This document shows positions 1 to 64,000 of a stretch of 64,000 nucleotides of DNA, one piece after another. Below the pieces are notes generated by a model. The model was given only the letters and a program-made list of their open reading frames with translations. It was not told where the DNA came from and did not search any database. The DNA is taken from the NCBI RefSeq assembly GCF_002854065.1, contig NZ_CP024147.1; one strand, 5' to 3'. Source of the stretch: Escherichia coli (GTDB taxonomy: Bacteria; Pseudomonadota; Gammaproteobacteria; Enterobacterales; Enterobacteriaceae). A program made the translations under genes and the position numbers. Positions within the stretch are counted from its first letter, which is position 1. Every line of letters starts with the position of its first letter.

Positions 1-434
<434 letters not shown>

Positions 435-468
435 TTGCCGATAACATTTGACGCAATGCGCACTAAAA

Positions 469-492
469 GGGCATCATTTGATGCCCTTTTTG
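469..492 (+). terminator. rho-independent terminator after tufB
   Basis: GC hairpin gggcatca / tgatgccc with 2-nt loop followed by TTTTTG. Confidence 0.75.
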
Positions 493-663
493 CACGCTTT
501 CGTACCAGAACCTGGCTCATCAGTGATTTTCTTTGTCATAATCATTGCTGAGACAGGCTCTGTTGAGGGCGTATAATCCGAAAAGCTAATACGCGTTTCG
601 ATTTGGTTTGCCTCGCGGTCGCGGGGTGAAAATGTTTGTAGAATACTTCTGACAGGTTGGTTT

Positions 664-1047
664 ATGAGTGCGAATACCGAAGCTCAAGGAAGCGGGCGCG
701 GCCTGGAAGCGATGAAGTGGGTCGTTGTGGTGGCATTGCTCCTGGTGGCGATTGTCGGCAACTACCTTTATCGCGACATTATGCTGCCGCTGCGTGCGCT
801 GGCCGTAGTAATTCTGATTGCTGCAGCGGGTGGTGTCGCGCTGTTAACGACAAAAGGTAAAGCTACCGTTGCTTTTGCCCGTGAAGCGCGTACCGAAGTC
901 CGTAAGGTCATTTGGCCGACTCGCCAGGAAACATTGCACACCACGCTGATTGTGGCTGCGGTTACCGCAGTAATGTCACTGATCCTGTGGGGACTGGATG
1001 GTATTCTGGTTCGCCTGGTATCCTTTATCACTGGCCTGAGGTTCTGA
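664..1047 (+). CDS. secE: preprotein translocase subunit SecE
   Basis: 127-aa ORF, hydrophobic membrane protein, sequence recognised as SecE; position immediately upstream of nusG. Confidence 0.95.
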
Positions 1048-1048
1048 G

Positions 1049-1594
1049 ATGTCTGAAGCTCCTAAAAAGCGCTGGTACGTCGTTCAGGCGTTTTCCGGTT
1101 TTGAAGGCCGCGTAGCAACGTCGCTGCGTGAGCATATCAAATTACACAACATGGAAGATTTGTTTGGTGAAGTCATGGTACCAACCGAAGAAGTGGTTGA
1201 AATCCGTGGCGGTCAGCGTCGCAAAAGCGAACGTAAATTCTTCCCTGGCTACGTCCTCGTTCAGATGGTGATGAACGACGCGAGCTGGCACCTGGTGCGC
1301 AGCGTACCGCGTGTGATGGGCTTCATCGGCGGTACTTCCGATCGTCCTGCGCCAATCAGCGATAAAGAAGTCGATGCGATTATGAACCGCCTGCAGCAGG
1401 TTGGTGATAAGCCGCGTCCGAAAACGCTGTTTGAACCGGGTGAAATGGTCCGTGTTAATGATGGTCCGTTCGCTGACTTCAACGGTGTTGTTGAAGAAGT
1501 GGATTACGAGAAATCTCGTCTGAAAGTGTCTGTTTCTATCTTCGGTCGTGCGACCCCGGTAGAGCTGGACTTCAGCCAGGTTGAAAAAGCCTAA
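1049..1594 (+). CDS. nusG: transcription termination/antitermination factor NusG
   Basis: 181-aa ORF beginning [22 protein letters not shown], recognised NusG; 1-bp spacing from secE. Confidence 0.97.
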
Positions 1595-1633
1595 CCCAGC
1601 GATCAAAAAAGCGGCGATTTAATCGTTGCACAA

Positions 1634-1672
1634 GGCGCGAGATTGGAATACAATCTCGCGCCTTTTGTTTTT
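1634..1672 (+). terminator. rho-independent terminator after nusG
   Basis: Inverted repeat ggcgcgagattg...caatctcgcgcc followed by TTTTGTTTTT. Confidence 0.75.
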
Positions 1673-1689
1673 ATGGGTCTTGCCCGTAA

Positions 1690-2889
<1,200 letters not shown>

Positions 2890-3180
2890 TGCCTTTACGT
2901 GGGCGGTGATTTTGTCTACAATCTTACCCCCACGTATGCTAACGAAAGTTAGCAGCTAAAAAGATTTGTTCGTTGGAGCCTGGCCTATCCAGGCCTCCGT
3001 CGAAGACCGCAGGAGTTTCGCAAGAAACTTAATCCCCTGCGTAGACGGTGACAGAACGGTAAGATTATTCTTTTATATTCTGGCTTGTTTCTGCTCACCG
3101 TAATTAAGACGCTCTCTCCGTTTGGAGGAGTGAAGTGAGTTCCAGAGATTTTCTCTGGCAAACATCCAGGAGCAAAGCTA
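2890..3180 (+). promoter_or_regulatory. rplJ-rplL leader region (L10 operon promoter and structured leader used for translational autoregulation)
   Basis: 290-bp non-coding interval between rplA and rplJ; the long structured leader upstream of rplJ is established for this operon; exact element boundaries not resolved by eye. Confidence 0.5.
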
Positions 3181-3678
3181 ATGGCTTTAAATCTTCAAGA
3201 CAAACAAGCGATTGTTGCTGAAGTCAGCGAAGTAGCCAAAGGCGCGCTGTCTGCAGTAGTTGCGGATTCCCGTGGCGTAACTGTAGATAAAATGACTGAA
3301 CTGCGTAAAGCAGGTCGCGAAGCTGGCGTATACATGCGTGTTGTTCGTAACACCCTGCTGCGCCGTGCTGTTGAAGGTACTCCGTTCGAGTGCCTGAAAG
3401 ACGCGTTTGTTGGTCCGACCCTGATTGCATACTCTATGGAACACCCGGGCGCTGCTGCTCGTCTGTTCAAAGAGTTCGCGAAAGCGAATGCAAAATTTGA
3501 GGTCAAAGCCGCTGCCTTTGAAGGTGAGCTGATCCCGGCGTCTCAGATCGACCGCCTGGCAACTCTGCCGACCTACGAAGAAGCAATTGCACGCCTGATG
3601 GCAACCATGAAAGAAGCTTCGGCTGGCAAACTGGTTCGTACTCTGGCTGCTGTACGCGATGCGAAAGAAGCTGCTTAA
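3181..3678 (+). CDS. rplJ: 50S ribosomal protein L10
   Basis: 165-aa ORF, recognised L10; RBS aggagcaaagctaATG. Confidence 0.97.
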
Positions 3679-3744
3679 TCGCAGTTATCTTTTTAACGCA
3701 TTCGCTTACGTATAAACTTATTCTGATATTCAGGAACAATTTAA

Positions 3745-4110
<366 letters not shown>

Positions 4111-4125
4111 GCCAACCCTTCCGGT

Positions 4126-4185
4126 TGCAGCCTGAGAAATCAGGCTGATGGCTGGTGACTTTTTAGTCACCAGCCTTTTTGCGCT
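4126..4185 (+). terminator. rplL-rpoB intergenic attenuator (partial terminator)
   Basis: Two consecutive hairpins, agcctgagaaatcaggct and ggctggtgactttttagtcaccagcc, the second followed by TTTTTGCG; position matches the known rpoBC attenuator. Confidence 0.7.
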
Positions 4186-4429
4186 GTAAGGCGCCAGTAG
4201 CGTTTCACACTGTTTGACTACTGCTGTGCCTTTCAATGCTTGTTTCTATCGACGACTTAATATACTGCGACAGGACGTCCGTTCTGTGTAAATCGCAATG
4301 AAATGGTTTAAGCGTGATAGCAACAGGCATTGCGGAAAGTGTTCCATTTTCCGGTCAACAAAATAGTGTTGCACAAACTGTCCGCTCAATGGACAGATGG
4401 GTCGACTTGTCAGCGAGCTGAGGAACCCT

Positions 4430-7400
4430 ATGGTTTACTCCTATACCGAGAAAAAACGTATTCGTAAGGATTTTGGTAAACGTCCACAAGTTCTGGATGT
4501 ACCTTATCTCCTTTCTATCCAGCTTGACTCGTTTCAGAAATTTATCGAGCAAGATCCTGAAGGGCAGTATGGTCTGGAAGCTGCTTTCCGTTCCGTATTC
4601 CCGATTCAGAGCTACAGCGGTAATTCCGAGCTGCAATACGTCAGCTACCGCCTTGGCGAACCGGTGTTTGACGTCCAGGAATGTCAAATCCGTGGCGTGA
4701 CCTATTCCGCACCGCTGCGCGTTAAACTGCGTCTGGTGATCTATGAGCGCGAAGCGCCGGAAGGCACCGTAAAAGACATTAAAGAACAAGAAGTCTACAT
4801 GGGCGAAATTCCGCTCATGACAGACAACGGTACCTTTGTTATCAACGGTACTGAGCGTGTTATCGTTTCCCAGCTGCACCGTAGTCCGGGCGTCTTCTTT
4901 GACTCCGACAAAGGTAAAACCCACTCTTCGGGTAAAGTGCTGTATAACGCGCGCATCATCCCTTACCGTGGTTCCTGGCTGGACTTCGAATTCGATCCGA
5001 AGGACAACCTGTTCGTACGTATCGACCGTCGCCGTAAACTGCCTGCGACCATCATTCTGCGTGCCCTGAACTACACCACAGAGCAGATCCTCGACCTGTT
5101 CTTTGAAAAAGTTATCTTTGAAATCCGTGATAACAAGCTGCAGATGGAACTGGTGCCGGAACGCCTGCGTGGTGAAACCGCATCTTTCGACATCGAAGCT
5201 AACGGTAAAGTGTACGTAGAAAAAGGCCGCCGTATCACTGCGCGCCACATTCGCCAGCTGGAAAAAGACGACGTCAAACTGATCGAAGTCCCGGTTGAGT
5301 ACATCGCAGGTAAAGTGGTTGCTAAAGACTATATTGATGAGTCTACCGGCGAGCTGATCTGCGCAGCGAACATGGAGCTGAGCCTGGATCTGCTGGCTAA
5401 GCTGAGCCAGTCTGGTCACAAGCGTATCGAAACGCTGTTCACCAACGACCTGGATCACGGCCCGTATATCTCTGAAACCTTACGTGTCGACCCAACTAAC
5501 GACCGTCTGAGCGCACTGGTAGAAATCTACCGCATGATGCGCCCTGGCGAGCCGCCGACTCGTGAAGCAGCGGAAAGCCTGTTCGAGAACCTGTTCTTCT
5601 CCGAAGACCGTTATGACCTGTCTGCGGTTGGTCGTATGAAGTTCAACCGTTCTCTGCTGCGCGAAGAAATCGAAGGTTCCGGTATCCTGAGCAAAGACGA
5701 CATCATTGATGTTATGAAAAAGCTCATCGATATCCGTAACGGTAAAGGCGAAGTCGATGATATCGACCACCTCGGCAACCGTCGTATCCGTTCCGTTGGC
5801 GAAATGGCGGAAAACCAGTTCCGCGTTGGCCTGGTACGTGTAGAGCGTGCGGTGAAAGAGCGTCTGTCTCTGGGCGATCTGGATACCCTGATGCCTCAGG
5901 ATATGATCAACGCCAAGCCGATTTCCGCAGCAGTGAAAGAGTTCTTCGGCTCCAGCCAGCTGTCTCAGTTTATGGACCAGAACAACCCGCTGTCTGAGAT
6001 TACGCACAAACGTCGTATCTCCGCACTCGGCCCAGGCGGTCTGACCCGTGAACGTGCAGGCTTCGAAGTTCGAGACGTACACCCGACTCACTACGGTCGC
6101 GTATGTCCAATCGAAACCCCTGAAGGTCCGAACATCGGTCTGATCAACTCTCTGTCTGTATACGCGCAGACTAACGAATACGGCTTCCTTGAGACTCCGT
6201 ATCGTAAAGTGACCGACGGTGTTGTAACTGACGAAATTCACTACCTGTCTGCTATCGAAGAAGGCAACTACGTTATCGCCCAGGCGAACTCCAACCTGGA
6301 TGAAGAAGGCCACTTCGTAGAAGACCTGGTAACTTGCCGTAGCAAAGGCGAATCCAGCTTGTTCAGCCGTGACCAGGTTGACTACATGGACGTATCCACC
6401 CAGCAGGTGGTATCCGTCGGTGCGTCCCTGATCCCGTTCCTGGAACACGATGACGCCAACCGTGCATTGATGGGTGCGAACATGCAACGTCAGGCCGTTC
6501 CGACTCTGCGCGCTGATAAGCCGCTGGTTGGTACTGGTATGGAACGTGCTGTTGCCGTTGACTCCGGTGTAACTGCGGTAGCTAAACGTGGTGGTGTCGT
6601 TCAGTACGTGGATGCTTCCCGTATCGTTATCAAAGTTAACGAAGACGAGATGTATCCGGGTGAAGCAGGTATCGACATCTACAACCTGACCAAATACACC
6701 CGTTCTAACCAGAACACCTGTATCAACCAGATGCCGTGTGTGTCTCTGGGTGAACCGGTTGAACGTGGCGACGTGCTGGCAGACGGTCCGTCCACCGACC
6801 TCGGTGAACTGGCGCTTGGTCAGAACATGCGCGTAGCGTTCATGCCGTGGAATGGTTACAACTTCGAAGACTCCATCCTCGTATCCGAGCGTGTTGTTCA
6901 GGAAGACCGTTTCACCACCATCCACATTCAGGAACTGGCGTGTGTGTCCCGTGACACCAAGCTGGGGCCAGAAGAGATCACCGCTGACATCCCGAACGTG
7001 GGTGAAGCTGCGCTCTCCAAACTGGATGAATCCGGTATTGTTTACATTGGTGCGGAAGTAACCGGTGGCGACATTCTGGTTGGTAAGGTAACGCCGAAAG
7101 GTGAAACCCAGCTGACCCCAGAAGAGAAACTGCTGCGTGCGATCTTCGGTGAGAAAGCGTCTGACGTTAAAGACTCTTCTCTGCGCGTACCAAACGGTGT
7201 ATCCGGTACGGTTATCGACGTTCAGGTCTTTACTCGCGATGGCGTAGAAAAAGACAAACGTGCGCTGGAAATCGAAGAAATGCAGCTCAAACAGGCGAAG
7301 AAAGACCTGTCTGAAGAACTGCAGATCCTCGAAGCGGGTCTGTTCAGCCGTATCCGTGCTGTGCTGGTAGCCGGTGGCGTTGAAGCTGAGAAGCTCGACA

Positions 7401-8458
7401 AACTGCCGCGCGATCGCTGGCTGGAGCTGGGCCTGACCGACGAAGAGAAACAAAATCAGCTGGAACAGCTGGCTGAGCAGTATGACGAACTGAAACACGA
7501 GTTCGAGAAGAAACTCGAAGCGAAACGCCGCAAAATCACCCAGGGCGACGATCTGGCACCGGGCGTGCTGAAGATTGTTAAGGTATATCTGGCGGTTAAA
7601 CGCCGTATCCAGCCTGGTGACAAGATGGCAGGTCGTCACGGTAACAAGGGTGTAATTTCTAAGATCAACCCGATCGAAGATATGCCTTACGATGAAAACG
7701 GTACGCCGGTAGACATCGTACTGAACCCGCTGGGCGTACCGTCTCGTATGAACATCGGTCAGATCCTCGAAACCCACCTGGGTATGGCTGCGAAAGGTAT
7801 CGGCGACAAGATCAACGCCATGCTGAAACAGCAGCAAGAAGTCGCGAAACTGCGCGAATTCATCCAGCGTGCGTACGATCTGGGCGCTGACGTTCGTCAG
7901 AAAGTTGACCTGAGTACCTTCAGCGATGAAGAAGTTATGCGTCTGGCTGAAAACCTGCGCAAAGGTATGCCAATCGCAACGCCGGTGTTCGACGGTGCGA
8001 AAGAAGCAGAAATTAAAGAGCTGCTGAAACTTGGCGACCTGCCGACTTCTGGTCAGATCCGCCTGTACGACGGCCGCACTGGTGAACAGTTCGAACGTCC
8101 GGTAACCGTTGGTTACATGTACATGCTGAAACTGAACCACCTGGTCGACGACAAGATGCACGCGCGTTCCACCGGTTCTTACAGCCTGGTTACTCAGCAG
8201 CCGCTGGGTGGTAAGGCACAGTTCGGTGGTCAGCGTTTCGGGGAGATGGAAGTGTGGGCGCTGGAAGCATACGGCGCAGCATACACCCTGCAGGAAATGC
8301 TCACCGTTAAGTCTGATGACGTGAATGGTCGTACTAAGATGTATAAAAACATCGTGGACGGCAACCATCAGATGGAGCCGGGCATGCCAGAATCCTTCAA
8401 CGTATTGTTGAAAGAGATTCGTTCGCTGGGTATCAACATCGAACTGGAAGACGAGTAA
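4430..8458 (+). CDS. rpoB: DNA-directed RNA polymerase subunit beta
   Basis: ORF track 4397..8458; the RpoB N-terminus [20 protein letters not shown] begins at 4430 giving 1342 aa. Confidence 0.98.
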
Positions 8459-8534
8459 TTCTCGCTCAAACAGGTCACTGCTGTCGGGGTAAAACCCGGC
8501 AGCGGATTGTGCTAACTCCGACGGGAGCAAATCC

Positions 8535-11500
8535 GTGAAAGATTTATTAAAGTTTCTGAAAGCGCAGACTAAAACCGAAGAGTTTGATGCGATCAAAATT
8601 GCTCTGGCTTCGCCAGACATGATCCGTTCATGGTCTTTCGGTGAAGTTAAAAAGCCGGAAACCATCAACTACCGTACGTTCAAACCAGAACGTGACGGCC
8701 TTTTCTGCGCCCGTATCTTTGGGCCGGTAAAAGATTACGAGTGCCTGTGCGGTAAGTACAAGCGCCTGAAACACCGTGGCGTCATCTGTGAGAAGTGCGG
8801 CGTTGAAGTGACCCAGACCAAAGTACGCCGTGAGCGTATGGGTCACATCGAACTGGCTTCCCCGACTGCGCACATCTGGTTCCTGAAATCGCTGCCGTCC
8901 CGTATCGGCCTGCTGCTCGATATGCCGCTGCGTGATATTGAACGCGTACTGTACTTCGAATCTTATGTCGTTATCGAAGGCGGTATGACCAACCTGGAGC
9001 GTCAACAGATCCTGACTGAAGAGCAGTATCTGGACGCGCTGGAAGAGTTCGGTGACGAATTCGACGCGAAAATGGGTGCGGAAGCAATCCAGGCTCTGCT
9101 GAAGAGCATGGATCTGGAGCAAGAGTGCGAACAGCTGCGTGAAGAGCTGAACGAAACCAACTCCGAAACCAAGCGTAAAAAGCTGACCAAGCGTATCAAA
9201 CTGCTGGAAGCGTTCGTTCAGTCTGGTAACAAACCAGAGTGGATGATCCTGACCGTTCTGCCGGTACTGCCGCCAGATCTGCGTCCGTTGGTTCCGCTGG
9301 ATGGTGGTCGTTTCGCGACTTCTGACCTGAACGATCTGTATCGTCGCGTCATTAACCGTAACAACCGTCTGAAACGTCTGCTGGATCTGGCTGCGCCGGA
9401 CATCATCGTACGTAACGAAAAACGTATGCTGCAGGAAGCGGTAGACGCCCTGCTGGATAACGGTCGTCGCGGTCGTGCGATCACCGGTTCTAACAAGCGT
9501 CCTCTGAAATCTTTGGCCGACATGATCAAAGGTAAACAGGGTCGTTTCCGTCAGAACCTGCTCGGTAAGCGTGTTGACTACTCCGGTCGTTCTGTAATCA
9601 CTGTAGGTCCATACCTGCGTCTGCATCAGTGCGGTCTGCCGAAGAAAATGGCGCTGGAGCTGTTCAAACCGTTCATCTACGGCAAGCTTGAACTGCGTGG
9701 TCTTGCTACCACCATTAAAGCTGCGAAGAAAATGGTTGAGCGCGAAGAAGCTGTCGTTTGGGATATCCTGGACGAAGTTATCCGCGAACACCCGGTACTG
9801 CTGAACCGTGCACCGACTCTGCACCGTCTGGGTATCCAGGCATTTGAACCGGTACTGATCGAAGGTAAAGCTATCCAGCTGCACCCGCTGGTTTGTGCGG
9901 CATATAACGCCGACTTCGATGGTGACCAGATGGCTGTTCACGTACCGCTGACGCTGGAAGCCCAGCTGGAAGCGCGTGCGCTGATGATGTCTACCAACAA
10001 CATCCTGTCCCCGGCGAACGGCGAACCAATCATCGTTCCGTCTCAGGACGTTGTACTGGGTCTGTACTACATGACCCGTGACTGTGTTAACGCCAAAGGC
10101 GAAGGCATGGTGCTGACTGGCCCGAAAGAAGCAGAACGTCTGTATCGCTCTGGTCTGGCTTCTCTGCATGCGCGCGTTAAAGTGCGTATCACCGAGTATG
10201 AAAAAGATGCTAACGGTGAATTAGTAGCGAAAACCAGCCTGAAAGACACGACTGTTGGCCGTGCCATTCTGTGGATGATTGTACCGAAAGGTCTGCCTTA
10301 CTCCATCGTCAACCAGGCGCTGGGTAAAAAAGCAATCTCCAAAATGCTGAACACCTGCTATCGCATTCTCGGTCTGAAACCGACCGTTATTTTTGCGGAC
10401 CAGATCATGTACACCGGCTTTGCATATGCAGCGCGTTCTGGTGCATCTGTTGGTATCGATGACATGGTCATCCCGGAGAAGAAACACGAAATCATCTCCG
10501 AGGCAGAAGCAGAAGTTGCTGAAATTCAGGAGCAGTTCCAGTCTGGTCTGGTAACTGCGGGCGAACGCTACAACAAAGTTATCGATATCTGGGCTGCGGC
10601 GAACGATCGTGTATCCAAAGCGATGATGGATAACCTGCAAACTGAAACCGTTATTAACCGTGACGGTCAGGAAGAGAAGCAGGTTTCCTTCAACAGCATC
10701 TACATGATGGCCGACTCCGGTGCGCGTGGTTCTGCGGCACAGATTCGTCAGCTTGCTGGTATGCGTGGTCTGATGGCGAAGCCGGATGGCTCCATCATCG
10801 AAACGCCAATCACCGCGAACTTCCGTGAAGGTCTGAACGTACTCCAGTACTTCATCTCCACCCACGGTGCTCGTAAAGGTCTGGCGGATACCGCACTGAA
10901 AACTGCGAACTCCGGTTACCTGACTCGTCGTCTGGTTGACGTGGCGCAGGACCTGGTGGTTACCGAAGACGATTGTGGTACCCATGAAGGTATCATGATG
11001 ACTCCGGTTATCGAGGGTGGTGACGTTAAAGAGCCGCTGCGCGATCGCGTACTGGGTCGTGTAACTGCTGAAGACGTTCTGAAGCCGGGTACTGCTGATA
11101 TCCTCGTTCCGCGCAACACGCTGCTGCACGAACAGTGGTGTGACCTGCTGGAAGAGAACTCTGTCGACGCGGTTAAAGTACGTTCTGTTGTATCTTGTGA
11201 CACCGACTTTGGTGTATGTGCGCACTGCTACGGTCGTGACCTGGCGCGTGGCCACATCATCAACAAGGGTGAAGCAATCGGTGTTATCGCGGCACAGTCC
11301 ATCGGTGAACCGGGTACACAGCTGACCATGCGTACGTTCCACATCGGTGGTGCGGCATCTCGTGCGGCTGCTGAATCCAGCATCCAGGTGAAAAACAAAG
11401 GTAGCATCAAGCTCAGCAACGTGAAGTCGGTTGTGAACTCCAGCGGTAAACTGGTTATCACTTCCCGTAACACCGAACTGAAACTGATCGACGAATTCGG

Positions 11501-12758
11501 TCGTACTAAAGAAAGCTACAAAGTACCTTACGGTGCGGTACTGGCGAAAGGCGATGGCGAACAGGTTGCTGGCGGCGAAACCGTTGCAAACTGGGACCCG
11601 CACACCATGCCGGTTATCACCGAAGTAAGCGGTTTTGTACGCTTTACTGACATGATCGACGGCCAGACCATTACGCGTCAGACCGACGAACTGACCGGTC
11701 TGTCTTCGCTGGTGGTTCTGGATTCCGCAGAACGTACCGCAGGTGGTAAAGATCTGCGTCCGGCACTGAAAATCGTTGATGCTCAGGGTAACGACGTTCT
11801 GATCCCGGGTACCGATATGCCTGCGCAGTACTTCCTGCCGGGTAAAGCGATTGTTCAGCTGGAAGATGGCGTACAGATCAGCTCTGGTGACACCCTGGCG
11901 CGTATTCCGCAGGAATCCGGCGGTACCAAGGACATCACCGGTGGTCTGCCGCGCGTTGCGGACCTGTTCGAAGCACGTCGTCCGAAAGAGCCGGCAATCC
12001 TGGCTGAAATCAGCGGTATCGTTTCCTTCGGTAAAGAAACCAAAGGTAAACGTCGTCTGGTTATCACCCCGGTAGACGGTAGCGATCCGTACGAAGAGAT
12101 GATTCCGAAATGGCGTCAGCTCAACGTGTTCGAAGGTGAACGTGTAGAACGTGGTGACGTAATTTCCGACGGTCCGGAAGCGCCGCACGACATTCTGCGT
12201 CTGCGTGGTGTTCATGCTGTGACTCGTTACATCGTTAACGAAGTACAGGACGTATACCGTCTGCAGGGCGTTAAGATTAACGATAAACACATCGAAGTTA
12301 TCGTTCGTCAGATGCTGCGTAAAGCTACCATCGTTAACGCGGGCAGCTCCGACTTCCTGGAAGGCGAACAGGTTGAATACTCTCGCGTCAAGATCGCAAA
12401 CCGCGAACTGGAAGCGAACGGCAAAGTGGGTGCAACTTACTCCCGCGATCTGCTGGGTATCACCAAAGCGTCTCTGGCAACCGAGTCCTTCATCTCCGCG
12501 GCATCGTTCCAGGAGACCACTCGCGTGCTGACCGAAGCAGCCGTTGCGGGCAAACGCGACGAACTGCGCGGCCTGAAAGAGAACGTTATCGTGGGTCGTC
12601 TGATCCCGGCAGGTACCGGTTACGCGTACCACCAGGATCGTATGCGTCGCCGTGCTGCGGGTGAAGCTCCGGCTGCACCGCAGGTGACTGCAGAAGACGC
12701 ATCTGCCAGCCTGGCAGAACTGCTGAACGCAGGTCTGGGCGGTTCTGATAACGAGTAA
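8535..12758 (+). CDS. rpoC: DNA-directed RNA polymerase subunit beta-prime
   Basis: 1407-aa ORF starting with GTG at 8535 ([28 protein letters not shown]), zinc-binding CxxC motifs, recognised RpoC. Confidence 0.98.
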
Positions 12759-12779
12759 TCGTTAATCCGCAAATAACGT

Positions 12780-12806
12780 AAAAACCCGCTTCGGCGGGTT
12801 TTTTTA
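12780..12806 (+). terminator. rho-independent terminator after rpoC
   Basis: aaaaacccgcttcggcgggttttttt: GC stem with TTCG loop and T-run. Confidence 0.85.
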
Positions 12807-12970
12807 TGGGGGGAGTTTAGGGAAAGAGCATTTGTCAGAATATTTAATGAATTTCTGGATACTCATAATCAATGTAGAGATGACTAATATCCTGAAACTG
12901 ACTGAACTAATTGAGTCAAGCTCGGCAAGAATTCGATACTATTCCTGTGTGACTTTCTTAAGGAACGAGA

Positions 12971-13510
12971 ATGAAACAGGAAGTGGAGAAGTGGCGACCT
13001 TTTGGACATCCGGATGGTGATATTCGTGATTTATCATTTCTTGATGCTCATCAGGCTGTCTACGTTCAGCATCATGAGGGCAAAGAGCCTTTAGAGTATC
13101 GCTTCTGGGTTACCTACTCTCTTCACTGCTTCACAAAAGATTATGAACATCAGACTAACGAAGAAAAACAATCGTTAATGTACCACGCGCCTAAAGAATC
13201 TCGTCCCTTCTGCCAGCACCGTTATAACTTAGCGCGCATACACTTAAAAAGAACCATTTTGGCGCTGCCAGAAAGCAACGTTATTCATGCTGGGTATGGT
13301 AGCTATGCCGTGATTGAAGTGGATTTAAACGGAGGAGACAAGGCATTTTACTTTGTTGCGTTCAGGGCTTTCAGGGAAAAGAAAAAACTTCGTTTGCATG
13401 TAACTAGCGCTTATCCCATTTCTGAAAAACAGAAAGGTAAATCAGTGAAATTTTTCACCATTGCCTACAACTTATTGAGAAATAAGCAGCTTCCTCAGCC
13501 CTCAAAATAA
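12971..13510 (+). CDS. yjaZ: stationary-phase/heat-shock associated protein YjaZ (HtrC)
   Basis: 179-aa ORF with RBS aaggaacgagaATG; position directly after rpoC matches yjaZ. Confidence 0.85.
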   Translation: MKQEVEKWRPFGHPDGDIRDLSFLDAHQAVYVQHHEGKEPLEYRFWVTYSLHCFTKDYEHQTNEEKQSLMYHAPKESRPFCQHRYNLARIHLKRTILALPESNVIHAGYGSYAVIEVDLNGGDKAFYFVAFRAFREKKKLRLHVTSAYPISEKQKGKSVKFFTIAYNLLRNKQLPQPSK

Positions 13511-13512
13511 CA

Positions 13513-13535
13513 AAACCCACCTTAAGGTGGGTTTC
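13513..13535. terminator. hairpin terminator overlapping yjaZ stop; stronger on minus strand
   Basis: Stem cccacc/ggtggg with ttaa loop; plus strand followed by only TTT, minus strand followed by TTTTGTTATTTT. Confidence 0.6.
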
Positions 13536-13837
13536 GCCAGAGAATTATCTCTGGTATTCAGAACGCCATTACCGGACTTTGCCTTGACCTTGCGATAATC
13601 GCAGGTTGCGGGATGTCTGAATTTCTTCAGTCTGCTGCATCCTGGAAGATGAGAACATGTGTTCTTATTTTCGTCTCTATCATAGTTGAGTATTTACTCT
13701 CTTACAATCAGATCTCTTTCATTGCTCAACAGGCGATGGCTTCAGACTTTGCATTACGGAATTTTTAAGAAAGGCAGGGCGAAACGAGGAAGAAGCTTTT
13801 CGCCCTGGACAACATTCCTGCTGACGGCACTACCATA

Positions 13838-13885
13838 AAAAAACGCAACGCTTTCAACAACCTTGCGTTTTTCATCTTCCGTAGC
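13838..13885 (-). terminator. candidate terminator downstream of thiH (thi operon end)
   Basis: Inverted repeat aacgcaa...ttgcgtt flanked by A7 on one side and T5 on the other; on the minus strand it reads hairpin then TTTTTTT, about 40 bp after the thiH stop. Confidence 0.55.
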
Positions 13886-13919
13886 GGCTCGTAATAAATT
13901 TACGTTCTTACATTCTGTC

Positions 13920-15053
13920 TCATGGCCTTTGCGAGGCGCGTCCCAGATAGCTGTCCCAGTCTTTCCATACCGGCTGCAAACCCTGAGCGGTTAACGCGGC
14001 AGCAACCGCTTCCGGTCTGCGATCGTCGTGCGGTGAGAACTGTTCCAACTCGGGGTGATTATCAGCATAGCCACCTGGCTGCGTTTTCGAGAAGGCGCTG
14101 ACGTTATTGATCGCCAGCGGAATAACGCGATCGCGAAACCACGGTGATTCCCGCGTGGAGAGTGACAGTTCAATCTCCGGTGCAAGCAGTCGGAAGGCGC
14201 AGATGGTTTGCACTAACTGGCGTTCATCCATAATCGACGCAGGCTCAATGCCGCCAGTACATGGACGCAGGCGTGGGAAGGAGACAGAGTAGCGGCTTTG
14301 CCAGTAATGCTGTTGCAGCCATAGCAAATGTTCTGCAACCATATAGCAGTCAACTCGCCAGTTGTCGGAAAGGCCAATTAGCGCGCCGAGGCCAATCTTA
14401 TCAATCCCCGCACGCCCCAGCCGATCCGGCGTTTCCAGCCGCCAGAAGAAGTCCTGTTTTTTCCCTTTCAGATGATGGCGGGCGTATGTCGCCTCGTGAT
14501 ACGTCTCCTGATAAACCATCACGCCATCGAGACCAAGCTGTTTTAGCTCGGCATATTCCGCCTCCGCCAGCGGTTGTACTTCCATCTGTAGTGAAGAGAA
14601 CTGTTCACGCAGGGCAGGGAGATGACGACGAAAGTAATCCATCCCCACTTTCGCCTGATGTTCACCGGTGACTAAAAGCAGATGTTCAAAGCCCATCTCC
14701 CGTATAGCGGCGCTTTCCCTGGCAATATCCGCTTCATCCAGCGTTTTGCGCTTGATGCGGTTGCTCATAGAGAATCCGCAGTACGTGCAGTCGTTAGCGC
14801 AAAGATTGGAAAGATAAAGCGGGACGTAGAAACTAACTGTGTTGCCAAATCGCTGACGGGTCAGACGCTGCGCCCGTTGGGCCAGTTGTTCCAGATAGCC
14901 ACTGGCGGCTGGCGATAACAGCGCCATCATATCGTCGCGGGTGAGTTGCGAGGCATTTAGCGCCCACTCTACGTCAGCAGCCGTTTTGCCGTTGATACGC
15001 AGGCGGATGTCGTCCCAGTCCAGTTGTCGCCAGCGATCGCTGAAGGTTTTCAT
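13920..15053 (-). CDS. thiH: 2-iminoacetate synthase ThiH (radical SAM)
   Basis: 377-aa ORF with CxxxCxxC radical-SAM motif ([10 protein letters not shown]); last gene of thiCEFSGH. Confidence 0.93.
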
Positions 15054-15820
15054 ACCGATGCCTCCAGAAATCCGGTCAGCGGGCTGGTGGCATGAGCAAA
15101 ATAACTGCGGCTGCCCGGTCCGGCCTGACGTGCCAGCAGGCCTGCTTCTACCGCCAGACGAAATGCCTTCGCCATGTTGACGGGATCGTCCGCGACGGCA
15201 ATTGCCGTATTCACTAACACCGCGTCGGCCCCCATTTCCAGCGCCTGCGCGGCATGGCTGGGAACGCCGATGCCAGCATCGACAACCACCGGCACTGTGG
15301 CCTGCTGGATAATAATCTCCAGCATGGCGCGGGTTTCCAGTCCCTGATTCGAGCCAATCGGCGCGCCGAGCGGCATCACCGCTGCACAGCCGACTTCTTC
15401 CAGACGTTTACACAATACCGGATCGGCCCCGCAGTAAGGCAGCACGACAAATCCCTGTTGTACCAGCGTTTCGGCGGCTTTCAGGGTTTCGATGGGATCG
15501 GGCAACAGCCAGCGGGCGTCAGGGTGAATCTCTAATTTTAACCAGTTTGTGCCTAACGCTTCACGAGCCAGATGGGCGGCGAAAATGGCTTCTTCCGCTG
15601 TTTTCGCCCCGGATGTATTTGGCAGCAGGGTCACACCCGCCGCGATAAGCGGTTCGAGGATAGCGTCGTTGTGCTGGCGCAAGTCGACACGTTTCATCGC
15701 CAGTGTCACCAGCTGGCTGCCGGAAGCGCGGATCGCCTCCACCATCAGTTGTGAAGAAGCGAATTTCCCTGTGCCGGTAAACAGATGTGAATCAAACGTT
15801 TTGTCCGCAATACGTAACAT
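15050..15820 (-). CDS. thiG: thiazole synthase ThiG
   Basis: ORF track gives extended 342-aa frame; ThiG sequence [20 protein letters not shown] begins at 15820 (256 aa); 4-bp overlap with thiH. Confidence 0.9.
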
Positions 15821-15821
15821 T

Positions 15822-16022
15822 TCAACCCCCTGCAATAACCTGAAAAAGCAGGATCTGGTCGCCATCCTGCACGATATGTTGCGCCCACTGCTCACGCGGG
15901 ACGATTTGCTGATTAATCGCCAGAGCCGCGCCCGCTTGTCGTTGGTCGAGTTGCTCCAGTAGTTCGTGAACAGTTTGCCCGGCGGCGCACTGCATCGGTT
16001 GATCGTTAAACAGGATCTGCAT
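15822..16022 (-). CDS. thiS: sulfur carrier protein ThiS
   Basis: 66-aa product MQILFNDQ...LFQVIAGG with C-terminal Gly-Gly inside the 75-aa track ORF. Confidence 0.9.
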
Positions 16023-16761
16023 TGCTTCCTCCGCATACCGGGCAACCACTGGCGCGGCGCAACGCCAGGCTGCGCCACTGGCTCGATTTACCGTCGAACA
16101 GTCGGAGTTCTCCCGCAGGTGTCTCTATACCGCTTAATAACTTAATGGCTTCCAGTGCCTGCAAAGTGCCCATAACCCCGACCACCGGGCCAACCACGCC
16201 CGCCGTGCGGCAGTTGCGTTCTGGCTCCTGGTTATCTGGCCACAGGCAGCGGTAACACCCCTGCTCCCAGGGCGGCGTCAGTACCATCAACTGACCGCCA
16301 AATCCGACCGCGCTGGCGGTGATAAGCGGCGTGTTGAGTGCCACGCAGGCGGCATTAATCTCCTGGCGAGTCGCCATATTGTCGGTACAGTCGAGCACCA
16401 CATCGGCCCGTGCAACCGCATCTTTTAACGCCTCACCCGTTAACCGTTGTTGTAATGCTGTCAGTTGAATGTCGGGATTCAACTGTGTCAGTCGCTGTTG
16501 GCTGACCTGCGATTTCGGGCGATCGATATCTTCAGTGGTAAAGAGGATTTGTCGTTGCAGATTGCTTAAATGCACATCGTCGTCATCTGCCAGTACCAGC
16601 GTCCCGACGCCAGCGCCCGCCAGGTACAGCGCAGCAGGTGTACCCAGCCCGCCCAGACCGATAATCAGCACCTGGCTGTCGAGCAGTTTTTGCTGCCCGT
16701 CCAGAGCGATATCGTCGAGCAGGATTTGGCGGCTATAACGCATAAAGTCACGGTCATTCAT
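16006..16761 (-). CDS. thiF: ThiS adenylyltransferase ThiF
   Basis: 251-aa product starting [16 protein letters not shown]1-like fold motifs ([19 protein letters not shown]; CxxC pairs); track ORF is N-terminally extended. Confidence 0.9.
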
Positions 16762-17388
16762 CGCCAACTCCTGCAATTTCCAGCAACTGTGCCGTTGCCA
16801 AACGCCAGTCTGCGGCTTGAGTAATGGCGCTGACGACGGCGATACTGCCGACACCCGTTGCTATCACCGCAGGCGCGCGTGCCAGACTGATACCGCCAAT
16901 CGCCACGGTGGGATAATCCGCCAGTCGCTCAACATGCCGTGCCAGCTGTTCCAGCCCCTGCGGTGCAGAAGGCATCTGTTTGGTTTGCGTCGGGAACACA
17001 TGTCCCAGCGCGATATAAGAGGGGCGTGCTGCCAGCGCGACGTCGATTTCCATATCGTCATGTGTCGAAACGCCCAGTCGCAGGCCTGCCGCGCGGATGG
17101 CATTGAGATCGGTGGCTTGCAAATCTTCCTGCCCCAAATGGACGCCATACGCCTGATGCTTGATCGCCAGCCGCCAGTAATCGTTGATAAACAATCGCGC
17201 GTTATAGCGGCGGCCCAGCGCAATTGCCGCCACGACATCGGCTTCCACCTCTTCATCGCGCCAATCTTTGATGCGTAGCTGGAGAGTACGTACGCCTGCA
17301 TCCAACAGACGTTCGATCCACTGTACGCTGTCCACCACCGGGTACAGTCCTAAACGAAAAGGTACAGGAGGAAAATCAGGCTGATACA

Positions 17389-17389
<1 letters not shown>
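16754..17389 (-). CDS. thiE: thiamine-phosphate synthase ThiE
   Basis: 211-aa product [20 protein letters not shown]; overlaps thiF start and thiC stop (translational coupling). Confidence 0.92.
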
Positions 17390-19287
<1,898 letters not shown>

Positions 19288-19329
19288 TCATTCCAAAAAG
19301 TTAAGGACGTGGCTTGTCAGACGACGGAT

Positions 19330-19480
19330 GAAGCAAGAGACGATCGCCGCAAAGGCGATGCGATAGCAGATTAACTCTTGTTCCCTTCGCAGGTATTAGC
19401 CTGATCAGGTTCCGCGGATCCCGAATAAACGGTCTCAGCCAGTTAAGGCACTCCGACAAGAAATTAGCCCCCACAAACGG
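19330..19480 (-). promoter_or_regulatory. TPP riboswitch (thi-box) in thiC leader
   Basis: Minus-strand leader contains ...GGGGUGCCUUAACUGGCUGAGACCGUUUAUUCGGGAUCCGCGGAACCUGAUCAGGCUAAUACCUGCGAAGGGAACAAG... with the conserved CUGAGA thi-box; boundaries approximate. Confidence 0.8.
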
Positions 19481-19517
19481 GGCGTTGAATGTAAATTACG
19501 CGTTAACAGCGCAGAAC

Positions 19518-19994
19518 TCAAGCAGGATGTTTGACGCGGGCAGCGTCAAGCACCAGCAGAATCAGCTTATCTTCCAGCACAAAGCGCGCTTCCAGCGCCT
19601 CGCCGATGTCAGATAAAACCTGTTGAAACTCAAGGTAATTATCATGATCGATGGCGGTTTCCAGGCTGGAATCGTAGTAATCCATAATCTGTTGGGTATT
19701 GGCTTCGAGTTGCGGCCAAATCTTCGCGGCGCGCGCGAGTTGCCCGTTGCCTTCCAGCTTATGAAGAATGCGCTCATAAATACTGAAATGCCCGGCAGAC
19801 AAGTAATCGACCAGGCTCTGACAAAAATCATCAAGGGCTTTTTCGTTTAGCCTCATGTACGATTCTTTGCCAGGCTTAATGCCAACCAGATTGTAGTAAG
19901 CCACGAGCAGATGCTTACGTACATGTAGCCAGCGATCAACCAGTTTGTTACTTCCTCTGACGCGCTCCGTCAGGTTATCGAGCTGGTTAAGCAT
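19518..19994 (-). CDS. rsd: regulator of sigma D (anti-sigma70) Rsd
   Basis: 158-aa ORF, recognised sequence and position between thiC and nudC. Confidence 0.92.
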   Translation of the reverse strand: MLNQLDNLTERVRGSNKLVDRWLHVRKHLLVAYYNLVGIKPGKESYMRLNEKALDDFCQSLVDYLSAGHFSIYERILHKLEGNGQLARAAKIWPQLEANTQQIMDYYDSSLETAIDHDNYLEFQQVLSDIGEALEARFVLEDKLILLVLDAARVKHPA

Positions 19995-20088
19995 GATTGA
20001 CTCCGCAAGTTTGTATTCAAAAACTGCTCAGTGAGAAATGTAAAAACCATGTTAAACATGCCAGTGATGCAAAGGTAGTGCAAGAGCT

Positions 20089-20862
20089 ATGGATCGTATA
20101 ATTGAAAAATTAGATCACGGCTGGTGGGTCGTCAGCCATGAACAAAAATTATGGTTGCCGAAGGGAGAATTGCCATATGGCGAAGCGGCAAATTTCGATC
20201 TTGTGGGTCAGCGCGCACTACAAATCGGCGAATGGCAGGGGGAACCTGTTTGGTTAATACAACAGCAGCGGCGTCACGATATGGGGTCGGTACGTCAGGT
20301 CATTGATCTCGATGTTGGGCTGTTTCAACTGGCCGGACGTGGCGTGCAACTGGCGGAGTTTTACCGATCGCATAAATACTGTGGTTACTGCGGGCATGAA
20401 ATGTATCCAAGCAAAACCGAATGGGCGATGCTGTGCAGCCATTGCCGTGAGCGTTACTACCCGCAAATCGCCCCCTGCATTATTGTTGCCATCCGTCGCG
20501 ATGATTCGATCCTCCTCGCCCAGCATACCCGCCATCGTAACGGTGTCCATACGGTACTTGCCGGATTCGTCGAAGTGGGCGAAACCCTCGAGCAGGCGGT
20601 CGCGCGGGAAGTGATGGAAGAGAGCGGAATTAAAGTTAAACACTTGCGTTATGTGACTTCCCAGCCGTGGCCGTTTCCTCAGTCTTTAATGACCGCGTTT
20701 ATGGCGGAATATGACAGCGGCGACATCGTGATCGACCCGAAAGAATTGCTCGAGGCGAACTGGTATCGCTATGACGATTTGCCGTTACTCCCGCCGCCCG
20801 GCACCGTAGCGCGCCGTCTGATAGAAGATACGGTGGCGATGTGTCGGGCAGAGTATGAGTGA
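20089..20862 (+). CDS. nudC: NADH pyrophosphatase NudC
   Basis: 257-aa ORF with zinc-binding Cys cluster ([24 protein letters not shown]) and Nudix box ([23 protein letters not shown]). Confidence 0.93.
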
Positions 20863-20901
20863 TGATACACTGACCGCCTGACGCACTAAGGAACAGCCAA
20901 A

Positions 20902-21966
20902 ATGACCGAACTTAAAAACGATCGTTATCTGCGGGCGCTGCTGCGCCAGCCCGTTGATGTCACTCCAGTATGGATGATGCGCCAGGCGGGTCGCTATCTA
21001 CCGGAATATAAAGCCACGCGCGCCCAGGCGGGCGATTTTATGTCGCTGTGCAAAAACGCCGAGCTGGCGTGCGAAGTGACTTTGCAACCGCTGCGTCGCT
21101 ACCCGCTGGATGCGGCGATCCTCTTTTCCGATATCCTCACCGTGCCGGACGCGATGGGGTTAGGGCTCTATTTTGAGGCCGGAGAAGGTCCGCGTTTTAC
21201 CTCGCCAGTCACCTGCAAAGCTGACGTCGATAAACTGCCAATTCCGGACCCGGAAGATGAGCTGGGTTACGTGATGAACGCGGTGCGTACCATTCGTCGC
21301 GAACTGAAAGGCGAAGTGCCGCTGATTGGTTTTTCCGGCAGCCCGTGGACGCTGGCAACCTACATGGTGGAAGGCGGCAGCAGCAAAGCGTTCACCGTGA
21401 TCAAAAAAATGATGTATGCCGATCCGCAGGCGCTGCACGCTCTGCTCGATAAACTGGCGAAAAGCGTCACTCTGTATCTGAATGCGCAGATTAAAGCCGG
21501 TGCTCAGGCAGTGATGATTTTCGACACCTGGGGCGGTGTGCTTACCGGGCGCGATTATCAACAGTTCTCGCTCTATTACATGCATAAAATTGTTGATGGT
21601 TTACTGCGTGAAAACGACGGTCGCCGCGTACCGGTCACGCTGTTTACCAAAGGCGGCGGACAGTGGCTGGAAGCGATGGCAGAAACCGGTTGCGATGCGC
21701 TGGGCCTCGACTGGACAACGGACATCGCCGATGCGCGCCGCCGTGTGGGCAATAAAGTCGCGTTGCAGGGTAATATGGATCCGTCGATGCTGTACGCGCC
21801 GCCTGCCCGCATTGAAGAAGAAGTAGCGACTATACTTGCAGGTTTCGGTCACGGCGAAGGTCATGTCTTTAACCTTGGTCACGGCATTCATCAGGATGTG
21901 CCGCCAGAACATGCTGGCGTGTTCGTGGAGGCAGTGCATCGATTGTCTGAACAGTATCACCGCTAA
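20902..21966 (+). CDS. hemE: uroporphyrinogen decarboxylase HemE
   Basis: 354-aa [39 protein letters not shown], recognised HemE. Confidence 0.95.
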
Positions 21967-21975
21967 GGAGCGATT

Positions 21976-22647
21976 ATGGATCTCGCGTCATTACGCGCTC
22001 AACAAATCGAACTGGCTTCTTCTGTGATCCGCGAGGATCGACTCGATAAGGATCCGCCGGATCTGATCGCCGGAGCCGATGTCGGGTTTGAGCAGGGCGG
22101 AGAAGTGACGCGAGCGGCGATGGTGCTGCTGAAATACCCCTCGCTTGAGCTGGTGGAGTATAAAGTGGCCCGCATCGCTACCACCATGCCTTACATTCCA
22201 GGTTTTCTTTCCTTCCGCGAATATCCTGCGCTCCTGGCAGCGTGGGAGATGCTGTCACAAAAACCTGATTTAGTGTTTGTCGATGGTCATGGGATCTCGC
22301 ATCCTCGCCGTCTTGGCGTCGCCAGCCATTTTGGTTTGCTGGTGGATGTGCCGACCATTGGCGTAGCGAAAAAACGACTATGCGGTAAATTCGAACCGCT
22401 CTCCAGCGAACCGGGCGCGCTGGCCCCACTGATGGATAAAGGCGAGCAGCTGGCCTGGGTCTGGCGCAGCAAAGCGCGCTGTAACCCGTTGTTTATCGCT
22501 ACCGGCCATCGGGTCAGCGTGGACAGCGCGCTGGCGTGGGTACAACGCTGCATGAAAGGCTATCGTCTGCCGGAGCCAACGCGCTGGGCGGACGCGGTGG
22601 CCTCGGAACGTCCGGCGTTCGTGCGCTATACAGCAAATCAGCCCTAA
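21976..22647 (+). CDS. nfi: endonuclease V
   Basis: 223-aa ORF, recognised Nfi, 9 bp after hemE. Confidence 0.93.
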
Positions 22648-22689
22648 TTCAGGTAAACTGCGGGTAATTTCCGTATTTGAGAACTCAAC

Positions 22690-23280
22690 ATGTTACAAAA
22701 CCCAATTCATCTGCGTCTGGAGCGCCTGGAAAGCTGGCAGCATGTCACTTTCATGGCTTGCTTATGCGAACGCATGTACCCCAATTACGCCATGTTCTGC
22801 CAGCAAACCGGTTTTGGTGATGGGCAAATTTACCGTCGTATTCTCGATCTCATCTGGGAAACGCTGACCGTTAAAGACGCAAAAGTAAATTTCGACAGCC
22901 AACTGGAGAAATTTGAAGAAGCGATTCCTTCAGCCGACGATTTCGATCTGTACGGCGTTTATCCGGCAATCGATGCCTGCGTGGCGTTAAGTGAACTGGT
23001 CCATTCGCGTTTGAGTGGTGAAACGCTCGAACACGCGGTGGAAGTGAGTAAGACCTCCATCACGACCGTTGCGATGCTGGAAATGACTCAGGCTGGTCGC
23101 GAAATGAGCGATGAAGAGCTCAAAGAAAACCCAGCTGTAGAGCAAGAATGGGACATTCAGTGGGAAATATTCCGACTTTTAGCTGAGTGCGAAGAACGCG
23201 ATATCGAGCTGATAAAAGGCCTTAGGGCAGACCTGCGTGAGGCGGGTGAGAGCAATATTGGTATAATTTTTCAGCAATAA
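22690..23280 (+). CDS. yjaG: DUF416 family protein YjaG
   Basis: 196-aa acidic ORF in the conserved position between nfi and hupA. Confidence 0.85.
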   Translation: MLQNPIHLRLERLESWQHVTFMACLCERMYPNYAMFCQQTGFGDGQIYRRILDLIWETLTVKDAKVNFDSQLEKFEEAIPSADDFDLYGVYPAIDACVALSELVHSRLSGETLEHAVEVSKTSITTVAMLEMTQAGREMSDEELKENPAVEQEWDIQWEIFRLLAECEERDIELIKGLRADLREAGESNIGIIFQQ

Positions 23281-23466
23281 GACCAGAAAACGTGATTTAA
23301 CGCCTGATTTGTCATACCTGGAGTCTTCCCTTTCGCCCCCCGTCTGGTCTACATTTGGGGGGCGAAAAAAAGTGGCTATCGGTGCGTGTATGCAGGAGAG
23401 TGCTATTCTGGCATTTCCGTCGCACTCGATGCTTAGCAAGCGATAAACACATTGTAAGGATAACTT

Positions 23467-23739
23467 ATGAACAAGACTCAACTGATTGATGTAATTGCAG
23501 AGAAAGCAGAACTGTCCAAAACCCAGGCTAAAGCTGCTCTGGAGTCCACTCTGGCTGCAATTACTGAGTCTCTGAAAGAAGGCGATGCTGTACAACTGGT
23601 TGGTTTCGGTACCTTCAAAGTGAACCACCGCGCTGAGCGTACTGGCCGCAACCCGCAGACCGGTAAAGAAATCAAAATTGCCGCAGCTAACGTACCGGCA
23701 TTTGTTTCTGGCAAGGCACTGAAAGACGCAGTTAAGTAA
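23467..23739 (+). CDS. hupA: DNA-binding protein HU-alpha
   Basis: 90-aa [29 protein letters not shown]...[14 protein letters not shown], recognised HU. Confidence 0.97.
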
Positions 23740-23745
23740 GATTGC

Positions 23746-24447
23746 GTGGCAGTGAACAGTTTTAACGAAGGGGTGGTTTCACCCCTTTTGTCTTTCTGGC
23801 GTCGATCATTGATGCTGGCTGGCGCTCTGTTTCTCACTGCCTGTAGCCACAACTCTTCACTTCCTCCCTTTACCGCCAGTGGATTTGCTGAAGACCAGGG
23901 CGCGGTACGTATCTGGCGAAAAGACAGCGGCGATAATGTGCATCTGCTTGCCGTGTTTAGCCCGTGGCGCAGTGGCGATACCACGACGCGAGAGTATCGC
24001 TGGCAGGGCGATAACCTCACGCTCATCAATATCAATGTTTACAGCAAACCGCCGGTGAACATTCGCGCGCGTTTTGACGATCGCGGTGATCTGAGCTTTA
24101 TGCAACGTGAATCCGATGGGGAAAAGCAGCAGCTTTCTAACGACCAAATCGATTTATACCGTTATCGTGCTGATCAGATCCGCCAGATTAGCGATGCCTT
24201 ACGTCAGGGGAGAGTCGTGCTGCGCCAGGGGCGCTGGCATGCGATGGAACAGACCGTGACCACCTGTGAAGGGCAAACCATTAAACCTGATTTAGATTCG
24301 CAGGCGATAGCGCATATCGAGCGCCGCCAGAGCCGCTCTTCTGTTGATGTCAGCGTGGCATGGCTGGAAGCGCCCGAAGGTTCGCAATTACTGTTAGTGG
24401 CAAACTCTGATTTCTGTCGCTGGCAACCCAACGAGAAAACGTTCTGA
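23746..24447 (+). CDS. yjaH: putative lipoprotein YjaH (DUF1481); true start probably downstream at 23812
   Basis: Track ORF is 233 aa, but the hupA terminator hairpin lies in its first 20 codons and an in-frame ATG at 23812 begins a lipoprotein-like signal MLAGALFLTAC-S. Confidence 0.8.
   Translation: MAVNSFNEGVVSPLLSFWRRSLMLAGALFLTACSHNSSLPPFTASGFAEDQGAVRIWRKDSGDNVHLLAVFSPWRSGDTTTREYRWQGDNLTLININVYSKPPVNIRARFDDRGDLSFMQRESDGEKQQLSNDQIDLYRYRADQIRQISDALRQGRVVLRQGRWHAMEQTVTTCEGQTIKPDLDSQAIAHIERRQSRSSVDVSVAWLEAPEGSQLLLVANSDFCRWQPNEKTF
23769..23796 (+). terminator. rho-independent terminator after hupA
   Basis: Stem aggggtg/cacccct with gttt loop followed by TTTGTCTTTC. Confidence 0.8.
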
Positions 24448-24448
24448 T

Positions 24449-24868
24449 TTACCAGTGGCCCATACCCATATGACCGCCACCACCGCAGCCGCCGTAACCC
24501 ATTCCGGTACCGCGCGGAATACCCGCTTCAGCCATCGCAATATCTCGTTTCACCCGTAACTCATCTAACGACTGACGCAAATTCTCCATCTCTTTGGCGA
24601 CCGCGTTAATTTTGCTGCTATCCGGTGGGTTCGCGGCTAACAGGGCATTGTATTCATAACGCTTCGTCACCAGTTGCTGTTGCAGTGCGCTGCTTTGAGC
24701 GTAAAAGTCATTATGGATTTTCTGCCACGCTGTCTGTTGTTCGCTGGTCAAAGGCGCGGCATTTTGCTGCCACATACCGTGTCCGCCGTGAGCAAATGCA
24801 GATGTCGATCCCATCGCCATTGCTGAAAGCGCCATCATCACCAGGGCAATTTTCGTGTTCCGTTTCAT
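24449..24868 (-). CDS. zraP: zinc resistance-associated periplasmic protein ZraP
   Basis: Signal peptide MKRNTKIALVMMALSAMAMGSTSAFA, His/Gly-rich ends (HGGHGMW...GGCGGGGHMGMGHW); track ORF is N-terminally extended. Confidence 0.9.
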   Translation of the reverse strand: MKRNTKIALVMMALSAMAMGSTSAFAHGGHGMWQQNAAPLTSEQQTAWQKIHNDFYAQSSALQQQLVTKRYEYNALLAANPPDSSKINAVAKEMENLRQSLDELRVKRDIAMAEAGIPRGTGMGYGGCGGGGHMGMGHW

Positions 24869-24902
24869 GGTTAATCCTCCAGTGGTTGTCTTACTTCGGG
24901 TA

Positions 24903-24919
24903 TTGCATCTTCCGTGCCA
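24903..24919 (-). promoter_or_regulatory. sigma-54 promoter of zraP
   Basis: Minus strand reads TGGCACGGAAGATGCAA (GG-N10-GC spacing) about 35 bp upstream of zraP ATG. Confidence 0.7.
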
Positions 24920-24961
24920 ACGATGAAACGCTGATATGACGGGTAATCTGGCATGATAAAC

Positions 24962-25007
24962 GAGTAAAAATGACTCGCCTGCGGCGGGTAGCGAGTCATT
25001 TTTACTC
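24962..25007. promoter_or_regulatory. ZraR enhancer-binding palindrome
   Basis: Perfect 17-bp inverted repeat gagtaaaaatgactcgc ...12 bp... gcgagtcatttttactc centred between the divergent sigma-54 promoters. Confidence 0.75.
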
Positions 25008-25058
25008 ATTGAAACTTAAGCCTTTGTGTTACAGCGCAGGGTAAGCGCTGATAAAAGA

Positions 25059-25074
25059 TGGCATGATTTCTGCT
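25059..25074 (+). promoter_or_regulatory. sigma-54 promoter of zraSR
   Basis: TGGCATGATTTCTGCT (GG-N10-GC) about 30 bp upstream of zraS start. Confidence 0.65.
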
Positions 25075-25105
25075 GTCAGAAAGGGATGAGCAGGCAAAGA
25101 AGAAG

Positions 25106-26482
25106 ATGCGTTTTATGCAACGTTCTAAAGACTCCTTAGCTAAATGGTTAAGCGCGATCCTCCCCGTGGTCATTGTTGGGCTGGTAGGGTTGTTTGCGGT
25201 GACGGTGATTCGCGATTATGGGCGCGAGACTGCCGCCGCCAGACAAACGCTGCTGGAAAAAGGCAGTGTACTTATTCGCGCTCTTGAATCCGGCTCGCGC
25301 GTCGGCATGGGGATGCGCATGCATCATGCGCAGCAGCAGGCCTTACTGGAAGAAATGGCCGGGCAGCCTGGAGTACGTTGGTTTGCGGTCACGGATGAAC
25401 AAGGAACAATCGTGATGCATAGCAACTCCGGCATGGTGGGAAAACAGCTTTATTCCCCGCAGGAAATGCAGCAGTTACATCCGGAAGATGAAGAAGCGTG
25501 GCGGCGGATCGATAGCGCAGACGGTGAGCCTGTTCTGGAAATTTATCGCCAGTTTCAACCGATGTTTGCTGCTGGAATGCACCGGATGCGCCATATGCAG
25601 CAGTATGCCGCGACACCACAAGCAATTTTCATCGCTTTCGACGCCAGTAATATTGTGAGTGCCGAAGATCGTGAGCAGAGAAACACCCTGATTATCCTCT
25701 TCGCCCTGGCGACGGTCTTGCTGGCAAGCGTATTGTCATTCTTCTGGTATCGCCGCTATCTGCGCTCGCGCCAGCTTCTACAAGATGAAATGAAGCGCAA
25801 AGAGAAGCTGGTGGCGCTGGGGCATCTTGCGGCAGGCGTTGCCCACGAAATCCGTAACCCACTTTCCTCGATTAAAGGACTGGCGAAATACTTTGCCGAG
25901 CGCGCGCCTGCAGGGGGAGAAGCGCATCAACTGGCGCAGGTGATGGCGAAAGAGGCCGACCGTTTAAACCGCGTGGTAAGCGAGTTGCTGGAACTGGTTA
26001 AGCCAACGCATCTGGCTTTGCAGGCGGTGGATCTCAACACGCTGATTAACCACTCATTACAGCTGGTAAGCCAGGATGCAAACAGCCGGGAGATCCAGTT
26101 ATGCTTTACCGCCAACGACACATTACCGGAAATTCAGGCCGATCCGGACAGGCTGACTCAGGTCCTGTTGAATCTCTATCTCAATGCTATTCTGGCGATT
26201 GGTCAGCATGGCGTGATTAGCGTGACGGCCAGCGAAAGCGGCGCGGGCGTGAAAATCAGCGTTACCGACAGCGGTAAGGGAATTGCGGCAGATCAGCTTG
26301 AAGCCATCTTCACTCCGTACTTCACCACCAAAGCCGAAGGCACCGGATTGGGGCTGGCGGTCGTGCATAATATTGTTGAACAACACGGTGGTACAATTCA
26401 GGTCGCAAGCCAGGAGGGAAAAGGCTCAACGTTCACCCTCTGGCTTCCGGTCAATATTACGCGTAAGGACCCACAAGGATGA
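25106..26482 (+). CDS. zraS: sensor histidine kinase ZraS
   Basis: 458-aa ORF with two TM segments, H-box (HEIRNPLSSIKG) and ATPase G-boxes (DSGKGI, GTGLGLAVV). Confidence 0.93.
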   Translation: MRFMQRSKDSLAKWLSAILPVVIVGLVGLFAVTVIRDYGRETAAARQTLLEKGSVLIRALESGSRVGMGMRMHHAQQQALLEEMAGQPGVRWFAVTDEQGTIVMHSNSGMVGKQLYSPQEMQQLHPEDEEAWRRIDSADGEPVLEIYRQFQPMFAAGMHRMRHMQQYAATPQAIFIAFDASNIVSAEDREQRNTLIILFALATVLLASVLSFFWYRRYLRSRQLLQDEMKRKEKLVALGHLAAGVAHEIRNPLSSIKGLAKYFAERAPAGGEAHQLAQVMAKEADRLNRVVSELLELVKPTHLALQAVDLNTLINHSLQLVSQDANSREIQLCFTANDTLPEIQADPDRLTQVLLNLYLNAILAIGQHGVISVTASESGAGVKISVTDSGKGIAADQLEAIFTPYFTTKAEGTGLGLAVVHNIVEQHGGTIQVASQEGKGSTFTLWLPVNITRKDPQG

Positions 26483-27804
26483 CGCACGATAATATCGATA
26501 TTCTGGTGGTGGATGATGACATTAGCCACTGCACTATTTTGCAGGCTTTACTGCGCGGCTGGGGCTATAACGTCGCGCTGGCGAACAGCGGGCGACAGGC
26601 GCTGGAGCAGGTGCGGGAACAGGTTTTTGATCTTGTGCTTTGCGATGTGCGAATGGCGGAGATGGACGGCATCGCCACGCTGAAAGAGATCAAAGCGTTA
26701 AACCCGGCAATTCCGGTGCTGATTATGACTGCGTACTCCAGCGTCGAGACGGCGGTAGAGGCACTGAAAACTGGGGCGCTGGATTATCTCATCAAGCCGC
26801 TGGATTTCGATAACCTACAGGCGACGCTGGAAAAGGCGCTCGCGCATACGCACAGTATTGATGCTGAAACACCTGCGGTGACTGCCAGCCAGTTCGGTAT
26901 GGTCGGTAAAAGCCCGGCGATGCAACACCTGCTCAGTGAAATCGCCCTCGTCGCGCCATCGGAAGCCACGGTGCTGATCCACGGCGATTCCGGCACCGGT
27001 AAAGAGCTGGTCGCCAGGGCGATTCACGCCAGTAGCGCACGTAGCGAAAAACCGCTGGTAACGCTCAACTGTGCGGCACTTAACGAATCCTTGCTGGAAT
27101 CTGAATTGTTCGGTCACGAAAAAGGGGCGTTTACTGGAGCCGATAAACGCCGGGAAGGGCGCTTTGTTGAGGCGGACGGCGGCACGCTGTTTCTCGATGA
27201 AATTGGCGATATCTCGCCGATGATGCAGGTGCGTCTGCTGCGTGCGATTCAGGAGCGCGAAGTTCAGCGTGTCGGTAGCAACCAGACTATCTCGGTTGAT
27301 GTCCGGCTGATTGCGGCGACCCATCGCGATCTTGCCGCAGAGGTGAATGCCGGGCGTTTTCGCCAGGATCTCTACTATCGCCTGAATGTGGTGGCGATTG
27401 AAGTACCATCGCTGCGGCAACGGCGGGAAGATATCCCTCTGCTGGCTGGCCATTTTCTTCAGCGCTTTGCCGAGCGTAATCGCAAGGCGGTAAAAGGCTT
27501 TACGCCACAGGCGATGGATTTGCTGATCCACTACGACTGGCCGGGAAATATTCGTGAACTGGAAAACGCGGTGGAACGGGCGGTAGTGCTGCTGACCGGG
27601 GAATATATTTCCGAACGCGAGCTGCCGCTGGCGATTGCCGGTACGCCGATCCCGCTGGGGCAAAGTCAGGATATTCAGCCGCTGGTGGAAGTCGAAAAAG
27701 AAGTGATTCTGGCGGCACTGGAGAAAACGGGCGGCAACAAAACCGAAGCCGCCCGTCAGTTAGGGATCACGCGCAAAACGCTATTGGCAAAACTGTCGCG
27801 TTAG
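26479..27804 (+). CDS. zraR: sigma-54-dependent response regulator ZraR
   Basis: 441-aa ORF: receiver domain, AAA+ sigma-54 activator motifs ([14 protein letters not shown]), C-terminal HTH; 4-bp overlap with zraS. Confidence 0.95.
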
Positions 27805-29090
27805 TTCTGCTCGCGTTCGATGGCGCGCCAACCGATATCTTTCCGGCAGAAGCAATCATCCCAGTGGATATCGGTCATTAAGGCGTAGGCGCGTTTCTGC
27901 GCTTCTGCCACGGTATGACCCAGCGCGGTGACGCACAGTACGCGCCCGCCGCTGGTTACCACCTGCTCGTCATCCGCCAGTTTCGTGCCCGCGTGGAACA
28001 CTTTGCCGTCAGCCACTTCTTCCAGCGGCAGGCCGTGGATCACATCGCCGGTGCGGTAATCGCCCGGATATCCACCCGCAGCCATCACCACGCCGAGAGA
28101 AGCACGTTCATCCCACTCTGACGTTTTCTCGTCCAGTTTGCCTTCACAGGCCGCCAGGCAGAGCTCAACCAGATCGGACTTCATGCGCAGCATAATCGGC
28201 TGGGTTTCCGGATCGCCAAAGCGGCAGTTAAATTCAATAACCTTCGGATTGCCCTGTTTGTCGATCATCAGGCCCGCGTAGAGAAAACCGGTGTAGGTGT
28301 TGCCTTCCGCCGCCATGCCTTTCACGGTTGGCCAGATAATACGTTCCATGGTGCGCTGATGAACTTCATCGGTTACTACCGGCGCGGGGGAGTAAGCGCC
28401 CATCCCGCCCGTGTTTGGTCCGGTATCTTTATCGCCTACGCGTTTGTGATCCTGGCTGGTAGCCATCGGCAGCACATGCTCGCCGTCCACCATCACGATA
28501 AAGCTCGCTTCTTCGCCATCGAGGAACTCTTCGATAACGATGCGATGACCCGCGTCGCCAAAAGCGTTGCCCGCCAGCATATCGTGAACAGCCGCTTCCG
28601 CTTCTTCCAGCGTCATCGCCACGATAACGCCTTTCCCGGCAGCCAGACCGTCCGCTTTAATGACGATTGGCGCGCCTTTCTCACGCAGATACGCCAGCGC
28701 AGGTTCTACCTCGGTGAAGTTCTGGTATTCCGCCGTAGGGATCTTATGGCGGGCCAGGAAATCTTTGGTAAACGCTTTTGAGCCTTCCAGTTGGGCCGCA
28801 CCTGCGGTTGGGCCGAAGATTTTCAGCCCGGCGGCGCGGAAGGTATCGACCACGCCTTTCACCAGCGGCGCTTCCGGGCCGACGATGGTCAGATCAATCT
28901 TTTCGTTTTGTGCGAAATCCAACAGCGCCGGGATATCGGTCACGCCGATAGCAACGTTTTGCAGCGCGGGTTCCAGCGCAGTGCCTGCATTACCCGGAGC
29001 AACAAAAACAGTCTCAACCAGCGGCGACTGGGCCGCTTTCCAGGCCAGCGCGTGCTCGCGCCCGCCGTTACCAATCACTAATACTTTCAT
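27801..29090 (-). CDS. purD: phosphoribosylamine-glycine ligase PurD
   Basis: 429-aa ORF MKVLVIGNGGREHALAWKAAQS, recognised PurD. Confidence 0.96.
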   Translation of the reverse strand: MKVLVIGNGGREHALAWKAAQSPLVETVFVAPGNAGTALEPALQNVAIGVTDIPALLDFAQNEKIDLTIVGPEAPLVKGVVDTFRAAGLKIFGPTAGAAQLEGSKAFTKDFLARHKIPTAEYQNFTEVEPALAYLREKGAPIVIKADGLAAGKGVIVAMTLEEAEAAVHDMLAGNAFGDAGHRIVIEEFLDGEEASFIVMVDGEHVLPMATSQDHKRVGDKDTGPNTGGMGAYSPAPVVTDEVHQRTMERIIWPTVKGMAAEGNTYTGFLYAGLMIDKQGNPKVIEFNCRFGDPETQPIMLRMKSDLVELCLAACEGKLDEKTSEWDERASLGVVMAAGGYPGDYRTGDVIHGLPLEEVADGKVFHAGTKLADDEQVVTSGGRVLCVTALGHTVAEAQKRAYALMTDIHWDDCFCRKDIGWRAIEREQN

Positions 29091-29101
29091 CTATTGCTCC
29101 A

Positions 29102-30691
29102 TTAATGGCGGAAGTGGCGCATGTCGGTGAAGAGCATCGCAATACCGTGCTCGTCGGCGGCGGCAATCACTTCGTCATCACGGATGGAACCGCCTGGCTG
29201 GATTACGCAGGTCACGCCCGCAGCGGCGGCGGCATCAATACCGTCGCGGAACGGGAAGAACGCGTCAGAAGCCATCGAGGAACCTTTCACTTCCAGGCCT
29301 TCATCGGCAGCTTTAATACCGGCGATTTTCGCGGAGTACACGCGGCTCATCTGGCCCGCGCCAATACCGATGGTCATATTGTTTTTGGCATAGACGATAG
29401 CATTGGATTTCACGAACTTCGCCACTTTCCAGCAGAACAGCGCATCACGCAGTTCCTGTTCGGTCGGCTGACGTTGGGTGACGACGCGCAGTTCTTCCGC
29501 ACCGACCATCCCCAGGTCACGATCCTGAACCAGCAGACCGCCGTTCACGCGTTTGAAATCAAGACCCGGAACACGCTCGCCCCACTGACCGCAGGTCAGA
29601 ACGCGTACGTTCTGCTTGGCGGCGGTGATTGTCAGGGCTTCTTCGCTGGCGGAAGGCGCAATAATCACTTCGACAAACTGACGAGAAATGATGGCCTGTG
29701 CGGTTTCCGCATCCAGCTCGCGGTTAAAGGCAATGATGCCGCCGAATGCGGAGGTCGGGTCGGTTTTGTACGCGCGATCGTAAGCATCAAGAATGGAATT
29801 GCCGATAGCCACGCCGCAAGGGTTGGCGTGCTTCACAATCACACATGCCGGCTCGGCGAACTCTTTCACGCACTCCAGCGCCGCATCGGTATCGGCGATG
29901 TTGTTATAAGAGAGGGCTTTACCCTGAACCTGGGTTGCGGTAGCAACGGAGGCTTCTTTCACATTCTCTTCTATATAGAAGGCAGCCTGCTGGTGGCTGT
30001 TCTCGCCGTAACGCATATCCTGCTTCTTAATGAAGTTCAGGTTCAGCGTGCGTGGGAAGCGACCGGCGGCTTCTTTGCTTTCACCGTGGTAAGCCGGAAC
30101 CATGCTGCCGAAGTAGTTGGCAATCATGCTGTCGTAGGCGGCAGTGTGTTCGAAGGCTTTGATGGCGAGGTCGAAACGGGTTGCAAGCGTCAGCGATCCT
30201 TCGTTGTCATCCATCTCTTTAATAATGGCGTCGTAGTCGCTGCTCTTCACCACGATTGCGACATCTTTATGGTTCTTGGCGGCGGAGCGCACCATCGTTG
30301 GGCCGCCGATATCGATGTTCTCAACCGCATCTTCCAGCGAGCAACCTTCACGGGCCACGGTCTGGGCGAACGGATACAGGTTAACAACCACCATATCGAT
30401 AGGCTGGATCTGATGTTCTTCCATAATGGCATCGTCCTGGCCGCGACGGCCCAGAATGCCACCATGTACTTTCGGATGCAGGGTCTTCACGCGTCCATCC
30501 ATCATCTCCGGGAAACCGGTGTAATCGGAAACTTCGGTTACCGGCAGACCTTTTTCTGCTAACAGACGGGCAGTGCCCCCTGTAGACAGCAGCTCCACAC
30601 CGCGTGCGGAAAGTGCCTGGGCGAATTCGACGATACCGGCTTTGTCAGAAACACTGAGCAGAGCGCGGCGGACTGGACGACGTTGTTGCAT
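29102..30691 (-). CDS. purH: bifunctional AICAR transformylase / IMP cyclohydrolase PurH
   Basis: 529-aa ORF, recognised PurH, upstream of purD in same operon. Confidence 0.96.
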
Positions 30692-30959
30692 GGTAAATCC
30701 CCTGGATTTGACTATTACAGAGAGCGTTAGCTGAATTTTTCGCGAAAAACTCAGCTAACGCCCCTAACGGGGCATCTTTATTTTTCGCCCGCATTGTAAC
30801 GAAAACGTTTGCGCAACGCTCGCGAATTTTTCTCTTTCAATGGTGATCACAATTTTGACAGTGGTTACCGTGGGAAAAATACAGAAATTACATTGATGAT
30901 TGTGGATAACTCTGTGCGTAAAAAGGTATAAAGCGGGGTTTTGCTGGGGAATGCAGCAG

Positions 30960-31130
30960 TCAGTCATTTTTCTGCAATTTTTCTATTGCGGCCTGCGGAG
31001 AACTCCCTATAATGCGCCTCCATCGACACGGCGGATGTGAATCACTTCACACAAACAGCCGGTTCGGTTGAAGAGAAAAATCCTGAAATTCAGGGTTGAC
31101 TCTGAAAGAGGAAAGCGTAATATACGCCAC
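30960..31130 (+). promoter_or_regulatory. rRNA operon tandem promoters P1 and P2 with AT-rich UP region
   Basis: P1: ...ttctattgcggcctgcggagaactccctataatgcgcc (TATAAT at 31008-31013, AT-rich UP element upstream); P2: ttgactctgaaagaggaaagcgtaatatacgcc (TTGACT 31096, TAATAT 31119). Confidence 0.8.
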
Positions 31131-31162
31131 CTCGCGACAGTGAGCTGAAAGCCGCGTCGCAA

Positions 31163-31175
31163 CTGCTCTTTAACA
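31163..31175 (+). promoter_or_regulatory. boxA antitermination element in rRNA leader
   Basis: tgctctttaacaa matches the rrn boxA consensus. Confidence 0.85.
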
Positions 31176-31307
31176 ATTTATCAGACAATCTGTGTGGGCA
31201 CTCGAAGATACGGATTCTTAACGTCGCAAGACGAAAAATGAATACCAAGTCTCAAGAGTGAACACGTAATTCATTACGAAGTTTAATTCTTTGAGCATCA
31301 AACTTTT

Positions 31308-32849
<1,542 letters not shown>

Positions 32850-32934
32850 CCTTAAAGAAGCGTTCTTTGCAGTGCTCACACAGATTGTCTGATAGAAAGT
32901 GAAAAGCAAGGCGTCTTGCGAAGCAGACTGATAC

Positions 32935-33010
32935 GTCCCCTTCGTCTAGAGGCCCAGGACACCGCCCTTTCACGGCGGTAACAGGGGTTCGAATCCCCTA
33001 GGGGACGCCA
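32935..33010 (+). tRNA. gltV: tRNA-Glu (UUC) in 16S-23S spacer
   Basis: gtccccttcgtctagaggcccaggacaccgccctttcacggcggtaacaggggttcgaatcccctaggggacgcca, 76 nt cloverleaf with anticodon-loop cctttcacgg. Confidence 0.97.
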
Positions 33011-33203
33011 CTTGCTGGTTTGTGAGTGAAAGTCGCCGACCTTAATATCTCAAAACTCATCTTCGGGTGATGTTTGAGATATTTGCTCTTTAAAAATCTG
33101 GATCAAGCTGAAAATTGAAACACTGAACAACGAAAGTTGTTCGTGAGTCTCTCAAATTTTCGCAACACGATGATGAGTCGCAAGAAACATCTTCGGGTTG
33201 TGA

Positions 33204-36107
<2,904 letters not shown>

Positions 36108-36199
36108 CAACGCCGAAGATGTTTTGGCGGATTGAGAGAAGATTTTCAGCCTGATACAGATTAAATCAGAACGCAGAAGCGGTCTGATAAAACAGAATT

Positions 36200-36319
36200 T
36201 GCCTGGCGGCCGTAGCGCGGTGGTCCCACCTGACCCCATGCCGAACTCAGAAGTGAAACGCCGTAGCGCCGATGGTAGTGTGGGGTCTCCCCATGCGAGA
36301 GTAGGGAACTGCCAGGCAT
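36200..36319 (+). rRNA. rrfE: 5S ribosomal RNA
   Basis: TGCCTGGCGGCCGTAGCGCGGTGGTCCCACCTGACCCCATGCCGAACTCAG...GGAACTGCCAGGCAT, 120 nt. Confidence 0.98.
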
Positions 36320-36320
36320 C

Positions 36321-36360
36321 AAATAAAACGAAAGGCCATCCTGACGGATGGCCTTTTTGC
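36321..36360 (+). terminator. rRNA operon terminator
   Basis: aaaggccatcctgacggatggcctttttgcg hairpin plus T-run immediately after 5S. Confidence 0.85.
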
Positions 36361-36433
36361 GTTGGTGCAAAAAAATGCCGGATGCGACGCTGGCGCGTTT
36401 TATCCAGCTTACGCAGGCACGATAGGGGGCAGC

Positions 36434-36877
36434 TTATTCCCCCACATACGCCAGATTCAGCAACGGATACGGTTTCCCCAAATCGTCCACCTCAGAGCGT
36501 CCCGTAACCTTAAAACACACCTTCTTATAGAACCCAACCGCCTGCTCATTTTGCTCATTAACGTTGGTTGTCAGTTCCGGTGCCATCGAGAGCGCATGCT
36601 CCACCAGCATCCGACCCACGCCGCAGCCGCACACATCAGGATCGATAAACAGCGCATCCATATGCTGCCCACTTAACAACATAAACCCAACCGGCTGATC
36701 CCGTTCATTAACCGCGACCCACAACGGTGCTTCCGGCAGAAAGGAACGAACCAGCTCTTCCAGCTCGGCCCGATACTCTGCTGATAAAAAATCGTGGGTG
36801 GCATCGACAGATCGACACCAAATCGCAACGAGTTCCTCCCCTTCCTCATGCCGTGAGCGGCGAATACTAATAACCAT
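36434..36877 (-). CDS. yjaB: GNAT family N-acetyltransferase YjaB
   Basis: 147-aa ORF with GNAT acetyl-CoA-binding motif (VDPDVCGCGVGRMLVEHA); divergent from metA. Confidence 0.88.
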   Translation of the reverse strand: MVISIRRSRHEEGEELVAIWCRSVDATHDFLSAEYRAELEELVRSFLPEAPLWVAVNERDQPVGFMLLSGQHMDALFIDPDVCGCGVGRMLVEHALSMAPELTTNVNEQNEQAVGFYKKVCFKVTGRSEVDDLGKPYPLLNLAYVGE

Positions 36878-36990
36878 TTTCTCTCCTTTTAGTCATTCTT
36901 ATATTCTAACGTAGTCTTTTCCTTGAAACTTTCTCACCTTCAACATGCAGGCTCGACATTGGCAAATTTTCTGGTTATCTTCAGCTATCT

Positions 36991-37022
36991 GGATGTCTAA
37001 ACGTATAAGCGTATGTAGTGAG
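36991..37022 (+). promoter_or_regulatory. tandem MetJ boxes in metA promoter/leader
   Basis: Contiguous 8-bp units ggatgtct aaacgtat aagcgtat gtagtgag resembling the AGACGTCT met-box, just upstream of metA RBS. Confidence 0.6.
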
Positions 37023-37033
37023 GTAATCAGGTT

Positions 37034-37963
37034 ATGCCGATTCGTGTGCCGGACGAGCTACCCGCCGTCAATTTCTTGCGTGAAGAAAACGTCTTTGTGA
37101 TGACAACTTCTCGTGCGTCTGGTCAGGAAATTCGTCCGCTAAAGGTGCTTATCCTTAACCTGATGCCGAAGAAGATCGAAACTGAAAATCAGTTTCTGCG
37201 CCTGCTTTCAAACTCACCTTTGCAGGTCGATATTCAGCTGTTGCGCATCGATGCCCGTGAATCGCGCAACACGCCCGCAGAGCATCTGAACAACTTCTAC
37301 TGTAACTTTGAAGATATTCAGGATCAGAACTTTGACGGTTTGATTGTAACTGGTGCGCCGCTGGGCCTGGTGGAGTTTAATGATGTCGCTTACTGGCCGC
37401 AGATCAAACAGGTGCTGGAGTGGTCGAAAGATCACGTCACCTCGACGCTGTTTGTCTGCTGGGCGGTACAGGCCGCGCTCAATATCCTCTACGGCATTCC
37501 TAAGCAAACTCGCACCGACAAACTCTCTGGCGTTTACGAGCATCATATTCTCCATCCTCATGCGCTTCTGACGCGTGGCTTTGATGATTCATTCCTGGCA
37601 CCACATTCGCGCTATGCTGACTTTCCGGCAGCGTTGATTCGTGATTATACCGATCTGGAAATTCTGGCAGAGACGGAAGAAGGGGATGCATATCTGTTTG
37701 CCAGCAAAGATAAGCGCATTGCCTTTGTGACGGGCCATCCCGAATATGATGCGCAAACGCTGGCGCAGGAATATTTCCGCGATGTGGAAGCCGGACTAAA
37801 ACCGGATGTACCGTATAACTATTTTCCGCACAACGATCCGCAAAACAAACCGCGAGCGAGCTGGCGTAGTCACGGTAATTTGCTATTTACCAACTGGCTC
37901 AACTATTACGTCTACCAGATCACGCCATACGATCTACGGCACATGAATCCAACGCTGGATTAA
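37034..37963 (+). CDS. metA: homoserine O-succinyltransferase
   Basis: 309-aa [48 protein letters not shown], recognised MetA. Confidence 0.96.
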
Positions 37964-38007
37964 TCTTCTGTGATAGTCGATCGTTAAGCGATTCAGCACC
38001 TTACCTC

Positions 38008-38032
38008 AGGCACCTTCGGGTGCCTTTTTTAT
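38008..38032 (+). terminator. rho-independent terminator after metA
   Basis: aggcaccttcgggtgcct hairpin followed by TTTTTTATTT. Confidence 0.8.
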
Positions 38033-38107
38033 TTCCGAAACACACCTCAGTAGGTGAATAAATTTTATTCATATTGTTATCAATAAGTTATCAAGTATTT
38101 TTAATTA

Positions 38108-38140
38108 AAATGGAAATTGTTTTTGATTTTGCATTTTAAA
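38108..38140 (+). promoter_or_regulatory. IclR operator in aceB promoter
   Basis: aaaatggaaattgtttttgattttgcattttaa contains TGGAAAT-N-ATTT half-sites typical of IclR boxes, in AT-rich promoter region upstream of aceB. Confidence 0.6.
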
Positions 38141-38231
38141 TGAGTAGTCTTAGTTGTGCTGAACGAAAAGCGCACAACGATCCTTCGTTCACAGTGGGGA
38201 AGTTTTCGGATCCATGACGAGGAGCTGCACG

Positions 38232-39833
38232 ATGACTGAACAGGTAACAACAACCGATGAACTGGCTTTCACAAGGCCGTATGGCGAGCAGGAGAAGCAA
38301 ATTCTTACTGCCGAAGCGGTAGAATTTCTGACTGAGCTGGTGACGCATTTTACGCCACAACGCAATAAACTTCTGGCAGCGCGCATTCAGCAGCAGCAAG
38401 ATATTGATAACGGAACGTTGCCTGATTTTATTTCGGAAACAGCTTCCATTCGCGATACAGACTGGAAAATTCGTGGTATTCCCGCGGACTTACAAGATCG
38501 TCGAGTCGAGATAACTGGCCCGGTTGAGCGCAAGATGGTGATCAACGCACTGAACGCCAATGTGAAAGTCTTTATGGCCGATTTCGAAGATTCACTGGCA
38601 CCAGACTGGAACAAAGTGATCGACGGGCAAATTAACCTGCGCGATGCGGTTAACGGCACCATCAGTTACACGAATGAAGCAGGCAAAATTTACCAGCTCA
38701 AGCCCAATCCAGCGGTTTTGATTTGTCGGGTACGCGGTCTGCACTTGCCGGAAAAACATGTCACCTGGCGTGGTGAGGCAATCCCCGGTAGCCTGTTTGA
38801 TTTTGCGCTCTATTTCTTCCACAACTATCAGGCACTGTTGGCAAAGGGCAGCGGTCCCTATTTCTATCTGCCGAAAACCCAGTCCTGGCAGGAAGCGGCC
38901 TGGTGGAGAGAAGTCTTCAGCTATGCAGAAGATCGCTTTAATCTGCCGCGCGGCACCATCAAGGCGACGTTGCTGATTGAAACGCTGCCCGCCGTGTTCC
39001 AGATGGACGAAATCCTTCACGCACTGCGTGACCATATTGTTGGTCTGAACTGCGGTCGTTGGGATTACATCTTCAGCTATATCAAAACGTTGAAAAACTA
39101 TCCCGATCGCGTCCTGCCAGACAGACAGGCAGTGACGATGGATAAACCCTTCCTGAATGCTTACTCACGCCTGTTGATTAAAACCTGCCATAAACGTGGT
39201 GCTTTTGCGATGGGCGGCATGGCGGCGTTTATTCCGAGCAAAGATGAAGAGCGCAATAACCAGGTGCTCAACAAAGTAAAAGCGGATAAATCGCTGGAAG
39301 CCAATAACGGTCACGATGGCACATGGATCGCTCACCCAGGCCTTGCGGACACGGCAATGGCGGTATTCAACGACATTCTCGGCTCCCGTAAAAATCAGCT
39401 TGAAGTGATGCGCGAACAAGACGCGCCGATTACTGCCGATCAGCTGCTGGCACCTTGTGATGGTGAACGCACCGAAGAAGGTATGCGCGCCAACATTCGC
39501 GTGGCTGTGCAGTACATCGAAGCATGGATCTCCGGCAACGGCTGCGTGCCGATTTATGGCCTGATGGAAGATGCGGCGACGGCTGAAATTTCCCGTACCT
39601 CAATCTGGCAGTGGATCCATCATCAAAAAACGTTGAGCAATGGCAAACCGGTGACCAAAGCCTTGTTCCGCCAGATGCTGGGCGAAGAGATGAAAGTCAT
39701 TGCCAGCGAACTGGGCGAAGAACGTTTCTCCCAGGGGCGTTTTGACGATGCCGCACGCTTGATGGAACAGATCACCACTTCCGATGAGTTAATTGATTTC
39801 CTGACCCTGCCAGGCTACCGCCTGTTAGCGTAA
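38232..39833 (+). CDS. aceB: malate synthase A
   Basis: Track ORF 38214..39833; AceB N-terminus [33 protein letters not shown] starts at 38232 (533 aa). Confidence 0.95.
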
Positions 39834-39862
39834 ACCACCACATAACTATGGAGCATCTGCAC

Positions 39863-41167
39863 ATGAAAACCCGTACACAACAAATTGAAGAATTACAGAA
39901 AGAGTGGACTCAACCGCGTTGGGAAGGCATTACTCGCCCATACAGCGCGGAAGATGTGGTGAAATTACGCGGTTCAGTCAATCCTGAATGCACGCTGGCG
40001 CAACTGGGCGCGGCGAAAATGTGGCGTCTGCTGCATGGCGAGTCGAAAAAAGGCTACATCAACAGCCTCGGTGCACTGACTGGCGGTCAGGCGCTGCAAC
40101 AGGCGAAAGCGGGTATTGAAGCAGTCTATCTGTCGGGATGGCAGGTAGCGGCGGACGCTAACCTGGCGGCCAGCATGTATCCGGATCAGTCGCTCTACCC
40201 GGCGAACTCGGTGCCAGCGGTGGTGGAGCGGATCAACAACACCTTCCGTCGTGCCGATCAGATCCAATGGTCCGCGGGCATTGAGCCGGGCGATCCGCGC
40301 TATGTCGATTACTTCCTGCCGATCGTTGCCGACGCGGAAGCCGGTTTTGGCGGTGTCCTGAATGCCTTTGAACTGATGAAAGCGATGATTGAAGCCGGTG
40401 CAGCGGCAGTTCACTTCGAAGATCAGCTGGCGTCAGTGAAGAAATGCGGTCACATGGGCGGCAAAGTTTTGGTGCCAACTCAGGAAGCTATTCAGAAACT
40501 GGTCGCGGCGCGTCTGGCAGCTGACGTGACGGGCGTTCCAACCCTGCTGGTTGCACGTACCGATGCTGATGCGGCGGATCTGATTACCTCCGATTGTGAC
40601 CCGTATGACAGCGAATTTATTACCGGCGAGCGTACCAGTGAAGGCTTCTTCCGTACTCATGCGGGCATTGAGCAAGCGATCAGCCGTGGCCTGGCGTATG
40701 CGCCATATGCTGACCTGGTATGGTGTGAAACCTCCACGCCGGATCTGGAACTGGCGCGTCGCTTTGCACAAGCCATCCACGCGAAATATCCGGGCAAACT
40801 GCTGGCTTATAACTGCTCGCCGTCGTTCAACTGGCAGAAAAACCTCGACGACAACACTATTGCCAGCTTCCAGCAGCAGCTGTCGGATATGGGCTACAAG
40901 TTCCAGTTCATCACCCTGGCAGGTATTCACAGCATGTGGTTCAACATGTTTGACCTGGCAAACGCCTATGCCCAAGGCGAGGGTATGAAGCACTATGTTG
41001 AGAAAGTGCAGCAGCCGGAATTTGCCGCCGCGAAAGATGGCTATACCTTCGTATCTCACCAGCAGGAAGTGGGTACAGGTTACTTCGATAAAGTGACGAC
41101 TATTATTCAGGGCGGCACGTCGTCGGTTACCGCACTGACGGGGTCCACTGAAGAATCGCAGTTCTAA
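39863..41167 (+). CDS. aceA: isocitrate lyase
   Basis: [38 protein letters not shown]..., 434 aa, catalytic KKCGH motif present. Confidence 0.96.
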
Positions 41168-41184
41168 GCAACCTACAAACGTTG

Positions 41185-41328
41185 CTGACTGTAGGCCGGA
41201 TAAGGCATTTACGCCGCATCCGGCAATCGGTGCACGATGCCTGATGCGACGCTTGCGCGTCTTATCATGCCTACAACCGTTGCCGAACGTAGGCTGGATA
41301 AGGCGTTTACGCCGCATCCGGCAATTCT
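41185..41328. repeat. REP/BIME cluster (three REP units) in aceA-aceK intergenic region
   Basis: Imperfect palindromes gtaggccggataaggcatttacgccgcatccggca / gcctgatgcgacgcttgcgcgtcttatcatgcctac / gtaggctggataaggcgtttacgccgcatccggca. Confidence 0.9.
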
Positions 41329-41350
41329 CTGCTCCTGATGAGGGCGCTAA

Positions 41351-45242
<3,892 letters not shown>

Positions 45243-45558
45243 TTAAATATCTCATTGTTTATTGATGTCTTGAATTTTAACTATCAGAACAGTGAAAAAA
45301 TTTAATATGATAACAAGTAAAGAAATATCATAAATCGCTCAATCTCATAATGCAGCCGTAAAAGTTTCGGTGGAATGAGATCTTGCGATTTTGTTAATAA
45401 TTAAGTGGTTTGATGTTTAAAAATAATGCTGAGTTAATAAAAGTGTGTGAAGTGTATGACAATAAGTTATTTTGGCGTCAATGCGATTAACAGACACCCT
45501 TATTCTATTGCCACTCAGGTATGACGGGCAGAATATTGCCTCTGCCCGCCAGAAAAAG

Positions 45559-46383
45559 TCAGCGCATTCCACCGTACGCCAGCGTCACTTCCTTCGCCGC
45601 TTTAATCACCATCGCGCCAAACTCGGTCACGCGGTCATCGGTAATACGTGAAATCGGTCCGGAAATAGAAATTGCGGCAAACGGTTCACGGTGCTCATCG
45701 AAAATACACGCTGCAAGGCAACGTAGCCCCAGCGCATGTTCCTCATCGTCAAATGAATAACCCCGTTTGCGCGTTTGGGCGAGATCTTCTTTTAAATGCA
45801 CAGGCGACACCAGCGTTGCGTGGGTATAGGCATGTAACCCTTTGCGGTGCAGCAGCTTCGTCACCTGTTCTTCGCTCAGTTGGGCTAAAAAGGCTTTACC
45901 CGCACCGGAAGCGTGCATCGGCAATTTACCGCCGATAGGCGCGGACATTCGCATCAGGTGGGTACACTGTACCTGGTCGATAATAATCGCTTCGTGATCG
46001 CTTTGATCAAGCACCGCCATATTGACCGTTTCGCCAGACTCTTCCATTAGATTGCGCAGGATAGGGTGAACAATTGCTAACAAATTACGGCTCTGGAGAA
46101 AGCTGCTGCCGACCATAAAGGCATGTGCGCCGATTGCCCAGTGTCCCAGTTCGCCAACCTGACGCACGAAACCCTGCTGTTGCATCGTGGTTAGCAGGCG
46201 GTGGGTCGTGGAATTGGGTAACCCGGCTTGTTGCGCCAGCTCTGTGAGTGCCACACTGCCATTGGATTCGGCAATCCACTCCAGTAATTTCAGGCCACGC
46301 GTTAAAGACTGAACCTGTCCAGTCGCTGGTGCGGTGGCAACGGCGGGTTTTCTGCCGCGTTTCGCGGGAATGGGTGCGACCAT
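45559..46383 (-). CDS. iclR: glyoxylate shunt repressor IclR
   Basis: Track ORF 287 aa; IclR sequence MVAPIPAKRGRKPAVATAPATGQVQSLTRGLKLLEWIAES starts at 46383 (274 aa); HTH plus IclR effector domain. Confidence 0.93.
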   Translation of the reverse strand: MVAPIPAKRGRKPAVATAPATGQVQSLTRGLKLLEWIAESNGSVALTELAQQAGLPNSTTHRLLTTMQQQGFVRQVGELGHWAIGAHAFMVGSSFLQSRNLLAIVHPILRNLMEESGETVNMAVLDQSDHEAIIIDQVQCTHLMRMSAPIGGKLPMHASGAGKAFLAQLSEEQVTKLLHRKGLHAYTHATLVSPVHLKEDLAQTRKRGYSFDDEEHALGLRCLAACIFDEHREPFAAISISGPISRITDDRVTEFGAMVIKAAKEVTLAYGGMR

Positions 46384-46406
46384 GACAGTCTCCTTTTTCT
46401 GTATCG

Positions 46407-46421
46407 TGGAAATCATTTTCA
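46407..46421. promoter_or_regulatory. IclR autoregulatory operator
   Basis: tggaaatcattttca, a near-palindromic IclR box about 25 bp upstream of iclR start. Confidence 0.6.
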
Positions 46422-46582
46422 TTTTTATTGTTAGCTAATGCAATAGTTGCTGAACTGATCCGATGAGTTAATGTTGAACAAATCTCATGTTGCGTGGTGG
46501 TCGCTTTTACCACAGATGCGTTTATGCCAGTATGGTTTGTTGAATTTTTATTAAATCTGGGTTGAGCGTGTCGGGAGCAAGT

Positions 46583-50266
<3,684 letters not shown>

Positions 50267-50299
50267 TTCACAAATCTGTCACTTTTCCTTACAACAAAC

Positions 50300-50332
50300 A
50301 GGGCGCTCAATGAGTGCCCTGTCTCTTTATTA
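50300..50332 (+). terminator. candidate terminator after metH
   Basis: agggcgctcaatgagtgccct imperfect hairpin followed by T-rich gtctctttatt. Confidence 0.5.
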
Positions 50333-50485
50333 ATATGAAACACTTATACTGGAAACAGGCTGGAATAATCTTAGCCGGAAAAACGAATGTCAAAAGGCAC
50401 AGTAAAGATGCCAGTCAGCGTGTTTCCGGTCCTTTGGTCATTCAATTGCTTCAGGAACATATAACGATAAGGAGAACCTGAACTC

Positions 50486-52117
50486 GTGTTAACGCTGCTT
50501 CACCTGCTTTCTGCCGTCGCCCTGCTGGTCTGGGGGACTCATATTGTTCGAACCGGCGTAATGCGCGTCTTCGGCGCGCGTTTGCGTACTGTCCTTAGCC
50601 GGAGCGTCGAAAAAAAGCCGCTCGCCTTTTGCGCGGGGATCGGCGTTACCGCACTGGTGCAGAGCAGTAATGCCACCACCATGCTGGTGACCTCGTTTGT
50701 CGCTCAGGATCTGGTAGCCCTCGCACCGGCTCTGGTGATTGTGCTGGGTGCAGATGTCGGGACGGCGCTAATGGCGCGTATTCTCACCTTCGACTTATCC
50801 TGGCTGTCACCGTTACTTATTTTTATCGGCGTGATTTTTTTCCTCGGACGCAAACAGTCACGCGCCGGGCAACTGGGCCGCGTCGGTATTGGTCTTGGGC
50901 TGATTTTGCTGGCGCTGGAGTTGATTGTGCAGGCCGTAACGCCGATCACCCAGGCAAACGGCGTTCAGGTAATCTTTGCCTCGCTGACCGGCGATATTCT
51001 GCTGGATGCGCTGATTGGCGCGATGTTCGCCATTATCAGCTACTCCAGCCTTGCTGCTGTACTGCTGACTGCGACTCTGACCGCCGCAGGCATTATCTCC
51101 TTCCCCGTGGCGCTCTGTCTGGTGATTGGTGCTAACCTCGGTTCCGGCCTGCTGGCGATGCTCAACAACAGTGCCGCCAATGCCGCAGCCCGCCGTGTCG
51201 CGCTGGGTAGTTTGCTGTTTAAGCTGGTGGGTAGCCTGATTATCCTGCCGTTTGTCCATTTGCTGGCAGAGACAATGGGGAAGTTGTCATTGCCAAAAGC
51301 GGAACTGGTGATCTATTTCCACGTCTTCTACAACCTTGTACGTTGCCTGGTCATGCTGCCATTTGTTGACCCGATGGCACGGTTTTGCAAAACGATTATT
51401 CGCGATGAACCGGAACTGGATACCCAGCTACGGCCCAAACATCTGGATGTCAGCGCGCTGGATACGCCCACGCTTGCTCTGGCGAACGCCGCGCGCGAAA
51501 CCCTGCGCATTGGCGACGCCATGGAACAGATGATGGAAGGGCTGAATAAAGTGATGCACGGCGAGCCACGGCAGGAGAAAGAGCTGCGTAAGCTGGCAGA
51601 TGATATCAACGTTCTCTATACCGCCATTAAGCTGTATCTGGCGCGGATGCCAAAAGAAGAGCTGGCGGAGGAAGAGTCGCGCCGCTGGGCGGAGATCATC
51701 GAAATGTCGCTCAACCTTGAACAGGCCTCCGATATCGTCGAGCGCATGGGGAGCGAAATTGCCGATAAATCGCTGGCAGCACGGCGGGCATTTTCGCTTG
51801 ATGGCTTGAAGGAACTGGATGCGCTCTATGAGCAATTGCTCAGTAATTTAAAACTGGCAATGTCGGTTTTCTTCTCTGGTGATGTTACCAGCGCCCGTCG
51901 TTTGCGCCGCAGCAAGCATCGCTTTCGCATTCTTAATCGCCGCTATTCCCACGCCCACGTCGATCGCCTGCATCAGCAAAACGTGCAGAGCATTGAAACC
52001 AGTTCGCTACATTTAGGCTTACTGGGAGATATGCAGCGTCTGAACTCGCTGTTTTGTTCGGTGGCTTACAGTGTGCTGGAACAGCCGGATGAAGATGAAG
52101 GACGGGACGAGTATTAA
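50486..52117 (+). CDS. yjbB: Na/Pi-cotransporter family inner membrane protein YjbB
   Basis: 543-aa ORF, GTG start with RBS aaggag, highly hydrophobic N-terminal 350 aa and soluble C-terminal domain. Confidence 0.88.
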   Translation: MLTLLHLLSAVALLVWGTHIVRTGVMRVFGARLRTVLSRSVEKKPLAFCAGIGVTALVQSSNATTMLVTSFVAQDLVALAPALVIVLGADVGTALMARILTFDLSWLSPLLIFIGVIFFLGRKQSRAGQLGRVGIGLGLILLALELIVQAVTPITQANGVQVIFASLTGDILLDALIGAMFAIISYSSLAAVLLTATLTAAGIISFPVALCLVIGANLGSGLLAMLNNSAANAAARRVALGSLLFKLVGSLIILPFVHLLAETMGKLSLPKAELVIYFHVFYNLVRCLVMLPFVDPMARFCKTIIRDEPELDTQLRPKHLDVSALDTPTLALANAARETLRIGDAMEQMMEGLNKVMHGEPRQEKELRKLADDINVLYTAIKLYLARMPKEELAEEESRRWAEIIEMSLNLEQASDIVERMGSEIADKSLAARRAFSLDGLKELDALYEQLLSNLKLAMSVFFSGDVTSARRLRRSKHRFRILNRRYSHAHVDRLHQQNVQSIETSSLHLGLLGDMQRLNSLFCSVAYSVLEQPDEDEGRDEY

Positions 52118-52128
52118 TACCGTGACCC

Positions 52129-52202
52129 TGTAGGCCTGATAAGACGCGTAAAGCGTCGCATCAGGCACTATGAACAAGATGCCGGATCATGCATCCGGCA
52201 AT
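52129..52202. repeat. REP elements between yjbB and pepE
   Basis: gtaggcctgataagacgcgtaaagcgtcgcatcaggc and gccggatcatgcatccggca palindromic units. Confidence 0.85.
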
Positions 52203-52206
52203 TCAC

Positions 52207-52896
52207 TTAAAAACGGTGACCCGCTTCCAGCGGAACCGCTTCTTCACCGGCCTTAAACACATAGGTGGTGTTCGGGCCACCCAGCGTTGCGTGACCTTTA
52301 CTCACTGTGATCCAGTTACCTTCCGGTAGACCAATAATCGTCAGTTCTGGCGCGACGACCAGCAGTTCGCGAATACGCTGTTCACGGGTTTCACCTTTAT
52401 GGCCTTCCGGCAGCGCGTTGGTGAAGTGCGGGTTGATTTGCAACGGGAACAGATTCAGCGCATCGAAACCTTGCGGATCGACAATCGGCATATCGTTGGT
52501 GGTACGAATGGTTGGGCAAGCAAGGTTAGCGCCTGCGCTCCAGCCAATATACAGTGCGCCACGTTTAACCACGTCAGTAATTGGTGCCAGCAGCCCGCGC
52601 TCGCGGCACTGTTTCAGCAACTGGAAAGTATTACCGCCGCCGACAATCACGATCTCAGCATTTTCAATCGCGGCAACGGGATCGACAACGCTATGAATAC
52701 CGGTGACAGAAACACCCAGCGGAGCGAGAACCGCAGCCGTTTTCTCTGTGTAATCATCCCAGGTCTGCGTTACGCCAGCGAAAGGGATAAACACCGCTGA
52801 GCGGCGACCCTGCAACTGTTCAGCAATTAGCGGCAGTGCATGTTCCAGCCAGGCTTTACCCGGCAGCGTCGAGTTACTCAATAAAAGCAGTTCCAT
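52207..52896 (-). CDS. pepE: dipeptidase E (alpha-aspartyl dipeptidase)
   Basis: 229-aa [31 protein letters not shown], recognised PepE. Confidence 0.93.
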
Positions 52897-53017
52897 TACT
52901 TCTCCGGTTAGTAAGAAATCACGGAAGGAATGCTACCACTGCGAATTTAACCACTTACTGACATGGCTCACGATGTCACGTATTGCACAGGCGCTGAGAC
53001 TGATGACAAACACAGCA

Positions 53018-53120
53018 TTGCCTGATGCGCTACGCTTACCTGGCCTACCAGATAACTGCAATATATTGAATTTTCAAAATTATGTAGGCCGAATAAGGCT
53101 TTATTCCGCATCCGGCATAA
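53018..53120. repeat. REP elements at pepE / sor operon junction
   Basis: gcctgatgcgctacgcttacctggcctac and gtaggccgaataaggctttattccgcatccggca. Confidence 0.8.
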
Positions 53121-53277
53121 ACAATGTGTACTTTGCCACCAATTTGAGCGCCCCTTAAGGCGCTGATGTTTTTTTATCCTTCTCGTGCACATTGGGCCGC
53201 TTCAGCAATCAGCCGCACATCAGGTCGCGAAGTTGCCGCGGCGACCAGCCAGCGACATGCAGAGTTAAGTAGCGCGA

Positions 53278-54507
53278 TTAATCATGGGAAATTGCCTCTG
53301 CATGAGTGAGCAGATATTGCTCCGCCTCACCGGACCAGATCCCCTGATGACGCGCCAGAATCGCCGCCAGTGCTTGATCCTGAATCTGCGTGAGTGACGT
53401 CAGCGGCAGGTATTTCCCGGTATACACCAGCTTTTTGCCGCCGCCGACGGCAGGCAATTCAAGCGTGGTTTCGCCCGCGGCATTCAGCCCAAGAATATGT
53501 GTTACCACTTTTGCGGCCTGCACTTTTTTCTCTTCGATCAGTTTGACCGCCGCGCGCATGTCGTCGGTATTGCCGCCTGACGTGCCCACGTAGTGGGTAA
53601 ATGCATAATGCACATCGTAGAAATTAATTGGCGCGCTGAAATGTTTATCCTGCGGTCCGGCGAAGAAATTCAGGCAACCATCTGTCGCCAGCAAGGAAGA
53701 GGCGAGAGTCACCAGTCCTTCATTAGGCACAAAGACGAAAATATCATCGAAGCCGTGACCGCCACTCAGCGCCATTAGCGTATCAAATGCTGCATCGGTG
53801 GCATTGAGATAATGAATCAGTGTTTGCGATTCTGATGGATAGTGCTTGCGCGCATAACTCAATTTATCGTTGTCGGTATCGGTAATGACGAGCAGCGACG
53901 GGTTAACGGGTCCATGCAGCGCATAATCAATCGCCAACAGTCCCATTGGTCCGGTGCCGCCGAGGATCAGCGTGCGCCCTTGCGGGCGAATCCCCATCGT
54001 GTGGTTATAACTACCTTCCTGAAGATGATAGTTGGCGTTGAACGCGCCAATCACGCAGGAAAGCGGTTCAACCAGCGAGCCTTCAAAATAGGTTTCGCCG
54101 TCGTATGCCAGCAGGCAATCTTGTTCCATGACCTCGTTGGGAATAACCACATGCGTGGCTTCGCCGCCTACCCACGGGAAGGAGTAGCCGGGGCAGTCCG
54201 GGCGGTCGGGGAGTTGCAGGTTGGCCTGAATCACATAACGCTGACCCGGCTGGAATTTGTGCTGCCACTTTTTACCCACGGCCAGAATATCGCCGCAAAA
54301 CTCGTGGCCGATGATGATTGGGTTGGTCGCCACATCGTCGGGTACTTTTTTATGGTTTTCACCCAGGTTGGCCTCTTTCCAGGAAGAGAGGCACAGGCTG
54401 TCAGTGACCACCGTCGCGAGGATTTCTTCCTCCTGCATTTCAGGAAGGTCAAAGGTTTCCAGGCGTAAATCACGTTTACCATAAAGACGCAGAGCTGTTG
54501 TTTTCAT
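53278..54507 (-). CDS. sorE: L-sorbose-1-phosphate reductase (zinc-dependent MDR dehydrogenase)
   Basis: 409-aa product from MKTTALRLYG; GHEFCGDI zinc-ADH motif and Rossmann GGTGPMG; last gene of seven-gene sor cluster. Confidence 0.8.
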   Translation of the reverse strand: MKTTALRLYGKRDLRLETFDLPEMQEEEILATVVTDSLCLSSWKEANLGENHKKVPDDVATNPIIIGHEFCGDILAVGKKWQHKFQPGQRYVIQANLQLPDRPDCPGYSFPWVGGEATHVVIPNEVMEQDCLLAYDGETYFEGSLVEPLSCVIGAFNANYHLQEGSYNHTMGIRPQGRTLILGGTGPMGLLAIDYALHGPVNPSLLVITDTDNDKLSYARKHYPSESQTLIHYLNATDAAFDTLMALSGGHGFDDIFVFVPNEGLVTLASSLLATDGCLNFFAGPQDKHFSAPINFYDVHYAFTHYVGTSGGNTDDMRAAVKLIEEKKVQAAKVVTHILGLNAAGETTLELPAVGGGKKLVYTGKYLPLTSLTQIQDQALAAILARHQGIWSGEAEQYLLTHAEAISHD

Positions 54508-54558
54508 AAACCACCTCATGTTGAGCGATGGCCCCGGCAGTCGTGCCGGGGCGAAGAA

Positions 54559-55383
54559 TCAGGACAGGAAGCCCAGCGCATTGCCGATAATTCCTAAGCC
54601 AAACAGGGCGAAAATCAGCCATACCGGGTTAATTTTTTTGTTGAGCAGACGAACCATTAGTAGCGTCAGACCGAGCGCCAGCAAACCAGGGCAAAGTTGG
54701 TCGAGAATGTTCTGCACGGTCATGGTGACGGTGGAGCCATCGGCGGCATGCGTTTGTGAAACCACCAACGGTACGTTGATTGACGTCCATTTGGTGACCA
54801 GCACGCCCATCACAAACAGTCCGAGAATCGACGCGCCTTCGGTGAGTTTTTGCAGCACATTCCCGCCCATATCGCTGACGATATTCACCCCTTTGCGAAA
54901 GCCGAGCTGTAGGCCATACCACTTCATCGCCAGACGCACCGCGTTGAAAATAAAGAAGAACAGCAGCGGGCCGAGAATGTTGCCCGAAAGTGCCAGAGAT
55001 GCGCCGAGCGCGGCGGTAATCGGGCGCAGCGTTCCCCAGACCAGTGGGTCGCCAACCCCTGCCAATGGTCCCATCAGACCGACTTTGATGCCGTTAATGG
55101 TACCGTCATCAATTTCCGCGCCGTTGGCCCGCGCCTCTTCCATGGCGGCAGTGACGCCGATGACCGGGCCACATACGGCTGGCGTGGTATTGAAGAACAC
55201 CAGGTGTCGCCTGAGCGCCGCAACCTGATCCTCTTTTAATGGGTAAAGTCGCTTGATGGCGGGGATCATGTCGTAGCAAAAACCCAGCCCGTGAATACGT
55301 TCAAAGTTAAAGGACGCCTGTTGCAGGTTGGAGCGCAGAAACATGCTCACCAGATCGCTGCGTGTAATTTTTCTCTGTTCCAT
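54559..55383 (-). CDS. sorM: PTS mannose/sorbose-family EIID component
   Basis: 274-aa product from MEQRKITRSDLVSMFLRSNLQQASFNFERI, resembling ManZ N-terminus; multi-TM. Confidence 0.8.
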   Translation of the reverse strand: MEQRKITRSDLVSMFLRSNLQQASFNFERIHGLGFCYDMIPAIKRLYPLKEDQVAALRRHLVFFNTTPAVCGPVIGVTAAMEEARANGAEIDDGTINGIKVGLMGPLAGVGDPLVWGTLRPITAALGASLALSGNILGPLLFFFIFNAVRLAMKWYGLQLGFRKGVNIVSDMGGNVLQKLTEGASILGLFVMGVLVTKWTSINVPLVVSQTHAADGSTVTMTVQNILDQLCPGLLALGLTLLMVRLLNKKINPVWLIFALFGLGIIGNALGFLS

Positions 55384-55393
55384 GATGGCTCCG

Positions 55394-56191
55394 TTAATCG
55401 TCAAGTTGGTCAAGGGCGGTGGAGGCGGTGGCCTGGAGTTGAGGTTCAGCTTTACGCCACTGTGGATTTAGCTGGATGTAGACCAGGGCCATGATCACGC
55501 CGACGCCACCGAACGCCAGCAGACTGAGATCGAGGTAGCCACCTGCGAGGAAACCGAGGAAAAAGAAAGGCATCAAATATTTCACGCCCATCATACGTAG
55601 CACCATGGCGTAACCGACCACCACGATAAAACCGCCAGCAATCTGTAGTCCTCGGGTCACAAATTCGGGAATGGCGTTTAACATATTGCTGACCATATCG
55701 GCGCTGACGAACAGCGAGACAATCAGTGCCGGAATAGCAACGCGCAGCGCCTGCACGCCAAGCGCGGAGACATGCAGAATATCGAAAGTGCGAAACCGCG
55801 CCTCTTCCGCTGCTTTATCCGCCGCGTGCTGGAACACTACGGTGATGGTACGGGCAAACACCGTCAGCACCTGGCCTGCCGCAGCCACAGGCAACGCGAT
55901 GGCGATTCCGGTGGCGATGCTTTGCTGACCAACGATAACCAGAATGGCGGAGATTATGCTGGCGAGTGCAGAGTCCGGAGATTGCGCCGCGCCGACGTTC
56001 ATCCAGCCGAGAGCTATCAATTCCAGCGTACCACCGAGTATTATTCCGGTTTTTAAATCACCGAGAATTAAACCAATCACCGTACAGGCAATTAACGGGC
56101 GATGAGTCTGAAATTCATCCAGCACGCTGCCCATTCCGGCAATACAGGAAAAAAGAAATATAGCAATAATTTGTAGGGTACTTATTTCCAT
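55394..56191 (-). CDS. sorA: PTS mannose/sorbose-family EIIC component
   Basis: 265-aa hydrophobic ORF MEISTLQIIAIFLFSCIAGMGSVLDEFQ, ManY-like. Confidence 0.8.
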   Translation of the reverse strand: MEISTLQIIAIFLFSCIAGMGSVLDEFQTHRPLIACTVIGLILGDLKTGIILGGTLELIALGWMNVGAAQSPDSALASIISAILVIVGQQSIATGIAIALPVAAAGQVLTVFARTITVVFQHAADKAAEEARFRTFDILHVSALGVQALRVAIPALIVSLFVSADMVSNMLNAIPEFVTRGLQIAGGFIVVVGYAMVLRMMGVKYLMPFFFLGFLAGGYLDLSLLAFGGVGVIMALVYIQLNPQWRKAEPQLQATASTALDQLDD

Positions 56192-56256
56192 GATTTGTCA
56201 CCTTTTAAGTGTCGTCATCCCTGCCTGTTAAAGCATATGTACACAGGCGCTATTAT

Positions 56257-56751
56257 TTAATTTGCGATTAACTGTTCGTTTATTTTGTCGATAATATTGA
56301 TTGAGGGATCTGACGCTACGACGCGTAAATCCAATATGACGCCAAGATTATTTAACTCATGAAATGCGTTAATATCATCATCATCTAATGAAACCGCTTT
56401 GGTTAACTGTTTTTTACCGGGCCGCCAGGCCATGCCGCCAATATTCAGGGTGCCTATTTTTACCCCCTGGCGAACCATCGCTAAGGCATCCTGTGGGCGA
56501 GTGAAAAGATAAAAAACGGTTTCGTCCTGATATTGCGGGTTGTGATAAACCGCGATGGCTTTTTCAATATTGACCACGTTAACCTTCATTCCCGGTGGCG
56601 CAGCCTGACGCAATAATGTCCGGCGAACTTCATCGTTATAAACTTCGTCATTGCAGATAATAATGCGCTGGGCGTTAGCCACTTTCGACCAGACGGTAGT
56701 GACCTGACCGTGGATCAGGCGGTCATCAATGCGGGCGAGCGTAATGTTCAT
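56257..56751 (-). CDS. sorB: PTS mannose/sorbose-family EIIB component
   Basis: 164-aa ORF with RIDDRLIHGQV phosphohistidine motif of EIIB-Man family. Confidence 0.8.
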   Translation of the reverse strand: MNITLARIDDRLIHGQVTTVWSKVANAQRIIICNDEVYNDEVRRTLLRQAAPPGMKVNVVNIEKAIAVYHNPQYQDETVFYLFTRPQDALAMVRQGVKIGTLNIGGMAWRPGKKQLTKAVSLDDDDINAFHELNNLGVILDLRVVASDPSINIIDKINEQLIAN

Positions 56752-57158
56752 CAGAAATCCTCCTCTGTCGTTGCCAGTTGTTTCCAGACAACGCAGGATT
56801 GCTTTGCGATTTGCGTCAGGTGTTCACACAGTTCATCAACATTCATGCTGTCCTGGTTATCAACCAGTTCGAGGGCCAGCGGCAGAGAAAGGCCGCTGAT
56901 TACCCGCAGACGAGGATTGCGCATCGCAAGCATCGCTGCCGCATTCCACGGGCTGCCGCACTGTAAATCCACGGTAATCAGCCACTCATCTTGATTGTGA
57001 ATGCTTACTAACTTTTCCAGCTTTGCTACGATGTCTCCGGCGTTCTCGCCGGGCACAAATTCAACGGCTTCAACATTGGTGTTGCCGTAAACCATCTGAA
57101 CCGATTCCAGCATGGCGCAAGCTAATTTGCCGTGGGCACAAAAAATGGCGTTGACCAT
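56751..57158 (-). CDS. sorF: PTS mannose/sorbose-family EIIA component
   Basis: 135-aa ORF MVNAIFCAHGKLACAML, EIIA-Man fold. Confidence 0.78.
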   Translation of the reverse strand: MVNAIFCAHGKLACAMLESVQMVYGNTNVEAVEFVPGENAGDIVAKLEKLVSIHNQDEWLITVDLQCGSPWNAAAMLAMRNPRLRVISGLSLPLALELVDNQDSMNVDELCEHLTQIAKQSCVVWKQLATTEEDF

Positions 57159-57167
57159 AAAGCCTCC

Positions 57168-57974
57168 TTATCCGCGCGTTTTGCCGCCCGCAATGTTAGT
57201 GGTTACTCCGGTGATGTAGCTGGCGCGTTCAGACAACAGATAACAAACAAAATCAGCGACTTCTGCTAATCTTCCGGCGCGCCCAATAGGAATGGCGTTT
57301 TTGGTATAGCCTTCACGCAGCTGCTCGACGGTGATATTGCGCGTCCACGCCAGCGCCTCTTCATATTCCGGCGTGCGTAGCCCGGTTTTTTCCAGAATCC
57401 CCGGCGCGATACCGACCACACGGATACCGTGTTTACCCAGCTCTTTCGACCAGGAGCGCGTGAAGCTATTGAGCGCGGCTTTGGTAGCGGCGTAACAGCT
57501 TTGTCCTTCTGAGCCTTCCAGTCCACTTTCTGAGGAAACATTCACAATCACGCCATCATGTTGTTTGACCATCTGTCGCGCCACCGCCTGCGACATCAGA
57601 AAAACGCCTTTCTGGTTGATATTGACCATTTTTTCGAATACAGCTTCGTTGAGTTCATACTTCCCGGCAGGCGCTTTCTCATCGACCAGCAGACGCGGGA
57701 AATTGACCCCGGCGTTATTGACCAGACCGTCGATGCGACCAAAACGCTGGATAATTTCCGCTACCGTATGATTTACCTCTTTGGCGCTGGAAATATCGGT
57801 CGGCCAAAACTGATAGCCTTTATGACCTTCATATTGTCCATCGCCACCGTGAATATCGACCATCTGTACATTCGCGCCTTGTGCTAATAATTCCTCTACA
57901 ATAGCCAGACCAATACCGGATGCGCCGCCGGTGACGATAATGATTTTATCCTGCAAATTTAACCACGTTTGCAT
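57168..57974 (-). CDS. sorD: SDR-family sorbitol(glucitol)-6-phosphate dehydrogenase
   Basis: 268-aa ORF with TGGASGIG cofactor motif and catalytic YxxxK (YAATKAAL). Confidence 0.8.
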   Translation of the reverse strand: MQTWLNLQDKIIIVTGGASGIGLAIVEELLAQGANVQMVDIHGGDGQYEGHKGYQFWPTDISSAKEVNHTVAEIIQRFGRIDGLVNNAGVNFPRLLVDEKAPAGKYELNEAVFEKMVNINQKGVFLMSQAVARQMVKQHDGVIVNVSSESGLEGSEGQSCYAATKAALNSFTRSWSKELGKHGIRVVGIAPGILEKTGLRTPEYEEALAWTRNITVEQLREGYTKNAIPIGRAGRLAEVADFVCYLLSERASYITGVTTNIAGGKTRG

Positions 57975-58043
57975 AACAGACTCCTGATTTTAGATAATAG
58001 GGACCCGCCGTAATTTTTATTACGATAATCATCGGGAAGATTT

Positions 58044-58991
58044 TTATTTCAGTAATAGTTCAGCTGTGCTGCTATTCGTTACCAGACAATTAATATATTT
58101 TCCACGCAGTGCACCAATAATTCCGCTGTATTTTTCTTCACTCATGGCAATGCCAATTGAATATCGTGCCTGCTTTAATTTATTCATTTCGATAGAGAGT
58201 GTTTTTTCGCTCATATTCGTTTCAACCATTGCGCCGTGAATATCAAAAAAGCGCGAGCAAATATCGCCAGCAACCTGGCGGGCATTCAGGTCGTCACTCT
58301 CTTCACCACCATAAAACGCATGCCAGTTAGCGCCGTCGCGAATGGCCGGTGAGCCAATTCCCACCAGGGCGACATCCAGATTATCCCAGTAGGCAGAGAT
58401 GGTTTTAAAGTGCTGAGACTGCATGATCCCATTACGAATTAAGGGGTTATCCAGCAGAGCCGGAAAATCCGCGAGATGCGATTCCCCTTTCAGCTTCGCA
58501 GCCGCGCTGTAGGTTAATGTGTTTACGTGATAGCGGCTTTCGAGTTTACCGGACGGTCCGCCAATAATTGGTACGCAGATTAACTGCCGCGATTGCCCCG
58601 CCTGCGGCAAGTTTTCAACCAGTGCGCTCACCGCGCGACCCCAGGAAAAACCGACAATATCGCCAGGCTCCAGCAAGCGATCCAGCAGTTGCGCGCCGTG
58701 TAACCCCATCATCGCCAGTTGAGTCTCTTCATCCTCATCATTTCCCGACACCACCACAACGTCTTTCAGGCCAAACTTTTGCTTCAGTTGCTGCTCCAGC
58801 CAGAGATTTTCGTTGTAGTCATAGTTGATGGCGATGGTGACAATTCCCTGATCGCGGCCTCGTTTAAGCAAGCGGCTGATGGTGGTGCGGTAAATACCCA
58901 GTTCGCGCGCGATTTGCGCCTGCGTCATATCCTGTTCGTAATAGAGTTGGGCAATCTTCACAATCAAACGGATATCGTCACTGTTTTCCAT
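58044..58991 (-). CDS. sorC: SorC-family transcriptional regulator of the sorbose operon
   Basis: 315-aa product from MENSDDIRLIVKIAQLYYEQDMTQAQIARELGIYRTTISRLL (N-terminal HTH) plus sugar-phosphate-binding domain; track ORF N-terminally extended. Confidence 0.8.
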   Translation of the reverse strand: MENSDDIRLIVKIAQLYYEQDMTQAQIARELGIYRTTISRLLKRGRDQGIVTIAINYDYNENLWLEQQLKQKFGLKDVVVVSGNDEDEETQLAMMGLHGAQLLDRLLEPGDIVGFSWGRAVSALVENLPQAGQSRQLICVPIIGGPSGKLESRYHVNTLTYSAAAKLKGESHLADFPALLDNPLIRNGIMQSQHFKTISAYWDNLDVALVGIGSPAIRDGANWHAFYGGEESDDLNARQVAGDICSRFFDIHGAMVETNMSEKTLSIEMNKLKQARYSIGIAMSEEKYSGIIGALRGKYINCLVTNSSTAELLLK

Positions 58992-59338
58992 TGCCGCCTC
59001 CTGGTTCTGCACATTTGTGCAAATACGCTTTCTCACCGCTTGATCTGATATAACCCCATCATGATGGCCTTTCAAAGCGATTTTTCACTCTTTGCATGGG
59101 GAGAAATAGCGCTTTCTCTTGCACATTTGTTTCTCTGCGCAGTAGTCATCAGCACAGGTGTGCAGCGATTCGTAATATGTTGATTATCCTTATTTTGACA
59201 GGCAAATTTGCATTGTACTTCCGGAGACACTTTTGTGATAAAAGGCGTGGCAGATCACATTTAATTTCGACGTTGCCGCATAACCCTGTTTTTCCCCGCT
59301 AAGAGGTACGGTATATTCCGCGTTTTACAGGAGAATTT

Positions 59339-60211
59339 ATGCTGCCCGACTCATCAGTCCGTTTAAATAAATACATCAGCGAAAGCGGAATTTGCTCACG
59401 CCGCGAAGCGGATCGCTATATCGAGCAAGGCAATGTGTTCCTTAATGGCAAGCGAGCCACCATTGGCGATCAGGTGAAACCCGGCGACGTTGTGAAAGTA
59501 AACGGTCAGTTGATTGAACCTCGGGAAGCCGAAGATTTGGTACTTATCGCCCTGAACAAGCCCGTCGGTATTGTCAGCACCACCGAAGATGGCGAGCGCG
59601 ATAACATTGTCGATTTTGTTAACCACAGCAAACGCGTGTTCCCGATTGGCCGCCTGGATAAAGACTCCCAGGGGCTGATTTTCCTCACCAATCACGGCGA
59701 TCTGGTGAATAAGATCCTCCGTGCGGGTAACGATCATGAGAAAGAGTATCTGGTGACGGTCGATAAACCGATTACCGATGAATTTATTCGTGGTATGGGG
59801 GCGGGGGTGCCGATCCTCGGGACGGTGACTAAAAAGTGCAAAGTCAAAAAAGAAGCGCCGTTTGTCTTCCGCATTACCCTGGTGCAGGGGCTGAACCGTC
59901 AGATCCGGCGCATGTGCGAGCATTTCGGCTATGAAGTGAAAAAGCTGGAACGTACGCGCATTATGAACGTCAGCTTAAGCGGCATTCCGCTGGGAGAATG
60001 GCGCGATTTAACCGACGACGAGCTTATCGATCTCTTTAAGCTCATTGAAAATTCCTCTTCCGAGGCGAAGCCCAAAGCGAAGGCCAAACCGAAAACAGCG
60101 GGCATCAAACGTCCAGTCGTTAAGATGGAAAAAACGGCGGAAAAAGGCGGTCGCCCGGCGTCCAACGGTAAGCGTTTTACCTCGCCGGGGCGTAAAAAGA
60201 AGGGGCGCTAA
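59339..60211 (+). CDS. rluF: 23S rRNA pseudouridine synthase RluF
   Basis: 290-aa ORF with S4 domain and RsuA-family catalytic motif ([13 protein letters not shown]), lysine-rich C-terminal tail. Confidence 0.92.
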
Positions 60212-60484
60212 TCAGCGCCTGCCGCGCGTCGACGTATTTGCTGACCAGCTAAATGACGCTTCAGGATCCGGTTTATAAGCCTGCTTTTTCTTCAATTGGC
60301 GGGCTTTTTTTGCTTCAGCCTCACGCTCAACCATTAATTTATCGATGTAATCTTTCTTAATGCTGTTGGTTTCGGAGTTGGTCAGTACGCGACCATGCGC
60401 AATCCGCGCCCGATCCAGCAGTGTTTTAAGTTCACGCTGCTCGCGTTCAGTCATCTCTTTTTGGGTAATACGGGGGAGTGCCAT
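60212..60484 (-). CDS. yjbD: DUF3811 family protein YjbD
   Basis: 90-aa basic ORF MALPRITQKEMTEREQRELKTLLDRA; stop codon abuts rluF stop. Confidence 0.85.
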   Translation of the reverse strand: MALPRITQKEMTEREQRELKTLLDRARIAHGRVLTNSETNSIKKDYIDKLMVEREAEAKKARQLKKKQAYKPDPEASFSWSANTSTRGRR

Positions 60485-60582
60485 GATGGTGCCCTCAGTG
60501 AGCCAGAGAGTTCAGTGTACGGGAATTCGTTTGCGAGCAGAACTGATAATATTCCTTTGTTCTCTTCGGTAATGACTCCAAC

Positions 60583-61086
60583 TTATTGATAGTGTTTTAT
60601 GTTCAGATAATGCCCGATGACTTTGTCATGCAGCTCCACCGATTTTGAGAACGACAGCGACTTCCGTCCCAGCCGTGCCAGGTGCTGCCTCAGATTCAGG
60701 TTATGCCGCTCAATTCGCTGCGTATATCGCTTGCTGATTACGTGCAGCTTTCCCTTCAGGCGGGATTCATACAGCGGCCAGCCATCCGTCATCCATATCA
60801 CCACGTCAAAGGGTGACAGCAGGCTCATAAGACGCCCCAGCGTCGCCATAGTGCGTTCACCGAATACGTGCGCAACAACCGTCTTCCGGAGCCTGTCATA
60901 CGCGTAAAACAGCCAGCGCTGGCGCGATTTAGCCCCGACGTATCCCCACTGTTCGTCCATTTCCGCGCAGACGATGACGTCACTGCCCGGCTGTATGCGC
61001 GAGGTTACCGACTGCGGCCTGAGTTTTTTAAATGGCGGAAAATCGTGTTGAGGCCAACGCCCATAATGCGGGCGGTTGCCCGGCAT
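60583..61086 (-). CDS. insB: IS1 transposase InsB (expressed as InsAB by -1 frameshift)
   Basis: 167-aa [54 protein letters not shown], overlapping insA in -1 frame. Confidence 0.97.
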
Positions 61087-61280
61087 CCAACGCCATTCAT
61101 GGCCATATCAATGATTTTCTGGTGCGTACCGGGTTGAGAAGCGGTGTAAGTGAACTGCAGTTGCCATGTTTTACGGCAGTGAGAGCAGAGATAGCGCTGA
61201 TGTCCGGCAGTGCTTTTGCCGTTACGCACCACCCCGTCAGTAGCTGAACAGGAGGGACAGCTGATAGAAACAGAAGCCAC
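61005..61280 (-). CDS. insA: IS1 protein InsA
   Basis: 91-aa [46 protein letters not shown], zinc-finger plus HTH. Confidence 0.97.
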
Positions 61281-61330
61281 TGGAGCACCTCAAAAACACC
61301 ATCATACACTAAATCAGTAAGTTGGCAGCA

Positions 61331-62035
61331 TCACCCGTTGGTGCTTTCCCAGCTTAATGCCGCTGAGGTGGTTTTTATCATGACTTCTGTTCGGTAGCCT
61401 GCATCTTTGAGTTTTTTTAATGTTTGTAGCGGCGTAGCGGCATTACGAAATGTTCCTTCGACAACAATATTGAGTTTATTGGCTATGGCCCTCTCTATTG
61501 CACGTTCGACCGTTTCGCCGGAAAATTTTGCCGTATGGGTAACAAAATCGTCGCCATAAGTTTGATATATATAATTAAAATCAGGGTGTAGAAATCTGAA
61601 ATCATCACCATTAATAATCATTATATTATTCTTTGTTTCCCTTTTTGCTAATTCGATTAGGGCGGATTTTCCGGCTCCTGGTTGTCCACCTAAAACAAAA
61701 CCAATGGGACTCTGCTGGGATGTGACGTCATGGTTTGTCAGACGCTGCCAAATAGAATCAAAAGACGCTTTATTTTCTGAATGCGCAGTATTATTAAATT
61801 CACGCTGATACTTTTTTCTGACCTGCTGGAGGCGTAACTTTTCCTGTGTAAAATCAACAAGTTCTGCTTGAGTGGAATAAAGATTGTCGCGATAGCTGAC
61901 TAATTGTGATAGCTCATCGTCTGAGTCCTGAACTTGTGAGGAAAAACAACTGTCGACGATATTTGATAAAAACGCGATGCACTGACTGGCGCCGTTTAAA
62001 AGTGCATCCTTTTCCATTAAAGTAGCCATTAACAC
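61331..62035 (-). pseudogene. zeta-toxin-family P-loop kinase with N-terminal extension (EzeT-like), 3-prime end truncated by IS1
   Basis: Walker A GGQPGAGKS and colinear similarity to zeta/PezT toxins; stop codon TGA is formed by bases 3-5 of the IS1 inverted repeat. Confidence 0.7.
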
Positions 62036-62173
62036 TCCTGTTAAATGATATTTTTCGGTGATTGTAATACTGTTCTACAGGAGTGATTTTGCTTTTCAGA
62101 TATTATTTAATCTATGTTTTCAGTGAGGATGGCGTATAACAATTGGTGAGCGTTATACGCCAGTAGGGAAATA

Positions 62174-63523
62174 TTACTCAAACAAATTAAAATGCAGCTT
62201 CTGCACCACCTGCTCGGCATCTTCGCCGGGTACCAGGAAGCACAGGTTATGGCTGGATGCGCCGTAACAAATCATGCGAATGTTGAACGGTTCCAGTACG
62301 CCGAATACCTCTTTGCCAACGCCGCAGGCTTTTGACAGGTCATTGCCAATCAACGCGACCAGCGCCAGACCTTCTTCCACCTCCACCCGGCACAGTGCGG
62401 AAAGCTCCATCAGCAGAGATTGCGTCAGCAACGTATCGCCAGTGGAGGTTGAACCGGTGGTATCAAGGGTTAATGCCACGCTCACTTCTGACGTGGTGAT
62501 TAAGTCTACCGAAATATTATGCCGCGCGAGGATGCCGAAAACTTCCGCGAGGAAACCGCGAGAATGCAGCATATTCAGGCTGTGCAAAGTGAGCAGAGTC
62601 TGATTGCGACGAAGCGCCAGCGCGCGGAACAGCGGCGGATTTTCAGTTTTATTGCACACCAGCGTACCACCTGCGCGTGGGTCTTTGCTGGAGCCGACAA
62701 AGACCGGGATATCGCTGCGTACTGCGGGTAGCAACGTTGCCGGATGCAGTACTTTTGCACCAAAAGTTGCCATCTCTGCCGCTTCGGCAAACGCGATTTC
62801 ATCAATGCGTTTTGCTGCGGAAACTACGCGTGGATCGGTGGTGTAGATGCCCGGGACGTCGGTCCAGATATCAACACGAGATGCGTGTAAAGCCTCCGCC
62901 AGCAAGGCTGCCGTATAATCGCTGCCTCCACGGCCAAGCGTCGTTGTACGACCTTTATTTTCGCTACCGATAAATCCCTGGGTGATCACTAAGCCTTCAT
63001 TGAGACGTGGGAGCAGCTGCAGCGCGGCCAGTTCCGCCAGCGCGGCTATATCTGGCTCTGCACGACCAAATCGGTCGTTGGTACGCATCACTTTACGTAC
63101 ATCAAACCACTGTGCCTGAACATCGCGTTCGCGCAGGATCTCAACAAACAGCAGGGTCGACATCAGCTCGCCGTGGCTGACCAGCTCATCTGTCAGCGCC
63201 GGAGACGTTGCCAGCGCCGCCGCTTCTGCCAGAACAGTAATGTTCTCCAGCAGACGTTCAATCTCTTCACGGATAACGTTCGGGTAACGCAGACGTTCCA
63301 GAATGGCAAACTGGATGTTGCGAATAGCGTCGAGTTTTTCGAATCGCTCGCCAGGTTCCAGTCCTTCAGCTAAAGCGACCAGCAGATTAGTGATACCAGC
63401 AGAAGCCGAGAGGACAACTAAACGCACGTTGGCATCAGAAAGCACAATATCAGCGCTGCGGTTCATGGCGTCAAAATCAGCTACGCTGGTACCGCCAAAT
63501 TTGGAGACAACAATTTCAGACAT
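62174..63523 (-). CDS. lysC: lysine-sensitive aspartokinase III
   Basis: 449-aa ORF MSEIVVSKFGGTSVADFDAMNRSADIVLS, recognised LysC. Confidence 0.96.
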   Translation of the reverse strand: MSEIVVSKFGGTSVADFDAMNRSADIVLSDANVRLVVLSASAGITNLLVALAEGLEPGERFEKLDAIRNIQFAILERLRYPNVIREEIERLLENITVLAEAAALATSPALTDELVSHGELMSTLLFVEILRERDVQAQWFDVRKVMRTNDRFGRAEPDIAALAELAALQLLPRLNEGLVITQGFIGSENKGRTTTLGRGGSDYTAALLAEALHASRVDIWTDVPGIYTTDPRVVSAAKRIDEIAFAEAAEMATFGAKVLHPATLLPAVRSDIPVFVGSSKDPRAGGTLVCNKTENPPLFRALALRRNQTLLTLHSLNMLHSRGFLAEVFGILARHNISVDLITTSEVSVALTLDTTGSTSTGDTLLTQSLLMELSALCRVEVEEGLALVALIGNDLSKACGVGKEVFGVLEPFNIRMICYGASSHNLCFLVPGEDAEQVVQKLHFNLFE

Positions 63524-63815
63524 AACTACCTCGTGTCAGGGGATCCATTTTCAGCCTTGGCACAAGGGAAGAGCGGAAGACGGGTGGGCGCAGAGCGATA
63601 CTTCGCTACTATTTTCACCCAGAAGTGCTCCACCACTTGCGAAACGCCCGACTGCGAACGCTTCTGGTGACAACCCAGGGGATTCAGCCCCTGTAGCCGA
63701 TGATGAACGTGGCCAGCCGTTCAATCACCTCGGCGATGCACCCCCTCAGGTGTTATCACAGGACTGGCTCCTCCAACACCGTTACTTGGGCAACGCGCCT
63801 CTTCTGGCCTGCGCT
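63524..63815 (-). promoter_or_regulatory. lysine riboswitch (LYS element / L-box) in lysC leader
   Basis: About 290-nt minus-strand leader reading ...GAGGCGCGUUGCCCAAGUAACGGUGUUGGAGGAGCCAGUCCUGUGAUAACACCUGAGGGGGUGCAUCGCCGAGGUGAUUGAACGGCUGG..., matching the lysC riboswitch as I recall it. Confidence 0.8.
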
Positions 63816-64000
63816 AGCGCAGGTAGTACATTTATAAATAAAGGGTGAGCGGGGCGGTTGTCAACGACGGGGTCATGCGGATTTTTCATCCACTCCTGGC
63901 GGTCAGTAGTTCAGCTAATAAATGCTTCACTGCGCTAAGGGTTTACACTCAACATTACGCTAACGGCACTAAAACCATCACATTTTTCTGTGACTGGCGC

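Follow-up and report, generated by a model that had tools for sequence, protein, structure and literature searches.

The minus-strand gene between yjaZ and thiH at 13512-13672 is sroH, a small RNA gene already known in E. coli, and the locus is therefore not new. Beyond what Rfam holds, we describe here a covarying five-helix fold, homologues that score below the family threshold and a linkage of the RNA gene to yjaZ. We infer that SroH is probably a dedicated RNA partner of YjaZ, possibly antitoxin-like, and not a free-standing regulator that acts by seed pairing. SroH has reportedly been an orphan sRNA since 2003. Two orphan genes would thus become one testable unit, in which a structured RNA and a putatively RelE-like protein are inherited together.

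In the window, by which we mean the whole 64-kb stretch of DNA analyzed, the Rfam covariance model RF00372 matched 13512-13672 on the minus strand with 201.1 bits (E 2e-49; gathering score 80) and over its full length, model positions 1 to 161 of 161. The MG1655 gene b4691 (ncRNA sroH, 4190327-4190487, minus strand) maps to the same positions with identical sequence, and the window is identical to MG1655 from 13400 to 13844. The gene has the position and strand of K-12 sroH, between yjaZ and thiH and convergent with yjaZ; RNA sequence and neighbors are the same, and no difference was found at the locus. The preliminary description had named SroH for this interval of K-12 and had proposed an Rfam covariance search; the coordinates, strand and full-model score given above bear it out. 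In the Rfam model, the terminator stem is the sole structure marked. The genes and the segment discussed below are the following.

12971-13510, plus strand: yjaZ (formerly htrC), 179 aa, uncharacterised; genetic partner of sroH
13512-13672, minus strand: sroH, 161 nt as annotated in K-12 (RF00372 match and b4691 identity)
12811-13755, both strands: yjaZ-sroH cassette, 945 bp with both promoters included, present or absent in E. coli
13920-15053, minus strand: thiH coding sequence (ORF listing and RefSeq annotation), the upstream neighbor on this strand

The two genes yjaZ and sroH make up an accessory cassette of 945 bp that is rich in AT, with a GC content of 0.38 to 0.45 against 0.5 to 0.63 in the flanks. 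The cassette is missing in about 31% of complete E. coli genomes, 1691 of 5420 matching only from window position 13756 on. In ATCC 25922 and 2014C-3338, 23 to 25 nt separate the rpoC terminator from the homologue of position 13756.

Transcription of sroH can be delimited by a promoter-like site and three hairpins.

13679-13707, minus strand: promoter-like site of sroH, with -35 TTGTAA, a 17-nt spacer and -10 TATGAT
13513-13534, both strands: terminator hairpin common to the convergent sroH and yjaZ, followed by UUUUGUUAUUUU on the sroH strand
13775-13807, minus strand: middle hairpin, in the conserved rpoC-thiH backbone and outside the cassette
13832-13872, minus strand: intrinsic terminator of the thi operon (thiCEFSGH), a hairpin and U7 located 47 nt 3' of the thiH stop

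The hairpin nearest to yjaZ, previously described as a minus-strand terminator at 13513-13535, consists of two 11-nt arms (13513-13523 and 13524-13534) that are 100% complementary. Read on the minus strand it runs ...GAAACCCACCUUAAGGUGGGUUUUGUUAUUUU, and its tail overlaps the yjaZ stop codon (TAA, 13508-13510). The hairpin reaches -20.6 kcal/mol (z = -6.3), which none of 200 shuffles equaled, and the UUUUGUUAUUUU that follows it gives the SroH terminator a U-rich 3' end. Downstream of the same hairpin on the yjaZ strand there is only UUUCGCC, a weak U-tract. In 34 of 37 sequences, the extended stem keeps a G-U pair that would be A-C on the other strand, indicating selection for structure on the sroH strand.

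The hairpin that had been placed about 40 bp after the thiH stop and before a T7 was found to begin 47 nt past the stop codon (13920-13922). Its arms are 13839-13848 and 13863-13872, U7 follows on the minus strand (A7 at 13837-13843 on the plus strand), and its z score of -4.3 was matched by 1 of 200 shuffles. The two minus-strand terminators lie about 330 nt apart, close to the 300 bp given before. A hairpin reported between them at 13775-13810 is present too, while its end had been set 3 nt too far: the 10-bp stem (13775-13784 and 13798-13807, CAGGGCGAAA/TTTCGCCCTG) encloses a 13-nt loop and ends at 13807 (minus-strand z = -3.5, reached by 0 of 200 shuffles). This middle hairpin is kept at 95 to 98% identity in cassette-less genomes and may serve as a back-up terminator for thi read-through. 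A simple consensus terminator scan detected none of the three hairpins; the thi hairpin and the middle one were missed because their loops of 13 to 14 nt exceed the limit of 8 set in the scan.

On the upstream side, sroH has its own predicted sigma-70-type promoter; at its other end, the predicted terminator adjoins the yjaZ stop codon. The site scored 9 of 12 in the promoter scan, its -10 hexamer ends at 13679, and the start predicted about 7 nt downstream coincides with the annotated 5' end at 13672. A similar promoter is found ahead of the RNA core in 20 of 27 scored lineages; among shuffled upstream sequences, the proportion is 36%. The proposal of an independent minus-strand transcript starting within 13600-13830 is therefore supported by the promoter with its predicted start near 13672, by the terminator and by the RF00372/b4691 match.

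The other origin offered for this transcript, as a stable fragment processed from the 3' end of the thi operon transcript or as read-through from that operon, agrees with the location of sroH downstream of thiH on the same strand but is close to refuted. Both the U7 terminator and the second hairpin separate thiH from sroH, and with a thi terminator upstream of it SroH is not a thi 3' product. Its own putative promoter lies at the right distance. Moreover, thiH and both hairpins are retained, without sroH, in the roughly 31% of E. coli genomes from which the cassette is absent, and plasmids and other phyla carry sroH homologues with no thiH. The literature is in agreement: a 5'-tagRACE study (PMC5389530) speaks of the "SroH primary transcript," and both full-length and processed RNAs are reported there, the primary transcript carrying poly(A) at its 3' end. 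The continuity with an upstream operon that characterizes a 3' UTR-derived sRNA was not found between thi and sroH.

To what extent the RNA is tied to yjaZ can be judged from its distribution. In all 18 YjaZ lineages examined, which include plasmids, Aeromonas, Oceanimonas, Thiolinea and cyanobacteria, a convergent structured RNA with a promoter and a terminator lies at the stop codon, and none of them had a YjaZ gene lacking the RNA. For class-1 YjaZ (down to 49% protein identity), a recognizable SroH, encoded on the opposite strand, directly adjoins the stop codon in 14 of 14 lineages; homologues scoring below the Rfam threshold include those of Aeromonas (74 bits) and cyanobacteria (57 to 70 bits). 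Four distant relatives of YjaZ, three at 29 to 34% identity and one a remote profile match (E 1e-27), all have a convergent structured RNA at the equivalent site, which shares the SroH architecture in three of the four. The RNA class shifts along with the protein class in these distant relatives. Because R1, a covariance model built here, gave no match to the class-2 RNAs, their homology to SroH is argued from shared architecture only.

Starting from the RNA, we found an adjacent convergent yjaZ at 48 of 58 loci with enough flanking sequence, in a sample that was gathered by exact matching to a pattern and in which E. coli copies predominate. An intact RNA without yjaZ or beside a disrupted yjaZ occurs in at least four lineages; such RNA-only loci could equally mean that the RNA works alone. 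The genes that neighbor yjaZ vary in every lineage, the RNA being the single conserved one, and no conserved neighboring protein antitoxin was found across the gene neighborhoods of these lineages. A literature search returned no paper linking SroH with YjaZ.

The conserved part of SroH folds into six helices and a candidate pseudoknot, all on the minus strand.

13510-13642, minus strand: conserved SroH core, from GGAUG to UUUGU (covariance model R1, 95.2 bits)
13638-13642 with 13611-13615, minus strand: P1 helix of the core
13626-13630 with 13617-13621, minus strand: P1a helix of the core
13607-13610 with 13564-13566 plus 13568, minus strand: P3 long-range helix of the core
13600-13606 with 13587-13594, minus strand: P2 helix of the core
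13548-13554 with 13537-13543, minus strand: P4 helix of the core
13526-13535 with 13512-13521, minus strand: P5 terminator helix of the core
13631-13634 with 13559-13562, minus strand: candidate pseudoknot of the core

From 5' to 3', a P1/P1a hairpin is followed by the long-range P3 around P2, by P4 and by the terminator, and the joining segments are almost invariant. Strong covariation was detected in five of the six helices, and the single-sequence fold had a z score of -5.6. In the real sequences, 98.1% of cells pair and 26 of 37 pairs have changed on both sides (0 of 500 shuffles); the trimmed alignment gave 97.4% and 18 of 37 (0 of 500 shuffles), all of these values coming from alignments that were anchored with regard to structure or fitted to the model and are hence biased towards structure. 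As a control, sliding the partner by 1 to 3 columns left pairing at just 28 to 45%. The pair types seen in P3 were UA 18, AU 13 and CG 5; CG 31 and UA 3; and GC 34 and AU 2. The loops GCAGA, UCUGAAUA and GGUAA are invariant.

Some details of the fold were decided against the output of RNAalifold. On the raw MAFFT alignment, it paired ACC with the second GGU; the first GGU was preferred because the adjoining variable stem covaries. In class 2, its GGAUGG/CCUGCC pairing leaves an A-C mismatch, and the preferred change from GGAUG/CAUCC to GGGUG/CACCC is a clean compensatory one. We also discarded a small protein encoded by SroH. The E. coli RNA has a 29-codon ORF from an AUG at nt 15, in a 5' leader that is lineage-specific; in the other lineages, reading from the invariant AUG within GGAUG gives five codons and then a stop (AUG CAG CAG ACU GGU UAA).

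The convergent layout and the common terminator, kept in every lineage, would also suit a cis-antisense, type I-like regulator of yjaZ, in which pairing of read-through transcripts leads to RNase III cleavage or transcriptional interference. Owing to the weak U-tract on its strand, read-through from yjaZ is plausible, and such read-through would be fully complementary to SroH. However, a regulator of this kind needs neither a conserved fold nor invariant loops nor a covarying P3, the RNA persists intact at loci without yjaZ, and YjaZ, a soluble protein of 179 aa, does not resemble type I toxins. In 13 lineages, neither the 5' UTR nor the coding sequence of yjaZ contained a complement of the invariant loops. 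RNAduplex energies between SroH and yjaZ were no better than those of shuffled controls, a global duplex calculation that is itself uninformative. Within the 64-kb window, rRNA operon included, the sole match to a complement of the UCUGAAUAC loop was the sroH locus. All in all, we regard cis-antisense regulation as improbable.

The proposed partner of SroH, YjaZ, is listed as a y-ome gene, and its old name htrC was retracted (PMC11551758). It is predicted to be a globular alpha/beta protein, and its structural model appears to contain a domain that is RelE/ParE-like by fold, with modest significance. Sequence searches against Pfam, PADLOC, PHROGs and the PDB gave no family assignment or chance-level matches only, and no match was found in phage genomes. 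PF27200, the family taken to cover YjaZ loci, comprises 738 clusters at 50% identity. Basic and aromatic residues near the C terminus are conserved (R141, H143 and Y148, alignment A3), and this region appears to resemble the catalytic strands of RelE/ParE-superfamily toxins.

The module has spread over plasmids, including KPC plasmids of Klebsiella and Pseudomonas, genomic islands and chromosomes, from Enterobacteria to cyanobacteria. A YjaZ-like gene is present on 560 plasmids of PLSDB, 288 of them conjugative, and on pKSE-C11_4, a ColE1-type plasmid of 2.46 kb, YjaZ is the only annotated coding sequence, adjoined by sroH. Frequent neighbors are restriction, Mrr, HsdR, AAA_15/21 or toxin-antitoxin genes. 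If the pair is an addiction or defense module, it bears on plasmid maintenance. With so many copies on conjugative plasmids and in islands, and since hairpins with conserved loops are also found in single-stranded DNA origins, the conserved sequence might act as DNA, for instance as a site of single-strand initiation or of recombination in mobile elements, the RNA being incidental. This is very improbable: the flanking promoter and intrinsic terminator are conserved, the G-U pair found in 34 of 37 sequences would be a mismatch in the other strand, and a discrete E. coli transcript is documented by Northern blotting and in PMC5389530.

More weight has to be given to the possibility that SroH is an ordinary Hfq-associated sRNA that base pairs in trans with targets such as kbl or envelope genes, its linkage to yjaZ reflecting hitchhiking in one horizontally acquired islet. 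Its Northern signal rises in stationary phase (abundance was compared between the wild type and a crp mutant), and it ends in an intrinsic terminator with a U-rich tail. SroH was enriched in Hfq PAR-CLIP, although the authors do not count it as an established Hfq target, and it bound kbl mRNA in vitro in a gel shift; these two observations fit a trans-acting sRNA and speak against the partner reading. In PMC5389530, the function of SroH is described as still unknown, and the sole phenotype cited for a viable K-12 sroH deletion is sensitivity to envelope stress. Viability and this phenotype are unlike what is expected of a strong toxin-antitoxin pair. On the other side, a screen for biofilm formation and motility showed no effect of overexpressed SroH. 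Some 70 nucleotides stay nearly invariant, and a long-range helix is retained, from Enterobacteria to cyanobacteria, across hosts with differing targets, which is unusual for seed pairing. Furthermore, the linkage to one protein family spans plasmids, chromosomes and phyla, and RNA and protein classes change together. We therefore consider the trans-acting explanation unlikely, yet the most serious of the alternatives.

Taking SroH as the dedicated partner of YjaZ, the form that seems most likely is that the folded RNA binds the protein via its invariant loops. Binding would restrain or direct a RelE-like activity of YjaZ, and the two genes would make up an antitoxin-like or addiction/defense-type module, to which the common terminator may add an antisense coupling of the yjaZ and sroH transcripts. 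More tentatively, YjaZ-SroH could represent an unrecognized class of RNA-protein toxin-antitoxin or defense module, with a RelE/ParE-type effector of roughly 180 aa and a convergent, pseudoknotted RNA of about 130 nt.

Among known systems, Hfq-dependent enterobacterial sRNAs resemble SroH in size, intrinsic terminator, stationary-phase accumulation and possible Hfq contact. SroH differs from them in its invariant loops, covarying stems and long-range helix, in a range that reaches cyanobacteria and in being co-inherited with one protein gene. In Bacillus subtilis, bsrG/SR4 and txpA/RatA are type I pairs with convergent RNA antitoxins that overlap at the 3' end; the toxin of each is a small membrane peptide, and an antisense overlap of at least 100 nt mediates the action of the RNA. 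As in these pairs, yjaZ and sroH meet at their 3' ends. In contrast, no extended complementarity of SroH to the yjaZ mRNA was found beyond the terminator hairpin, YjaZ is a globular soluble protein of 179 aa and not a small hydrophobic peptide, and the RNA has a conserved architecture of tertiary type.

Closer parallels are found in the type III toxin-antitoxin systems (ToxIN, CptIN, TenpIN), which are likewise small mobile two-gene modules, combine a protein of nuclease-like fold, putative in the case of YjaZ, with a folded RNA of its own, occur on plasmids and in defense-type neighborhoods, and have an RNA that can outlive the protein gene. That SroH binds and inhibits YjaZ as in type III is supported only indirectly, by co-inheritance and by the joint change of RNA and protein classes. 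In type III systems, the RNA is encoded as an array of tandem repeats that lies on the toxin strand, upstream of the toxin gene; SroH is a single copy of about 130 to 160 nt, convergent and with its own predicted promoter, and no tandem repeats were found in 12760-13960. The toxins differ as well, being ToxN/AbiQ-like in type III, whereas YjaZ resembles RelE/ParE. In structure, the YjaZ model matches members of the latter superfamily best (RelE, YoeB, HigB, YafQ, ParE and BrnT). Compared with them, YjaZ is twice as long, has an extra N-terminal half and shows no detectable sequence similarity, and the adjacent co-transcribed protein antitoxin typical of RelE/ParE toxins was not seen beside it. 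If the proposed class is real, it would add a new type of partnership between an RNA and a RelE-fold protein, and SroH would be its RNA component in E. coli.

The Rfam scan of the whole window placed sroH (RF00372) at 13512-13672 on the minus strand with 201.1 bits (model positions 1-161), the gathering score of this family being 80 bits. Window positions 13400-13844 are identical to E. coli K-12 MG1655, whose ncRNA sroH (b4691) is annotated at exactly 13512-13672 on the same strand. The naming of SroH for this interval in the preliminary description was therefore right, and, as a member of RF00372, the locus is an already known one; the RefSeq records of other E. coli strains have no feature annotated at this position. 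By locating the arms and comparing with shuffled sequence, we found all three hairpins that had been claimed in the 409-bp yjaZ-thiH gap:

13513-13523 and 13524-13534, arms of the first hairpin, followed on the minus strand by UUUUGUUAUUUU, which crosses the yjaZ stop codon (13508-13510)
13775-13784 and 13798-13807, arms of the middle hairpin, within the gap
13839-13848 and 13863-13872, arms of the third (thi) hairpin, 47 nt past the thiH stop codon and followed by U7

None of 200 shuffles was as stable as the first (z = -6.3) or the middle hairpin (z = -3.5), and only 1 of 200 matched the third (z = -4.3). A simple terminator scan of the window reported none of the three, the thi and middle hairpins being missed because of its loop-length limit. 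Elsewhere in the window, Rfam matches comprised a TPP riboswitch at 19365-19465 (-), expected upstream of thiC, a lysine riboswitch at 63615-63811 (-), P26 at 4115-4176 (+), naRNA4 at 41194-41271 (+), StyR-44 at 33088-33196 (+), and an rRNA operon with tRNA at 31308-36317 (+).

SroH is a self-contained transcription unit yielding a structured RNA. It is preceded by a promoter-like site (TTGTAA, 17 nt, TATGAT) whose end at 13679 makes the expected start coincide with the annotated 5' end, 13672. Of the 27 lineages scored, 20 have promoter-like sites ahead of the RNA core, compared to 36% of shuffled controls. A study combining 5'-tagRACE and RNA-seq speaks of an SroH primary transcript, with poly(A) tails at its 3' end, and reports that full-length and processed forms both accumulated in a pcnB mutant (PMC5389530). 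The independent minus-strand transcript that had been proposed is thus borne out. The other origin proposed, a processed 3' product of the thi operon, was rejected and is hardly conceivable: thiH and sroH are separated by the thi terminator and the middle hairpin, many thiH-carrying genomes lack sroH, and sroH occurs elsewhere without thiH. The 5' leader of the E. coli RNA (13645-13672), a hairpin around the palindrome AGAACATGTGTTCT, is specific to this species, other lineages having different 5' hairpins or none.

With both promoters, yjaZ and sroH make up a cassette of 945 bp (12811-13755), whose GC content is 0.38 to 0.45, versus 0.5 to 0.63 in its flanks. Among 5420 complete E. coli genomes with a match to the interval, 3729 covered it entirely, while about 1690 (31%) matched only from position 13756 onward; that phylogroups B2 and D lack sroH had been noted earlier (PMC3318445). 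In ATCC 25922 and 2014C-3338, a stretch of 23 to 25 nt separates the rpoC terminator from the homologue of 13756-13919, and these strains therefore have neither yjaZ nor sroH with its promoter. At these empty sites (L002 1422-1662 and L003), the filler, which reads TGTTATTCAGAGGGCAAAGTCTTCA in L002, is similar, with 11/14 matches, to the stretch immediately 3' of the sroH terminator and includes GCAAAGTCT, the reverse complement of 13745-13753; a remnant and a chance match are both conceivable. In E. coli strain 504838 (L004 788-1485), an IS1 element replaces the cassette in the rpoC-thiH interval. The middle hairpin (13775-13807) is kept in all E. coli; because cassette-free strains have it too, it belongs, like the thi terminator, to the conserved rpoC-thiH backbone outside the cassette, where it may act as a back-up terminator for thi read-through.

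Beyond E. coli, SroH and a YjaZ-family gene are inherited together on plasmids, in islands, and across phyla. YjaZ (NCBIfam NF007263, PF27200) has a patchy, mobile distribution; its superfamily counts 738 clusters at 50% identity, and the best-scoring 150 of the listed representatives are mostly about 170 to 190 aa long. At loci chosen through YjaZ alone, an SroH homologue directly followed the yjaZ stop on the opposite strand in 14 of 14 class-1 lineages. These comprise the window, a divergent E. coli allele (L005), an E. fergusonii plasmid, broad-host Enterobacteriaceae plasmids, Raoultella, Pantoea, Salmonella, an Aeromonas chromosome beside a tRNA gene, Oceanimonas, Thiolinea, three cyanobacterial contigs, and a 2.46-kb ColE1-type plasmid. 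The latter (pKSE-C11_4, CP124999.1, 2462 bp; L094), with an RNAI match at 1431-1533, has a YjaZ homologue (59% identity, tblastn) as its sole annotated coding sequence and sroH directly downstream, and the module appears to be its only cargo. In Aeromonas (L020 2075-2157), yjaZ has a tRNA gene immediately upstream and an HP1-like phage gene downstream, which suggests that the module occupies the border of an integrated element.

More distant YjaZ relatives have a convergent, promoter-driven, structured, and terminator-ended RNA in the same place. Three of them (29 to 34% identity) are on Klebsiella, Pseudomonas, and Vibrio plasmids, two of the Klebsiella and Pseudomonas ones being named KPC plasmids, and a remote one (profile match, E 1e-27) is on a metagenome contig. 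The class-2 RNAs of the Klebsiella IncF and Pseudomonas plasmids were located as follows:

L095 3040-3300, convergent strand, class-2 RNA
L096 3052-3250, convergent strand, class-2 RNA
L097 1746-1950, convergent strand, class-2 RNA

They share the helix architecture of SroH with other loops (GUUACAGG, CCUGCCC) and were detected neither by Rfam sroH nor by our covariance model; further variants occur at the Vibrio (L098) and metagenome (L099) loci. The RNA class changes together with the protein class.

Searching with an exact pattern from the RNA instead gave 62 metagenome and 3 viral-contig loci, and 48 of the 58 with enough flank had an adjacent convergent yjaZ. The ten exceptions had an intact RNA beside relBE (four; L025, L048, L067, and L074, followed by relE/relB and a recombinase), between a lacI-like gene and sodA (three; L053, L056, and L081), or next to an Ogr-type zinc-finger gene in a P2-like viral contig (one; L086), or an IS element between the RNA and a frameshifted yjaZ (two). 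The L074 copy has a mismatch in P4. Among the YjaZ loci examined, none lacked the RNA. We regard cis-antisense control through the terminator shared with yjaZ as improbable, and the intact yjaZ-free copies count against it.

Rfam annotates pairing only in the terminator stem of RF00372. Homologues consist of near-invariant blocks separated by variable hairpins, with the consensus GGAUG-CAGCAGA-C[hairpin]G-ACAUCC-CGC-N-ACC[hairpin]GGUC... followed by GGUAA-N'-x-GCG-(1-2 nt)-UCUGAAUA-CCAG[hairpin]CUGG-CGAA-[terminator]-UUUGU. Invariance of the two pattern blocks is informative only in the protein-found loci, because the RNA-first loci were selected by exact pattern. We tested a six-helix model (P1, P1a, P3, P2, P4, P5) in two alignments, both of which lean towards the structure: with 29 distinct sequences and trimmed apical loops, 97.4% of cells pair and both sides change in 18 of 37 pairs (reached by 0/500 shuffles), and with 37 matches to a covariance model built from it (34 full copies, one partial, and two weak spurious ones) the values are 98.1% and 26 of 37. 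Sliding the partner column by 1 to 3 positions in the trimmed alignment lowered pairing to 28 to 44%. The covariance model found exactly one copy per class-1 locus (71 to 111 bits; 13510-13642 in the window, 95 bits). It also gave a weak match (16 bits, E 0.1) at 12686-12804 (+), at the rpoC 3' end and terminator, as it did in L005, which probably reflects similarity between terminators only.

The clearest case of covariation is the long-range helix P3, whose columns are set by conserved sequence and not by trimming. Its N:N' pair is U-A in 18, A-U in 13, and C-G in 5 sequences. In cyanobacteria, CGC/GCG is replaced by CGU/ACG, and in Thiolinea and the small plasmid by CAC/GUG. P1 is invariant in class 1, GGAUG/CAUCC changing to GGGUG/CACCC in class-2 RNAs. 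The P1 internal loop may also form a pseudoknot with the segment that follows P3, with a single compensatory difference as its basis (CAGA:UCUG in class 1, CAGG:CCUG in class 2). One pair is conserved as G-U in 34 of 37 sequences, although the opposite strand would have A-C there, which shows that the sroH strand is the one under selection; that the conserved element works as DNA is very improbable. Folded alone, the E. coli RNA has an optimum (-55.8 kcal/mol) that differs from the comparative fold (-45.2 kcal/mol with its pairs enforced).

The literature attributes several properties to SroH. PMC5389530 describes its function as still unknown and reports envelope-stress sensitivity of an sroH deletion mutant. 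A Northern blot of the wild type and a crp mutant showed its level rising at stationary-phase entry, AZT induces it 2.6-fold, and its overexpression left biofilm and motility unaffected. A conventional Hfq-type trans-acting sRNA would agree with in vitro binding by kbl mRNA and with enrichment in an Hfq PAR-CLIP experiment; SroH is not an established Hfq target, and we consider this reading unlikely. YjaZ is listed as uncharacterised in the y-ome review. Our literature search, of incomplete coverage, found no link between SroH and YjaZ and neither tied to a toxin-antitoxin or defence function, yet this absence is not proof of novelty. Genomic SELEX placed a holoenzyme binding site in the rpoC-yjaZ spacer (about 12811-12970), under extracytoplasmic stress sigma promoters (PMC5493296), which is of interest because of the reported phenotype of the sroH deletion.

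We propose that SroH would be a dedicated RNA partner of YjaZ, and a functional partnership is, in our estimate, reasonably probable. Its most likely form is an antitoxin-like or addiction/defence-type module, given the toxin-like fold predicted for YjaZ, the mobile and defence-island surroundings of the pair, where restriction, Mrr, HsdR, AAA_15/21, and toxin-antitoxin genes are found, the minimal plasmid carrying only this pair, and the existence of RNA-only loci where protein-only ones were not seen. Against it count the viability of K-12 lacking sroH and the modest fold score of YjaZ, and any binding between RNA and protein is putative. A true RNA-protein toxin-antitoxin or defence system is accordingly a tentative proposition. 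The logic is similar to that of type III toxin-antitoxin systems, but their defining features are missing: there is no repeat array, SroH is convergent instead of upstream, and YjaZ is not ToxN-like. The pair likewise fails the type I criteria and, unlike type II RelE/ParE systems, has no protein antitoxin.

What the first reader, a model, noticed from the sequence alone, without database searches (positions are those of the whole stretch)
36320..36433. yjaA is absent between the 5S rRNA and yjaB
Only 114 bp separate the 5S rRNA 3-prime end from the yjaB stop codon, and this interval holds just the rRNA terminator hairpin and a partial REP-like palindrome. In K-12 the yjaA gene (a Clermont phylotyping marker) lies at this position. 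With arpA present, this points to a yjaA-negative, non-B2 lineage and provides a clean deletion or insertion junction.
Basis: partly seen in the sequence, partly recalled or inferred. Interest (0 to 1): 0.25.

Follow-up and report, generated by a model that had tools for sequence, protein, structure and literature searches.

The report
Ordinary yjaA-negative E. coli rrnE–yjaB locus
This E. coli carries the common version of the spacer after its rrnE ribosomal RNA operon that lacks the small gene yjaA; about half of all sequenced E. coli look like this, and the gene's presence or absence has been a strain-typing marker since 2000, so the finding is correct but ordinary.

Summary
The mature 5S rRNA ends at 36319 and the yjaB stop codon starts at 36434. 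The 114 bp between them hold one strong terminator hairpin and one full-length but degenerate REP element. There is no trace of yjaA.

K-12 does carry yjaA (384 bp) in this slot. arpA is intact in the window. Both phylogroup-E-specific arpA primers match exactly. The closest complete genome (CUWW06, 100% identical over 24.7 kb) has chuA and no yjaA anywhere. The lineage is therefore yjaA-negative, non-B2 and, by the Clermont scheme, phylogroup E.

This state is common. Of 5426 complete E. coli genomes, 2594 have yjaA and about 2811 have the yjaA-less junction. About 1980 of those have the short form seen here, and 830 have a longer form with the rrnB-like T1–spacer–T2 terminators.

It is not a clean insertion or deletion. 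The whole spacer, from 7 nt after the 5S gene to the yjaB stop, is replaced: about 105 bp here against about 512 bp in K-12. The two versions share no detectable homology, and each has its own terminator.

The yjaA-less layout is also found in Salmonella, Citrobacter, Klebsiella and cryptic Escherichia clades. Kosakonia and Phytobacter have yjaA in the same slot, so both versions are old. This is already known and of low interest.

The parts
36200..36319 (+). 5S rRNA gene of the rrnE operon (rrfE). It forms the left flank of the variable spacer.
   Evidence: Rfam RF00001 36202-36317, 92.8 bits; RefSeq rrf at the same place in identical loci; sequence read.
36306..36336 (+). 5S 3' end plus terminator leader (GAACTGCCAGGCATCAAATAAAACGAAAGGC). 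This is the unit that occurs twice, as a direct repeat, in the long T1-spacer-T2 alleles and in rrnB. Here there is a single copy whose leader reads like T1 and whose hairpin reads like T2.
   Evidence: Alignment A2 of K-12 rrnB, PK8276 and ESC818 rrnE, and the window.
36330..36357 (+). rrnE intrinsic terminator of the rrnB-T2 type. The stem GGCCATCC / GGATGGCC is identical to K-12 rrnB T2. It is followed by a T-run and preceded by an A-run, so it looks like a terminator on both strands.
   Evidence: dG -20 kcal/mol, z -5.6; terminator-like site reported on the minus strand; identity to rrnB T2 in alignment A2.
36377..36412 (+). Single REP element, full length, with 3 substitutions in its 3' arm (GCCGGATGCGACGCTGGCGCGTTTTATCCAGCTTAC).
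   Evidence: Pattern search: 3 mismatches, 0 expected by chance. The same REP sits in other yjaA-less E. coli and in cryptic Escherichia clades.
36413..36433 (.). Short spacer (GCAGGCACGATAGGGGGCAGC) between the REP and the yjaB stop codon. It is shared by yjaA-less alleles and carries an 8-bp tandem duplication in some strains.
   Evidence: Interval comparison across 13 loci.
36434..36877 (-). yjaB, a GNAT acetyltransferase of 147 aa ending ...AYVGE*. It forms the right flank of the variable spacer.
   Evidence: ORF; NF007807 equivalog, 271.8 bits; RefSeq annotation.
43056..45242 (-). arpA, intact at 728 aa. RefSeq/PGAP labels it 'espL4'.
   Evidence: 96% identity over 728 aa to the K-12 protein at the same position.
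42677..43076 (+). In-silico Clermont arpA amplicon (AceK.f / ArpA1.r), 400 bp. There are 2 and 1 mismatches, all away from the primers' 3' ends.
   Evidence: primer sequences verified in PMC4322292.
44557..44857 (+). In-silico phylogroup-E-specific arpA amplicon (ArpAgpE.f / ArpAgpE.r), 301 bp, both primers matching exactly.
   Evidence: K-12 differs from each primer at its 3'-terminal base.

Best explanation
The window carries the naturally occurring, inherited yjaA-less haplotype of the rrnE-yjaB spacer, in its short form. The 5S gene is followed directly by an rrnB-T2-type intrinsic terminator that ends rrnE transcription. A single REP element then sits just beyond the 3' end of the convergent yjaB gene. 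Nothing was recently deleted in this strain. The same 114-bp spacer, differing by 1 nt, is found in O157:H7, and closely related versions occur in about a third of complete E. coli genomes. The lineage is arpA+, yjaA-negative and, by the E-specific arpA allele, phylogroup E. Relative to K-12, the whole spacer is an alternative allele: about 105 bp against about 512 bp that contain a different terminator, yjaA and a yjaA/yjaB hairpin. I infer that such alleles are exchanged or retained as a block by homologous recombination in the conserved flanks (5S/23S rRNA on one side, yjaB-metA on the other). I also infer that the short form differs from the long T1-spacer-T2 form by loss of about 170-178 bp between two roughly 31-bp direct repeats (5S 3' end plus leader). 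This would explain why the window's leader reads like T1 while its hairpin reads like T2.
For: Shown: the anatomy of the interval. K-12 has yjaA here. There is no yjaA in the window or anywhere in the closest complete genomes CUWW06 and 100416. Population counts: yjaA in 2594 of 5426 genomes, single copy; the yjaA-less junction in 2811; the long T1-T2 form in 830. The two classes sum to 5405 of 5426, so they are essentially complementary. O157:H7 has the same 123-nt 5S-to-yjaB anchor segment with 1 difference. There is no detectable homology between the window spacer and the K-12 yjaA segment: 86 of 500 shuffles score as well. The long alleles are collinear with K-12 rrnB T1-spacer-repeat-T2, and the window lacks exactly the segment between the repeats. 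Outgroups: 5S - T2-type terminator - REP - yjaB without yjaA in Salmonella, Citrobacter, Klebsiella, Pseudocitrobacter, and Escherichia sp. E1V33 and MOD1-EC7003. For phylogroup: arpA is intact, ArpAgpE primers are exact at 301 bp, K-12 mismatches both at the 3' base, and chuA is present with a 288-bp amplicon in CUWW06. The genotype table is in PMC4322292.
Against: The window is only 64 kb, so chuA, TspE4.C2 and a relocated yjaA cannot be checked in the source genome itself. They were checked only in near-identical complete genomes. No complete genome is identical to the window throughout: CUWW06 has an extra IS1 in the sorbose operon, and 100416 diverges after 60567. The repeat-mediated origin of the short form, and block exchange by flanking recombination, are inferred from sequence comparison; no phylogenetic test was made. 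The count of about 1981 short alleles comes from subtracting two searches, and at least one off-target row appeared among the >=80% class (H146). Terminator function was not measured. REP folding is not better than shuffles (z -0.3 and -1.1).
Confidence: 0.9

Rival explanations
1. Empty ancestral site: yjaA was never in this lineage. The 5S-terminator-REP-yjaB layout is the ancestral Escherichia state, and yjaA, with its own terminator, was brought into phylogroups A, B2 and C by recombination from outside. This concerns only the direction of change; the description of the window stays the same.
For: Salmonella, Citrobacter, Klebsiella, Pseudocitrobacter and two cryptic Escherichia lineages all show the yjaA-less layout, with a REP at the equivalent place. 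The K-12-type haplotype has a terminator hairpin (CCCCGG...CCGGGG) unlike the T2 type seen in all the others. E. whittamii carries a K-12-identical YjaA, which suggests block transfer between lineages.
Against: Kosakonia S29 and Phytobacter diazotrophicus have yjaA (65-66% aa identity) in exactly this slot, between a T2-type rrn terminator and yjaB, with a homologous leader GCATGAT(A/G)AAGG..CATG. E. coli HH45 has a decayed, 5'-truncated yjaA at 89% identity behind a T2-type terminator, which shows loss in progress. yjaA is not on real plasmids or phages.
Confidence: 0.3
2. Recent strain-specific deletion of yjaA from a K-12-like spacer.
For: None beyond the smaller size of the spacer.
Against: The spacer is not a subset of the K-12 sequence; it contains about 105 bp with no homology to it. 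Near-identical spacers occur in O157:H7 and in about 1980 complete genomes, and also in cryptic Escherichia clades.
Confidence: 0.02
3. Assembly artefact: collapse or mis-join at the repeated rrn operon removed yjaA.
For: rRNA operons are classic mis-assembly sites.
Against: The same junction is present in thousands of complete (mostly long-read) genomes, including two that are 99.9-100% identical across it. The flanks are collinear with K-12 on both sides.
Confidence: 0.01

Closest known systems
yjaA presence/absence marker of Clermont phylotyping (triplex 2000, quadruplex 2013)
   Same: It is the same locus and the same polymorphism. The window is the yjaA-negative state: neither primer pair has a site here, while both give the expected 211-bp product on K-12 (primers in PMC4322292).
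   Different: Nothing differs in kind. This work only adds the anatomy of the negative allele and its frequency: 2832 of 5426 complete genomes have no yjaA hit.
E. coli O157:H7 (phylogroup E) rrnE-yjaB locus
   Same: Same short spacer, with 1 difference in the 123-nt 5S-to-yjaB anchor segment; 98.8% identity over 801 bp; same E-specific arpA allele.
   Different: The window's lineage (CUWW06, 100416, XJ34) is about 1.5% diverged from O157:H7 over 24 kb, so it is a different clone within or near phylogroup E.
rrnB T1-T2 tandem terminator region of E. coli K-12
   Same: The window hairpin GGCCATCCTGACGGATGGCC plus T-run is identical to rrnB T2. The leader CAAATAAAACGAAAGGC is identical to the rrnB T1 leader.
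   Different: There is only one terminator here. T1 and the spacer of roughly 110-120 nt are missing, and downstream there is a REP and yjaB instead of murB. 830 genomes carry the full T1-spacer-T2 arrangement at rrnE.
REP (repetitive extragenic palindromic) elements
   Same: A 36-nt match to the consensus in an intergenic position beyond the 3' end of a gene.
   Different: It is a single copy rather than a BIME pair, with three substitutions that weaken the 3' arm. Its predicted folding is no better than shuffled sequence.

Membership tests
Clermont yjaA-negative genotype | No product from yjaA.1b/yjaA.2b (211 bp) or the 2000-scheme yjaA primers | tested here: met
   No sites in the window with up to 3 mismatches. 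K-12 gives exact sites 211 bp apart. The quadruplex primer sequences were verified in PMC4322292; the 2000-scheme pair was recalled from memory and checked only by its exact match to K-12.
Clermont yjaA-negative genotype | No yjaA gene anywhere in the genome | tested here: inconclusive
   Absent from the 64-kb window and from the full chromosomes of the closest complete genomes CUWW06 and 100416. The source genome itself is not available.
Phylogroup E (Clermont 2013 quadruplex plus E-specific PCR) | arpA positive (AceK.f/ArpA1.r, 400 bp) | tested here: met
   Sites at 42677-43076, 400 bp apart, with 2 and 1 mismatches away from the 3' ends. arpA is intact at 728 aa.
Phylogroup E (Clermont 2013 quadruplex plus E-specific PCR) | E-specific arpA allele (ArpAgpE.f/r, 301 bp) | tested here: met
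   Both primers match exactly at 44557-44857. K-12 mismatches the 3'-terminal base of each.
Phylogroup E (Clermont 2013 quadruplex plus E-specific PCR) | chuA positive | not testable with these tools
   chuA lies outside the window. In CUWW06 (100% identical over 24.7 kb) chuA is annotated, and chuA.1b/chuA.2 give 288 bp.
Phylogroup B2 (considered and rejected) | arpA negative, usually yjaA positive | tested here: not met
   arpA is present and intact and yjaA is absent. Genotypes are listed in PMC4322292.
Intrinsic (rho-independent) terminator, rrnB T2 type | G+C-rich hairpin followed by a U-run directly after the 5S gene, with sequence identity to rrnB T2 | tested here: met
   dG -20 kcal/mol, z -5.6; hairpin identical to K-12 rrnB T2. 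Termination activity was not measured.
REP element | Match to the ~35-nt imperfect palindrome consensus in an extragenic position | tested here: met
   36377-36412, 3 mismatches, none expected by chance. The consensus was written from memory of the published REP consensus.
REP element | Forms a stable stem-loop | tested here: inconclusive
   MFE -21.6 and -20.8 kcal/mol, but z is only -0.3 and -1.1 against shuffles.
YjaB acetyltransferase (NCBIfam NF007807) | Score above the equivalog cutoff | tested here: met
   271.8 bits against a cutoff of 134.

The most novel reading that the evidence does not exclude
The rrnE-yjaB spacer may be an old presence/absence polymorphism that crosses species boundaries. 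On this reading, yjaA sat in this slot in an ancestor shared with Kosakonia and Phytobacter, and it has been lost repeatedly, with REP elements colonising the gap. In Escherichia the two non-homologous spacer haplotypes, each with its own rrn terminator, persist side by side and are shuffled as blocks by recombination. The ultra-conserved, multi-copy rRNA operon would serve as one homology arm. This could partly decouple a classic phylotyping marker from the genome phylogeny. The HH45 remnant and the K-12-identical haplotype in E. whittamii are hints in this direction.
Probability: 0.35. Interest if true: 0.2.

Novelty: already known. Interest (0 to 1): 0.07.

Why it matters
It matters little. 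The finding correctly labels the strain as yjaA-negative, arpA-positive and of phylogroup-E type, which is routine typing information. The only modest addition concerns the negative allele itself. It is not an 'empty site' left by a simple indel but an alternative spacer with a different rrn terminator and a REP, and E. coli carries at least four structural versions of this spacer. That is useful to anyone designing or interpreting assays at this locus, or using it to study recombination next to rRNA operons.

Tried and rejected
1. Residual homology: I looked for leftover similarity between the window spacer and the K-12 yjaA segment or the yjaA-yjaB intergenic region. Local alignments scored no better than shuffles, so no deletion scar can be defined.

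2. First chimeric query: yjaB-metA-aceB plus reverse-complemented yjaA, meant to test for yjaA elsewhere in the closest genomes, was uninformative because every genome showed an unrelated second place. A shorter chimera with a stricter E-value worked.

3. Mobile-element origin of yjaA: the plasmid hits are 655-kb engineered or split E. coli replicons, a 7-kb unannotated fragment, and 4-Mb Proteus chromosomes filed as plasmids. There were no phage hits. Rejected.

4. Proteus mirabilis homologue (36% identity): it is not next to an rRNA operon or yjaB, so it says nothing about how old the arrangement is.

5. Pfam has no family for YjaA, and NCBIfam has none for ArpA.

6. Two tool calls failed for technical reasons.

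7. I did not run the large protein-database searches or any structure prediction. They return no taxonomy or genomic context and would not change the verdict.

Full report
**What is at the coordinates**

The window is the E. coli rrnE region. Rfam finds 16S (31308-32849), a tRNA (32935-33007), 23S (33204-36106) and 5S (36202-36317) on the plus strand. The sequence itself shows the 120-nt mature 5S at 36200-36319.

The next gene is a 147-aa ORF on the minus strand at 36434-36877. It is YjaB: NCBIfam equivalog NF007807 scores 271.8 bits against a cutoff of 134, and RefSeq annotates the identical protein as yjaB in strains 100416 and CUWW06. metA, aceB, aceA, aceK, arpA, iclR and metH follow in the K-12 order.

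**Contents of the interval**

- Positions 36330-36357 form a 12-bp hairpin (GAAAGGCCATCC / GGATGGCCTTTT). Its dG is -20 kcal/mol and z is -5.6, and none of 200 shuffles folds as well. It is followed by the rest of a T-run and preceded by an A-run. The consensus scan reports it as terminator-like on the minus strand.
- Positions 36377-36412 match the 36-nt REP consensus with 3 mismatches, with none expected by chance. The element is full length but degenerate, not partial. Its predicted folding is no better than shuffled sequence.
- No yjaA is present. tblastn and short-word blastn with the K-12 gene give only chance hits in the 64-kb window, and all four yjaA primers lack sites.

In BW25113 the order is rrf - yjaA (384 bp, 'YjaA family stress response protein') - yjaB - metA - aceB. 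The recalled gene order is correct.

**Is yjaA somewhere else?**

The source genome is not available. Two complete genomes are nearly identical to the window. CUWW06 is 100% identical over 24.7 kb, apart from an IS1 in its sorbose operon. Strain 100416 is 99.9% identical up to window position 60567.

A chimeric query of the window's yjaB plus reverse-complemented K-12 yjaA found only the yjaB place in both chromosomes at E <= 1e-12. Across the species yjaA is single-copy (median 1 place per genome). In all 40 sampled rows the match lies under the gene annotated yjaA or, in HH45, under its pseudogene remnant. In every locus I inspected it sits beside yjaB.

**How common is this state?**

- yjaA is found in 2594 of 5426 complete E. 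coli genomes.
- A junction query (100 nt of 5S + the 114 bp + 100 nt of yjaB) is covered at >=80% in 2811 genomes.
- The two classes sum to 5405 of 5426, so they are essentially complementary.
- A query specific for a longer yjaA-less form is covered in 830 genomes.
- That leaves roughly 1980 genomes (about 36%) with the short form seen here.

The yjaA-less state is thus the slight majority, and the window's form is the commonest single structure after the yjaA form.

**Anatomy of the alleles**

1. Short form (the window, O157:H7, Ec1119, 357900, GN02461, GPEC1035): 5S, one T2-type hairpin, a REP, about 20 nt of spacer, then the yjaB stop.
2. Long form (PK8276, ESC818): 5S, the rrnB-T1 hairpin, a spacer of roughly 110-120 nt, a second copy of the 5S 3' end (AAACTGCCAGGCATCAAAT...), the T2 hairpin, a REP, then yjaB. 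It is collinear and nearly identical with K-12 rrnB T1-T2 up to the end of T2.
3. yjaA form (K-12, B2 strains, E. whittamii): 5S, a different hairpin (CCCCGGTCCATAAGGCCGGGG), yjaA, a GGTGGG...CCCACC hairpin, then yjaB.
4. HH45: 5S, a T2-type hairpin, then a 5'-truncated and frameshifted yjaA remnant that is 89% identical to K-12.

All forms share sequence only up to about 7 nt after the 5S gene and from about 2 nt before the yjaB stop codon. The last codons differ by point substitutions only (GE*, GA* or GV*). Between these points, the window's roughly 105 bp and K-12's roughly 512 bp have no detectable similarity; 86 of 500 shuffles score as well. So this is a substitution of the whole spacer, not a clean insertion or deletion with a recognisable scar.

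**Short versus long form**

The long form contains two direct repeats of about 31 nt, made of the 5S 3' end plus the terminator leader. The window lacks exactly the segment between them. Its leader (CAAATAAAACGAAAGGC) is identical to the rrnB T1 leader, while its hairpin is identical to rrnB T2. This is what a deletion between the repeats, or an unequal exchange, would leave. That origin is inferred, not shown. Both forms also occur in Salmonella (S. arizonae short, S. diarizonae long), so the change is either old or recurrent.

**Direction of change for yjaA**

A scan of species-representative genomes with YjaB gave the following.

- 5S - T2-type terminator - REP(s) - yjaB without yjaA is seen where the contig reaches the rRNA operon: in Salmonella, several Citrobacter and Klebsiella species, and Pseudocitrobacter. 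Escherichia sp. E1V33 and MOD1-EC7003 show the same terminator-REP tail, with the contigs ending at or just inside the 5S gene.
- Kosakonia sp. S29 and Phytobacter diazotrophicus have a YjaA homologue (65-66% identity) in exactly this slot. It lies behind a T2-type terminator and has a leader homologous to K-12's (GCATGATAAAGGAAT..CATG against GCATGATGAAGGGAATCTCATG).
- yjaA is not carried by genuine plasmids or by phages.
- The distant Proteus homologue lies in an unrelated context.

Together with the HH45 remnant, this favours yjaA being an old resident of the slot that has been lost repeatedly. I put that at about 0.55. The alternative is re-introduction into some E. coli lineages by recombination, at about 0.3. 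I could not run the phylogenetic test that would decide between them. Either way, the window shows an inherited allele, not a recent event.

**Lineage**

arpA is intact at 728 aa and 96% identical to K-12. PGAP labels it 'espL4' even in K-12. The quadruplex arpA primers lie 400 bp apart with mismatches only in their 5' halves. The genotype list in PMC4322292 gives B2 and F as arpA-negative, and C and part of A as yjaA-positive. arpA+ with yjaA- therefore leaves part of A, B1, D or E.

Both E-specific primers match exactly and give 301 bp. K-12 differs from each at its 3'-terminal base. CUWW06 carries the chu operon, with a 288-bp chuA amplicon. By the Clermont scheme this lineage types as phylogroup E. 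TspE4.C2 was not checked.

**Verdict**

The phenomenon is the textbook yjaA polymorphism, so it is already known and of low interest. The only refinement is that the negative allele is a distinct spacer haplotype rather than a simple deletion junction.

Noticed in passing
window 53278-59075: An L-sorbose utilisation operon (sorE, mannose-family PTS IID/IIC/IIB/IIA, an SDR oxidoreductase, a regulator) lies between pepE and rluF. Only 2840 of 5426 genomes cover >=80% of 36320-61000, so this region is variable. The closest genome, CUWW06, has an IS1 inside the IIB gene that the window lacks.
   Followed up: partly
window 60568-61335 and 61331-62035: An IS1 copy (exact terminal inverted repeat at 61313-61335; IS1 transposase ORF at 60583-61086) abuts and apparently truncates the 5' end of a Zeta_toxin-domain ORF next to lysC. 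Strain 100416 stops aligning exactly at the IS1 edge.
   Followed up: partly
window 43056-45242; L053 2226-4412: RefSeq/PGAP names arpA 'type III secretion system effector EspL4', even in K-12. Searching annotations for the name arpA would miss this Clermont marker.
   Followed up: no
L004 (E. coli HH45) 1952-2263: A 5'-truncated, frameshifted yjaA remnant, 89% identical to K-12, sits behind a T2-type terminator. It is an intermediate state between the yjaA and yjaA-less alleles. Whether the yjaA primers would still amplify it was not checked.
   Followed up: partly
L003 (PK8276) and L010 (GPEC1035), just before the yjaB stop: An 8-bp tandem duplication (GCACGATA or GCATGATA) occurs in the spacer between the REP and yjaB in some strains.
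   Followed up: no
L013 (Escherichia whittamii Sa2BVA5): The representative genome of this separate species carries the K-12-type spacer, with YjaA 100% identical in protein sequence to K-12. This suggests recent exchange of the block between lineages.
   Followed up: no
L047 / L038 (Escherichia sp. MOD1-EC7003): yjaB is split across two contigs. Unrelated sequence, possibly from an insertion element, follows codon 52, so yjaB may be interrupted in that genome.
   Followed up: no
window 41239-41274: A second REP-like match (3 mismatches) lies in the aceA-aceK intergenic region.
   Followed up: no
window 33088-33196: Rfam reports StyR-44 in the spacer between the tRNA gene and the 23S gene of the rRNA operon. 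I take this to be a routine hit in enterobacterial rRNA operons.
   Followed up: no

Follow-up and report, generated by a model that had tools for sequence, protein, structure and literature searches.

The window, a stretch of 64,000 nucleotides of Escherichia coli DNA, carries seven minus-strand open reading frames (ORFs) at 53278-58991, in the interval from pepE to rluF, the chromosomal order here being metH-yjbB-pepE-sor-rluF (Table 1). From sorC to sorE, they encode a regulator, an SDR dehydrogenase, the IIA, IIB, IIC and IID subunits of a PTS, and a zinc-type reductase. ORF calls and profile matches agree with an earlier note on this DNA, which had described a seven-gene minus-strand set at this position, and the short or overlapping junctions it mentioned were measured as gaps of 69, 9, -1 (an ATGA overlap), 65, 10 and 51 bp. 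All seven sor genes are intact, real ORFs, with sorB unbroken; each has an ATG start, following the RefSeq choices for the 100%-identical strain CUWW06, and a Shine-Dalgarno-like sequence. A synteny comparison with K-12 MG1655 bore out that the operon is absent there, with 211 bp from pepE to rluF. Homology to MG1655 ends at 52977 and restarts at 59304 and, thus, 6,326 bp in the window stand for 95 bp in K-12. Beyond rluF, an IS1 element at 60583-61280 appears to have deleted neighbouring genes.

Table 1. Features of the pepE-rluF interval, with positions in the window, strand and supporting evidence.
Feature	Position	Strand	Evidence
pepE (dipeptidase E), left core flank	52207-52896	-	NF003642 357 bits, cutoff 156; named pepE in CUWW06 and MG1655
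pepE upstream DNA common to K-12	52897-52977		blastn against K-12-type loci and MG1655
Left homology breakpoint	52977/52978		blastn against K-12-type loci and MG1655
One BIME, two inverted REPs around an A/T-rich linker	~53010-53125		inverted repeat and copy count
Short GC-rich hairpin AGCGCC..GGCGCT	53147-53164		terminator-like match and fold
sdhL remnant (shikimate 5-dehydrogenase-like)	53174-53285	-	blastn and tblastn against E. whittamii L006 and E. coli SMS-3-5 L084
sorE, L-sorbose-1-phosphate reductase (predicted), zinc-type medium-chain dehydrogenase, 409 aa	53278-54507	-	Pfam ADH_N, ADH_zinc_N
sorM, EIID-Sor, 274 aa	54559-55383	-	TIGR00828 472 bits, cutoff 293
sorA, EIIC-Sor, 265 aa	55394-56191	-	TIGR00822 EII-Sor 425 bits, cutoff 340
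sorB, EIIB-Sor, 164 aa	56257-56751	-	PDB 1NRZ; TIGR00854 above cutoff
sorF, EIIA-Sor, 135 aa	56751-57158	-	TIGR00824 148 bits, cutoff 98
sorD, D-glucitol-6-phosphate dehydrogenase (predicted; SDR), 268 aa	57168-57974	-	NF004817 500 bits, cutoff 304
sorC, SorC-family regulator, HTH and sugar-binding domain, 315 aa	58044-58991	-	PDB 2W48; Pfam Sugar-bind 270 bits
sor control region	58992-59303	-	rluF-sorC intergenic alignment, motif coordinates, single-copy test
Right K-12 homology restarts, rluF 5' region	59304	+	comparison with K-12
rluF coding sequence	59339-60211	+	NF007784 608 bits

All seven ORFs are full length in comparison with homologues from six genera. SorC shares 87% identity with Klebsiella pneumoniae SorC (2W48) over its full length of 315 aa (E=1.4e-183), the corresponding value for SorB and K. 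pneumoniae IIB-Sor (1NRZ; E=7.6e-91) being 86%. The RIDDRLIHGQV segment of SorB is identical in 1NRZ, including the N-terminal IHGQ histidine, which is the phosphorylation site in the IIB family. The four EII polypeptides are separate proteins that match TIGR00824 (IIA), TIGR00854 (IIB), TIGR00822 (IIC) and TIGR00828 (IID), all above cutoff, these models being generic for the mannose/fructose/sorbose family; SorF is the most diverged subunit (73-92% identity across genera). SorD passes the cutoff of the sorbitol-6-phosphate dehydrogenase model NF004817. For SorE, profile matches are limited to the generic ADH_N and ADH_zinc_N, as the NCBIfam set used contains no SorE-specific model, and its predicted identity is based on operon position, published mutants, the RefSeq name (the identical CUWW06 protein is called sorE, the other products PTS sorbose-family subunits) and an identity of ~85-92% to the syntenic homologues of Klebsiella, Raoultella and Citrobacter. 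Protein families, gene order and the identities of SorC and SorB agree with the initial identification as a sorCDFBAME L-sorbose PTS operon, and we are highly confident that the segment is the native chromosomal form of this operon in E. coli at its usual site.

The pepE-side border turned out to be composed differently than suggested. While 52925-53277 had been described as packed with REP palindromes, only ~53010-53125 is a dispersed repeat, namely a single BIME with REP units at about 53018-53048 and 53084-53117; pepE upstream DNA shared with K-12, a GC hairpin and the remnant of an eighth gene, sdhL, are also found in this border. The BIME belongs to the sor-specific DNA, ~40 bp from the breakpoint, and forms part of the 3' untranslated region of the sor mRNA. 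On the minus strand, folding gives a long hairpin (z=-3.2), and a 116-bp BIME query had at least 39 matches in the median E. coli genome, counts being capped at 40. The sor-positive strain SMS-3-5 has no BIME at the corresponding position. Furthermore, REP elements occur on the pepE side alone, since the single-copy test revealed neither a REP nor any other repeat in the rluF-side border (58992-59338), which is single-copy. The operon is, therefore, not REP-bounded on both sides, and the idea that REPs delimit it as a recombination scar was not sustained. The GC hairpin is found just 3' of the former sdhL stop codon, with a T-run on the plus strand only. The sdhL remnant itself spans 112 bp, with an ATG overlapping the sorE stop codon (ATGATTAA) and a TAA at codon 7. 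An internal loss of 702 bp (junction at 53227/53228) has left the first ~19 and the last ~17 codons of a gene whose intact form encodes a 270-aa product (NF009202 462 bits, cutoff 306); in the window, sdhL is a dead remnant.

On the rluF side, alignment of 19 sequences from 6 genera defined conserved blocks in the sor control region. The palindrome TGCACAAATGTGCA (59008-59021) adjoins the sorC ribosome-binding site, and GGGGTTATATCAGATCAAG (59039-59057) includes a -10-like TATATC, which TTGAAA (59070-59075) precedes by 17 nt. Additional blocks are CAAATGTGCAA (59119-59129), CACAAAAGTGT (59227-59237) and TGTGATC (59253-59259). All of these motifs are intact in the window. They are putative operator/promoter elements, and the conserved palindromes are probably SorC operators.

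By analogy with the characterized Klebsiella and E. coli systems, SorF and SorB would relay phosphate that passes from PEP to EI/HPr, while SorA and SorM would form the membrane permease, so that L-sorbose would arrive in the cell as L-sorbose-1-phosphate. SorE would then reduce this compound to D-glucitol-6-phosphate, which SorD would oxidize to D-fructose-6-phosphate for glycolysis, and SorC, encoded by the first gene, would govern the operon in response to sorbose. Published phenotypes are available for orthologous operons with 97-98% DNA identity (the CFT073 clone, ST131 and ST648): a cloned fragment with the CFT073 operon allowed DH5alpha to grow on L-sorbose (PMC2831201), the seven sor genes were the strongest sorbose-induced genes in ST131 and ST648 (PMC12817954), and deletion of sorE in ST131 abolished sorbose use (PMC12817954). 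The primers used for CFT073 cloning (PMC2831201) match the window at 53248-53277 and at about 59309-59337, the forward primer falling inside the sdhL remnant.

The specificity of mannose-family EII complexes is hard to read from sequence, and the matching models are generic. Moreover, an ST131 sorAM deletion retained growth on sorbose (PMC12817954), indicating that other permeases overlap in specificity. One might thus suppose that the PTS takes up another substrate (mannose, fructoselysine/glucoselysine or N-acetylgalactosamine) and that the dehydrogenases belong to another pathway. However, SorB and SorC match the Sor proteins of K. pneumoniae (86-87% identity) much better than they match Man or Aga proteins: SorB scores 305 bits with IIB-Sor versus 171 bits with the IIB of E. 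coli ManX, and the Aga/galactosamine models remain below their cutoffs, with scores lower by a factor of two to three (e.g., the AgaE model with 166 bits for SorM versus 472 bits for TIGR00828). The better match to another PTS sugar that the earlier note had named as grounds for rejecting its proposal was, therefore, not seen. Together with the growth conferred by the orthologous CFT073 fragment, as well as the sorbose induction and sorE requirement of the orthologous operon, this makes another substrate extremely unlikely. A second concern is that the operon, although intact, could be cryptic or decaying, with the strain being Sor-negative or weakly positive. The closest allele, that of the wastewater strain CUWW06, is 100% identical, but its sorB is split by an IS1, a hint that the operon is under relaxed selection in this lineage; the IS1 element beyond rluF marks the lineage as IS1-active, sdhL is already a pseudogene remnant, and an ST10 strain with an operon knock-in took 48 h to grow on sorbose (PMC12817954). 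Nevertheless, the seven full-length ORFs and the unbroken upstream motifs argue against decay in the window, and sdhL-less ST131 and CFT073 do use sorbose (PMC12817954, PMC2831201). We therefore regard a cryptic operon as unlikely, and the source strain probably grows on sorbose.

Among 5,426 complete E. coli genomes, the sor segment was found in 2,868 and the 95-bp K-12-type filler in 2,557, the two forms of the locus together accounting for 5,425 of the 5,426 genomes, which substantiates the earlier description of the operon as strain-variable and missing from K-12. While sor alleles are 95-100% identical across E. coli, their divergence (95-99% identity) resembling that of the core genome, filler sequences from 2,549 of the 2,557 genomes agree to 99% or more. 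Such a near-invariant empty allele fits a recent single origin. A search for the source of the ~75-95 bp of K-12-specific filler found none, and the loss of sor in the K-12 type was not a clean deletion. Phylogroups A and B1 have been reported to lack the operon in most cases (PMC12817954), and published work associates its presence with non-A/B1 phylogroups and high-risk clones.

The absence of sor from most A and B1 strains, together with the short pepE-rluF spacing in K-12 and the BIME close to the pepE-side breakpoint, would fit an island inserted into a contiguous pepE-rluF junction, with REPs as recombination substrate and scar, and the earlier note had indeed described the operon as inserted. 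However, sor also separates rluF from pepE in Escherichia whittamii, E. albertii and Escherichia sp. MOD1-EC7003, and the same slot holds it in at least six other genera, among them Klebsiella, Raoultella, Citrobacter, Pseudocitrobacter and Enterobacter, as revealed by a comparison of 80 loci with 1 genome per species, K. pneumoniae not being among the loci returned. The Sor proteins diverge in step with the proteins encoded on either side (r=0.84, n=14). In Pseudocitrobacter, Sor and RluF resemble their E. coli counterparts more closely than PepE does, so that the locus has undergone some intergeneric exchange. The GC content of the region (0.40-0.57) does not depart from that of the flanks in any sustained way, the ORF list shows no integrase or transposase within 52897-59338, and neither a tRNA gene nor direct repeats were found at the segment ends. 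The hallmarks of a horizontally acquired island (mobility genes, target, repeats, composition, patchy position) are thus lacking. Furthermore, the rluF side is free of REPs, and the BIME lies within sor-specific DNA that in SMS-3-5 does without it. Considering also the almost invariant empty allele, insertion appears quite improbable. Because the slot is conserved across genera and divergence tracks that of the flanks, parsimony instead favors the sor-less K-12 state as the derived one, i.e., a loss, which we consider more likely.

The eighth gene suggests a starting point for such losses. Intact sdhL with an 8-nt overlap on sorE was identified at every sor-positive outgroup locus and in 177 E. 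coli genomes, while the deletion junction of the window is common to 2,645 genomes, so that ~92% of sor-positive E. coli have lost sdhL through one 702-bp deletion. Successive losses from an ancestral eight-gene sorCDFBAME-sdhL arrangement are, therefore, probable: the sdhL deletion would have come first, producing the state of the window and of most sor-positive E. coli, and the whole cluster would have disappeared separately in the K-12-type lineage. We put forward tentatively that the sor cluster of the ancestral enterobacteria comprised eight genes; in all sor-positive outgroup loci retrieved, sdhL is translationally coupled to sorE. In Kluyvera, sdhL and a SorC-like regulator have been kept, and the PTS and dehydrogenase genes are gone. 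Since some enzymes of the shikimate dehydrogenase family reduce 5-ketofructose, reduction of a keto-sugar is one candidate role for SdhL, and sdhL was co-induced by sorbose in ST648 (PMC12817954). If SdhL truly serves sorbose-related metabolism, the published label of sdhL as an "ST648-specific insertion" would be backwards, and the textbook seven-gene operon would be a derived form. The locus also offers a convenient marker for E. coli with three states, namely the eight-gene cluster, the seven-gene operon with an sdhL remnant, and the empty site.

It is well known that about half of E. coli strains, K-12 not among them, have a sor operon for L-sorbose use. Publications from the 1980s-1990s onward have described the operon and where it is located, along with its phenotype and the fact that K-12 lacks it, and work of 2010 and 2025 returned to the subject; as the earlier note rightly held, this is not a novel system, and our analysis carries little weight as a discovery. 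What is added here is a corrected direction, with the K-12 state being more likely a loss than the baseline, and a pepE-side border characterized by a single BIME and the remains of an eighth gene instead of a REP scar. Among related systems, the ManXYZ and Aga (GalNAc/GalN) PTS likewise belong to the mannose family, with an IID subunit and a His-phosphorylated IIB. However, IIA and IIB are fused in ManX and separate proteins in the window, and neither system has linked SorE/SorD dehydrogenases. The K. pneumoniae sorCDFBAME operon (Sprenger and Lengeler 1984; Wehmeier and Lengeler 1994; structures 2W48 and 1NRZ) has the same seven genes, order and domain families, and the window carries its species-level orthologue; for CFT073 and Klebsiella, the proteins have been reported to be 82-97% similar and the DNA 78% identical (PMC2831201). 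In contrast to the remnant in the window, the Klebsiella-group loci examined have an intact sdhL after sorE, and the eight-gene variant of SMS-3-5, ST648, other Escherichia and other genera combines the same site and seven genes with an intact sdhL. Within E. coli, sor was mapped near metH (Wehmeier et al. 1992), and the EAEC 042 genome paper described sorEMABFDC as adjoining rluF and missing from MG1655 (PMC2808357). Apart from the IS1 in sorB of CUWW06, which the window allele does not have, the E. coli operons (CFT073 c4981-c4987, EAEC 042 Ec042-4384-4390, ST131 and ST648) share its locus, flanks and seven genes, without any substantial difference.

The interval between pepE and rluF is occupied from 53278 to 58991 by seven long co-directional minus-strand ORFs (six-frame ORF list), corresponding to sorCDFBAME, the L-sorbose phosphotransferase (PTS) operon. 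Gene starts were taken from the RefSeq start codons of a 100%-identical genome, strain CUWW06, and a Shine-Dalgarno-like sequence was found ahead of each of the seven. From sorC to sorE, the junctions measure 69, 9, -1 (an ATGA overlap), 65, 10, and 51 bp, in agreement with the short or overlapping junctions described in an earlier note that was based on the sequence alone. The GC content of the segment ranges from 0.40 to 0.57 in 500-bp windows, with no sustained shift from the flanks. In CUWW06, which is the sole 100%-identical genome, sorB is interrupted by an IS1 (L001 7258-8529), while sorB is intact in the window; this suggests recent IS1 activity in this lineage and possibly relaxed selection on sor.

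Features of the sor locus and its surroundings in the window
Feature	Coordinates	Strand	Remarks
pepE	52207-52896	-	left neighbour
pepE upstream DNA	52897-52977		common to K-12
BIME	~53010-53125		two inverted REPs + A/T-rich linker
GC hairpin	53147-53164		small
sdhL remnant	53174-53285	-	shikimate dehydrogenase-like; non-repeat DNA
sorE	53278-54507	-	409 aa
sorM	54559-55383	-	274 aa
sorA	55394-56191	-	265 aa
sorB	56257-56751	-	164 aa
sorF	56751-57158	-	135 aa
sorD	57168-57974	-	268 aa
sorC	58044-58991	-	315 aa
TGCACAAATGTGCA	59021-59008	sorC sense	invariant; perfect-arm palindrome; abuts sorC ribosome-binding site
GGGGTTATATCAGATCAAG	59057-59039	sorC sense	invariant; holds -10-like TATATC, 17 nt past TTGAAA
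CAAATGTGCAA	59129-59119	sorC sense	invariant block
CACAAAAGTGT	59237-59227	sorC sense	invariant block
TGTGATC	59259-59253	sorC sense	invariant block
rluF	59339-60211	+	right neighbour
IS1	60583-61280		insA/insB ORFs
zeta-toxin-family ORF	61331-62035

A synteny comparison with MG1655 confirmed that pepE and rluF are contiguous in K-12, where they lie 211 bp apart without sor. Homology between the two sequences stops at 52977 and restarts at 59304, so that 6,326 bp in the window stand against 95 bp in K-12. The sor-specific segment was found in 2,868 of 5,426 complete E. coli genomes and the 95-bp filler in 2,557 (both together, 5,425), which bears out the description of the locus as strain-variable; the two are mutually exclusive alleles of one site. 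No plasmid match was obtained for the sor segment, and only one plasmid copy for the filler. Among the 2,557 genomes with the filler, 2,549 carry it at 99% identity or more, and identity of the sor allele ranges from 95 to 100%, as in flanking core genes. A word-7 blastn search of the filler (L002 2480-2574; MG1655 4230224-4230318) against all 85 comparison loci yielded only approximately 20 bp of extra pepE-side homology, in Escherichia sp. E1V33 and SMS-3-5; this pepE end aside, the filler has no detectable homologue in the sor-positive or empty-site loci of other species.

The earlier note had described the operon as inserted, a direction that the distribution of the locus across genera speaks against. 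Using PepE as query, with one genome per species and 20 kb examined around each match, we identified a complete operon between rluF and pepE in Escherichia sp. MOD1-EC7003, E. whittamii, and a divergent "E. coli" representative, and in the same slot in Klebsiella michiganensis, K. oxytoca, and K. grimontii, three Raoultella species and Raoultella sp. BIGb0138, several Citrobacter species, three Pseudocitrobacter genomes, and two Enterobacter species. In E. albertii and K. spallanzanii, just sorA, sorM, and sorE are visible beside pepE, with the fetched contig or flank ending within the operon. Empty sites were found in Escherichia sp. E1V33, C. koseri, S. enterica arizonae, Pluralibacter, and Intestinirhabdus, each with a different filler. 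Furthermore, the mean identity of the Sor proteins to those of the window correlates with that of the flanks (r=0.84, n=14), and within E. coli the operon has been reported in >86% of genomes in every phylogroup but A (9.6%) and B1 (12.1%) (PMC12817954, 2025). Given this correlation and this phylogroup distribution, the simplest reading, on grounds of parsimony, is that the operon is quite probably old at this site and that losses have recurred, the K-12-type lineage being one such case. Some exchange between genera is indicated at the locus by Pseudocitrobacter (L035, L037, L047), since its Sor and RluF proteins (94-99% identity to those of the window) resemble E. coli more than its PepE does (85-86%); this pattern may reflect inter-genus recombination covering rluF and sor.

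The ancestral operon appears to have included an eighth gene, sdhL, which encodes a shikimate 5-dehydrogenase-like protein. An intact 270-aa SdhL (462 bits against NF009202, cutoff 306) follows sorE in E. whittamii, Escherichia sp. MOD1-EC7003, E. albertii, SMS-3-5, and all sor-positive outgroup genera, with its ATG overlapping the sorE stop codon (ATGATTAA). In the window, the ATG is kept, but codon 7 reads TAA and an internal stretch of 702 bp has been deleted (junction at 53227/53228). This junction sequence is common to 2,645 complete E. coli genomes, and the deleted part is kept in 177 of 5,426. While sdhL was previously described only as an "ST648-specific insertion" with co-induction by sorbose (PMC12817954), the intact copies in outgroup loci show that it is ancestral. 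In six Kluyvera loci (L008, L010, L011, L025, L026, L033; ~7990-9850), rluF is followed by a SorC-like regulator (70% identity), an intact sdhL, and pepE, and the PTS, sorD, and sorE genes are absent; the presence of regulator and sdhL alone hints at an SdhL function independent of sorbose uptake.

The pepE-side border had been described as packed with REP palindromes forming a recombination scar, with REP elements bounding the operon. Instead, it consists of K-12-shared DNA, a single BIME, a GC hairpin, and the sdhL remnant. A BIME is present on the pepE side alone, as the rluF-side intergenic region is single-copy, and it lies approximately 40 bp inside the breakpoint and is missing from the same spot in SMS-3-5, so that neither a recombination scar nor bounding REP elements are supported. 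REP consensus patterns with up to 3 mismatches matched at 41191 and 41289 in the window but missed the border, where the repeats have diverged too far; border repeats were therefore judged by blastn copy number, and the 116-bp BIME piece showed a median of 39 or more copies per genome. On the sor transcript, the BIME forms a long hairpin (z=-3.2). An Rfam search of 52000-61500 (E<=1) returned sub-threshold matches only, among them ES036 at 53041-53081 (22.9 bits, gathering score 37.6) and an RNase P match that was dismissed as spurious. Additional BIME-related sequence was observed in the yjbB-pepE gap (52133-52200), which is BIME/REP-like with a terminator-like hairpin (Rfam naRNA4, 46 bits, gathering 59.5), and in E. 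albertii (L007 3543-4030), where about three tandem BIME copies lie between sdhL and pepE, compared to one in the window.

Alignment of the rluF-sorC intergenic region from 19 sequences of six genera revealed five invariant blocks (see table, in sorC sense). The two CAAATGTGCA-type motifs among them are candidates for SorC operators. For the sor promoter, we prefer the conserved TTGAAA-17-TATATC (59075-59047) as the predicted element, since the -10 of the promoter predicted by a promoter scan (-35 TTATCA/-10 TACAAT, 59241-59212), which we disfavour, is not conserved in other genera. Inspection by eye gave no fit of the conserved TGTGATC and CACAAAAGTGT blocks to the canonical CRP site TGTGA-N6-TCACA, and no CRP site is proposed. 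Between rluF and the control region, a conserved insert of ~120-130 bp (longer in L036) was observed in Raoultella terrigena, K. oxytoca, Citrobacter sp. Cu233, and two Enterobacter species (L014, L015, L022, L030, L036) but not elsewhere; it resembles a small mobile repeat of intergenic DNA.

A second variable spot lies beyond rluF, between yjbD and lysC (60567-62173), where an IS1 and a zeta-toxin-family ORF replace 167 bp of MG1655. This looks like an IS1-adjacent deletion, because CUWW06 keeps two more genes between yjbD and IS1, encoding a slipin-family protein and a pol-beta-superfamily nucleotidyltransferase. Between rluF and yjbD, MG1655 carries 122 extra bp (L085 4737-4858; window junction ~60211-60220) that are absent from the window and many other strains, in which yjbD directly follows rluF.

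The gene content, integrity, and orthology of sor in the window are shown by these data. In the established Klebsiella and E. coli scheme, phosphate from PEP would pass via EI and HPr to SorF and SorB, and SorA and SorM would bring in L-sorbose as L-sorbose-1-phosphate, to be reduced to D-glucitol-6-phosphate by SorE and oxidized to D-fructose-6-phosphate by SorD, with SorC expected to exert sorbose-responsive control of the operon.

The four PTS proteins exceed the curated NCBIfam cutoffs of the mannose/fructose/sorbose IIA, IIB, IIC, and IID families, while scores for the Aga (GalNAc/GalN) models are lower by a factor of two to three and miss their cutoffs. SorD reaches 500 bits against the sorbitol-6-phosphate dehydrogenase model (cutoff 304), and Pfam assigns HTH and Sugar-bind domains to SorC and ADH_N and ADH_zinc_N to SorE. 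The latter is the only one of the seven without its own family model, and its assignment rests on the RefSeq name, operon position, homologues with 85-92% identity in the corresponding slot of other genera, and published genetics, as sorE deletion abolished sorbose use (PMC12817954).

The locus is already well described, and the earlier note was right that it is not a novel system. Wehmeier et al. (1992) are cited for first mapping the operon near metH and iclR. The CFT073 operon (c4981-c4987) was cloned and enabled DH5alpha to grow on L-sorbose (PMC2831201); since the primers used correspond to 53248-53277 (forward, an exact match) and approximately 59309-59337 (reverse), the tested fragment covers the same interval as in the window. 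In EAEC 042, sorEMABFDC adjoins rluF, with MG1655 lacking the operon (PMC2808357), and in ST131 and ST648 the seven sor genes top the sorbose-induced list (PMC12817954). What is mildly fresh is confined to the decayed remnant of sdhL and to an ancestral operon of eight genes. The identification as sorCDFBAME likewise held: a different PTS sugar system, which the note had named in advance as the competing outcome, is rejected, as no better match to one was obtained. PDB sequences and annotated genomes were enough to settle orthology, with SorC 87% identical to K. pneumoniae SorC (PDB 2W48; over all 315 residues, E=1.4e-183) and SorB 86% identical to K. pneumoniae IIB-Sor (PDB 1NRZ; E=7.6e-91), including the same N-terminal RIDDRLIHGQV; with SorB as query, the E. 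coli ManX IIB domain reaches only 171 bits compared to 305 for IIB-Sor.

What the first reader, a model, noticed from the sequence alone, without database searches (positions are those of the whole stretch)
53147..53177. Orphan plus-strand terminator-like hairpin with no upstream plus-strand gene
agcgcc-ccttaa-ggcgct followed by gatgTTTTTTTa is a textbook intrinsic terminator on the plus strand, yet the nearest upstream plus-strand gene (yjbB) ends more than 1 kb away with its own REP cluster, and both flanking genes (pepE, sorE) are on the minus strand. It may be the 3-prime end of a small plus-strand transcript from the REP-rich island border, or a relic of a gene lost on acquisition of the sor island.
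Basis: seen in the sequence. Interest (0 to 1): 0.2.

Follow-up and report, generated by a model that had tools for sequence, protein, structure and literature searches.

The report
Sorbose operon's end hairpin, misread strand
The "orphan" plus-strand terminator is really the conserved stem-loop that ends the minus-strand sorbose operon, left looking stranded because the operon's last gene was almost entirely deleted in this E. coli lineage; it is an ordinary feature with a tidy evolutionary explanation.

Summary
The hairpin AGCGCC-CCTTAA-GGCGCT (53147-53164) followed by GATG and T7 (53169-53175) is real and rare: two such sites in 64 kb against 0.17 expected. It is not an orphan, though.

In E. 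whittamii, E. albertii, Citrobacter, Klebsiella, Raoultella, Pseudocitrobacter and 177 of 5,426 complete E. coli genomes, the homologous hairpin lies 5-20 nt after the stop codon of an eighth sor-cluster gene. That gene is an SdhL/HI0607-type shikimate 5-dehydrogenase whose ATG overlaps the sorE stop, on the sorE (minus) strand.

The window keeps only 112 nt of this 813-nt gene (53174-53285), because of a 701-nt internal deletion shared by about 2,700 E. coli genomes. The plus-strand T-run is the complement of that gene's TAA stop plus an A-rich spacer. The run is uninterrupted only in deletion-bearing strains (AAGAAA became AAAAAAA).

"Textbook" overstates the plus-strand case. The stem has 6 bp, a 4-nt non-U spacer precedes the T-run, no plus-strand promoter or conserved ORF lies upstream, and a competing long stem across the adjacent BIME sequesters the 5' arm.

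Most likely role: 3' stem-loop of the sor transcript, acting with the BIME to insulate pepE. This is inferred, not measured. Interest is low.

The parts
53147..53164 (-). Conserved GC-rich stem-loop. On the minus-strand RNA it reads AGCGCCU-UAAG-GGGCGCU (7 bp including one U-G pair, -10.8 kcal/mol). On the plus strand it has 6 bp and a 6-nt loop (-9.7 kcal/mol). It is the ancestral 3' hairpin of the sor cluster.
   Evidence: Homologous hairpins lie 5-20 nt after the sdhL stop codon in 5 genera. Across 24 sequences, 90% of cells are paired and 1 of 500 shuffles reaches that value. It is invariant in the 8 E. coli sequences that have it.
53165..53176 (-). On the minus strand this is the TAA stop codon of the sdhL remnant (53176..53174), then AAAAA, then CATC. 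On the plus strand it reads GATG followed by T7 and then A, which is the apparent U-tract.
   Evidence: Escherichia sequences with the intact gene read TAAGAAACATC or TAGAAACATC (6 of 6). Deletion-bearing strains read TAAAAAAACATC (4) or TAAAAAATATC (3).
53174..53228 (-). 3' stub of the sdhL pseudogene: its last 55 nt, including the stop codon.
   Evidence: Best-split alignment to the 813-nt E. whittamii gene, 50 of 55 identical; alignment A1.
53229..53285 (-). 5' stub of the sdhL pseudogene: its first 57 nt. The ATG (53285..53283) overlaps the sorE stop codon as ATGATTAA. A premature TAA at codon 7 (53267..53265) is polymorphic among strains. The deletion junction is at 53229|53228 with 1 nt of microhomology, and 701 nt are missing.
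   Evidence: the polymorphism at 53267 is. The full-length orthologue matches NF009202/PRK12550 at 462 bits, Pfam Shikimate_dh_N and PDB 1NPY (HI0607) at E = 6e-113.
53278..54507 (-). sorE (L-sorbose 1-phosphate reductase), the last intact gene of the sor operon in this strain. Its stop codon lies 113 nt before the hairpin on the minus strand.
53020..53117 (.). BIME-like REP pair. A Y-type REP sits at 53020-53048 (2 mismatches to consensus), an AT-rich palindromic core at about 53049-53083, and a degenerate inverted REP at 53084-53117.
   Evidence: inverted repeats I2, I3, I5, I8. Weak Rfam hits to the REP/BIME-derived families ES036 and naRNA4.
52990..53010 (.). Left arm of the 21-nt inverted repeat that brackets the BIME (GGCGCTGAGACTGATGACAAA). 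It pairs with 53132-53152, which contains the hairpin's plus-strand 5' arm.
   Evidence: I1, 76% complementary; direct repeat D3 AGGCGCTGA. Both arms are homologous to the single post-hairpin segment of Pseudocitrobacter (A3). In the plus-strand minimum-energy fold this pairing replaces the local hairpin.
53132..53152 (.). Right arm of the same inverted repeat (TTTGCCACCAATTTGAGCGCC). It overlaps the hairpin's plus-strand 5' arm.
52897..52977 (-). Core pepE upstream region, shared with sor-negative (K-12-type) genomes. The left border of the variable sor segment is at about 52978-52986.

Best explanation
The hairpin is the ancestral 3'-terminal stem-loop of the minus-strand sorbose (sor) gene cluster.

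Shown:
- In relatives it sits 5-20 nt after the stop codon of the cluster's last gene, an SdhL/HI0607-type shikimate 5-dehydrogenase whose start codon overlaps the sorE stop.
- In this strain, and in about half of all complete E. coli genomes, a single 701-nt internal deletion reduced that gene to a 112-nt remnant.
- The hairpin therefore now lies 113 nt after sorE with no annotated gene next to it.
- The plus-strand T-run is the complement of the dead gene's TAA stop plus an A-rich spacer. It became an uninterrupted run only in the deletion-bearing lineage.

Inferred:
- On the sor mRNA, the hairpin forms as soon as it is transcribed.
- Together with the BIME/REP pair immediately downstream, it defines and protects the sor transcript's 3' end and limits read-through into the co-directional pepE.
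- It would do this as a weak or factor-assisted terminator and exonuclease barrier rather than a canonical U-tract terminator.
- The plus-strand terminator look is largely a by-product.
For: - The homologous hairpin lies about 815 nt after sorE in 10 loci from Escherichia, Citrobacter and Pseudocitrobacter.
- A 270-aa same-strand ORF lies between sorE and the hairpin, with an ATGATTAA overlap.
- The window's stubs match that gene's ends at 52/57 and 50/55 positions, with 701 nt missing.
- The gene family is identified.
- The intact gene is annotated in 177 of 5,426 E. coli genomes. The deleted spacer occurs in 2,681 of 5,426.
- A hairpin follows the sdhL stop codon in 24 sequences from 5 genera, 90% paired.
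- In several relatives the sorE strand carries a real U-tract after the stem: TCTATTTTA, TTTATTTTA, TTTTCGTTT, TATTTGTCTTT. Citrobacter wls619 scores +8.
- The T-run is ancestrally interrupted in 6 of 6 Escherichia sequences with the intact gene.
- The hairpin has 0 of 18 variable sites among 7 divergent E. coli, against 0.12-0.19 per site in the adjacent pseudogene stubs.
- The plus-strand fold sequesters the 5' arm. On the minus strand the local hairpin is made about 140 nt before its competitor.
- REP elements between tandem genes have been reported to act as partial Rho-dependent terminators and mRNA stabilisers (bioRxiv 10.64898/2026.03.23.713779).
Against: - In the window the minus-strand tail after the stem is CAAAUUGGUG, with 3 U in 10, and the score is -54. 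By sequence it is a poor intrinsic terminator on that strand too.
- In Escherichia generally, the plus-strand tail is the more U-rich one.
- Stem conservation within E. coli is not statistically decisive (P = 0.18 against the spacer-wide rate).
- Wobble pairs do not discriminate the strands: 7 favour the sorE strand and 5 favour the opposite strand.
- CE10-type strains keep an intact sdhL but have lost the hairpin's 3' arm and the BIME, so the hairpin is dispensable at least there.
- No transcript 3'-end data could be examined.
Confidence: 0.72

Rival explanations
1. It is a working plus-strand intrinsic terminator. It would stop antisense or divergent transcription that arises in the pepE promoter/BIME region before it runs antisense into the sor operon, or it would form the 3' end of a small BIME-derived RNA.
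For: - The GC-rich stem plus U7 is rare by chance.
- The plus-strand tail is U-rich throughout Escherichia (GAUGUUUCUU).
- The run was lengthened to T6-T7 in the deletion lineage.
- The hairpin is invariant in E. coli.
Against: - A 4-nt non-U spacer separates stem and U-run, the stem has only 6 bp, and the score is -41.
- No promoter better than 8 of 12 matches lies upstream, and those matches sit in the palindromic BIME core.
- There is no Rfam family.
- The plus-strand ORF 52973-53158 is frameshifted by indels between strains.
- The upstream inverted-repeat arm at 52990-53010 is transcribed first and is predicted to capture the 5' arm.
- The T-run is fully explained as a stop codon plus spacer.
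Confidence: 0.1
2. It is a relic of a bidirectional terminator between convergent genes. In an ancestor, a ccdA-ccdB toxin-antitoxin pair on the window's plus strand ended at this hairpin, facing sdhL. Escherichia lost ccdAB, which a BIME replaced, and later lost sdhL. The hairpin would then have outlived the genes on both sides.
For: - CcdA/CcdB genes (Pfam) are convergent with sdhL in Citrobacter, Klebsiella, P. vendiensis and others. Decayed fragments occur in several further loci.
- In L008 the ccdB stop codon (6069-6071) overlaps the base of the hairpin, 33 nt from the sdhL stop.
- In C. amalonaticus the opposite-strand tail is UUUUUCUACC, scoring +17.
Against: - No ccdA or ccdB trace was found in the window or any Escherichia locus, even at E < 1.
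- ccdAB presence is patchy even within genera, so it may be a repeated insertion rather than ancestral.
- In ccdAB-bearing loci the plus-sense tails are only modestly U-rich.
Confidence: 0.2
3. It is a functionless leftover. The hairpin has no present role on either strand, and it persists only because too little time has passed or because it hitch-hikes with the BIME palindrome.
For: - Both strands score poorly as terminators.
- CE10-type strains do without it.
- In E. albertii the stem is broken on the sorE strand (C-A and A-C) and the unit is caught up in a tandem BIME amplification.
- The within-E. coli conservation test is not significant.
Against: - The stem is maintained across five genera despite loop and flank turnover.
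- There are zero changes in the stem, while the neighbouring 101 nt of pseudogene stubs carry 16 variable sites in the same 7 strains.
Confidence: 0.2

Closest known systems
Operon-terminal stem-loops and intrinsic terminators of enterobacterial catabolic operons, including U-tract-poor 3' hairpins that act as exonuclease barriers after Rho-dependent termination
   Same: It is a GC-rich hairpin a few nucleotides after the last stop codon of an operon. Its position is conserved across genera, and some orthologues carry a canonical U-tract.
   Different: In this window the gene it followed is deleted and the sense-strand U-tract is absent. The better U-run lies on the antisense strand and derives from the stop codon.
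REP/BIME elements in 3' UTRs between tandem genes (for example REP325 in yjdMN), which act both as partial Rho-dependent terminators and as mRNA stabilisers
   Same: A REP pair lies directly downstream of the hairpin between the co-directional sorE and pepE. The likely joint role is to insulate pepE and stabilise the upstream mRNA.
   Different: The hairpin is not itself a REP. It does not match the REP consensus and is unique in the window. It is older than the BIME at this site and is only partly drawn into the BIME's flanking inverted repeat.
Bidirectional terminators between convergent genes
   Same: An A-run lies on one side and a GC stem sits in the middle. In Citrobacter and Klebsiella the same hairpin lies between the convergent stop codons of sdhL and ccdB.
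   Different: The window has no convergent gene, and only one strand has a U-run.
SdhL (HI0607, PDB 1NPY), the PRK12550 class of shikimate 5-dehydrogenase-like proteins
   Same: The deleted gene's full-length orthologues match NF009202 at 462 bits and 1NPY at E = 6e-113.
   Different: Only 112 of 813 nt remain here. The remnant is out of frame and carries a premature stop codon. It is not annotated in any of the E. coli records inspected.

Membership tests
   6 bp with 5 G-C pairs, -9.7 kcal/mol. This is at the short, weak end of the range.
   GAUG separates the stem from U7. The weighted T-score is 1.29, against 4.99 for the reference terminator at 38009. The composite score is -41 (formula recalled from memory).
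   There is no plus-strand gene for 1,030 nt and no convincing promoter. The overlapping ORF is not conserved in frame.
   The local fold forms in a 61-nt context. In the 201-nt context the 5' arm pairs with 52990-52995 instead. This is a thermodynamic prediction only.
   EHEC Term-seq exists (PMC7547250), but the data are not held here.
Operon-terminal hairpin or terminator of the sor cluster, minus strand | Located just downstream of the last gene's stop codon on the gene's strand, and conserved in orthologous loci | tested here: met
   It lies 5-20 nt after the sdhL stop codon in 24 sequences from 5 genera. In the window it lies 9 nt after the remnant's TAA.
Operon-terminal hairpin or terminator of the sor cluster, minus strand | Stem maintained by selection (pairing preserved, covariation) | tested here: inconclusive
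   90% of cells are paired and 1 of 500 shuffles reaches that value. However, the core pairs are nearly invariant, and only the two outer pairs show changes on both sides.
Operon-terminal hairpin or terminator of the sor cluster, minus strand | U-tract after the stem on the sense strand | tested here: not met
   The window tail is CAAAUUGGUG. The feature is met in some orthologues (L011, L046, L014, L020). This supports 'works like a 3' hairpin', not 'is a canonical intrinsic terminator'.
REP / BIME | Sequence match to the REP consensus and multi-copy occurrence | tested here: not met
   The hairpin 18-mer is unique in the window at up to 3 mismatches. REP consensus patterns hit 53020-53048 and 41191-41322 but not the hairpin.
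Bidirectional terminator between convergent genes | Convergent genes on both sides, with an A-tract on the 5' side and a U-tract on the 3' side | tested here: not met
   Both neighbours are on the minus strand, and only the plus strand has a U-run. The convergent arrangement does exist in Citrobacter and Klebsiella with ccdB.
SdhL/PRK12550 shikimate dehydrogenase (pseudogene remnant) | Collinear homology of the remnant to both ends of a full-length family member in the orthologous position | tested here: met
   The stubs match at 52/57 and 50/55 positions, with the same ATGATTAA overlap with sorE and the same stop-codon context. The full-length gene matches NF009202 at 462 bits, above the 306-bit cutoff.

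The most novel reading that the evidence does not exclude
The internal deletion of sdhL, together with the AAGAAA-to-AAAAAAA change, turned a dead gene's stop codon and its old 3' hairpin into a newly functional plus-strand terminator. That terminator would now shield the sor operon from antisense transcription coming out of the pepE/BIME region, or would define the 3' end of a BIME-derived small RNA with a hairpin-plus-U7 tail of the kind that binds Hfq.
Probability: 0.07. Interest if true: 0.35.

Novelty: new member of a known kind. Interest (0 to 1): 0.12.

Why it matters
The main value is for annotation and for interpreting similar findings. A terminator-shaped motif on the "wrong" strand can be the shadow of a neighbouring gene's stop codon plus that gene's own 3' hairpin. 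Cross-species synteny resolves such cases quickly.

The work also turns up an unannotated pseudogene remnant carried by about half of complete E. coli genomes. It shows that the enterobacterial sor cluster ancestrally has an eighth gene, an SdhL-type dehydrogenase, which most E. coli have lost. That could bear on sorbose and ketohexose metabolism in strains that keep the gene.

None of this challenges current understanding.

Tried and rejected
- Rfam scan of 51900-53500 at E up to 10: only sub-threshold REP-derived hits (naRNA4, ES036), nothing over the hairpin.
- Plus-strand small protein: ORF 52973-53158 ends in the hairpin loop, but it is REP-derived and is frameshifted by 1-nt indels at 52987 and 53089 in other strains.
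- Orphaned rluF promoter feeding the hairpin: rejected. The rluF -10 region lies in the right-hand conserved flank next to rluF.
- K-12 sor deletion ending at the hairpin (the ATTTGAGC resemblance): local alignment score 16 against a shuffle mean of 22, so it is chance.
- Traces of ccdAB in Escherichia: none by tblastn at E < 1.
- Using G-U wobble asymmetry to decide the functional strand: 7 against 5, inconclusive.
- Within-E. coli conservation as proof of selection: P = 0.18, not decisive.
- MAFFT misplaced the 5' stub across the 701-nt gap. I resolved this with an explicit best-split comparison.
- Literature: the first keyword search returned noise. The sor operon papers do not mention the spacer, sdhL or any terminator. 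The EHEC Term-seq paper has no supplementary tables held here. The Sakai intergenic small-gene supplements do not mention sorE or pepE.

Full report
**Observation.** The window matches E. coli strain S51 at 100% over this spacer. The local layout is:
- yjbB, 50486-52117 (+)
- a REP pair, 52133-52200
- pepE, 52207-52896 (-)
- a 381-nt spacer
- sorE, 53278-54507 (-), followed by the rest of the sor operon up to a pseudogenised sorC, then rluF (+)

The described motif is present exactly: AGCGCC-CCTTAA-GGCGCT at 53147-53164, then GATG, then T7 at 53169-53175. The built-in loose terminator scan is uninformative here, with 12 sites found against 6.3 +/- 2.4 expected in 6 kb. With strict criteria, only two sites exist in the 64 kb against 0.17 expected, and the 18-mer is unique in the window.

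"Textbook" is too strong, however. The stem has 6 bp (-9.7 kcal/mol). Four non-U-rich bases separate it from the T-run. A d'Aubenton-Carafa-type score (formula recalled from memory) gives -41, against +38 for the real terminator at 38009.

**Where it sits.** About half of complete E. coli genomes (2,681 of 5,426) carry the whole spacer. K-12-type genomes share only its first 81-90 nt, next to pepE. Aligning the K-12 empty site places the left edge of the variable sor segment at about 52978-52986. The hairpin is therefore about 170 nt inside that segment. The rluF -10 region lies in the right-hand conserved flank, so no rluF promoter has been stranded upstream of the hairpin.

**What it is.** I retrieved sorE loci from 80 species. 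In E. whittamii, E. albertii, two further Escherichia lineages, Citrobacter and Pseudocitrobacter, the homologous hairpin lies about 815 nt after sorE, not 113 nt.
- The extra DNA is a 270-codon gene on the sorE strand whose ATG overlaps the sorE stop as ATGATTAA.
- It is an SdhL/HI0607-type shikimate 5-dehydrogenase: NF009202 at 462 bits, Pfam Shikimate_dh_N, and PDB 1NPY at E = 6e-113.
- The window's minus strand at 53285..53174 consists of that gene's first 57 nt (52 identical to E. whittamii) joined to its last 55 nt (50 identical).
- 701 nt are missing. The junction is at 53229|53228, and there is a premature TAA at codon 7.
- The remnant's stop codon is 53176..53174. The plus-strand "GATGTTTTTTTA" is therefore the reverse complement of TAA plus AAAAA plus CATC.
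- All six Escherichia sequences with the intact gene read TAAGAAACATC or TAGAAACATC. The seven deletion-bearing E. coli sequences read TAAAAAAACATC or TAAAAAATATC. The uninterrupted T-run is thus derived and specific to the deletion lineage.
- The intact gene survives, annotated as "shikimate 5-dehydrogenase", in 177 of 5,426 E. coli genomes.
- No record inspected annotates the remnant.

**Conservation of the hairpin.** Across Escherichia, Pseudocitrobacter, Citrobacter, Klebsiella and Raoultella, plus one Enterobacter sequence, a (A)GAGCGCC-loop-GGCGCTC(T) hairpin follows the sdhL stop codon by 5-20 nt.
- On a 24-sequence alignment, 90% of cells pair (1 of 500 shuffles reaches that value; slid registers give 23-57%). 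The core pairs hardly vary, so true covariation is thin.
- In several species the sorE strand has a proper U-tract after the stem: C. portucalensis, Citrobacter wls619 and MGH106, and Raoultella BIGb0138. Citrobacter wls619 scores +8. This fits an operon terminator on that strand.
- The order sorE, sdhL, pepE is conserved across these genera. The sor cluster therefore looks ancestral at this site, with K-12 having lost it, rather than being a recent island.

**Complications.**
- In the window the sense-strand tail is CAAAUUGGUG, scoring -54. In Escherichia generally the antisense tail is the more U-rich one.
- Wobble pairs do not discriminate the strands: 7 favour the sorE strand and 5 the opposite strand.
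- Within seven divergent deletion-type E. coli, the stem has 0 of 18 variable sites, while the pseudogene stubs have 16 in 101. Against the spacer-wide rate this gives only P = 0.18.
- CE10-type strains keep sdhL but have lost the hairpin's 3' arm and the BIME.
- In many Citrobacter, Klebsiella and P. vendiensis loci, a ccdA-ccdB pair (Pfam) is convergent with sdhL. The ccdB stop codon overlaps the base of the hairpin, so there the hairpin sits between two stop codons like a bidirectional terminator. No ccdAB trace exists in Escherichia.

**Against a plus-strand function here.**
- There is no promoter better than 8 of 12 matches, and those matches lie in the palindromic BIME core.
- There is no Rfam family.
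- The plus-strand ORF ending in the loop is frameshifted between strains.
- The BIME (REP at 53020-53048, AT-rich core, degenerate REP to 53117) is bracketed by a 21-nt inverted repeat, 52990-53010 with 53132-53152. Its right arm contains the hairpin's 5' arm.
- Both arms are homologous to the single post-hairpin segment of Pseudocitrobacter, which implies an inverted duplication.
- In the plus-strand minimum-energy fold of 52980-53180, that long stem replaces the local hairpin (-53 kcal/mol, z = -2.7).
- On the minus strand the local hairpin is synthesised about 140 nt before its competitor.
- This kinetic argument is an inference.

**Mechanism proposed.** Shown: the hairpin is the sor cluster's ancestral 3' stem-loop, orphaned by deletion of sdhL, and the T-run is stop codon plus spacer. 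Inferred: on the sor mRNA it acts with the downstream BIME as a 3'-end barrier and partial, probably factor-assisted, terminator that insulates pepE. This is in line with reported dual terminator and stabiliser roles of REPs between tandem genes (bioRxiv 10.64898/2026.03.23.713779).

**Rivals.** They are not mutually exclusive:
- a genuine plus-strand terminator (0.10)
- a relic of a bidirectional terminator shared with a lost ccdAB pair (0.20)
- a functionless leftover (0.20)

**Verdict.** This is a real motif that has been explained. It is an ordinary operon-end hairpin beside an unannotated pseudogene remnant, and the plus-strand terminator reading is largely an artefact of looking at the complement of a stop codon. 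Interest is low (0.12), and I class it as a new member of a known kind.

Noticed in passing
window 58044-58991 (-): In the matching strain S51, sorC (the sor operon regulator) is annotated as a pseudogene with an internal stop codon. Regulation of the operon in this strain may therefore be altered.
   Followed up: no
L008 6069-6679 (-); also L007, L009, L015, L017, L026; fragments in L005, L010, L013, L022, L032, L076: A chromosomal ccdA-ccdB toxin-antitoxin pair lies between sdhL and pepE, convergent with the sor cluster, in many Citrobacter, Klebsiella and Pseudocitrobacter loci. It shows several stages of decay. The ccdB stop codon overlaps the base of the hairpin.
   Followed up: partly
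L042 (E. albertii), about 3577-4327: The unit made of the post-hairpin segment plus the BIME is tandemly triplicated between sdhL and pepE. The first hairpin copy has C-A and A-C mismatches on the sorE strand. The tblastn match to sorE in this locus was weaker and longer than expected, which hints at a frameshift.
   Followed up: no
L084 (E. coli CE10) 2013-2136: Most E. coli genomes with an intact sdhL have a second, independent rearrangement that removes the hairpin's 3' arm and the whole BIME. This leaves only 122 nt between sdhL and pepE, and the junction sequence GTTTGCCACG looks like the inverted copy of the window's post-hairpin segment.
   Followed up: partly
window 52897-53277 (records NZ_CP015995.1 and NZ_CP006830.1): The locus-tag numbering skips one value between pepE and sorE in S51 (RS23315) and in APEC O18 (RS16905). 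This suggests an earlier annotation once placed a feature in this spacer and that it was later withdrawn.
   Followed up: no
L004 5223-6035 (sdhL); PDB 7COK: Among the distant solved relatives of the sor-linked SdhL is a 5-ketofructose reductase from the shikimate dehydrogenase family (63 bits). This raises the untested idea that the sor-cluster SdhL acts on a ketohexose related to sorbose rather than on shikimate.
   Followed up: no
window 53265-53267 (-): The premature TAA at codon 7 of the sdhL remnant is polymorphic. One of the seven strains compared (L090) keeps the ancestral CAA. The stop codon therefore arose after the deletion, or the site has recombined.
   Followed up: partly
window 38009-38030 (+): A genuinely canonical intrinsic terminator, GGCACC-TTCG-GGTGCC followed directly by TTTTTTATTT. 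I used it as the internal positive control and did not examine its gene context.
   Followed up: no
window 52133-52200: A REP pair between the convergent yjbB and pepE matches Rfam naRNA4 (CssrE) on both strands, at 46 and 29 bits, below the gathering score of 59.5.
   Followed up: no
window about 43897-45242 (-) (L001 1-1346): A type III secretion effector gene, espL4, is annotated just upstream of iclR in the matching strain. This is an accessory gene next to the core iclR-metH region.
   Followed up: no

Follow-up and report, generated by a model that had tools for sequence, protein, structure and literature searches.

The spacer upstream of sorC in Escherichia coli contains three conserved binding-site-like sequences, O1, O2 and O3, which are real and lie on both sides of the predicted sor promoter. 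Indirect evidence strongly supports the reading of these repeats as SorC operators around that promoter: their footprints recur in 31 taxa, they match the operator of the homologous Bacillus subtilis DeoR, and the predicted promoter sits between O1 and O2. Operator sites for SorC had been suggested in a preliminary description of this DNA, which counted two copies. O1 and O2 are both upheld, but there are at least three sites; O3 was missed and O2 is only a half-site. Together with the reported properties of SorC, the arrangement leads to a model in which a weak, activator-dependent promoter would be repressed through a DNA loop and activated from upstream.

The sor locus

The window, meaning the whole 64-kb stretch of E. 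coli DNA that was analyzed, carries sorCDFBAME on its minus strand, with rluF divergent on the plus strand (59339-60211). The minus-strand order is sorC, an SDR dehydrogenase, the IIA, IIB and IIC components of a mannose/sorbose-family PTS, and further genes down to pepE. The sorC gene (58044-58991, minus strand) encodes a 315 aa regulator of the SorC/DeoR subfamily, annotated in RefSeq as a sugar-binding transcriptional regulator, which is the presumed binder of O1-O3. It is roughly 90% identical to K. pneumoniae SorC (PDB 2W48), with a single difference within the first 64 residues. RefSeq places zero annotated features inside the sorC-rluF spacer.

Of 5426 complete E. coli genomes, 2865 contain the whole of a 551-bp query around the spacer. 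The remaining genomes match it only from about 59304 onward, and in the one sor-less E. coli genome examined pepE abuts rluF. Thus, 58992-59303 (312 bp) is part of the sor unit. A 68-aa open reading frame at 59096-59302 (plus strand) was considered as a small protein and rejected, every orthologue having in-frame stops or a frame that is not intact.

The repeats in the window

A perfect inverted repeat, TGCACA-tt-TGTGCA (TGCACAttTGTGCA), occupies 59008-59021; its near end is at a distance of 17 nt from the first base of the sorC start codon (A, 58991). TGCACATTTGT recurs exactly at 59120-59130 (as TTGCACATTTGT at 59119-59130), and the centers of the two copies are 112 bp apart. The palindrome and the partial copy at 59119-59130 are thus located where the preliminary description had placed them, and its estimate of about 11 helical turns between them corresponds to 10.7 turns at 10.5 bp per turn. 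A third and fuller copy, GCACAggTGTGC, with its core at 59152-59163 and an extended form tcaGCACAggTGTGCa, was picked up by the repeat finder (families D2 and I2).

Judged from the window alone, the evidence for the repeats is weakly significant. In the 64-kb window, TGCACATTTGT with one mismatch or fewer is seen 2 times against 1.6 expected, GCAC-N4-GTGC 3 times against 1.6, and TTGCAC-N4-GTGCAA with up to 2 mismatches 4 times against 4.1. Of the 4 matches to the last pattern, three lie outside the spacer; these are no better than chance and were rejected as SorC sites. Markov simulations of the 347-bp spacer give an exact direct repeat of at least 11 nt in 3.7% of cases and one of at least 9 nt in 32%. 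In this one sequence, the palindrome family is suggestive and cgctttctc carries no evidential weight. The significance of the operator-like repeats comes from their conservation across loci, not from counts in the window.

The motif cgctttctc, said earlier to accompany both repeats, does occur twice, but at 59026-59034 and 59110-59118 (plus strand) rather than at 59024-59033 and 59109-59118. Both copies lie outside the conserved system. The first is absent beside O1 beyond the window and one Pseudocitrobacter genome, the second is confined to the Escherichia/Pseudocitrobacter clade, and the window and that one Pseudocitrobacter genome are the only two to carry both. The flank of O1 reads GGCAATTTCGTGAT in Citrobacter and CAGCAAATATGTGAT in Klebsiella, and cgctttctc is also absent in Raoultella and others. 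As an operator co-motif it was discarded: it is not conserved across taxa, and a 9-mer repeat of its class is expected by chance in about one third of such regions.

Conservation of O1, O2 and O3

A scan of one genome per species yielded 27 Enterobacterales loci with a SorC 70-100% identical to that of the window. Three extra loci, from Sodalis, Kosakonia and a metagenome contig whose SorC is 80% identical, were added by exact protein look-up. The upstream regions were anchored on the sorC-proximal palindrome and laid out ungapped. The spacer background is about 47% identical between the window and non-Escherichia taxa, and islands of identity stand out from it. O1, O2 and O3 are kept at fixed positions across 31 Enterobacterales loci, so that the conservation in other sor loci proposed earlier as a check on the operators is indeed found.

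O1 (59007-59022, core 59008-59021) is a full 16-bp palindrome of the SorC type, centered at 59014.5, about +26.5 of the predicted start. Read on the sorC strand it is TTGCACAAATGTGCAG. Its consensus, TTGCAC-N4-GTGCA, is essentially invariant in 31 sor loci from Escherichia to Sodalis; 25 of the 31 taxa have TTGCACAAATGTGCA and each of the other 6 a single change. O2 (59119-59134, center 59126.5, about -86.5), which reads nnnnnCAAATGTGCAA on the sorC strand, is a half-site. Its conserved half (59119-59129) preserves CAAATGTGCAA, and the opposite, degenerate half varies freely. O3 (59150-59165, center 59157.5, about -117.5) has the inner palindrome GCAC-N4-GTGC with its core at 59152-59163; GCAC and GTGC are kept and the four central bases are variable. 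Within the 280-bp regulatory regions of the 31 loci GCAC-N4-GTGC is counted 60 times, as against a single occurrence in 200 kb of flanking DNA (rate ratio about 1400).

The spacings are conserved as well. O2 and O3 are 31 bp apart in 29 of 29 taxa. O1 and O2 are 112 bp apart in 27 of 29 (111 and 113 bp in the other two), and O1 and O3 are 143 bp apart in 27 of 29. The distance from O1 to the -10 element is fixed in all 29 taxa, whereas that from O1 to the sorC start codon ranges from 24 to 85 nt depending on the taxon. This argues that O1 is a promoter-linked DNA element and not an occluder of the ribosome binding site. Nor does the palindrome overlap the ribosome binding region, as had been thought; the Shine-Dalgarno GGAGG is at 58997-59001 and the palindrome stops 6 nt short of it.

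In Kluyvera the region is shorter, and the same promoter is flanked by just two palindromes, both full, with a spacing of 101 bp. The differences among the spacings of 101, 112 and 143 bp are 11, 31 and 42 bp, each corresponding to complete turns of the helix. No partner site about 20 bp from O1 was found in the aligned sor loci. Among the relatives that the protein search listed at 70% identity or more, there was no architecture intermediate between that of Kluyvera and that of the Firmicutes described below.

The predicted sor promoter

Between O2 and O1, at 59040-59093, is the sigma-70-like site with the best conservation on the sorC strand; it is predicted to be the sor promoter. On this strand, an A-rich UP-like block (59078-59093) precedes the predicted -35, TTGAAA (59070-59075), which is followed after a 17-nt spacer by the predicted -10, TATATC (59047-59052). 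The -10 is contained in an invariant block, GGGGTTATATCAGATCA (59041-59057), and the promoter prediction puts +1 near 59040. O1 would then span about +19 to +34, with O2 and O3 upstream of the -35. Sigma-70 hexamer position weights, based on assumed hexamer frequencies, were applied at each aligned position in 26 taxa; TTGAAA-17-TATATC scored a mean of 6.4 bits with a minimum of 3.75, against 3.1 for the next unrelated candidate.

TATATC is without the -7 T. A simple consensus scan missed it because that scan demands a T at position 6 of the -10, and the missing final T suits an activator-dependent promoter. The simple scan reported instead TACAAT at 59212-59217, which is not conserved and was rejected as a sor promoter element. 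By-eye comparison with the sigma-54, LacI-type, Cra and FNR consensus sequences gave no fit.

SorC as the likely binder

No paper defining a SorC operator was found in the literature searched, and a search with the motif sequence as a string returned unrelated papers only. In a 2010 paper (PMC2943609), DeoR is given as the only SorC-family member besides CggR with an identified DNA site. The same paper, citing Wöhrl 1990 and de Sanctis 2009, describes SorC as a tetramer in the crystal, with DNA-binding domains in two separated pairs that are directed at distinct sites, and as both repressor and activator of sor.

The physiological operator of B. subtilis DeoR is ATTGAACAAAATTTCAATTACCAATTTACATATGTTCAA, according to a 2024 structural study of the family (PMC11229326). 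One DeoR dimer binds the palindrome TTGAACAAAATTTCAA (OL) and a second binds a degenerate OR that keeps only the 3' repeat; the DNA-binding domains of SorC and DeoR are 48% identical, and the DNA-contacting side chains are highly conserved across the subfamily (PMC11229326). O1, as TTGCACAAATGTGCAA, agrees with OL at 12 of 16 positions and, as TTGCACAAATGTGCA(G/A), fits the 16-bp palindromic form TTGnA-N6-TnCAA. O2, as ACAAATGTGCAA, agrees with the OR half-site ACATATGTTCAA at 10 of 12 positions. The base-contacting R34 and R39 of DeoR align with R35 and R40 of SorC. The sorC gene adjoins the operators, and its recognition helix, YRTTISRLLKR, is conserved.

Three Firmicute regulators, 43-48% identical to SorC, have an invariant recognition helix, LGIYRTTISR. 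Each has upstream of it TTGCACAATTGT(G/A)C and, 19-20 bp further on, another full or half site (GTGCAA or GTGCTA); a TATAAT-like box lies between the sites in two of the three. The neighbors are genes for a GFO/IDH/MocA oxidoreductase and RpiA-like proteins, not sorbose genes, so the motif follows the protein and not the pathway. For the same reason these homologues support the link between protein and motif, not promoter orthology. SorC is thus the likely binder of O1-O3, as far as sequence comparison can tell.

Conserved blocks further upstream

Beyond O3 is an IHF-like core on the minus strand, AATCAACATATTA (59173-59185; pattern WATCARNNNNTTR), centered at 59179, about -139, and flanked 5' by an A-rich tract. 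The pattern, whose four N positions vary freely, is found at the aligned place in 28 of 29 taxa, and 10 times in 390 kb of flanks. The core is 21.5 bp from O3 in all 29 taxa. Next is a minus-strand TGCAAnTTTG block (59203-59212) containing the palindrome GCAAATTTGC (59202-59211). The two blocks can also be read together as a plus-strand promoter, TTGATT-18-AAATTT; it is possible that the IHF-like core is its -35, TTGATT, and the TGCAAnTTTG block could be its -10.

An O4-like palindrome, (A/T)CAC-AAAA-GTGT, at 59227-59238 (center 59232.5, about -192.5) is conserved in 29 taxa. Its CAC-N4-GTG core is that of the SorC motif, from which the palindrome departs by symmetric changes, G to A and C to T. 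In a SorC matrix built from O1 and O3, the O4 block is the fourth-best position (mean -2.7 bits) and the TGCAAnTTTG block the fifth (mean below zero); with mean scores below zero, both were left unassigned and not taken as SorC sites.

The most distal block is a CRP-like 22-mer on the minus strand, AAATGTGATCTGCCACGCCTTT (59241-59262), centered at 59251.5, about -211.5 of the predicted start. The CRP consensus is TGTGA-N6-TCACA, and activating positions run from -41.5 to about -103.5. Out of 10 core positions the site matches 7-9 in 28 of 29 taxa (7 in the window, 6 in the remaining genome); 7 or more matches arise at a background frequency of 0.3%. TGTGATC, C16, C18 and TTT are conserved. Its location is non-canonical and unusually far from the predicted promoter, and no conserved -10 was found at a class I or class II distance downstream of it in the aligned taxa.

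The four upstream blocks keep fixed spacings; they persist where rluF is not the neighbor and therefore belong to sor. The whole 260 bp is nearly free of indels in 29 taxa, which points to a stereospecific multi-protein complex.

Model for regulation

The account favored here, which we consider on the whole probable, is that O1-O3 are SorC operators bracketing a weak, activator-dependent promoter, and that control combines a repression loop with upstream activation. Each 16-bp site of the form TTGCAC-N4-GTGCAA would be bound by one SorC dimer of N-terminal helix-turn-helix domains, as in DeoR. Without L-sorbose, the SorC tetramer would bridge O1 and the O2/O3 pair, forming a 112-143 bp loop that encloses the promoter and represses both the operon and sorC. 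With inducer, the contact to O1 would be lost and SorC bound to O2-O3, a pair on a single face of the helix upstream of the -35, would activate RNA polymerase at the weak promoter. The IHF-like site (-139), the CRP-like site (-211) and the weak fourth palindrome (-192) would probably assist. The promoter position is a prediction, and the loop and the inducer switch are hypothetical.

The operators at +26.5 (O1), -86.5 (O2) and -117.5 (O3) bracket the predicted promoter at separations within the 90-400 bp range of loops. Unlike every other characterized family operator, O1 is without a partner 20 bp away, an observation that favors looping; so do the minimal two-palindrome form in Kluyvera and the whole-turn differences among 101, 112 and 143 bp. 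The half-site nature of O2 and a CRP-like site as far as -211 count against the main model. The absolute phasing also has to be considered. At 10.5 bp per turn, 112 and 143 bp are 10.7 and 13.6 turns, so that O1 is possibly on a different face of the helix from O2 and O3. The O2-O3 spacing of 31 bp is one turn longer than the usual inter-dimer distance of the family, about 20-23 bp, and a single tetramer may therefore need bent DNA to span the pair. The SorC crystal tetramer suggests a spacing of about two turns (PMC2943609).

A more ambitious version takes 59007-59262 as a single stereospecific switch, in which SorC would toggle between the O1-O2/O3 loop and an O2-O3 activation complex, an IHF bend bringing in O4 and CRP. 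This version is tentative, and we are inclined to doubt it. If true, it would be an AraC-like "light switch" that arose independently in the SorC/DeoR family, derived from a tandem operator of the Firmicute type through the two-site form seen in Kluyvera.

Alternative explanations

A serious rival to the favored looping model keeps the SorC operators and dispenses with the loop. O1 would act on its own as a roadblock or autorepression site in the leader, O2-O3 would be a separate activator site, and occupancy would depend on inducer. The evidence for the sites themselves is the same on both accounts, and the non-integral number of turns from O1 to O2 and O3 suits independent action. B. subtilis CggR represses from +32 to +77 with no distant partner (PMC11229326), and the O1-O2 spacing tolerates a 1-bp change whereas O2-O3 never varies. 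However, 27 of 29 taxa retain 112 bp between O1 and O2 although the sequence has turned over heavily, and the upstream site in Kluyvera is shifted by exactly 11 bp. Furthermore, the SorC tetramer has two DNA-binding dimers, and O1 offers nothing for the second within 20 bp. On these grounds the loop-free arrangement is judged unlikely.

That the palindromes are bound by another protein, either a global regulator or that of another sugar, is improbable. CACA/TGTG elements do occur in CRP-type sites, and a CRP-like site is present in the same region. But the motif tracks SorC-type regulators across phyla, non-sorbose loci included, it is close to the DeoR operator whose contacting arginines SorC conserves, and its letters show neither the central CG of LacI-type sites nor the N6 spacing of CRP sites.

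Alternatively, O1 might function not as a DNA operator but as a hairpin in the sorC leader RNA, with an effect on translation or on the stability of the mRNA. It would be transcribed if the predicted start is right; the RNA can fold into a stem of 7 bp capped by a 4-nt loop immediately before the Shine-Dalgarno, and GGAG abuts O1 in many taxa. Against this, the fold is ordinary (z = -0.9; 35 of 200 shuffled sequences reach an equal or better fold), no Rfam family matches 58900-59450 at E up to 1, and the stem is invariant instead of covarying. The fixed distance is the one to the -10, not the one to the start codon, and copies of the motif are found both upstream of the promoter, at O2 and O3, and around the -10 elements of the Firmicute homologues. 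We regard a hairpin as highly improbable.

Chance similarity in an AT-rich spacer, which would fit the counts in the window and the ease with which 9-mer repeats arise, is hardly credible given sequence and spacing conserved in 31 taxa and the enrichment of about 1400-fold; it is refuted for O1-O3 and stands only for cgctttctc.

Comparison with known systems

The closest parallel to sor is DeoR. Both have a 16-bp palindrome of the form TTGnA-N6-TnCAA, which is bound in DeoR by a helix-turn-helix dimer; both combine a full palindrome with a site that keeps only the 3' half (OL and OR in DeoR, O3 and O2 in sor); and both regulators are tetramers with the base-contacting arginines conserved. The differences lie in the layout. 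In the DeoR operator the two halves are contiguous (39 bp, with about 22 bp between centers) and cover -60 to -21, overlapping the promoter, whereas in sor O2 and O3 are separated by 31 bp and both lie entirely upstream of the -35. A third and best site in sor is downstream of the start, and the half-site core is GCAC, not GAAC. DeoR is a pure repressor, unlike SorC, which is reported to be an activator as well. The family pattern of two half-operators about 20-23 bp apart in a 39-45 bp operator is not found in sor; the Firmicute homologues, with 19-20 bp, conform to it.

Within the SorC family, E. coli LsrR is likewise a tetramer that regulates its own gene, with two boxes in the divergent, CRP-responsive lsrR-lsrA region. 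LsrR is a repressor only, and its boxes, AACAAT and AAGATTTAA, are dissimilar to TTGCAC-N4-GTGCAA.

Other parallels are architectural. GalR in the gal repressosome of E. coli binds OE and OI, whose centers are about 113 bp apart, and represses through a loop together with HU. In sor, too, operators lie on either side of the start, at 112 bp, the loop here being a proposal. GalR belongs to the LacI family and needs HU, whereas the sor regulator is a preformed tetramer of the SorC family; sor has a third site as well, and its IHF-like site falls outside the putative O1-O2 loop. AraC at araBAD changes from an O2-I1 loop to I1-I2 binding, the "light switch", with a CRP site upstream. A dual role is reported for SorC also, and a CRP-like site lies upstream in sor, a SorC switch of this kind being purely hypothetical. 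AraC is from an unrelated protein family and its distal site is upstream, whereas O1 is in the leader. Promoters of the narG type have a distal activator near -200 and IHF near -125, which resembles the sor arrangement as predicted from sequence, with the IHF-like site at about -139 between the proximal sites and the distal ones at -192 and -211.

Significance

The putative operators are previously unreported in the literature searched. They are of a known kind, the operators of the SorC/DeoR subfamily, and differ from the contiguous operators of the family in their split architecture. The sor repeats represent ordinary gene regulation, not surprising biology. SorC is the namesake of a large family of sugar-responsive regulators, and its DNA target is undescribed in the literature searched, where the positions given here are the first precise map of where SorC is expected to bind. 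The family's structural models are based on DeoR and CggR, both of them pure repressors whose operators are contiguous. The three-site map, with a leader site, a rigid 31-bp pair ahead of a weak promoter and candidate IHF and CRP sites, would make the question of how SorC acts as both activator and repressor directly testable. It would show how a tandem operator has been redeployed into a split architecture, and the motif TTGCAC-N4-GTGCAA can be used in genome annotation to predict the targets of SorC-like regulators.

Fixed Geometry of the sor Regulatory Region

The locus comparison of 29 taxa (the window plus L001-L021, L024, L025, L029, L030 and L045-L047) shows that indels are nearly absent across the entire sor regulatory region (59007-59262), though about 50% of the sequence turned over. 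The predicted SorC operators O2 (59119-59134) and O3 (59150-59165) are 31 bp apart in 29/29 taxa, the IHF-like core (59173-59185) is 21.5 bp from O3 in every one of them, and the distance from the predicted sor -10 element (59047-59052) to operator O1 (59007-59022) is equally constant. The interval between the sorC ATG and O1, in contrast, ranges from 24 to 85 nt in the same set.

Two GATC (Dam) sites are kept in nearly all taxa: one (59042-59045) falls at the predicted sor transcription start and the other (59253-59256) within the CRP-like site. It is conceivable that binding at these sites would be sensitive to methylation. Another conserved block, TGCAAnTTTG (59203-59212), reads GCAAATTTGC in the window. 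This block could represent a weak SorC-like site whose spacer is shorter by 2 bp, or it could instead supply the -10 of a conserved candidate promoter on the plus strand, TTGATT (59180-59185)-18-AAATTT (59204-59209). A 68-aa ATG ORF on the plus strand (59096-59302) covers most of the sorC-rluF spacer; it was rejected as a gene since stop codons break the frame in every orthologue.

Reduced and Distant Forms

A reduced regulatory region is found in two Kluyvera loci (L022 and L023, about 2790-3000). It has O1 and a single full palindrome, TTGCACAAACGTGCAA, 101 bp upstream of O1, i.e., 11 bp nearer than O2 is elsewhere; the CRP-like, IHF-like and O4 (weaker palindrome) blocks are all missing from this region, and rluF is far nearer.

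SorC-like regulators of Firmicutes (L026, L027 and L028) are 43-48% identical to SorC and neighbor genes for a GFO/IDH/MocA oxidoreductase and an RpiA-like protein. These loci carry tandem sites, TTGCACAATTGT(G/A)C followed by a second site 19-20 bp off (L026, about 2790-2830; L027, about 2945-2985; L028, about 2795-2835). In L026 and L028 a TATAAT-like box lies between the two sites, an arrangement resembling the contiguous operator of DeoR.

The sor Unit and rluF

Among complete E. coli genomes, about 47% lack the sor operon with its regulatory region (52207-59303), which lies between pepE and rluF; the single sor-less genome examined has pepE directly next to rluF. In Citrobacter youngae (L004, 2525-2655), about 130 extra nt, common to several Citrobacter and Klebsiella loci, separate the rluF start codon from a conserved GGTATATTTCGC element, which directly adjoins rluF in other taxa.

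The right junction of the unit is at 59303/59304. The sequence TATATT (59312-59317), likely the rluF -10 element, is therefore common to sor+ and sor- strains, and the DNA at the expected -35 position is unlike between them. In sor+ strains, the CRP-like site (59241-59262) would lie about 72 bp upstream of the putative rluF start.

Follow-up and report, generated by a model that had tools for sequence, protein, structure and literature searches.

In the 64,000-nt stretch of the Escherichia coli genome analyzed here (the window), several pairs of genes face each other tail to tail, with their stop codons abutting, overlapping or separated by a single base. The question raised by this locus is whether such junctions make the paired transcripts run antisense into each other in a way that serves regulation, or whether the antisense transcription is an incidental result of compact packing. 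We consider it probable, at roughly three chances in four, that the pairs are ordinary compact tail-to-tail junctions, and that their antisense 3′ tails are a tolerated by-product, not a regulatory device. The eight genes concerned are listed below.

23752–24447, + strand: yjaH coding sequence, stop TGA at 24445–24447
24449–24868, − strand: zraP coding sequence, stop TAA at 24449–24451
26479–27804, + strand: zraR coding sequence, stop TAG at 27802–27804
27801–29090, − strand: purD coding sequence, stop TAA at 27801–27803
41351–43087, + strand: aceK coding sequence, stop TGA at 43085–43087
43056–45242, − strand: arpA coding sequence (espL4 in PGAP), stop TAA at 43056–43058
59339–60211, + strand: rluF coding sequence, 23S rRNA pseudouridine 2604 synthase, stop TAA at 60209–60211
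60212–60484, − strand: yjbD coding sequence, DUF3811, stop TGA (TCA on the + strand) at 60212–60214

A reading made from the sequence alone had described three of these junctions: the abutting stops of rluF and yjbD (gap 0), the 4-bp tail-to-tail overlap of zraR and purD (27801–27804, with the tetramer TTAG common to both stops), and the 32-bp overlap of aceK and arpA (43056–43087). All three were exact to the base, and the PGAP annotation agreed with them. A fourth tight pair, yjaH/zraP, with a 1-bp gap (24445–24451), had been overlooked. In the PGAP annotation of CUWW06, a genome matching window positions 40000–64000 with 100% identity and having some 3.2 kb of additional DNA in that region, the geometry and the gene names were identical to those of the window, save for the name of arpA. 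All eight genes are annotated in both K-12 and PGAP, and the gaps of the pairs are 0, −4 and −32 bp, with +1 bp for yjaH/zraP. It might still be supposed that one ORF of each pair was mis-called or extended. This suspicion could draw on arpA, the weakest of the eight genes, whose function is obscure, which is variably present and which is not expressed in BL21, and on the last residues of AceK, which are not conserved. Against it, stop codons are unambiguous, unlike starts, the eight genes are identical in K-12 and PGAP, and rluF and yjbD have the same ends in 76 species. The conservation of both frames up to their stops largely refutes the idea of an annotation artefact, which we regard as scarcely credible, and both ORFs of the pairs are taken as genuine genes.

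For a chance comparison, we used 200 kb of the K-12 genome from four places, which contained 30 convergent pairs of coding sequences. The gap was ≤ 1 bp in 4 of these 30 pairs (13%), all of them overlaps (−4, −4, −35 and −41 bp), and ≤ 3 bp in 7. Four of the seven convergent pairs in the window are tight (one-sided Fisher p = 0.027, post hoc and uncorrected), and this mild local excess is a point against reading the tails as a by-product; with the K-12 geometry, three of the seven pairs qualify (p = 0.11). The number of convergent overlaps in K-12 has been reported to be 58 (PMC2174442) to 75 (PMC4161906), at which 0.8–1.0 true overlaps would be expected in 64 kb, against the 2 of the window; the probability of finding 2 or more is 0.19–0.28. 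The typical form of a 4-nt convergent overlap is [CT]TA[AG] (PMC2174442; PMC4161906), in which both stops share the central TA, and the TTAG of zraR/purD fits this class. Based on the sample and the published counts, none of the junctions is of an unusual kind, and their clustering in the window exceeds expectation only mildly, if at all. The layout is already known: it has been catalogued genome-wide in E. coli, and three of the pairs have been listed by name. Compact convergent junctions are a documented feature of E. coli, and the significance of those described here is small and mostly a matter of bookkeeping.

The sequence-only reading had also argued that none of the pairs has room for a terminator, and that each transcript must therefore extend antisense into its partner. 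The premise is overstated: it assumes that a terminator has to be intergenic. Terminators can sit in the ORF of a neighbor, as shown by the hupA terminator (23767–23796), whose mapped 3′ end is 39 nt inside yjaH. A previous study had already asked where such overlapping genes terminate, and it counted 23 genes with a predicted intrinsic terminator among the 116 that take part in convergent overlaps in E. coli (PMC2174442). The conclusion fared better. Bicyclomycin-sensitive Rho termination regions have been mapped in MG1655 (Adams et al., 2021; PMC7815308, supplementary file 2), and five of them fall in these pairs: four on the + strand, at 4201402 (antisense to zraP), 4204911 (purD), 4220399 (arpA) and 4231569 (yjbD), and one on the − strand, at 4231091 (antisense to rluF). 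Relative to the K-12 gene ends, the peaks lie about 141, 266, 67, 343 and 268 nt, respectively, past the stop of the upstream gene. Their Rho scores are 17.2, 4.3, 3.0, 3.1 and 4.3, and the significance of the five regions ranges from p = 1e-5 down to 9e-85 (PMC7815308). Overlapping 3′ transcription is thus documented by the published K-12 data in five of the eight directions. The claim does not extend to each transcript, because no 3′ end or Rho region into the partner has been reported for purD, arpA or zraP. The same reading had proposed that it would fail if Rho stopped the transcripts inside their own coding regions, leaving no overlap; the published regions lie past the stops, in the partner genes. 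Over the 100 nt that follow each of the eight stops, the C/G ratio was 1.04–2.16, and it was highest for yjaH into zraP, the direction that also has the highest Rho score. The transcript data were all obtained in K-12, and K-12 and the window have different rluF/yjbD alleles.

The by-product reading can be put as the following sequence of events. The junctions would have originated neutrally, by the drift of stop codons, by ORFs extending to whichever stop came first and, at aceK/arpA, by the insertion or deletion of a segment whose edge falls there, and they would need no intergenic terminator. When the ribosome leaves at the stop, RNA polymerase would enter the partner gene and produce untranslated RNA with more C than G, which Rho would terminate within roughly 70–350 nt. 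The 3′ end of each mRNA would consequently be a short stretch antisense to the neighboring gene, because the polymerase would continue past the stop until Rho stops it. We infer that Rho behaves in the same way at the zero-gap rluF/yjbD allele of the window strain, and that the effect on expression is negligible.

The same overlapping transcription could instead be regulatory. If the pairs were convergent excludons, it would lower the expression of the partner through polymerase interference or through RNase III cleavage of the sense–antisense duplex, and it could link, for example, the zraSR zinc stress response to purHD and the aceBAK glyoxylate shunt to arpA. The pairs yjaH-zraP, zraR-purD and aceK-arpA are included in the “excludome” of MG1655, which takes in pairs whose overlap was seen in ≥ 50% of 58 transcriptomes, and they are among the 165 convergent pairs with overlapping transcription in Table 1 of the ExcludonFinder study, in which excludon pairs as a class were less often co-expressed in single cells and more syntenic (PMC12288877). 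Additionally, p19 captured one RNase III-type 21-bp duplex within rluF. This duplex was of low abundance and was located about 310–330 nt from the rluF stop, and no other p19 duplex naming these genes was found among the matches listed. Such a role is difficult to reconcile with the absence of arpA from a quarter of E. coli genomes and with the 132 bp that separate rluF from yjbD in a third of them, and Rho confines the antisense tails to a few hundred nucleotides. A literature search for mutual repression in these pairs found no pair-specific data. We consider regulation by these junctions unlikely, and retain the by-product reading.

For aceK/arpA, the origin of the overlap could be traced by comparing strains, which differ in the following feature.

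43063–45551, strand not applicable: variable segment comprising arpA and 309 bp, missing from about 25% of E. coli genomes

The left boundary of this segment lies inside the overlap of the two genes. The final 25 nt of aceK are within the segment, and the final 7 nt of arpA are in DNA that is also found in strains without arpA. In strain 536, which does not have the segment, aceK ends in ..RFSVRFV-stop, 16 bp from the convergent gene iclR, and the AceK tails that follow the conserved ..RQRFSVR[FY] vary freely between genera. The overlap arose by an indel and is an incidental by-product of the segment boundary; overlaps of this kind can be the scar of such a boundary and not a designed feature. 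The aceK mRNA is very scarce, and arpA is silent in BL21, the sole strain looked at, in which arpA is disrupted.

The rluF/yjbD junction has a longer history. In 76 of 78 Enterobacteriaceae species, the gap is 0 or there is a 4-bp overlap; the spacers in the two remaining species are 12 and 125 bp. The orthologues share TTAA, CTAA or TTAG (the −4 overlap) in 45 species. The RluF C-terminus, ..KKGR-stop, is invariant in the 76 species, and that of YjbD, ..RGRR-stop, is nearly so, with RGKR-stop in 2 of the 76. The junction is thus as old as the family. K-12 MG1655 is atypical, because a 132-bp insertion between rluF and yjbD hides the zero-gap state, which is therefore variable between strains. 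The insertion is present in 1,773 of 5,426 E. coli genomes (33%), K-12 included, and the zero-gap state is found in about two thirds of E. coli (∼67%) and in most Enterobacteriaceae. Because so many genomes carry the insertion, and because two other species have spacers, a zero gap is not required at this junction. Inverted repeats form the ends of the K-12 insert, and a GC hairpin lies within it. A second copy was sought in the window and in 237 kb of K-12 sequence and was not found, so that the insert was not assigned to a repeat family. As the insertion hides the zero gap, the K-12 transcript maps and the excludon lists under-report this pair.

Three further features were identified at this junction.

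60203–60220, both strands: stop-to-stop palindrome of rluF/yjbD, with a hairpin, GGGCGCT-AATC-AGCGCCT, that folds in both transcripts
60194–60203, − strand: T-rich run CCTTCTTTTT that follows the hairpin in the yjbD direction, a weak candidate for an intrinsic terminator of yjbD
60277–60311, + strand: hairpin with a 9-bp stem and a 12-nt loop (60277–60306) and a run of five T (60307–60311), inside yjbD, about 95 nt past the rluF stop

The hairpin at 60203–60220 has a predicted energy of about −11.3 kcal/mol on the + strand and −9.3 kcal/mol on the − strand, and the two stop codons are split between its 4-nt loop and its closing base pair. A stem-loop is thus encoded where the two transcripts meet, as in a collision-type terminator; no comparable centered hairpin was found at the aceK/arpA junction. 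On the yjbD strand, the candidate terminator has a stem of 6 bp, 5 of them G-C pairs, followed by CCUUCUUUUU, with two C before the U residues. The hairpin and the T-rich run straddle both stop codons and, since the run is complementary to the Lys/Gly codons AAAAAGAAGG of rluF, the candidate terminator of yjbD is made of rluF coding sequence. In a terminator scan, this candidate was 1 site against 1.9 expected in shuffled sequences, which alone is not significant, and in the scans of all three junctions terminator-like sites were no commoner than in shuffled sequence. The hairpin at 60277–60311 is a possible site for the pausing or termination of rluF read-through; no Term-seq 3′ end has been reported for it in K-12. 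Consensus scans detected no promoter-like sites at two of the three junctions, no Rfam RNA family mapped to any of them, and a literature search found no papers naming both rluF and yjbD.

The palindrome could be a selected bidirectional terminator composed of coding sequence, in which the hairpin would make polymerases from either side pause and head-on collision (Ju et al., 2019; Wang et al., 2022) would set both 3′ ends, or in which the hairpin and the Lys-codon T-run act as an intrinsic terminator of yjbD, or both. The hairpin is centered on both stops and can fold in both RNAs, with CCTTCTTTTT after it on the yjbD strand, and a stem-loop within the overlap is precisely what the collision model calls for (Wang et al., bioRxiv 10.1101/2022.10.23.513370). 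Each of the 76 species whose gap is 0 or −4 has both the palindrome and the A-rich Lys codons. The penultimate Arg of yjbD is encoded by a rare AGR codon, which lengthens the stem, in 69 of the 76 insertion-free species. The 76 of 78 species at a gap of 0 or −4, the invariant protein ends and the palindrome could together reflect selection, which is a point against the by-product reading. Among the species with the 4-bp overlap, only 2–3 pairs of the stem persist on the yjbD strand.

To evaluate selection on the hairpin, the last six codons of rluF and yjbD were recoded synonymously, with usage-weighted or uniform codon choice. The median percentiles of the natural hairpin were about 0.08–0.17. 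It ranked at about the 3rd–13th percentile in most Enterobacter-like species and up to the 24th in a few, whereas it ranked at the 23rd–80th in nine Escherichia/Pseudocitrobacter comparison loci, where it is no stabler than the recodings; the window junction was near the 10th. These percentiles were rejected as evidence for selection. The pairing third-codon positions (rluF Gly with yjbD Arg-2, and the terminal Arg codon of rluF with that of yjbD) showed no association indicative of covariation, and the entropy of synonymous third positions was no lower in the terminal codons than further upstream. Where the genes overlap by 4 bp, the shared stops leave no choice at the terminal third positions. 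A hairpin over two stop codons can come merely from two Arg-rich protein tails. We also considered the centers TAATCA (window) and TGATTA (K-12) as an inversion of the loop. This was rejected: all four of TAATTA, TGATTA, TAATCA and TGATCA occur among the species, which fits independent TAA/TGA changes in rluF and yjbD.

The K-12 transcripts also argue against a terminator here. K-12 retains a near-identical half-site, GGCGTTAATCAGCGCC followed by CCTTCTTTTT, as a hairpin with a T-run beside the stop of rluF, and no Term-seq 3′ end is listed at it. The 3′ end of yjbD in K-12 is instead at 4231270 (− strand), inside the 132-bp insertion, and is the only entry there in the Term-seq data of Adams et al. 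Collision-type terminators have been described as Rho-independent, unlike the read-through in K-12, which is bicyclomycin-sensitive on both strands at the allele with the 132-bp insert. We therefore regard it as improbable that the palindrome was selected as a terminator. It is equally doubtful that the palindrome and the terminal Lys codons of rluF form a terminator or pause element within two coding sequences, intrinsic for yjbD and a hairpin-guided collision site for rluF, that was kept throughout the history of the Enterobacteriaceae for setting both 3′ ends. If such an element existed, KKGR-stop, RGRR-stop and the rare AGR codon would be constrained by RNA as much as by protein function, and K-12 would hide the element because the insertion splits it. 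A functional hairpin would be a tidy case of a terminator encoded wholly in two coding sequences.

Finally, we compared the junctions with known systems. They resemble convergent excludons (Sesto et al., 2013; Toledo-Arana and Lasa, 2020; PMC12288877) in that opposite-strand neighbors overlap at their 3′ ends, and three of the four pairs have been named as such for MG1655. They differ in that reciprocal repression, the defining behavior of excludons, has been reported for none of these pairs, in that rluF-yjbD is absent from the K-12 list, and in that the overlap here takes in coding sequence and not UTRs alone. Collision terminators such as that of ynaJ-uspE (Ju et al., 2019; Wang et al., bioRxiv 10.1101/2022.10.23.513370) share with rluF/yjbD a stem-loop in both transcripts where the units meet. 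However, collision terminators are intergenic and Rho-independent, with sharp, overlapping mapped 3′ ends, whereas the rluF/yjbD stem-loop is in coding sequence, has no mapped ends at it and is at a junction that is Rho-sensitive in K-12. The class of convergent overlapping genes (Lillo and Krakauer, 2007, PMC2174442; Huvet and Stumpf, 2014, PMC4161906) matches the TTAG of zraR/purD and the rluF/yjbD orthologues, and aceK/arpA has a longer overlap in the same orientation. In the window, rluF/yjbD departs from this class because its stops abut, at one 4-nt symmetric indel from the overlapping form. With Rho-dependent termination past stops and antisense to genes (Adams et al., 2021; PMC7815308), there is no difference in kind: yjaH, zraR, aceK, rluF and yjbD all have more C than G downstream, and their bicyclomycin-sensitive regions are five entries among several hundred in the published table.

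In the window, which corresponds to the E. coli chromosomal segment from tufB through pgi, three pairs of convergent genes had been described as ending without spacing or with an overlap, and this geometry proved exact to the base. The stops of rluF and yjbD abut (gap = 0), zraR and purD overlap tail to tail by 4 bp (the common tetramer TTAG), and aceK and arpA overlap by 32 bp. A fourth tight pair, yjaH/zraP, with a gap of 1 bp, had been overlooked by the sequence-only reading. The genes and stops are as follows.

59339-60211, + strand, rluF, with stop TAA at 60209-60211
60212-60484, - strand, yjbD, with stop TGA (TCA on the + strand) at 60212-60214
27802-27804, + strand, stop TAG of zraR
27801-27803, - strand, stop TAA of purD
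43085-43087, + strand, stop TGA of aceK
43056-43058, - strand, stop TAA of arpA ("espL4" in PGAP naming)
24445-24447, + strand, stop TGA of yjaH
24449-24451, - strand, stop TAA of zraP

The same geometry was found in the PGAP annotation of CUWW06, a genome with 100% identity to window 40000-64000, yet with ~3.2 kb of additional DNA there, and in the K-12 annotation, except for rluF/yjbD, which has a 132-bp spacer in K-12. That the tight junctions are artefacts of annotation is barely credible. A CDS and an sRNA also abut tail to tail at 13510-13672, where the stop of yjaZ (13510) is 1 nt away from the end of the sroH sRNA (Rfam match 13512-13672, - strand).

As a reference for the frequency of such pairs, we used 30 convergent CDS pairs from four arbitrary 50-kb stretches of the K-12 annotation. 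Overlaps occurred in 4 of the 30 pairs (-4, -4, -35, and -41), three more had gaps of 2-3 bp, and the others were 8-257 bp apart, so that gaps of ≤ 1 bp accounted for ~13% of the sample. In the window, 4 of the 7 convergent pairs had gaps of ≤ 1 bp (one-sided Fisher p = 0.027, uncorrected, in a window chosen for these pairs); with the K-12 geometry (3 of 7 pairs), p was 0.11. Published totals for convergent overlaps in K-12 are 58 (PMC2174442) and 75 (PMC4161906), from which 0.8-1.0 true overlaps would be expected in 64 kb; the window contains 2 (P = 0.19-0.28). Based on these frequencies, each junction is of a common type, and the fact that they cluster is a minor curiosity at best.

Because Rho requires a C-rich, untranslated stretch of RNA of ~70-80 nt, it would not be expected to terminate transcripts inside the translated region of the gene itself. 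The C/G ratio in the first 100 nt beyond all eight stops in the window was 1.04-2.16, with the maximum for yjaH reading into zraP, the direction that also has the top Rho score. The 3' ends and bicyclomycin-sensitive Rho regions of MG1655 have been mapped (Adams et al. 2021, supplementary file 2; PMC7815308), and five of these regions are listed below in K-12 coordinates; the scores come from 800-nt windows, so the peak positions are approximate, and the distances are taken from K-12 gene ends.

4201402, + strand, antisense to zraP, score 17.2 (strongest of the four pairs), ~141 nt beyond the upstream stop
4204911, + strand, antisense to purD, score 4.3, ~266 nt beyond the upstream stop
4220399, + strand, antisense to arpA, score 3.0, ~67 nt beyond the upstream stop
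4231569, + strand, antisense to yjbD, score 3.1, ~343 nt beyond the upstream stop
4231091, - strand, antisense to rluF, score 4.3, ~268 nt beyond the upstream stop

The claim that each transcript extends into its partner was thus supported for yjaH, zraR, aceK, rluF, and yjbD, and these data contain no entry for read-through in the opposite direction from purD, arpA, or zraP. The opposite outcome, in which Rho ends the transcripts inside their own coding regions and no antisense overlap arises, is unsupported, since the K-12 regions lie antisense within the partner gene. The lack of room for a terminator, also put forward from the sequence, is no real constraint, because terminators can sit in the coding sequence of a neighbor: of the 116 genes that make up the E. 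coli convergent overlaps, 23 had predicted intrinsic terminators (PMC2174442). A local case is hupA/yjaH, in which the intrinsic terminator of hupA (23767-23796) lies across the yjaH start and the mapped 3' end (K-12 4200605) falls 39 nt into the yjaH ORF. We consider neutral compaction combined with Rho to be the best-supported account (probability about 0.75). Untranslated read-through would be terminated by Rho inside the partner gene, so that the junctions would need no spacer, and the resulting short antisense tails would be tolerated.

The K-12 spacer (between the rluF boundary at 4231226 and the yjbD boundary at 4231359) aligned as an insertion precisely between both stops, at window 60211/60212. 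The insert (K-12 4231227-4231358; 32228-32359 of the MG1655 locus, L003) is bounded by inverted repeats of ~9-13 bp and contains a GC-rich hairpin. A query across it was fully covered in 1773 of the 5426 complete E. coli genomes (33%), and most of the remaining genomes gave a two-piece match spanning 101 bp, i.e., zero gap. A YjbD probe returned 80 loci from 80 Enterobacteriaceae species, of which 78 had rluF and yjbD in convergent orientation. Among these 78, the distance between the stops was 0 for 31 species and -4 for 45, with 12 bp and 125 bp in the two exceptions. This distribution (76 of 78 species) indicates that the zero/-4 state is both ancestral and the majority form, and that K-12, the source of all transcript mapping, is the odd one out.

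The tight rluF/yjbD junctions form a palindrome. RluF ended in KKGR-stop in 76 of 76 species, and YjbD ended in RGRR-stop in 74 and RGKR-stop in two. Because both genes finish with the codon string GG-CGN-stop, their tail-to-tail placement unavoidably yields an inverted repeat, which reads GGGCGCTAA joined to TTAGCGCC at a gap of 0 and GGGCG-TTAA-CGYCT at -4; these forms are separated by a symmetric 4-nt indel with no effect on either protein. Two hairpins were considered here.

60203-60220, junction hairpin GGGCGCT-AATC-AGCGCCT, predicted to fold in both transcripts (~-11.3 kcal/mol on the + strand, ~-9.3 on the - strand)
60277-60311, + strand, hairpin (9-bp stem, 12-nt loop) followed by T5, inside yjbD, ~95 nt beyond the rluF stop

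The junction hairpin raises the possibility that rluF/yjbD carries a selected bidirectional or intrinsic terminator within its coding sequence. On the yjbD strand, this hairpin precedes CCTTCTTTTT, which is complementary to the rluF Lys and Gly codons, and a terminator scan flagged this site, but not significantly (1 site vs. 1.9 in shuffled sequence). The sole curated Term-seq end near the pair, 4231270 (-), which is also the single 3' end mapped for yjbD in K-12, is within the K-12 insert, and no 3' end is listed for the copy of the hairpin and T-run retained in K-12 (PMC7815308). The T-run of the 60277-60311 hairpin is the complement of yjbD Lys codons; this hairpin falls outside the loop-size limit of the consensus scan and was hence missed by it, and K-12 Term-seq reported no end at its site. 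When the last six codons of rluF and yjbD were recoded synonymously, the stability of the real sequence ranked only at the ~3rd-13th percentile for most Enterobacter-like species, at the 23rd-80th for nine Escherichia/Pseudocitrobacter comparison loci, and near the 10th for the window. The third-codon positions that would pair showed no covariation (rluF GGA/GGG occurred with yjbD AGA/AGG in equal proportions), and synonymous entropy in the terminal codons was not below that of upstream codons. These three sequence-based tests thus gave no evidence of selection on the hairpin. At the penultimate Arg codon of yjbD (60215-60217), 69 of 76 species used AGG or AGA, which are rare, and none used CGY, although G and A interchange freely in the third position; AGR lengthens the junction stem, but covariation did not support stem lengthening as the reason for this codon. 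A selected terminator is therefore quite improbable, and the palindrome most likely follows from the Arg-rich tails conserved in both proteins.

Upstream of yjbD, an IS1 copy (60568-61335, terminal repeat 61313-61335) lies 83 bp from the start codon; a truncated ORF resembling zeta toxin (61331-62035) comes next. The extra DNA of CUWW06, the closest genome, includes slipin-family and DNA-polymerase-beta-superfamily genes here. Given the insertion and the missing DNA, the yjbD promoter may be altered in this strain.

The complete aceK/arpA junction was present in only 4088 of the 5426 E. coli genomes, the rest matching just up to window 43062. In strain 536, which has no arpA, aceK encodes 574 aa and ends 16 bp from the convergent iclR, and 22 bp take the place of window 43063-45551 (arpA plus 309 bp), a segment missing from ~25% of E. 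coli genomes. The strain-536 aceK is 4 codons shorter, and its product ends in RFSVRFV-stop, differently from that of the window. The final 7 nt of arpA, including the stop, belong to sequence that both types share, and the final 25 nt of aceK lie in the variable segment. The segment boundary falls within the overlap, and therefore each ORF reads across it to the first stop met. After the conserved RQRFSVR[FY], AceK tails vary freely among genera, and several are short and similar to that of strain 536, which points to the arrangement without arpA as the older. The overlap itself is a boundary scar of indel origin.

Expression at this junction is very low: the aceB:aceA:aceK product ratio is ~0.3:1:0.003, and arpA is unexpressed in BL21, where it is disrupted. 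The K-12 annotation and Term-seq also place the AceK-int sRNA and a strong premature 3' end ~370 nt into aceK (K-12 4218879-4218963; window 41634-41718 by offset), so most aceBAK transcripts stop short of arpA.

Functional excludons are an unlikely explanation of the four pairs. ExcludonFinder (2025; PMC12288877) named yjaH-zraP, zraR-purD, and aceK-arpA among 165 convergent excludons, defined by overlapping transcription in ≥ 50% of 58 MG1655 transcriptomes, and as a class such pairs show rarer single-cell co-expression and higher synteny. The accessible part of its list does not include rluF-yjbD, and our literature search found no paper naming both genes, which is consistent with the K-12 spacer; nor did it find any experiment on these particular pairs. 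In the p19 capture work, almost no dsRNA came from convergent 3' overlaps; for these genes, the part of its tables that was searched gave one low-abundance RNase III-type duplex, within rluF, yet 87% of genes yielded some dsRNA. Tight convergent junctions such as these are real but ordinary and already documented, and our analysis adds modestly to that record a stop-to-stop rluF/yjbD palindrome conserved across the family, an atypical K-12 allele, and an indel origin for the aceK/arpA overlap.

Follow-up and report, generated by a model that had tools for sequence, protein, structure and literature searches.

The gal region of Escherichia coli is the classical case of adjacent deletion by IS1, reportedly described by Reif and Saedler in 1975. 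The closest described parallels to the locus reported here come from two further sets of deletions and from one toxin gene. E. coli deletions of 11–66 kb that directly adjoin IS1 have been described as consistent with the adjacent-deletion model (PMC10569738), and in the E. coli long-term evolution experiment the deletions next to IS elements, all at IS150, left no duplications and often began small and became larger (PMC11708052). [quoted passage not shown] Accession WP_000212693.1 is listed in a review as the experimentally validated EzeT, adjoining lysC (PMC10532202).

We analysed a single IS1 copy lying between yjbD and an interrupted ezeT gene in a stretch of 64,000 nucleotides of E. coli DNA, the whole of which is called the window below. 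The locus resembles the IS1-mediated adjacent deletions at gal and nfsB (for the latter, PMC10569738): IS1 is kept at the boundary, one junction is conserved while the other varies, there is no 8–9 bp duplication, and the endpoint is in AT-rich DNA. No mechanistic difference from IS1 adjacent deletion is visible in the window. The locus differs from the nfsB deletions in size (2.6 kb against 11–66 kb), in affecting an accessory island, and in not having been selected in the laboratory. The small-then-larger pattern of the stepwise deletions in PMC11708052 is paralleled by losses of 217 bp in a sister genome, CUWW06, and 2,637 bp in the window; however, the published events took place at IS150 in the laboratory and were followed through samples taken over time, whereas here the order has to be read from two contemporary genomes.

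The IS1 copy upstream of yjbD

The element occupies positions 60568..61335 on the minus strand and is complete at 768 bp, with its IRR end toward yjbD and its IRL end toward ezeT. Its left end is GGTAATGACTCC at 60568 (IRR type), and its right end is ...GGCAGCATCACC, which stops at 61335 (IRL type). It has the properties of the IS1 family: a length of about 768 bp; two terminal inverted repeats, imperfect and about 23 bp long (GGTGATGCTGCCAACTTACTGAT / GGTAATGACTCCAACTTATTGAT), both present; and insA and insB' frames joined via a −1 frameshift at an A6C motif. The open reading frames of the IS1 transposase genes are insA (61005–61280, minus strand) and the insB' frame (60583–61086, minus strand), with the frameshift motif on the complement of 61023–61029 (minus strand) and the whole insA-insB' transposase span at 60583..61280. 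The copy is 99–100% identical to annotated IS1A/IS1B copies and 100% identical to the IS1 in ET201, in P276M and in both the ezeT and sorB copies of CUWW06. The annotation of relatives is IS1B-like; in CUWW06 the identical element is annotated at corresponding coordinates as ‘IS1B family transposase, programmed frameshift’.

The one property of the family that is absent is the 8–9 bp target-site duplication. The element is preceded by gttctcttc (60559–60567) and followed by cgttggtgc (61336–61344), 9 bp on either side, and the 20-bp flanks, compared at any offset, have no k-mer of 6 or more bases in common. This agrees with the preliminary description, which had reported the same flanks and the lack of a duplication, and had named a correction of the IS1 boundaries as a way in which direct repeats might be recovered. 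None were. The boundaries are validated by 99–100% identical copies in other E. coli, since duplications of 8–9 bp adjoin the same terminal bases there: CATTTTGCC in G3/10, TCTCTTTC in SX12, GAGATGCAG in P276M and CAATTATT in T16R, all within the yjbD–lysC interval, and the 9-bp CATCATCTA at the CUWW06 copy in sorB. A boundary shift that would restore a duplication is thus ruled out, because these copies fix the boundaries and the 20-bp flanks have no 6-mer in common. The absent duplication marks a secondary rearrangement, and is no argument against the identity of the element as IS1.

To the left of IS1, yjbD (60212..60484, minus strand; DUF3811, 90 aa) is an intact open reading frame that matches Pfam PF11656 with E = 1e-42 and is annotated as yjbD in all related genomes. 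Its start codon ends at 60484 and IS1 starts at 60568, which gives the separation of 83 bp that had been noted before. A promoter scan for the sigma-70 consensus upstream of yjbD found no site in either the window or the intact reference described below. The only sigma-70-like match in 60150–61450 is a promoter-like site inside IRL (61301..61328, minus strand), a consensus match that presumably represents the insA promoter of IS1 itself. The earlier placement of IS1 in the yjbD promoter region would thus hold by position only. IS1 and yjbD share one direction of transcription and IS1 lies upstream, 83 bp away, so read-through from IS1 into yjbD is conceivable, as is the loss of upstream regulatory DNA.

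We note a further difference on the other side of yjbD. At the rluF–yjbD boundary some genomes contain an extra GC-rich palindromic repeat of about 122–132 bp (...CCCCTCGCCCCTTCGGGGAGAGGGTTAGG...; L007 1384–1505, also in L003, L005, L006 and L011), which we take to resemble a BoxC-type repeat. In the window, rluF and yjbD abut directly at 60211/60212 and the palindromic repeat is absent.

The deleted segment and the truncated ezeT gene

The reference for mapping the deletion was E. coli 100416 (locus L010), the nearest intact relative, which is IS1-free at this locus and 99.9–100% identical to the window. Identity is 99.9% over 24.5 kb to the left; at the locus itself it is 100% in the left flank and 99.96% in the right flank, with one mismatch in 2,665 bp. 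The preliminary description had proposed an alignment to an E. coli genome with an intact yjbD–lysC interval as the way to find the endpoints, and this alignment resolves them completely. The 83 bp of intergenic DNA upstream of yjbD that the window retains (60485..60567) are 100% identical to L010 up to position 1863, and L010 then continues with TTAAATATTT... where the window has IS1, placing the left endpoint between 60567 and 60568. The right flank begins at L010 position 4501, and the right endpoint is between 61335 and 61336. Positions 1864–4500 of L010 are replaced by IS1: exactly 2,637 bp are lost relative to 100416, and the gap is bounded to the base by the two IS1 termini.

In L010 the order is yjbD (1508–1780, minus strand), a slipin family gene (2308–3435, plus strand; Pfam Band_7/SPFH), a nucleotidyltransferase gene (3441–4232, plus strand; Pfam RlaP, E = 1e-96), the zeta-toxin family gene (4265–5194, minus strand) and lysC (5339–6688, minus strand). 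The slipin/SPFH and RlaP nucleotidyltransferase genes (2308–4232) are arranged head to tail with a 5 bp gap and are convergent with ezeT. The window has lost the slipin/SPFH gene and the RlaP-type nucleotidyltransferase gene in full, together with 444 bp of intergenic DNA and 236 bp from the 3′ end of the zeta-toxin gene. The preliminary description was thus right that the 3′ end of the toxin gene had been removed and was missing beside IS1, but it underestimated the loss, since two whole genes and 444 bp are also gone. A BLAST comparison of the deleted segment, which includes the 3′ remainder of the toxin gene, with all 64 kb of the window gave no match. It is close to certain that an IS1-associated deletion of 2,637 bp took place.

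The remaining part of the toxin gene (61331..62029, minus strand) encodes native residues 1–231 of 309, followed by a Gly codon across the junction and a stop within IS1 (61331–61333). Beyond it lies lysC (aspartokinase III; 62174..63523, minus strand), intact on the evidence of its open reading frame and of annotation in relatives, which forms the right border of the variable interval. The full-length allele of the intact relative is 309 aa long, with Zeta_toxin (PF06414) at residues 102–282 and a GGQPGAGKS motif, and the annotation of that genome has no separate antitoxin gene nearby.

None of the source names for this protein reads EzeT. The identity is established because PMC10532202 names accession WP_000212693.1, which is the commoner allele of the same gene, carried by TUM12355, and to which the full-length allele of the window is 89% identical at the protein level. 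The features of EzeT are also present: the gene is solitary and lies next to lysC, and its full-length product has a Walker A motif within a Zeta_toxin (UNAG kinase) domain, which follows an N-terminal domain of about 83 aa. The likeness to the protein of Rocker and Meinhart (2015) extends to the length of about 309 aa and to the N-terminal extension of about 100 aa that precedes the Zeta_toxin kinase domain. The window allele differs from characterised EzeT in being divergent (89%) and in being cut after residue 231, with the last third or so of the kinase domain lost. The gene is present in 1,433 complete genomes, and only 42 of these have an allele of the window type (at least 99% identity). 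The truncated product matches only positions 10–140 of the 199 positions of the Pfam Zeta_toxin profile, compared with 10–189 for the full-length protein; because profile positions 141–199 are lost, the toxin activity of EzeT(1–231) would be expected to be abolished.

The three proteins of the island (slipin, nucleotidyltransferase and zeta toxin) matched no defence model in a PADLOC scan, so the island does not belong to the catalogued defence systems.

Comparison with CUWW06 and the origin of the deletion

The closest complete genome is CUWW06, which is 100.0% identical to the window across 24.5 kb on the left side and has no mismatches in 2,665 bp on the right. It contains an identical IS1 in the same orientation, with the same IRL/ezeT junction as the window. 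Its IRR end, however, abuts L010 position 4283, compared with 1863 in the window: only 217 bp, internal to ezeT, have been lost, and the slipin and nucleotidyltransferase genes are kept. This IS1 is also without a duplication (gcacttccg on one side, cgttggtgc on the other). Among 5,426 complete E. coli genomes, the right (IS1/ezeT) junction of the window is common to CUWW06 only, and its left junction (yjbD +83/IS1) occurs in none, nor does any have the same overall structure. The exact chimera EzeT(1–231)+Gly-stop is found in 126 blocks of public assemblies, where the contigs shown end in or near IS1. The presence of the IRL/ezeT junction in both CUWW06 and these 126 blocks makes it an inherited lineage marker. 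Since CUWW06 has the same ezeT junction and a different left junction, the ezeT-side junction can be identified as ancestral and the yjbD-side junction as derived.

CUWW06 is not a direct ancestor of the window, because its sorbose PTS IIB gene sorB carries a further identical IS1 (L013 20388–21155) with a clean 9-bp duplication. The sorbose operon of the window is without this copy (homologous region at about 55.6–56.7 kb, just downstream of the IIA gene at 56751–57158). The additional sorB copy also indicates that IS1 is actively transposing in this lineage; in CUWW06 it is present in at least 40 places. A CUWW06-like state could have given rise to that of the window, but the window could not have given rise to it, and both could also have arisen separately from an ancestor that still bore the duplication.

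[quoted passage not shown] Between the two, we regard adjacent deletion, that is, intramolecular transposition, as the best explanation and as the probable one. The ancestor would have carried the accessory cluster yjbD – slipin/SPFH – RlaP nucleotidyltransferase – ezeT – lysC. We infer that IS1 inserted in ezeT with its IRL end beside CGTTGGTGC, and that its transposase then linked the IRR end to new targets elsewhere in the same DNA molecule, in an intramolecular, ‘abortive’ transposition. Such an event would drop the DNA between the IS end and the target, retain IS1 and destroy the target-site duplication. One event of this kind may be preserved in CUWW06 (217 bp); in the lineage of the window the loss would amount to 2,637 bp, whether the CUWW06 state was extended or the deletion arose independently, and would have ended in an AT-rich, IS1-prone stretch 83 bp upstream of yjbD. 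The outcome would be the locus as it now stands: ezeT cut to residues 1–231, the slipin and nucleotidyltransferase genes gone, and IS1 directly upstream of yjbD. In this scheme the endpoints, the lost content and the shared and differing junctions are observed, while the order of events and the part played by transposase are proposed from them.

Adjacent deletion is favoured because one IS end is fixed while the other ends vary between the window and CUWW06, the IS is kept, and there is no duplication, as in the classical picture of such events; it is supported by the match of the deletion endpoints to both IS1 termini to the base. The pattern looked for in such a deletion is present, with a gap bounded by the IS termini and with one junction ancestral and the other novel. 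Within the yjbD–lysC interval, a duplication is present at four simple insertions and at none of the four copies whose neighbours are lost or rearranged (the window, CUWW06, ET201 and GN25), and the same IS1 makes a normal 9-bp duplication in this lineage, at the sorB copy of CUWW06. The left endpoint also fits the target choice of IS1, because it falls within the 200 bp that are richest in AT at this locus (29.5% GC) and because IS1 junctions occur there at seven positions in different strains. Counted from the start codon of yjbD, these are +56 (GN25), +78 (G3/10), +83 (window), +102 (SX12), +123 (P276M), +147 (T16R) and +159 (ET201, with IS1 reversed).

The primary insertion that adjacent deletion would require, an IS1 flanked on both sides by CGTTGGTGC, is present in none of the 5,426 complete E. 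coli genomes. An exact-match metagenome scan for it found nothing, and was demonstrably incomplete; a second exact-pattern scan, for the IS1/ezeT junction, returned zero matches, although the JGI contig L017 (3300029846|Ga0245279_101233) contains that pattern at about 6680–6706. The negative results of the metagenome scans are therefore weak, because L017 carries a pattern that the scan missed.

A possible but clearly less probable origin is homologous recombination. In this case a second, directly oriented IS1 would have inserted 83 bp upstream of yjbD (with the duplication GTTCTCTTC), and RecA-dependent excision between it and the ezeT copy would have left a single IS1, flanked on its left as one copy had been and on its right as the other had been. 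This predicts exactly the final sequence seen; the stretch upstream of yjbD is a demonstrated landing zone for IS1, and IS1 is both active and multicopy in the lineage (at least 40 places in CUWW06, including the extra sorB copy). Six of the seven junctions there have the orientation that is needed, in a search that was biased toward that orientation. Against it, neither a two-copy intermediate nor an IS1 at exactly +83 occurs among the 5,426 complete genomes, and the 217-bp loss in CUWW06 would need a further IS1 about 220 bp away and a second recombination. Recombination requires one more event, whereas adjacent deletion covers both states with one mechanism. A check for chimeric SNPs in the IS1 copies (the window, both copies of CUWW06, ET201 and P276M) had no power to separate the two, as all the copies are identical and a recombinant IS1 looks like a non-recombinant one.

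A single-step origin is very improbable, whether by capture of IS1 in the double-strand break of an IS-independent deletion or by insertion of IS1 into an older, IS-free deletion. The region does decay without IS1 (XJ34 has an IS-free deletion in the island, with about 3 bp of microhomology), and duplication-free IS insertion at rearrangement junctions has been proposed (PMC11708052). However, CUWW06 shares one junction only, which places IS1 at ezeT first and calls for at least two steps, and insertion into an older deletion scar would give a duplication, of which none is present. It is just as hard to credit that the assembly collapsed two IS1 copies around a segment of 2.4–2.6 kb into one: IS1 is a multicopy 768-bp repeat, and short-read contigs with the ezeT junction do break in or near it, but the window crosses IS1 without a break and has unique sequence at either side of it, the 64 kb do not contain the deleted segment, and the independent complete genome CUWW06 has a one-copy, duplication-free arrangement at the same ezeT junction.

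Variability of the yjbD–lysC interval

Other genomes have different rearrangements of the same interval. ET201 (L004 3545–4312) carries the commoner ezeT allele, and a reversed IS1 without a duplication joins yjbD +159 to ezeT at a junction only 4 bp from that of the window, with loss of the nucleotidyltransferase gene and of the 3′ end of ezeT. This is an independent, parallel IS1-associated loss, and it hints at a preferred IS1 target in ezeT. GN25 (L012 2574–3341) has an IS1 on the upstream side of yjbD, at a distance of 56 bp and without a duplication; this copy adjoins truncated prophage tail genes in place of lysC, which indicates that the locus underwent a larger rearrangement associated with IS1. 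The IS-free deletion in XJ34 (L001 at about 2917–2924, compared with L010 2819–4175) took away the 3′ end of slipin together with all of the nucleotidyltransferase gene, and left ezeT intact. TUM12355-type strains are without slipin altogether. The yjbD–lysC island is evidently dispensable and highly variable, and decays repeatedly.

Several of these junctions fall in two places. At the ACCGTTCGTTGGTGC site in ezeT, the IS1 junctions of two independent lineages are 4 bp apart and in opposite orientations, and in six of the seven junctions upstream of yjbD the insAB' transcription runs into yjbD. We did not accept the orientation bias as evidence, since six of seven gives a two-sided binomial p of about 0.125 and the search was biased to that orientation. 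A resemblance of the ezeT target to an IS1 end (GGTGCTTTCCCAGCTTAATG compared with IRL) was likewise rejected: its local score of 8 is below that of chance matches in the island (9–10). It seems a rather long shot that IS1 has genuine hot spots in the AT-rich stretch of about 100 bp upstream of yjbD and at the ACCGTTCGTTGGTGC site, which would cause the ezeT island to be lost again and again, perhaps under selection that favours an inactive ezeT or IS1-driven read-through into yjbD.

Gene loss driven by IS1 of this kind is ordinary, textbook IS biology and well understood; the affected genes are accessory, and as an ordinary strain polymorphism the deletion has little importance beyond strain bookkeeping. 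Within that compass it supplies two nested IS1 deletions from natural isolates (217 bp and 2,637 bp) that have the same IS1 end as their anchor. PCR markers for the lineage could be based on the IS1/ezeT junction and on the yjbD+83/IS1 junction, which is unique. If IS1 alters the expression of yjbD, the strain might help to assign a phenotype to this uncharacterised DUF3811 gene. The locus documents the decay, in one E. coli lineage, of an accessory island with the single-chain toxin-antitoxin gene ezeT.
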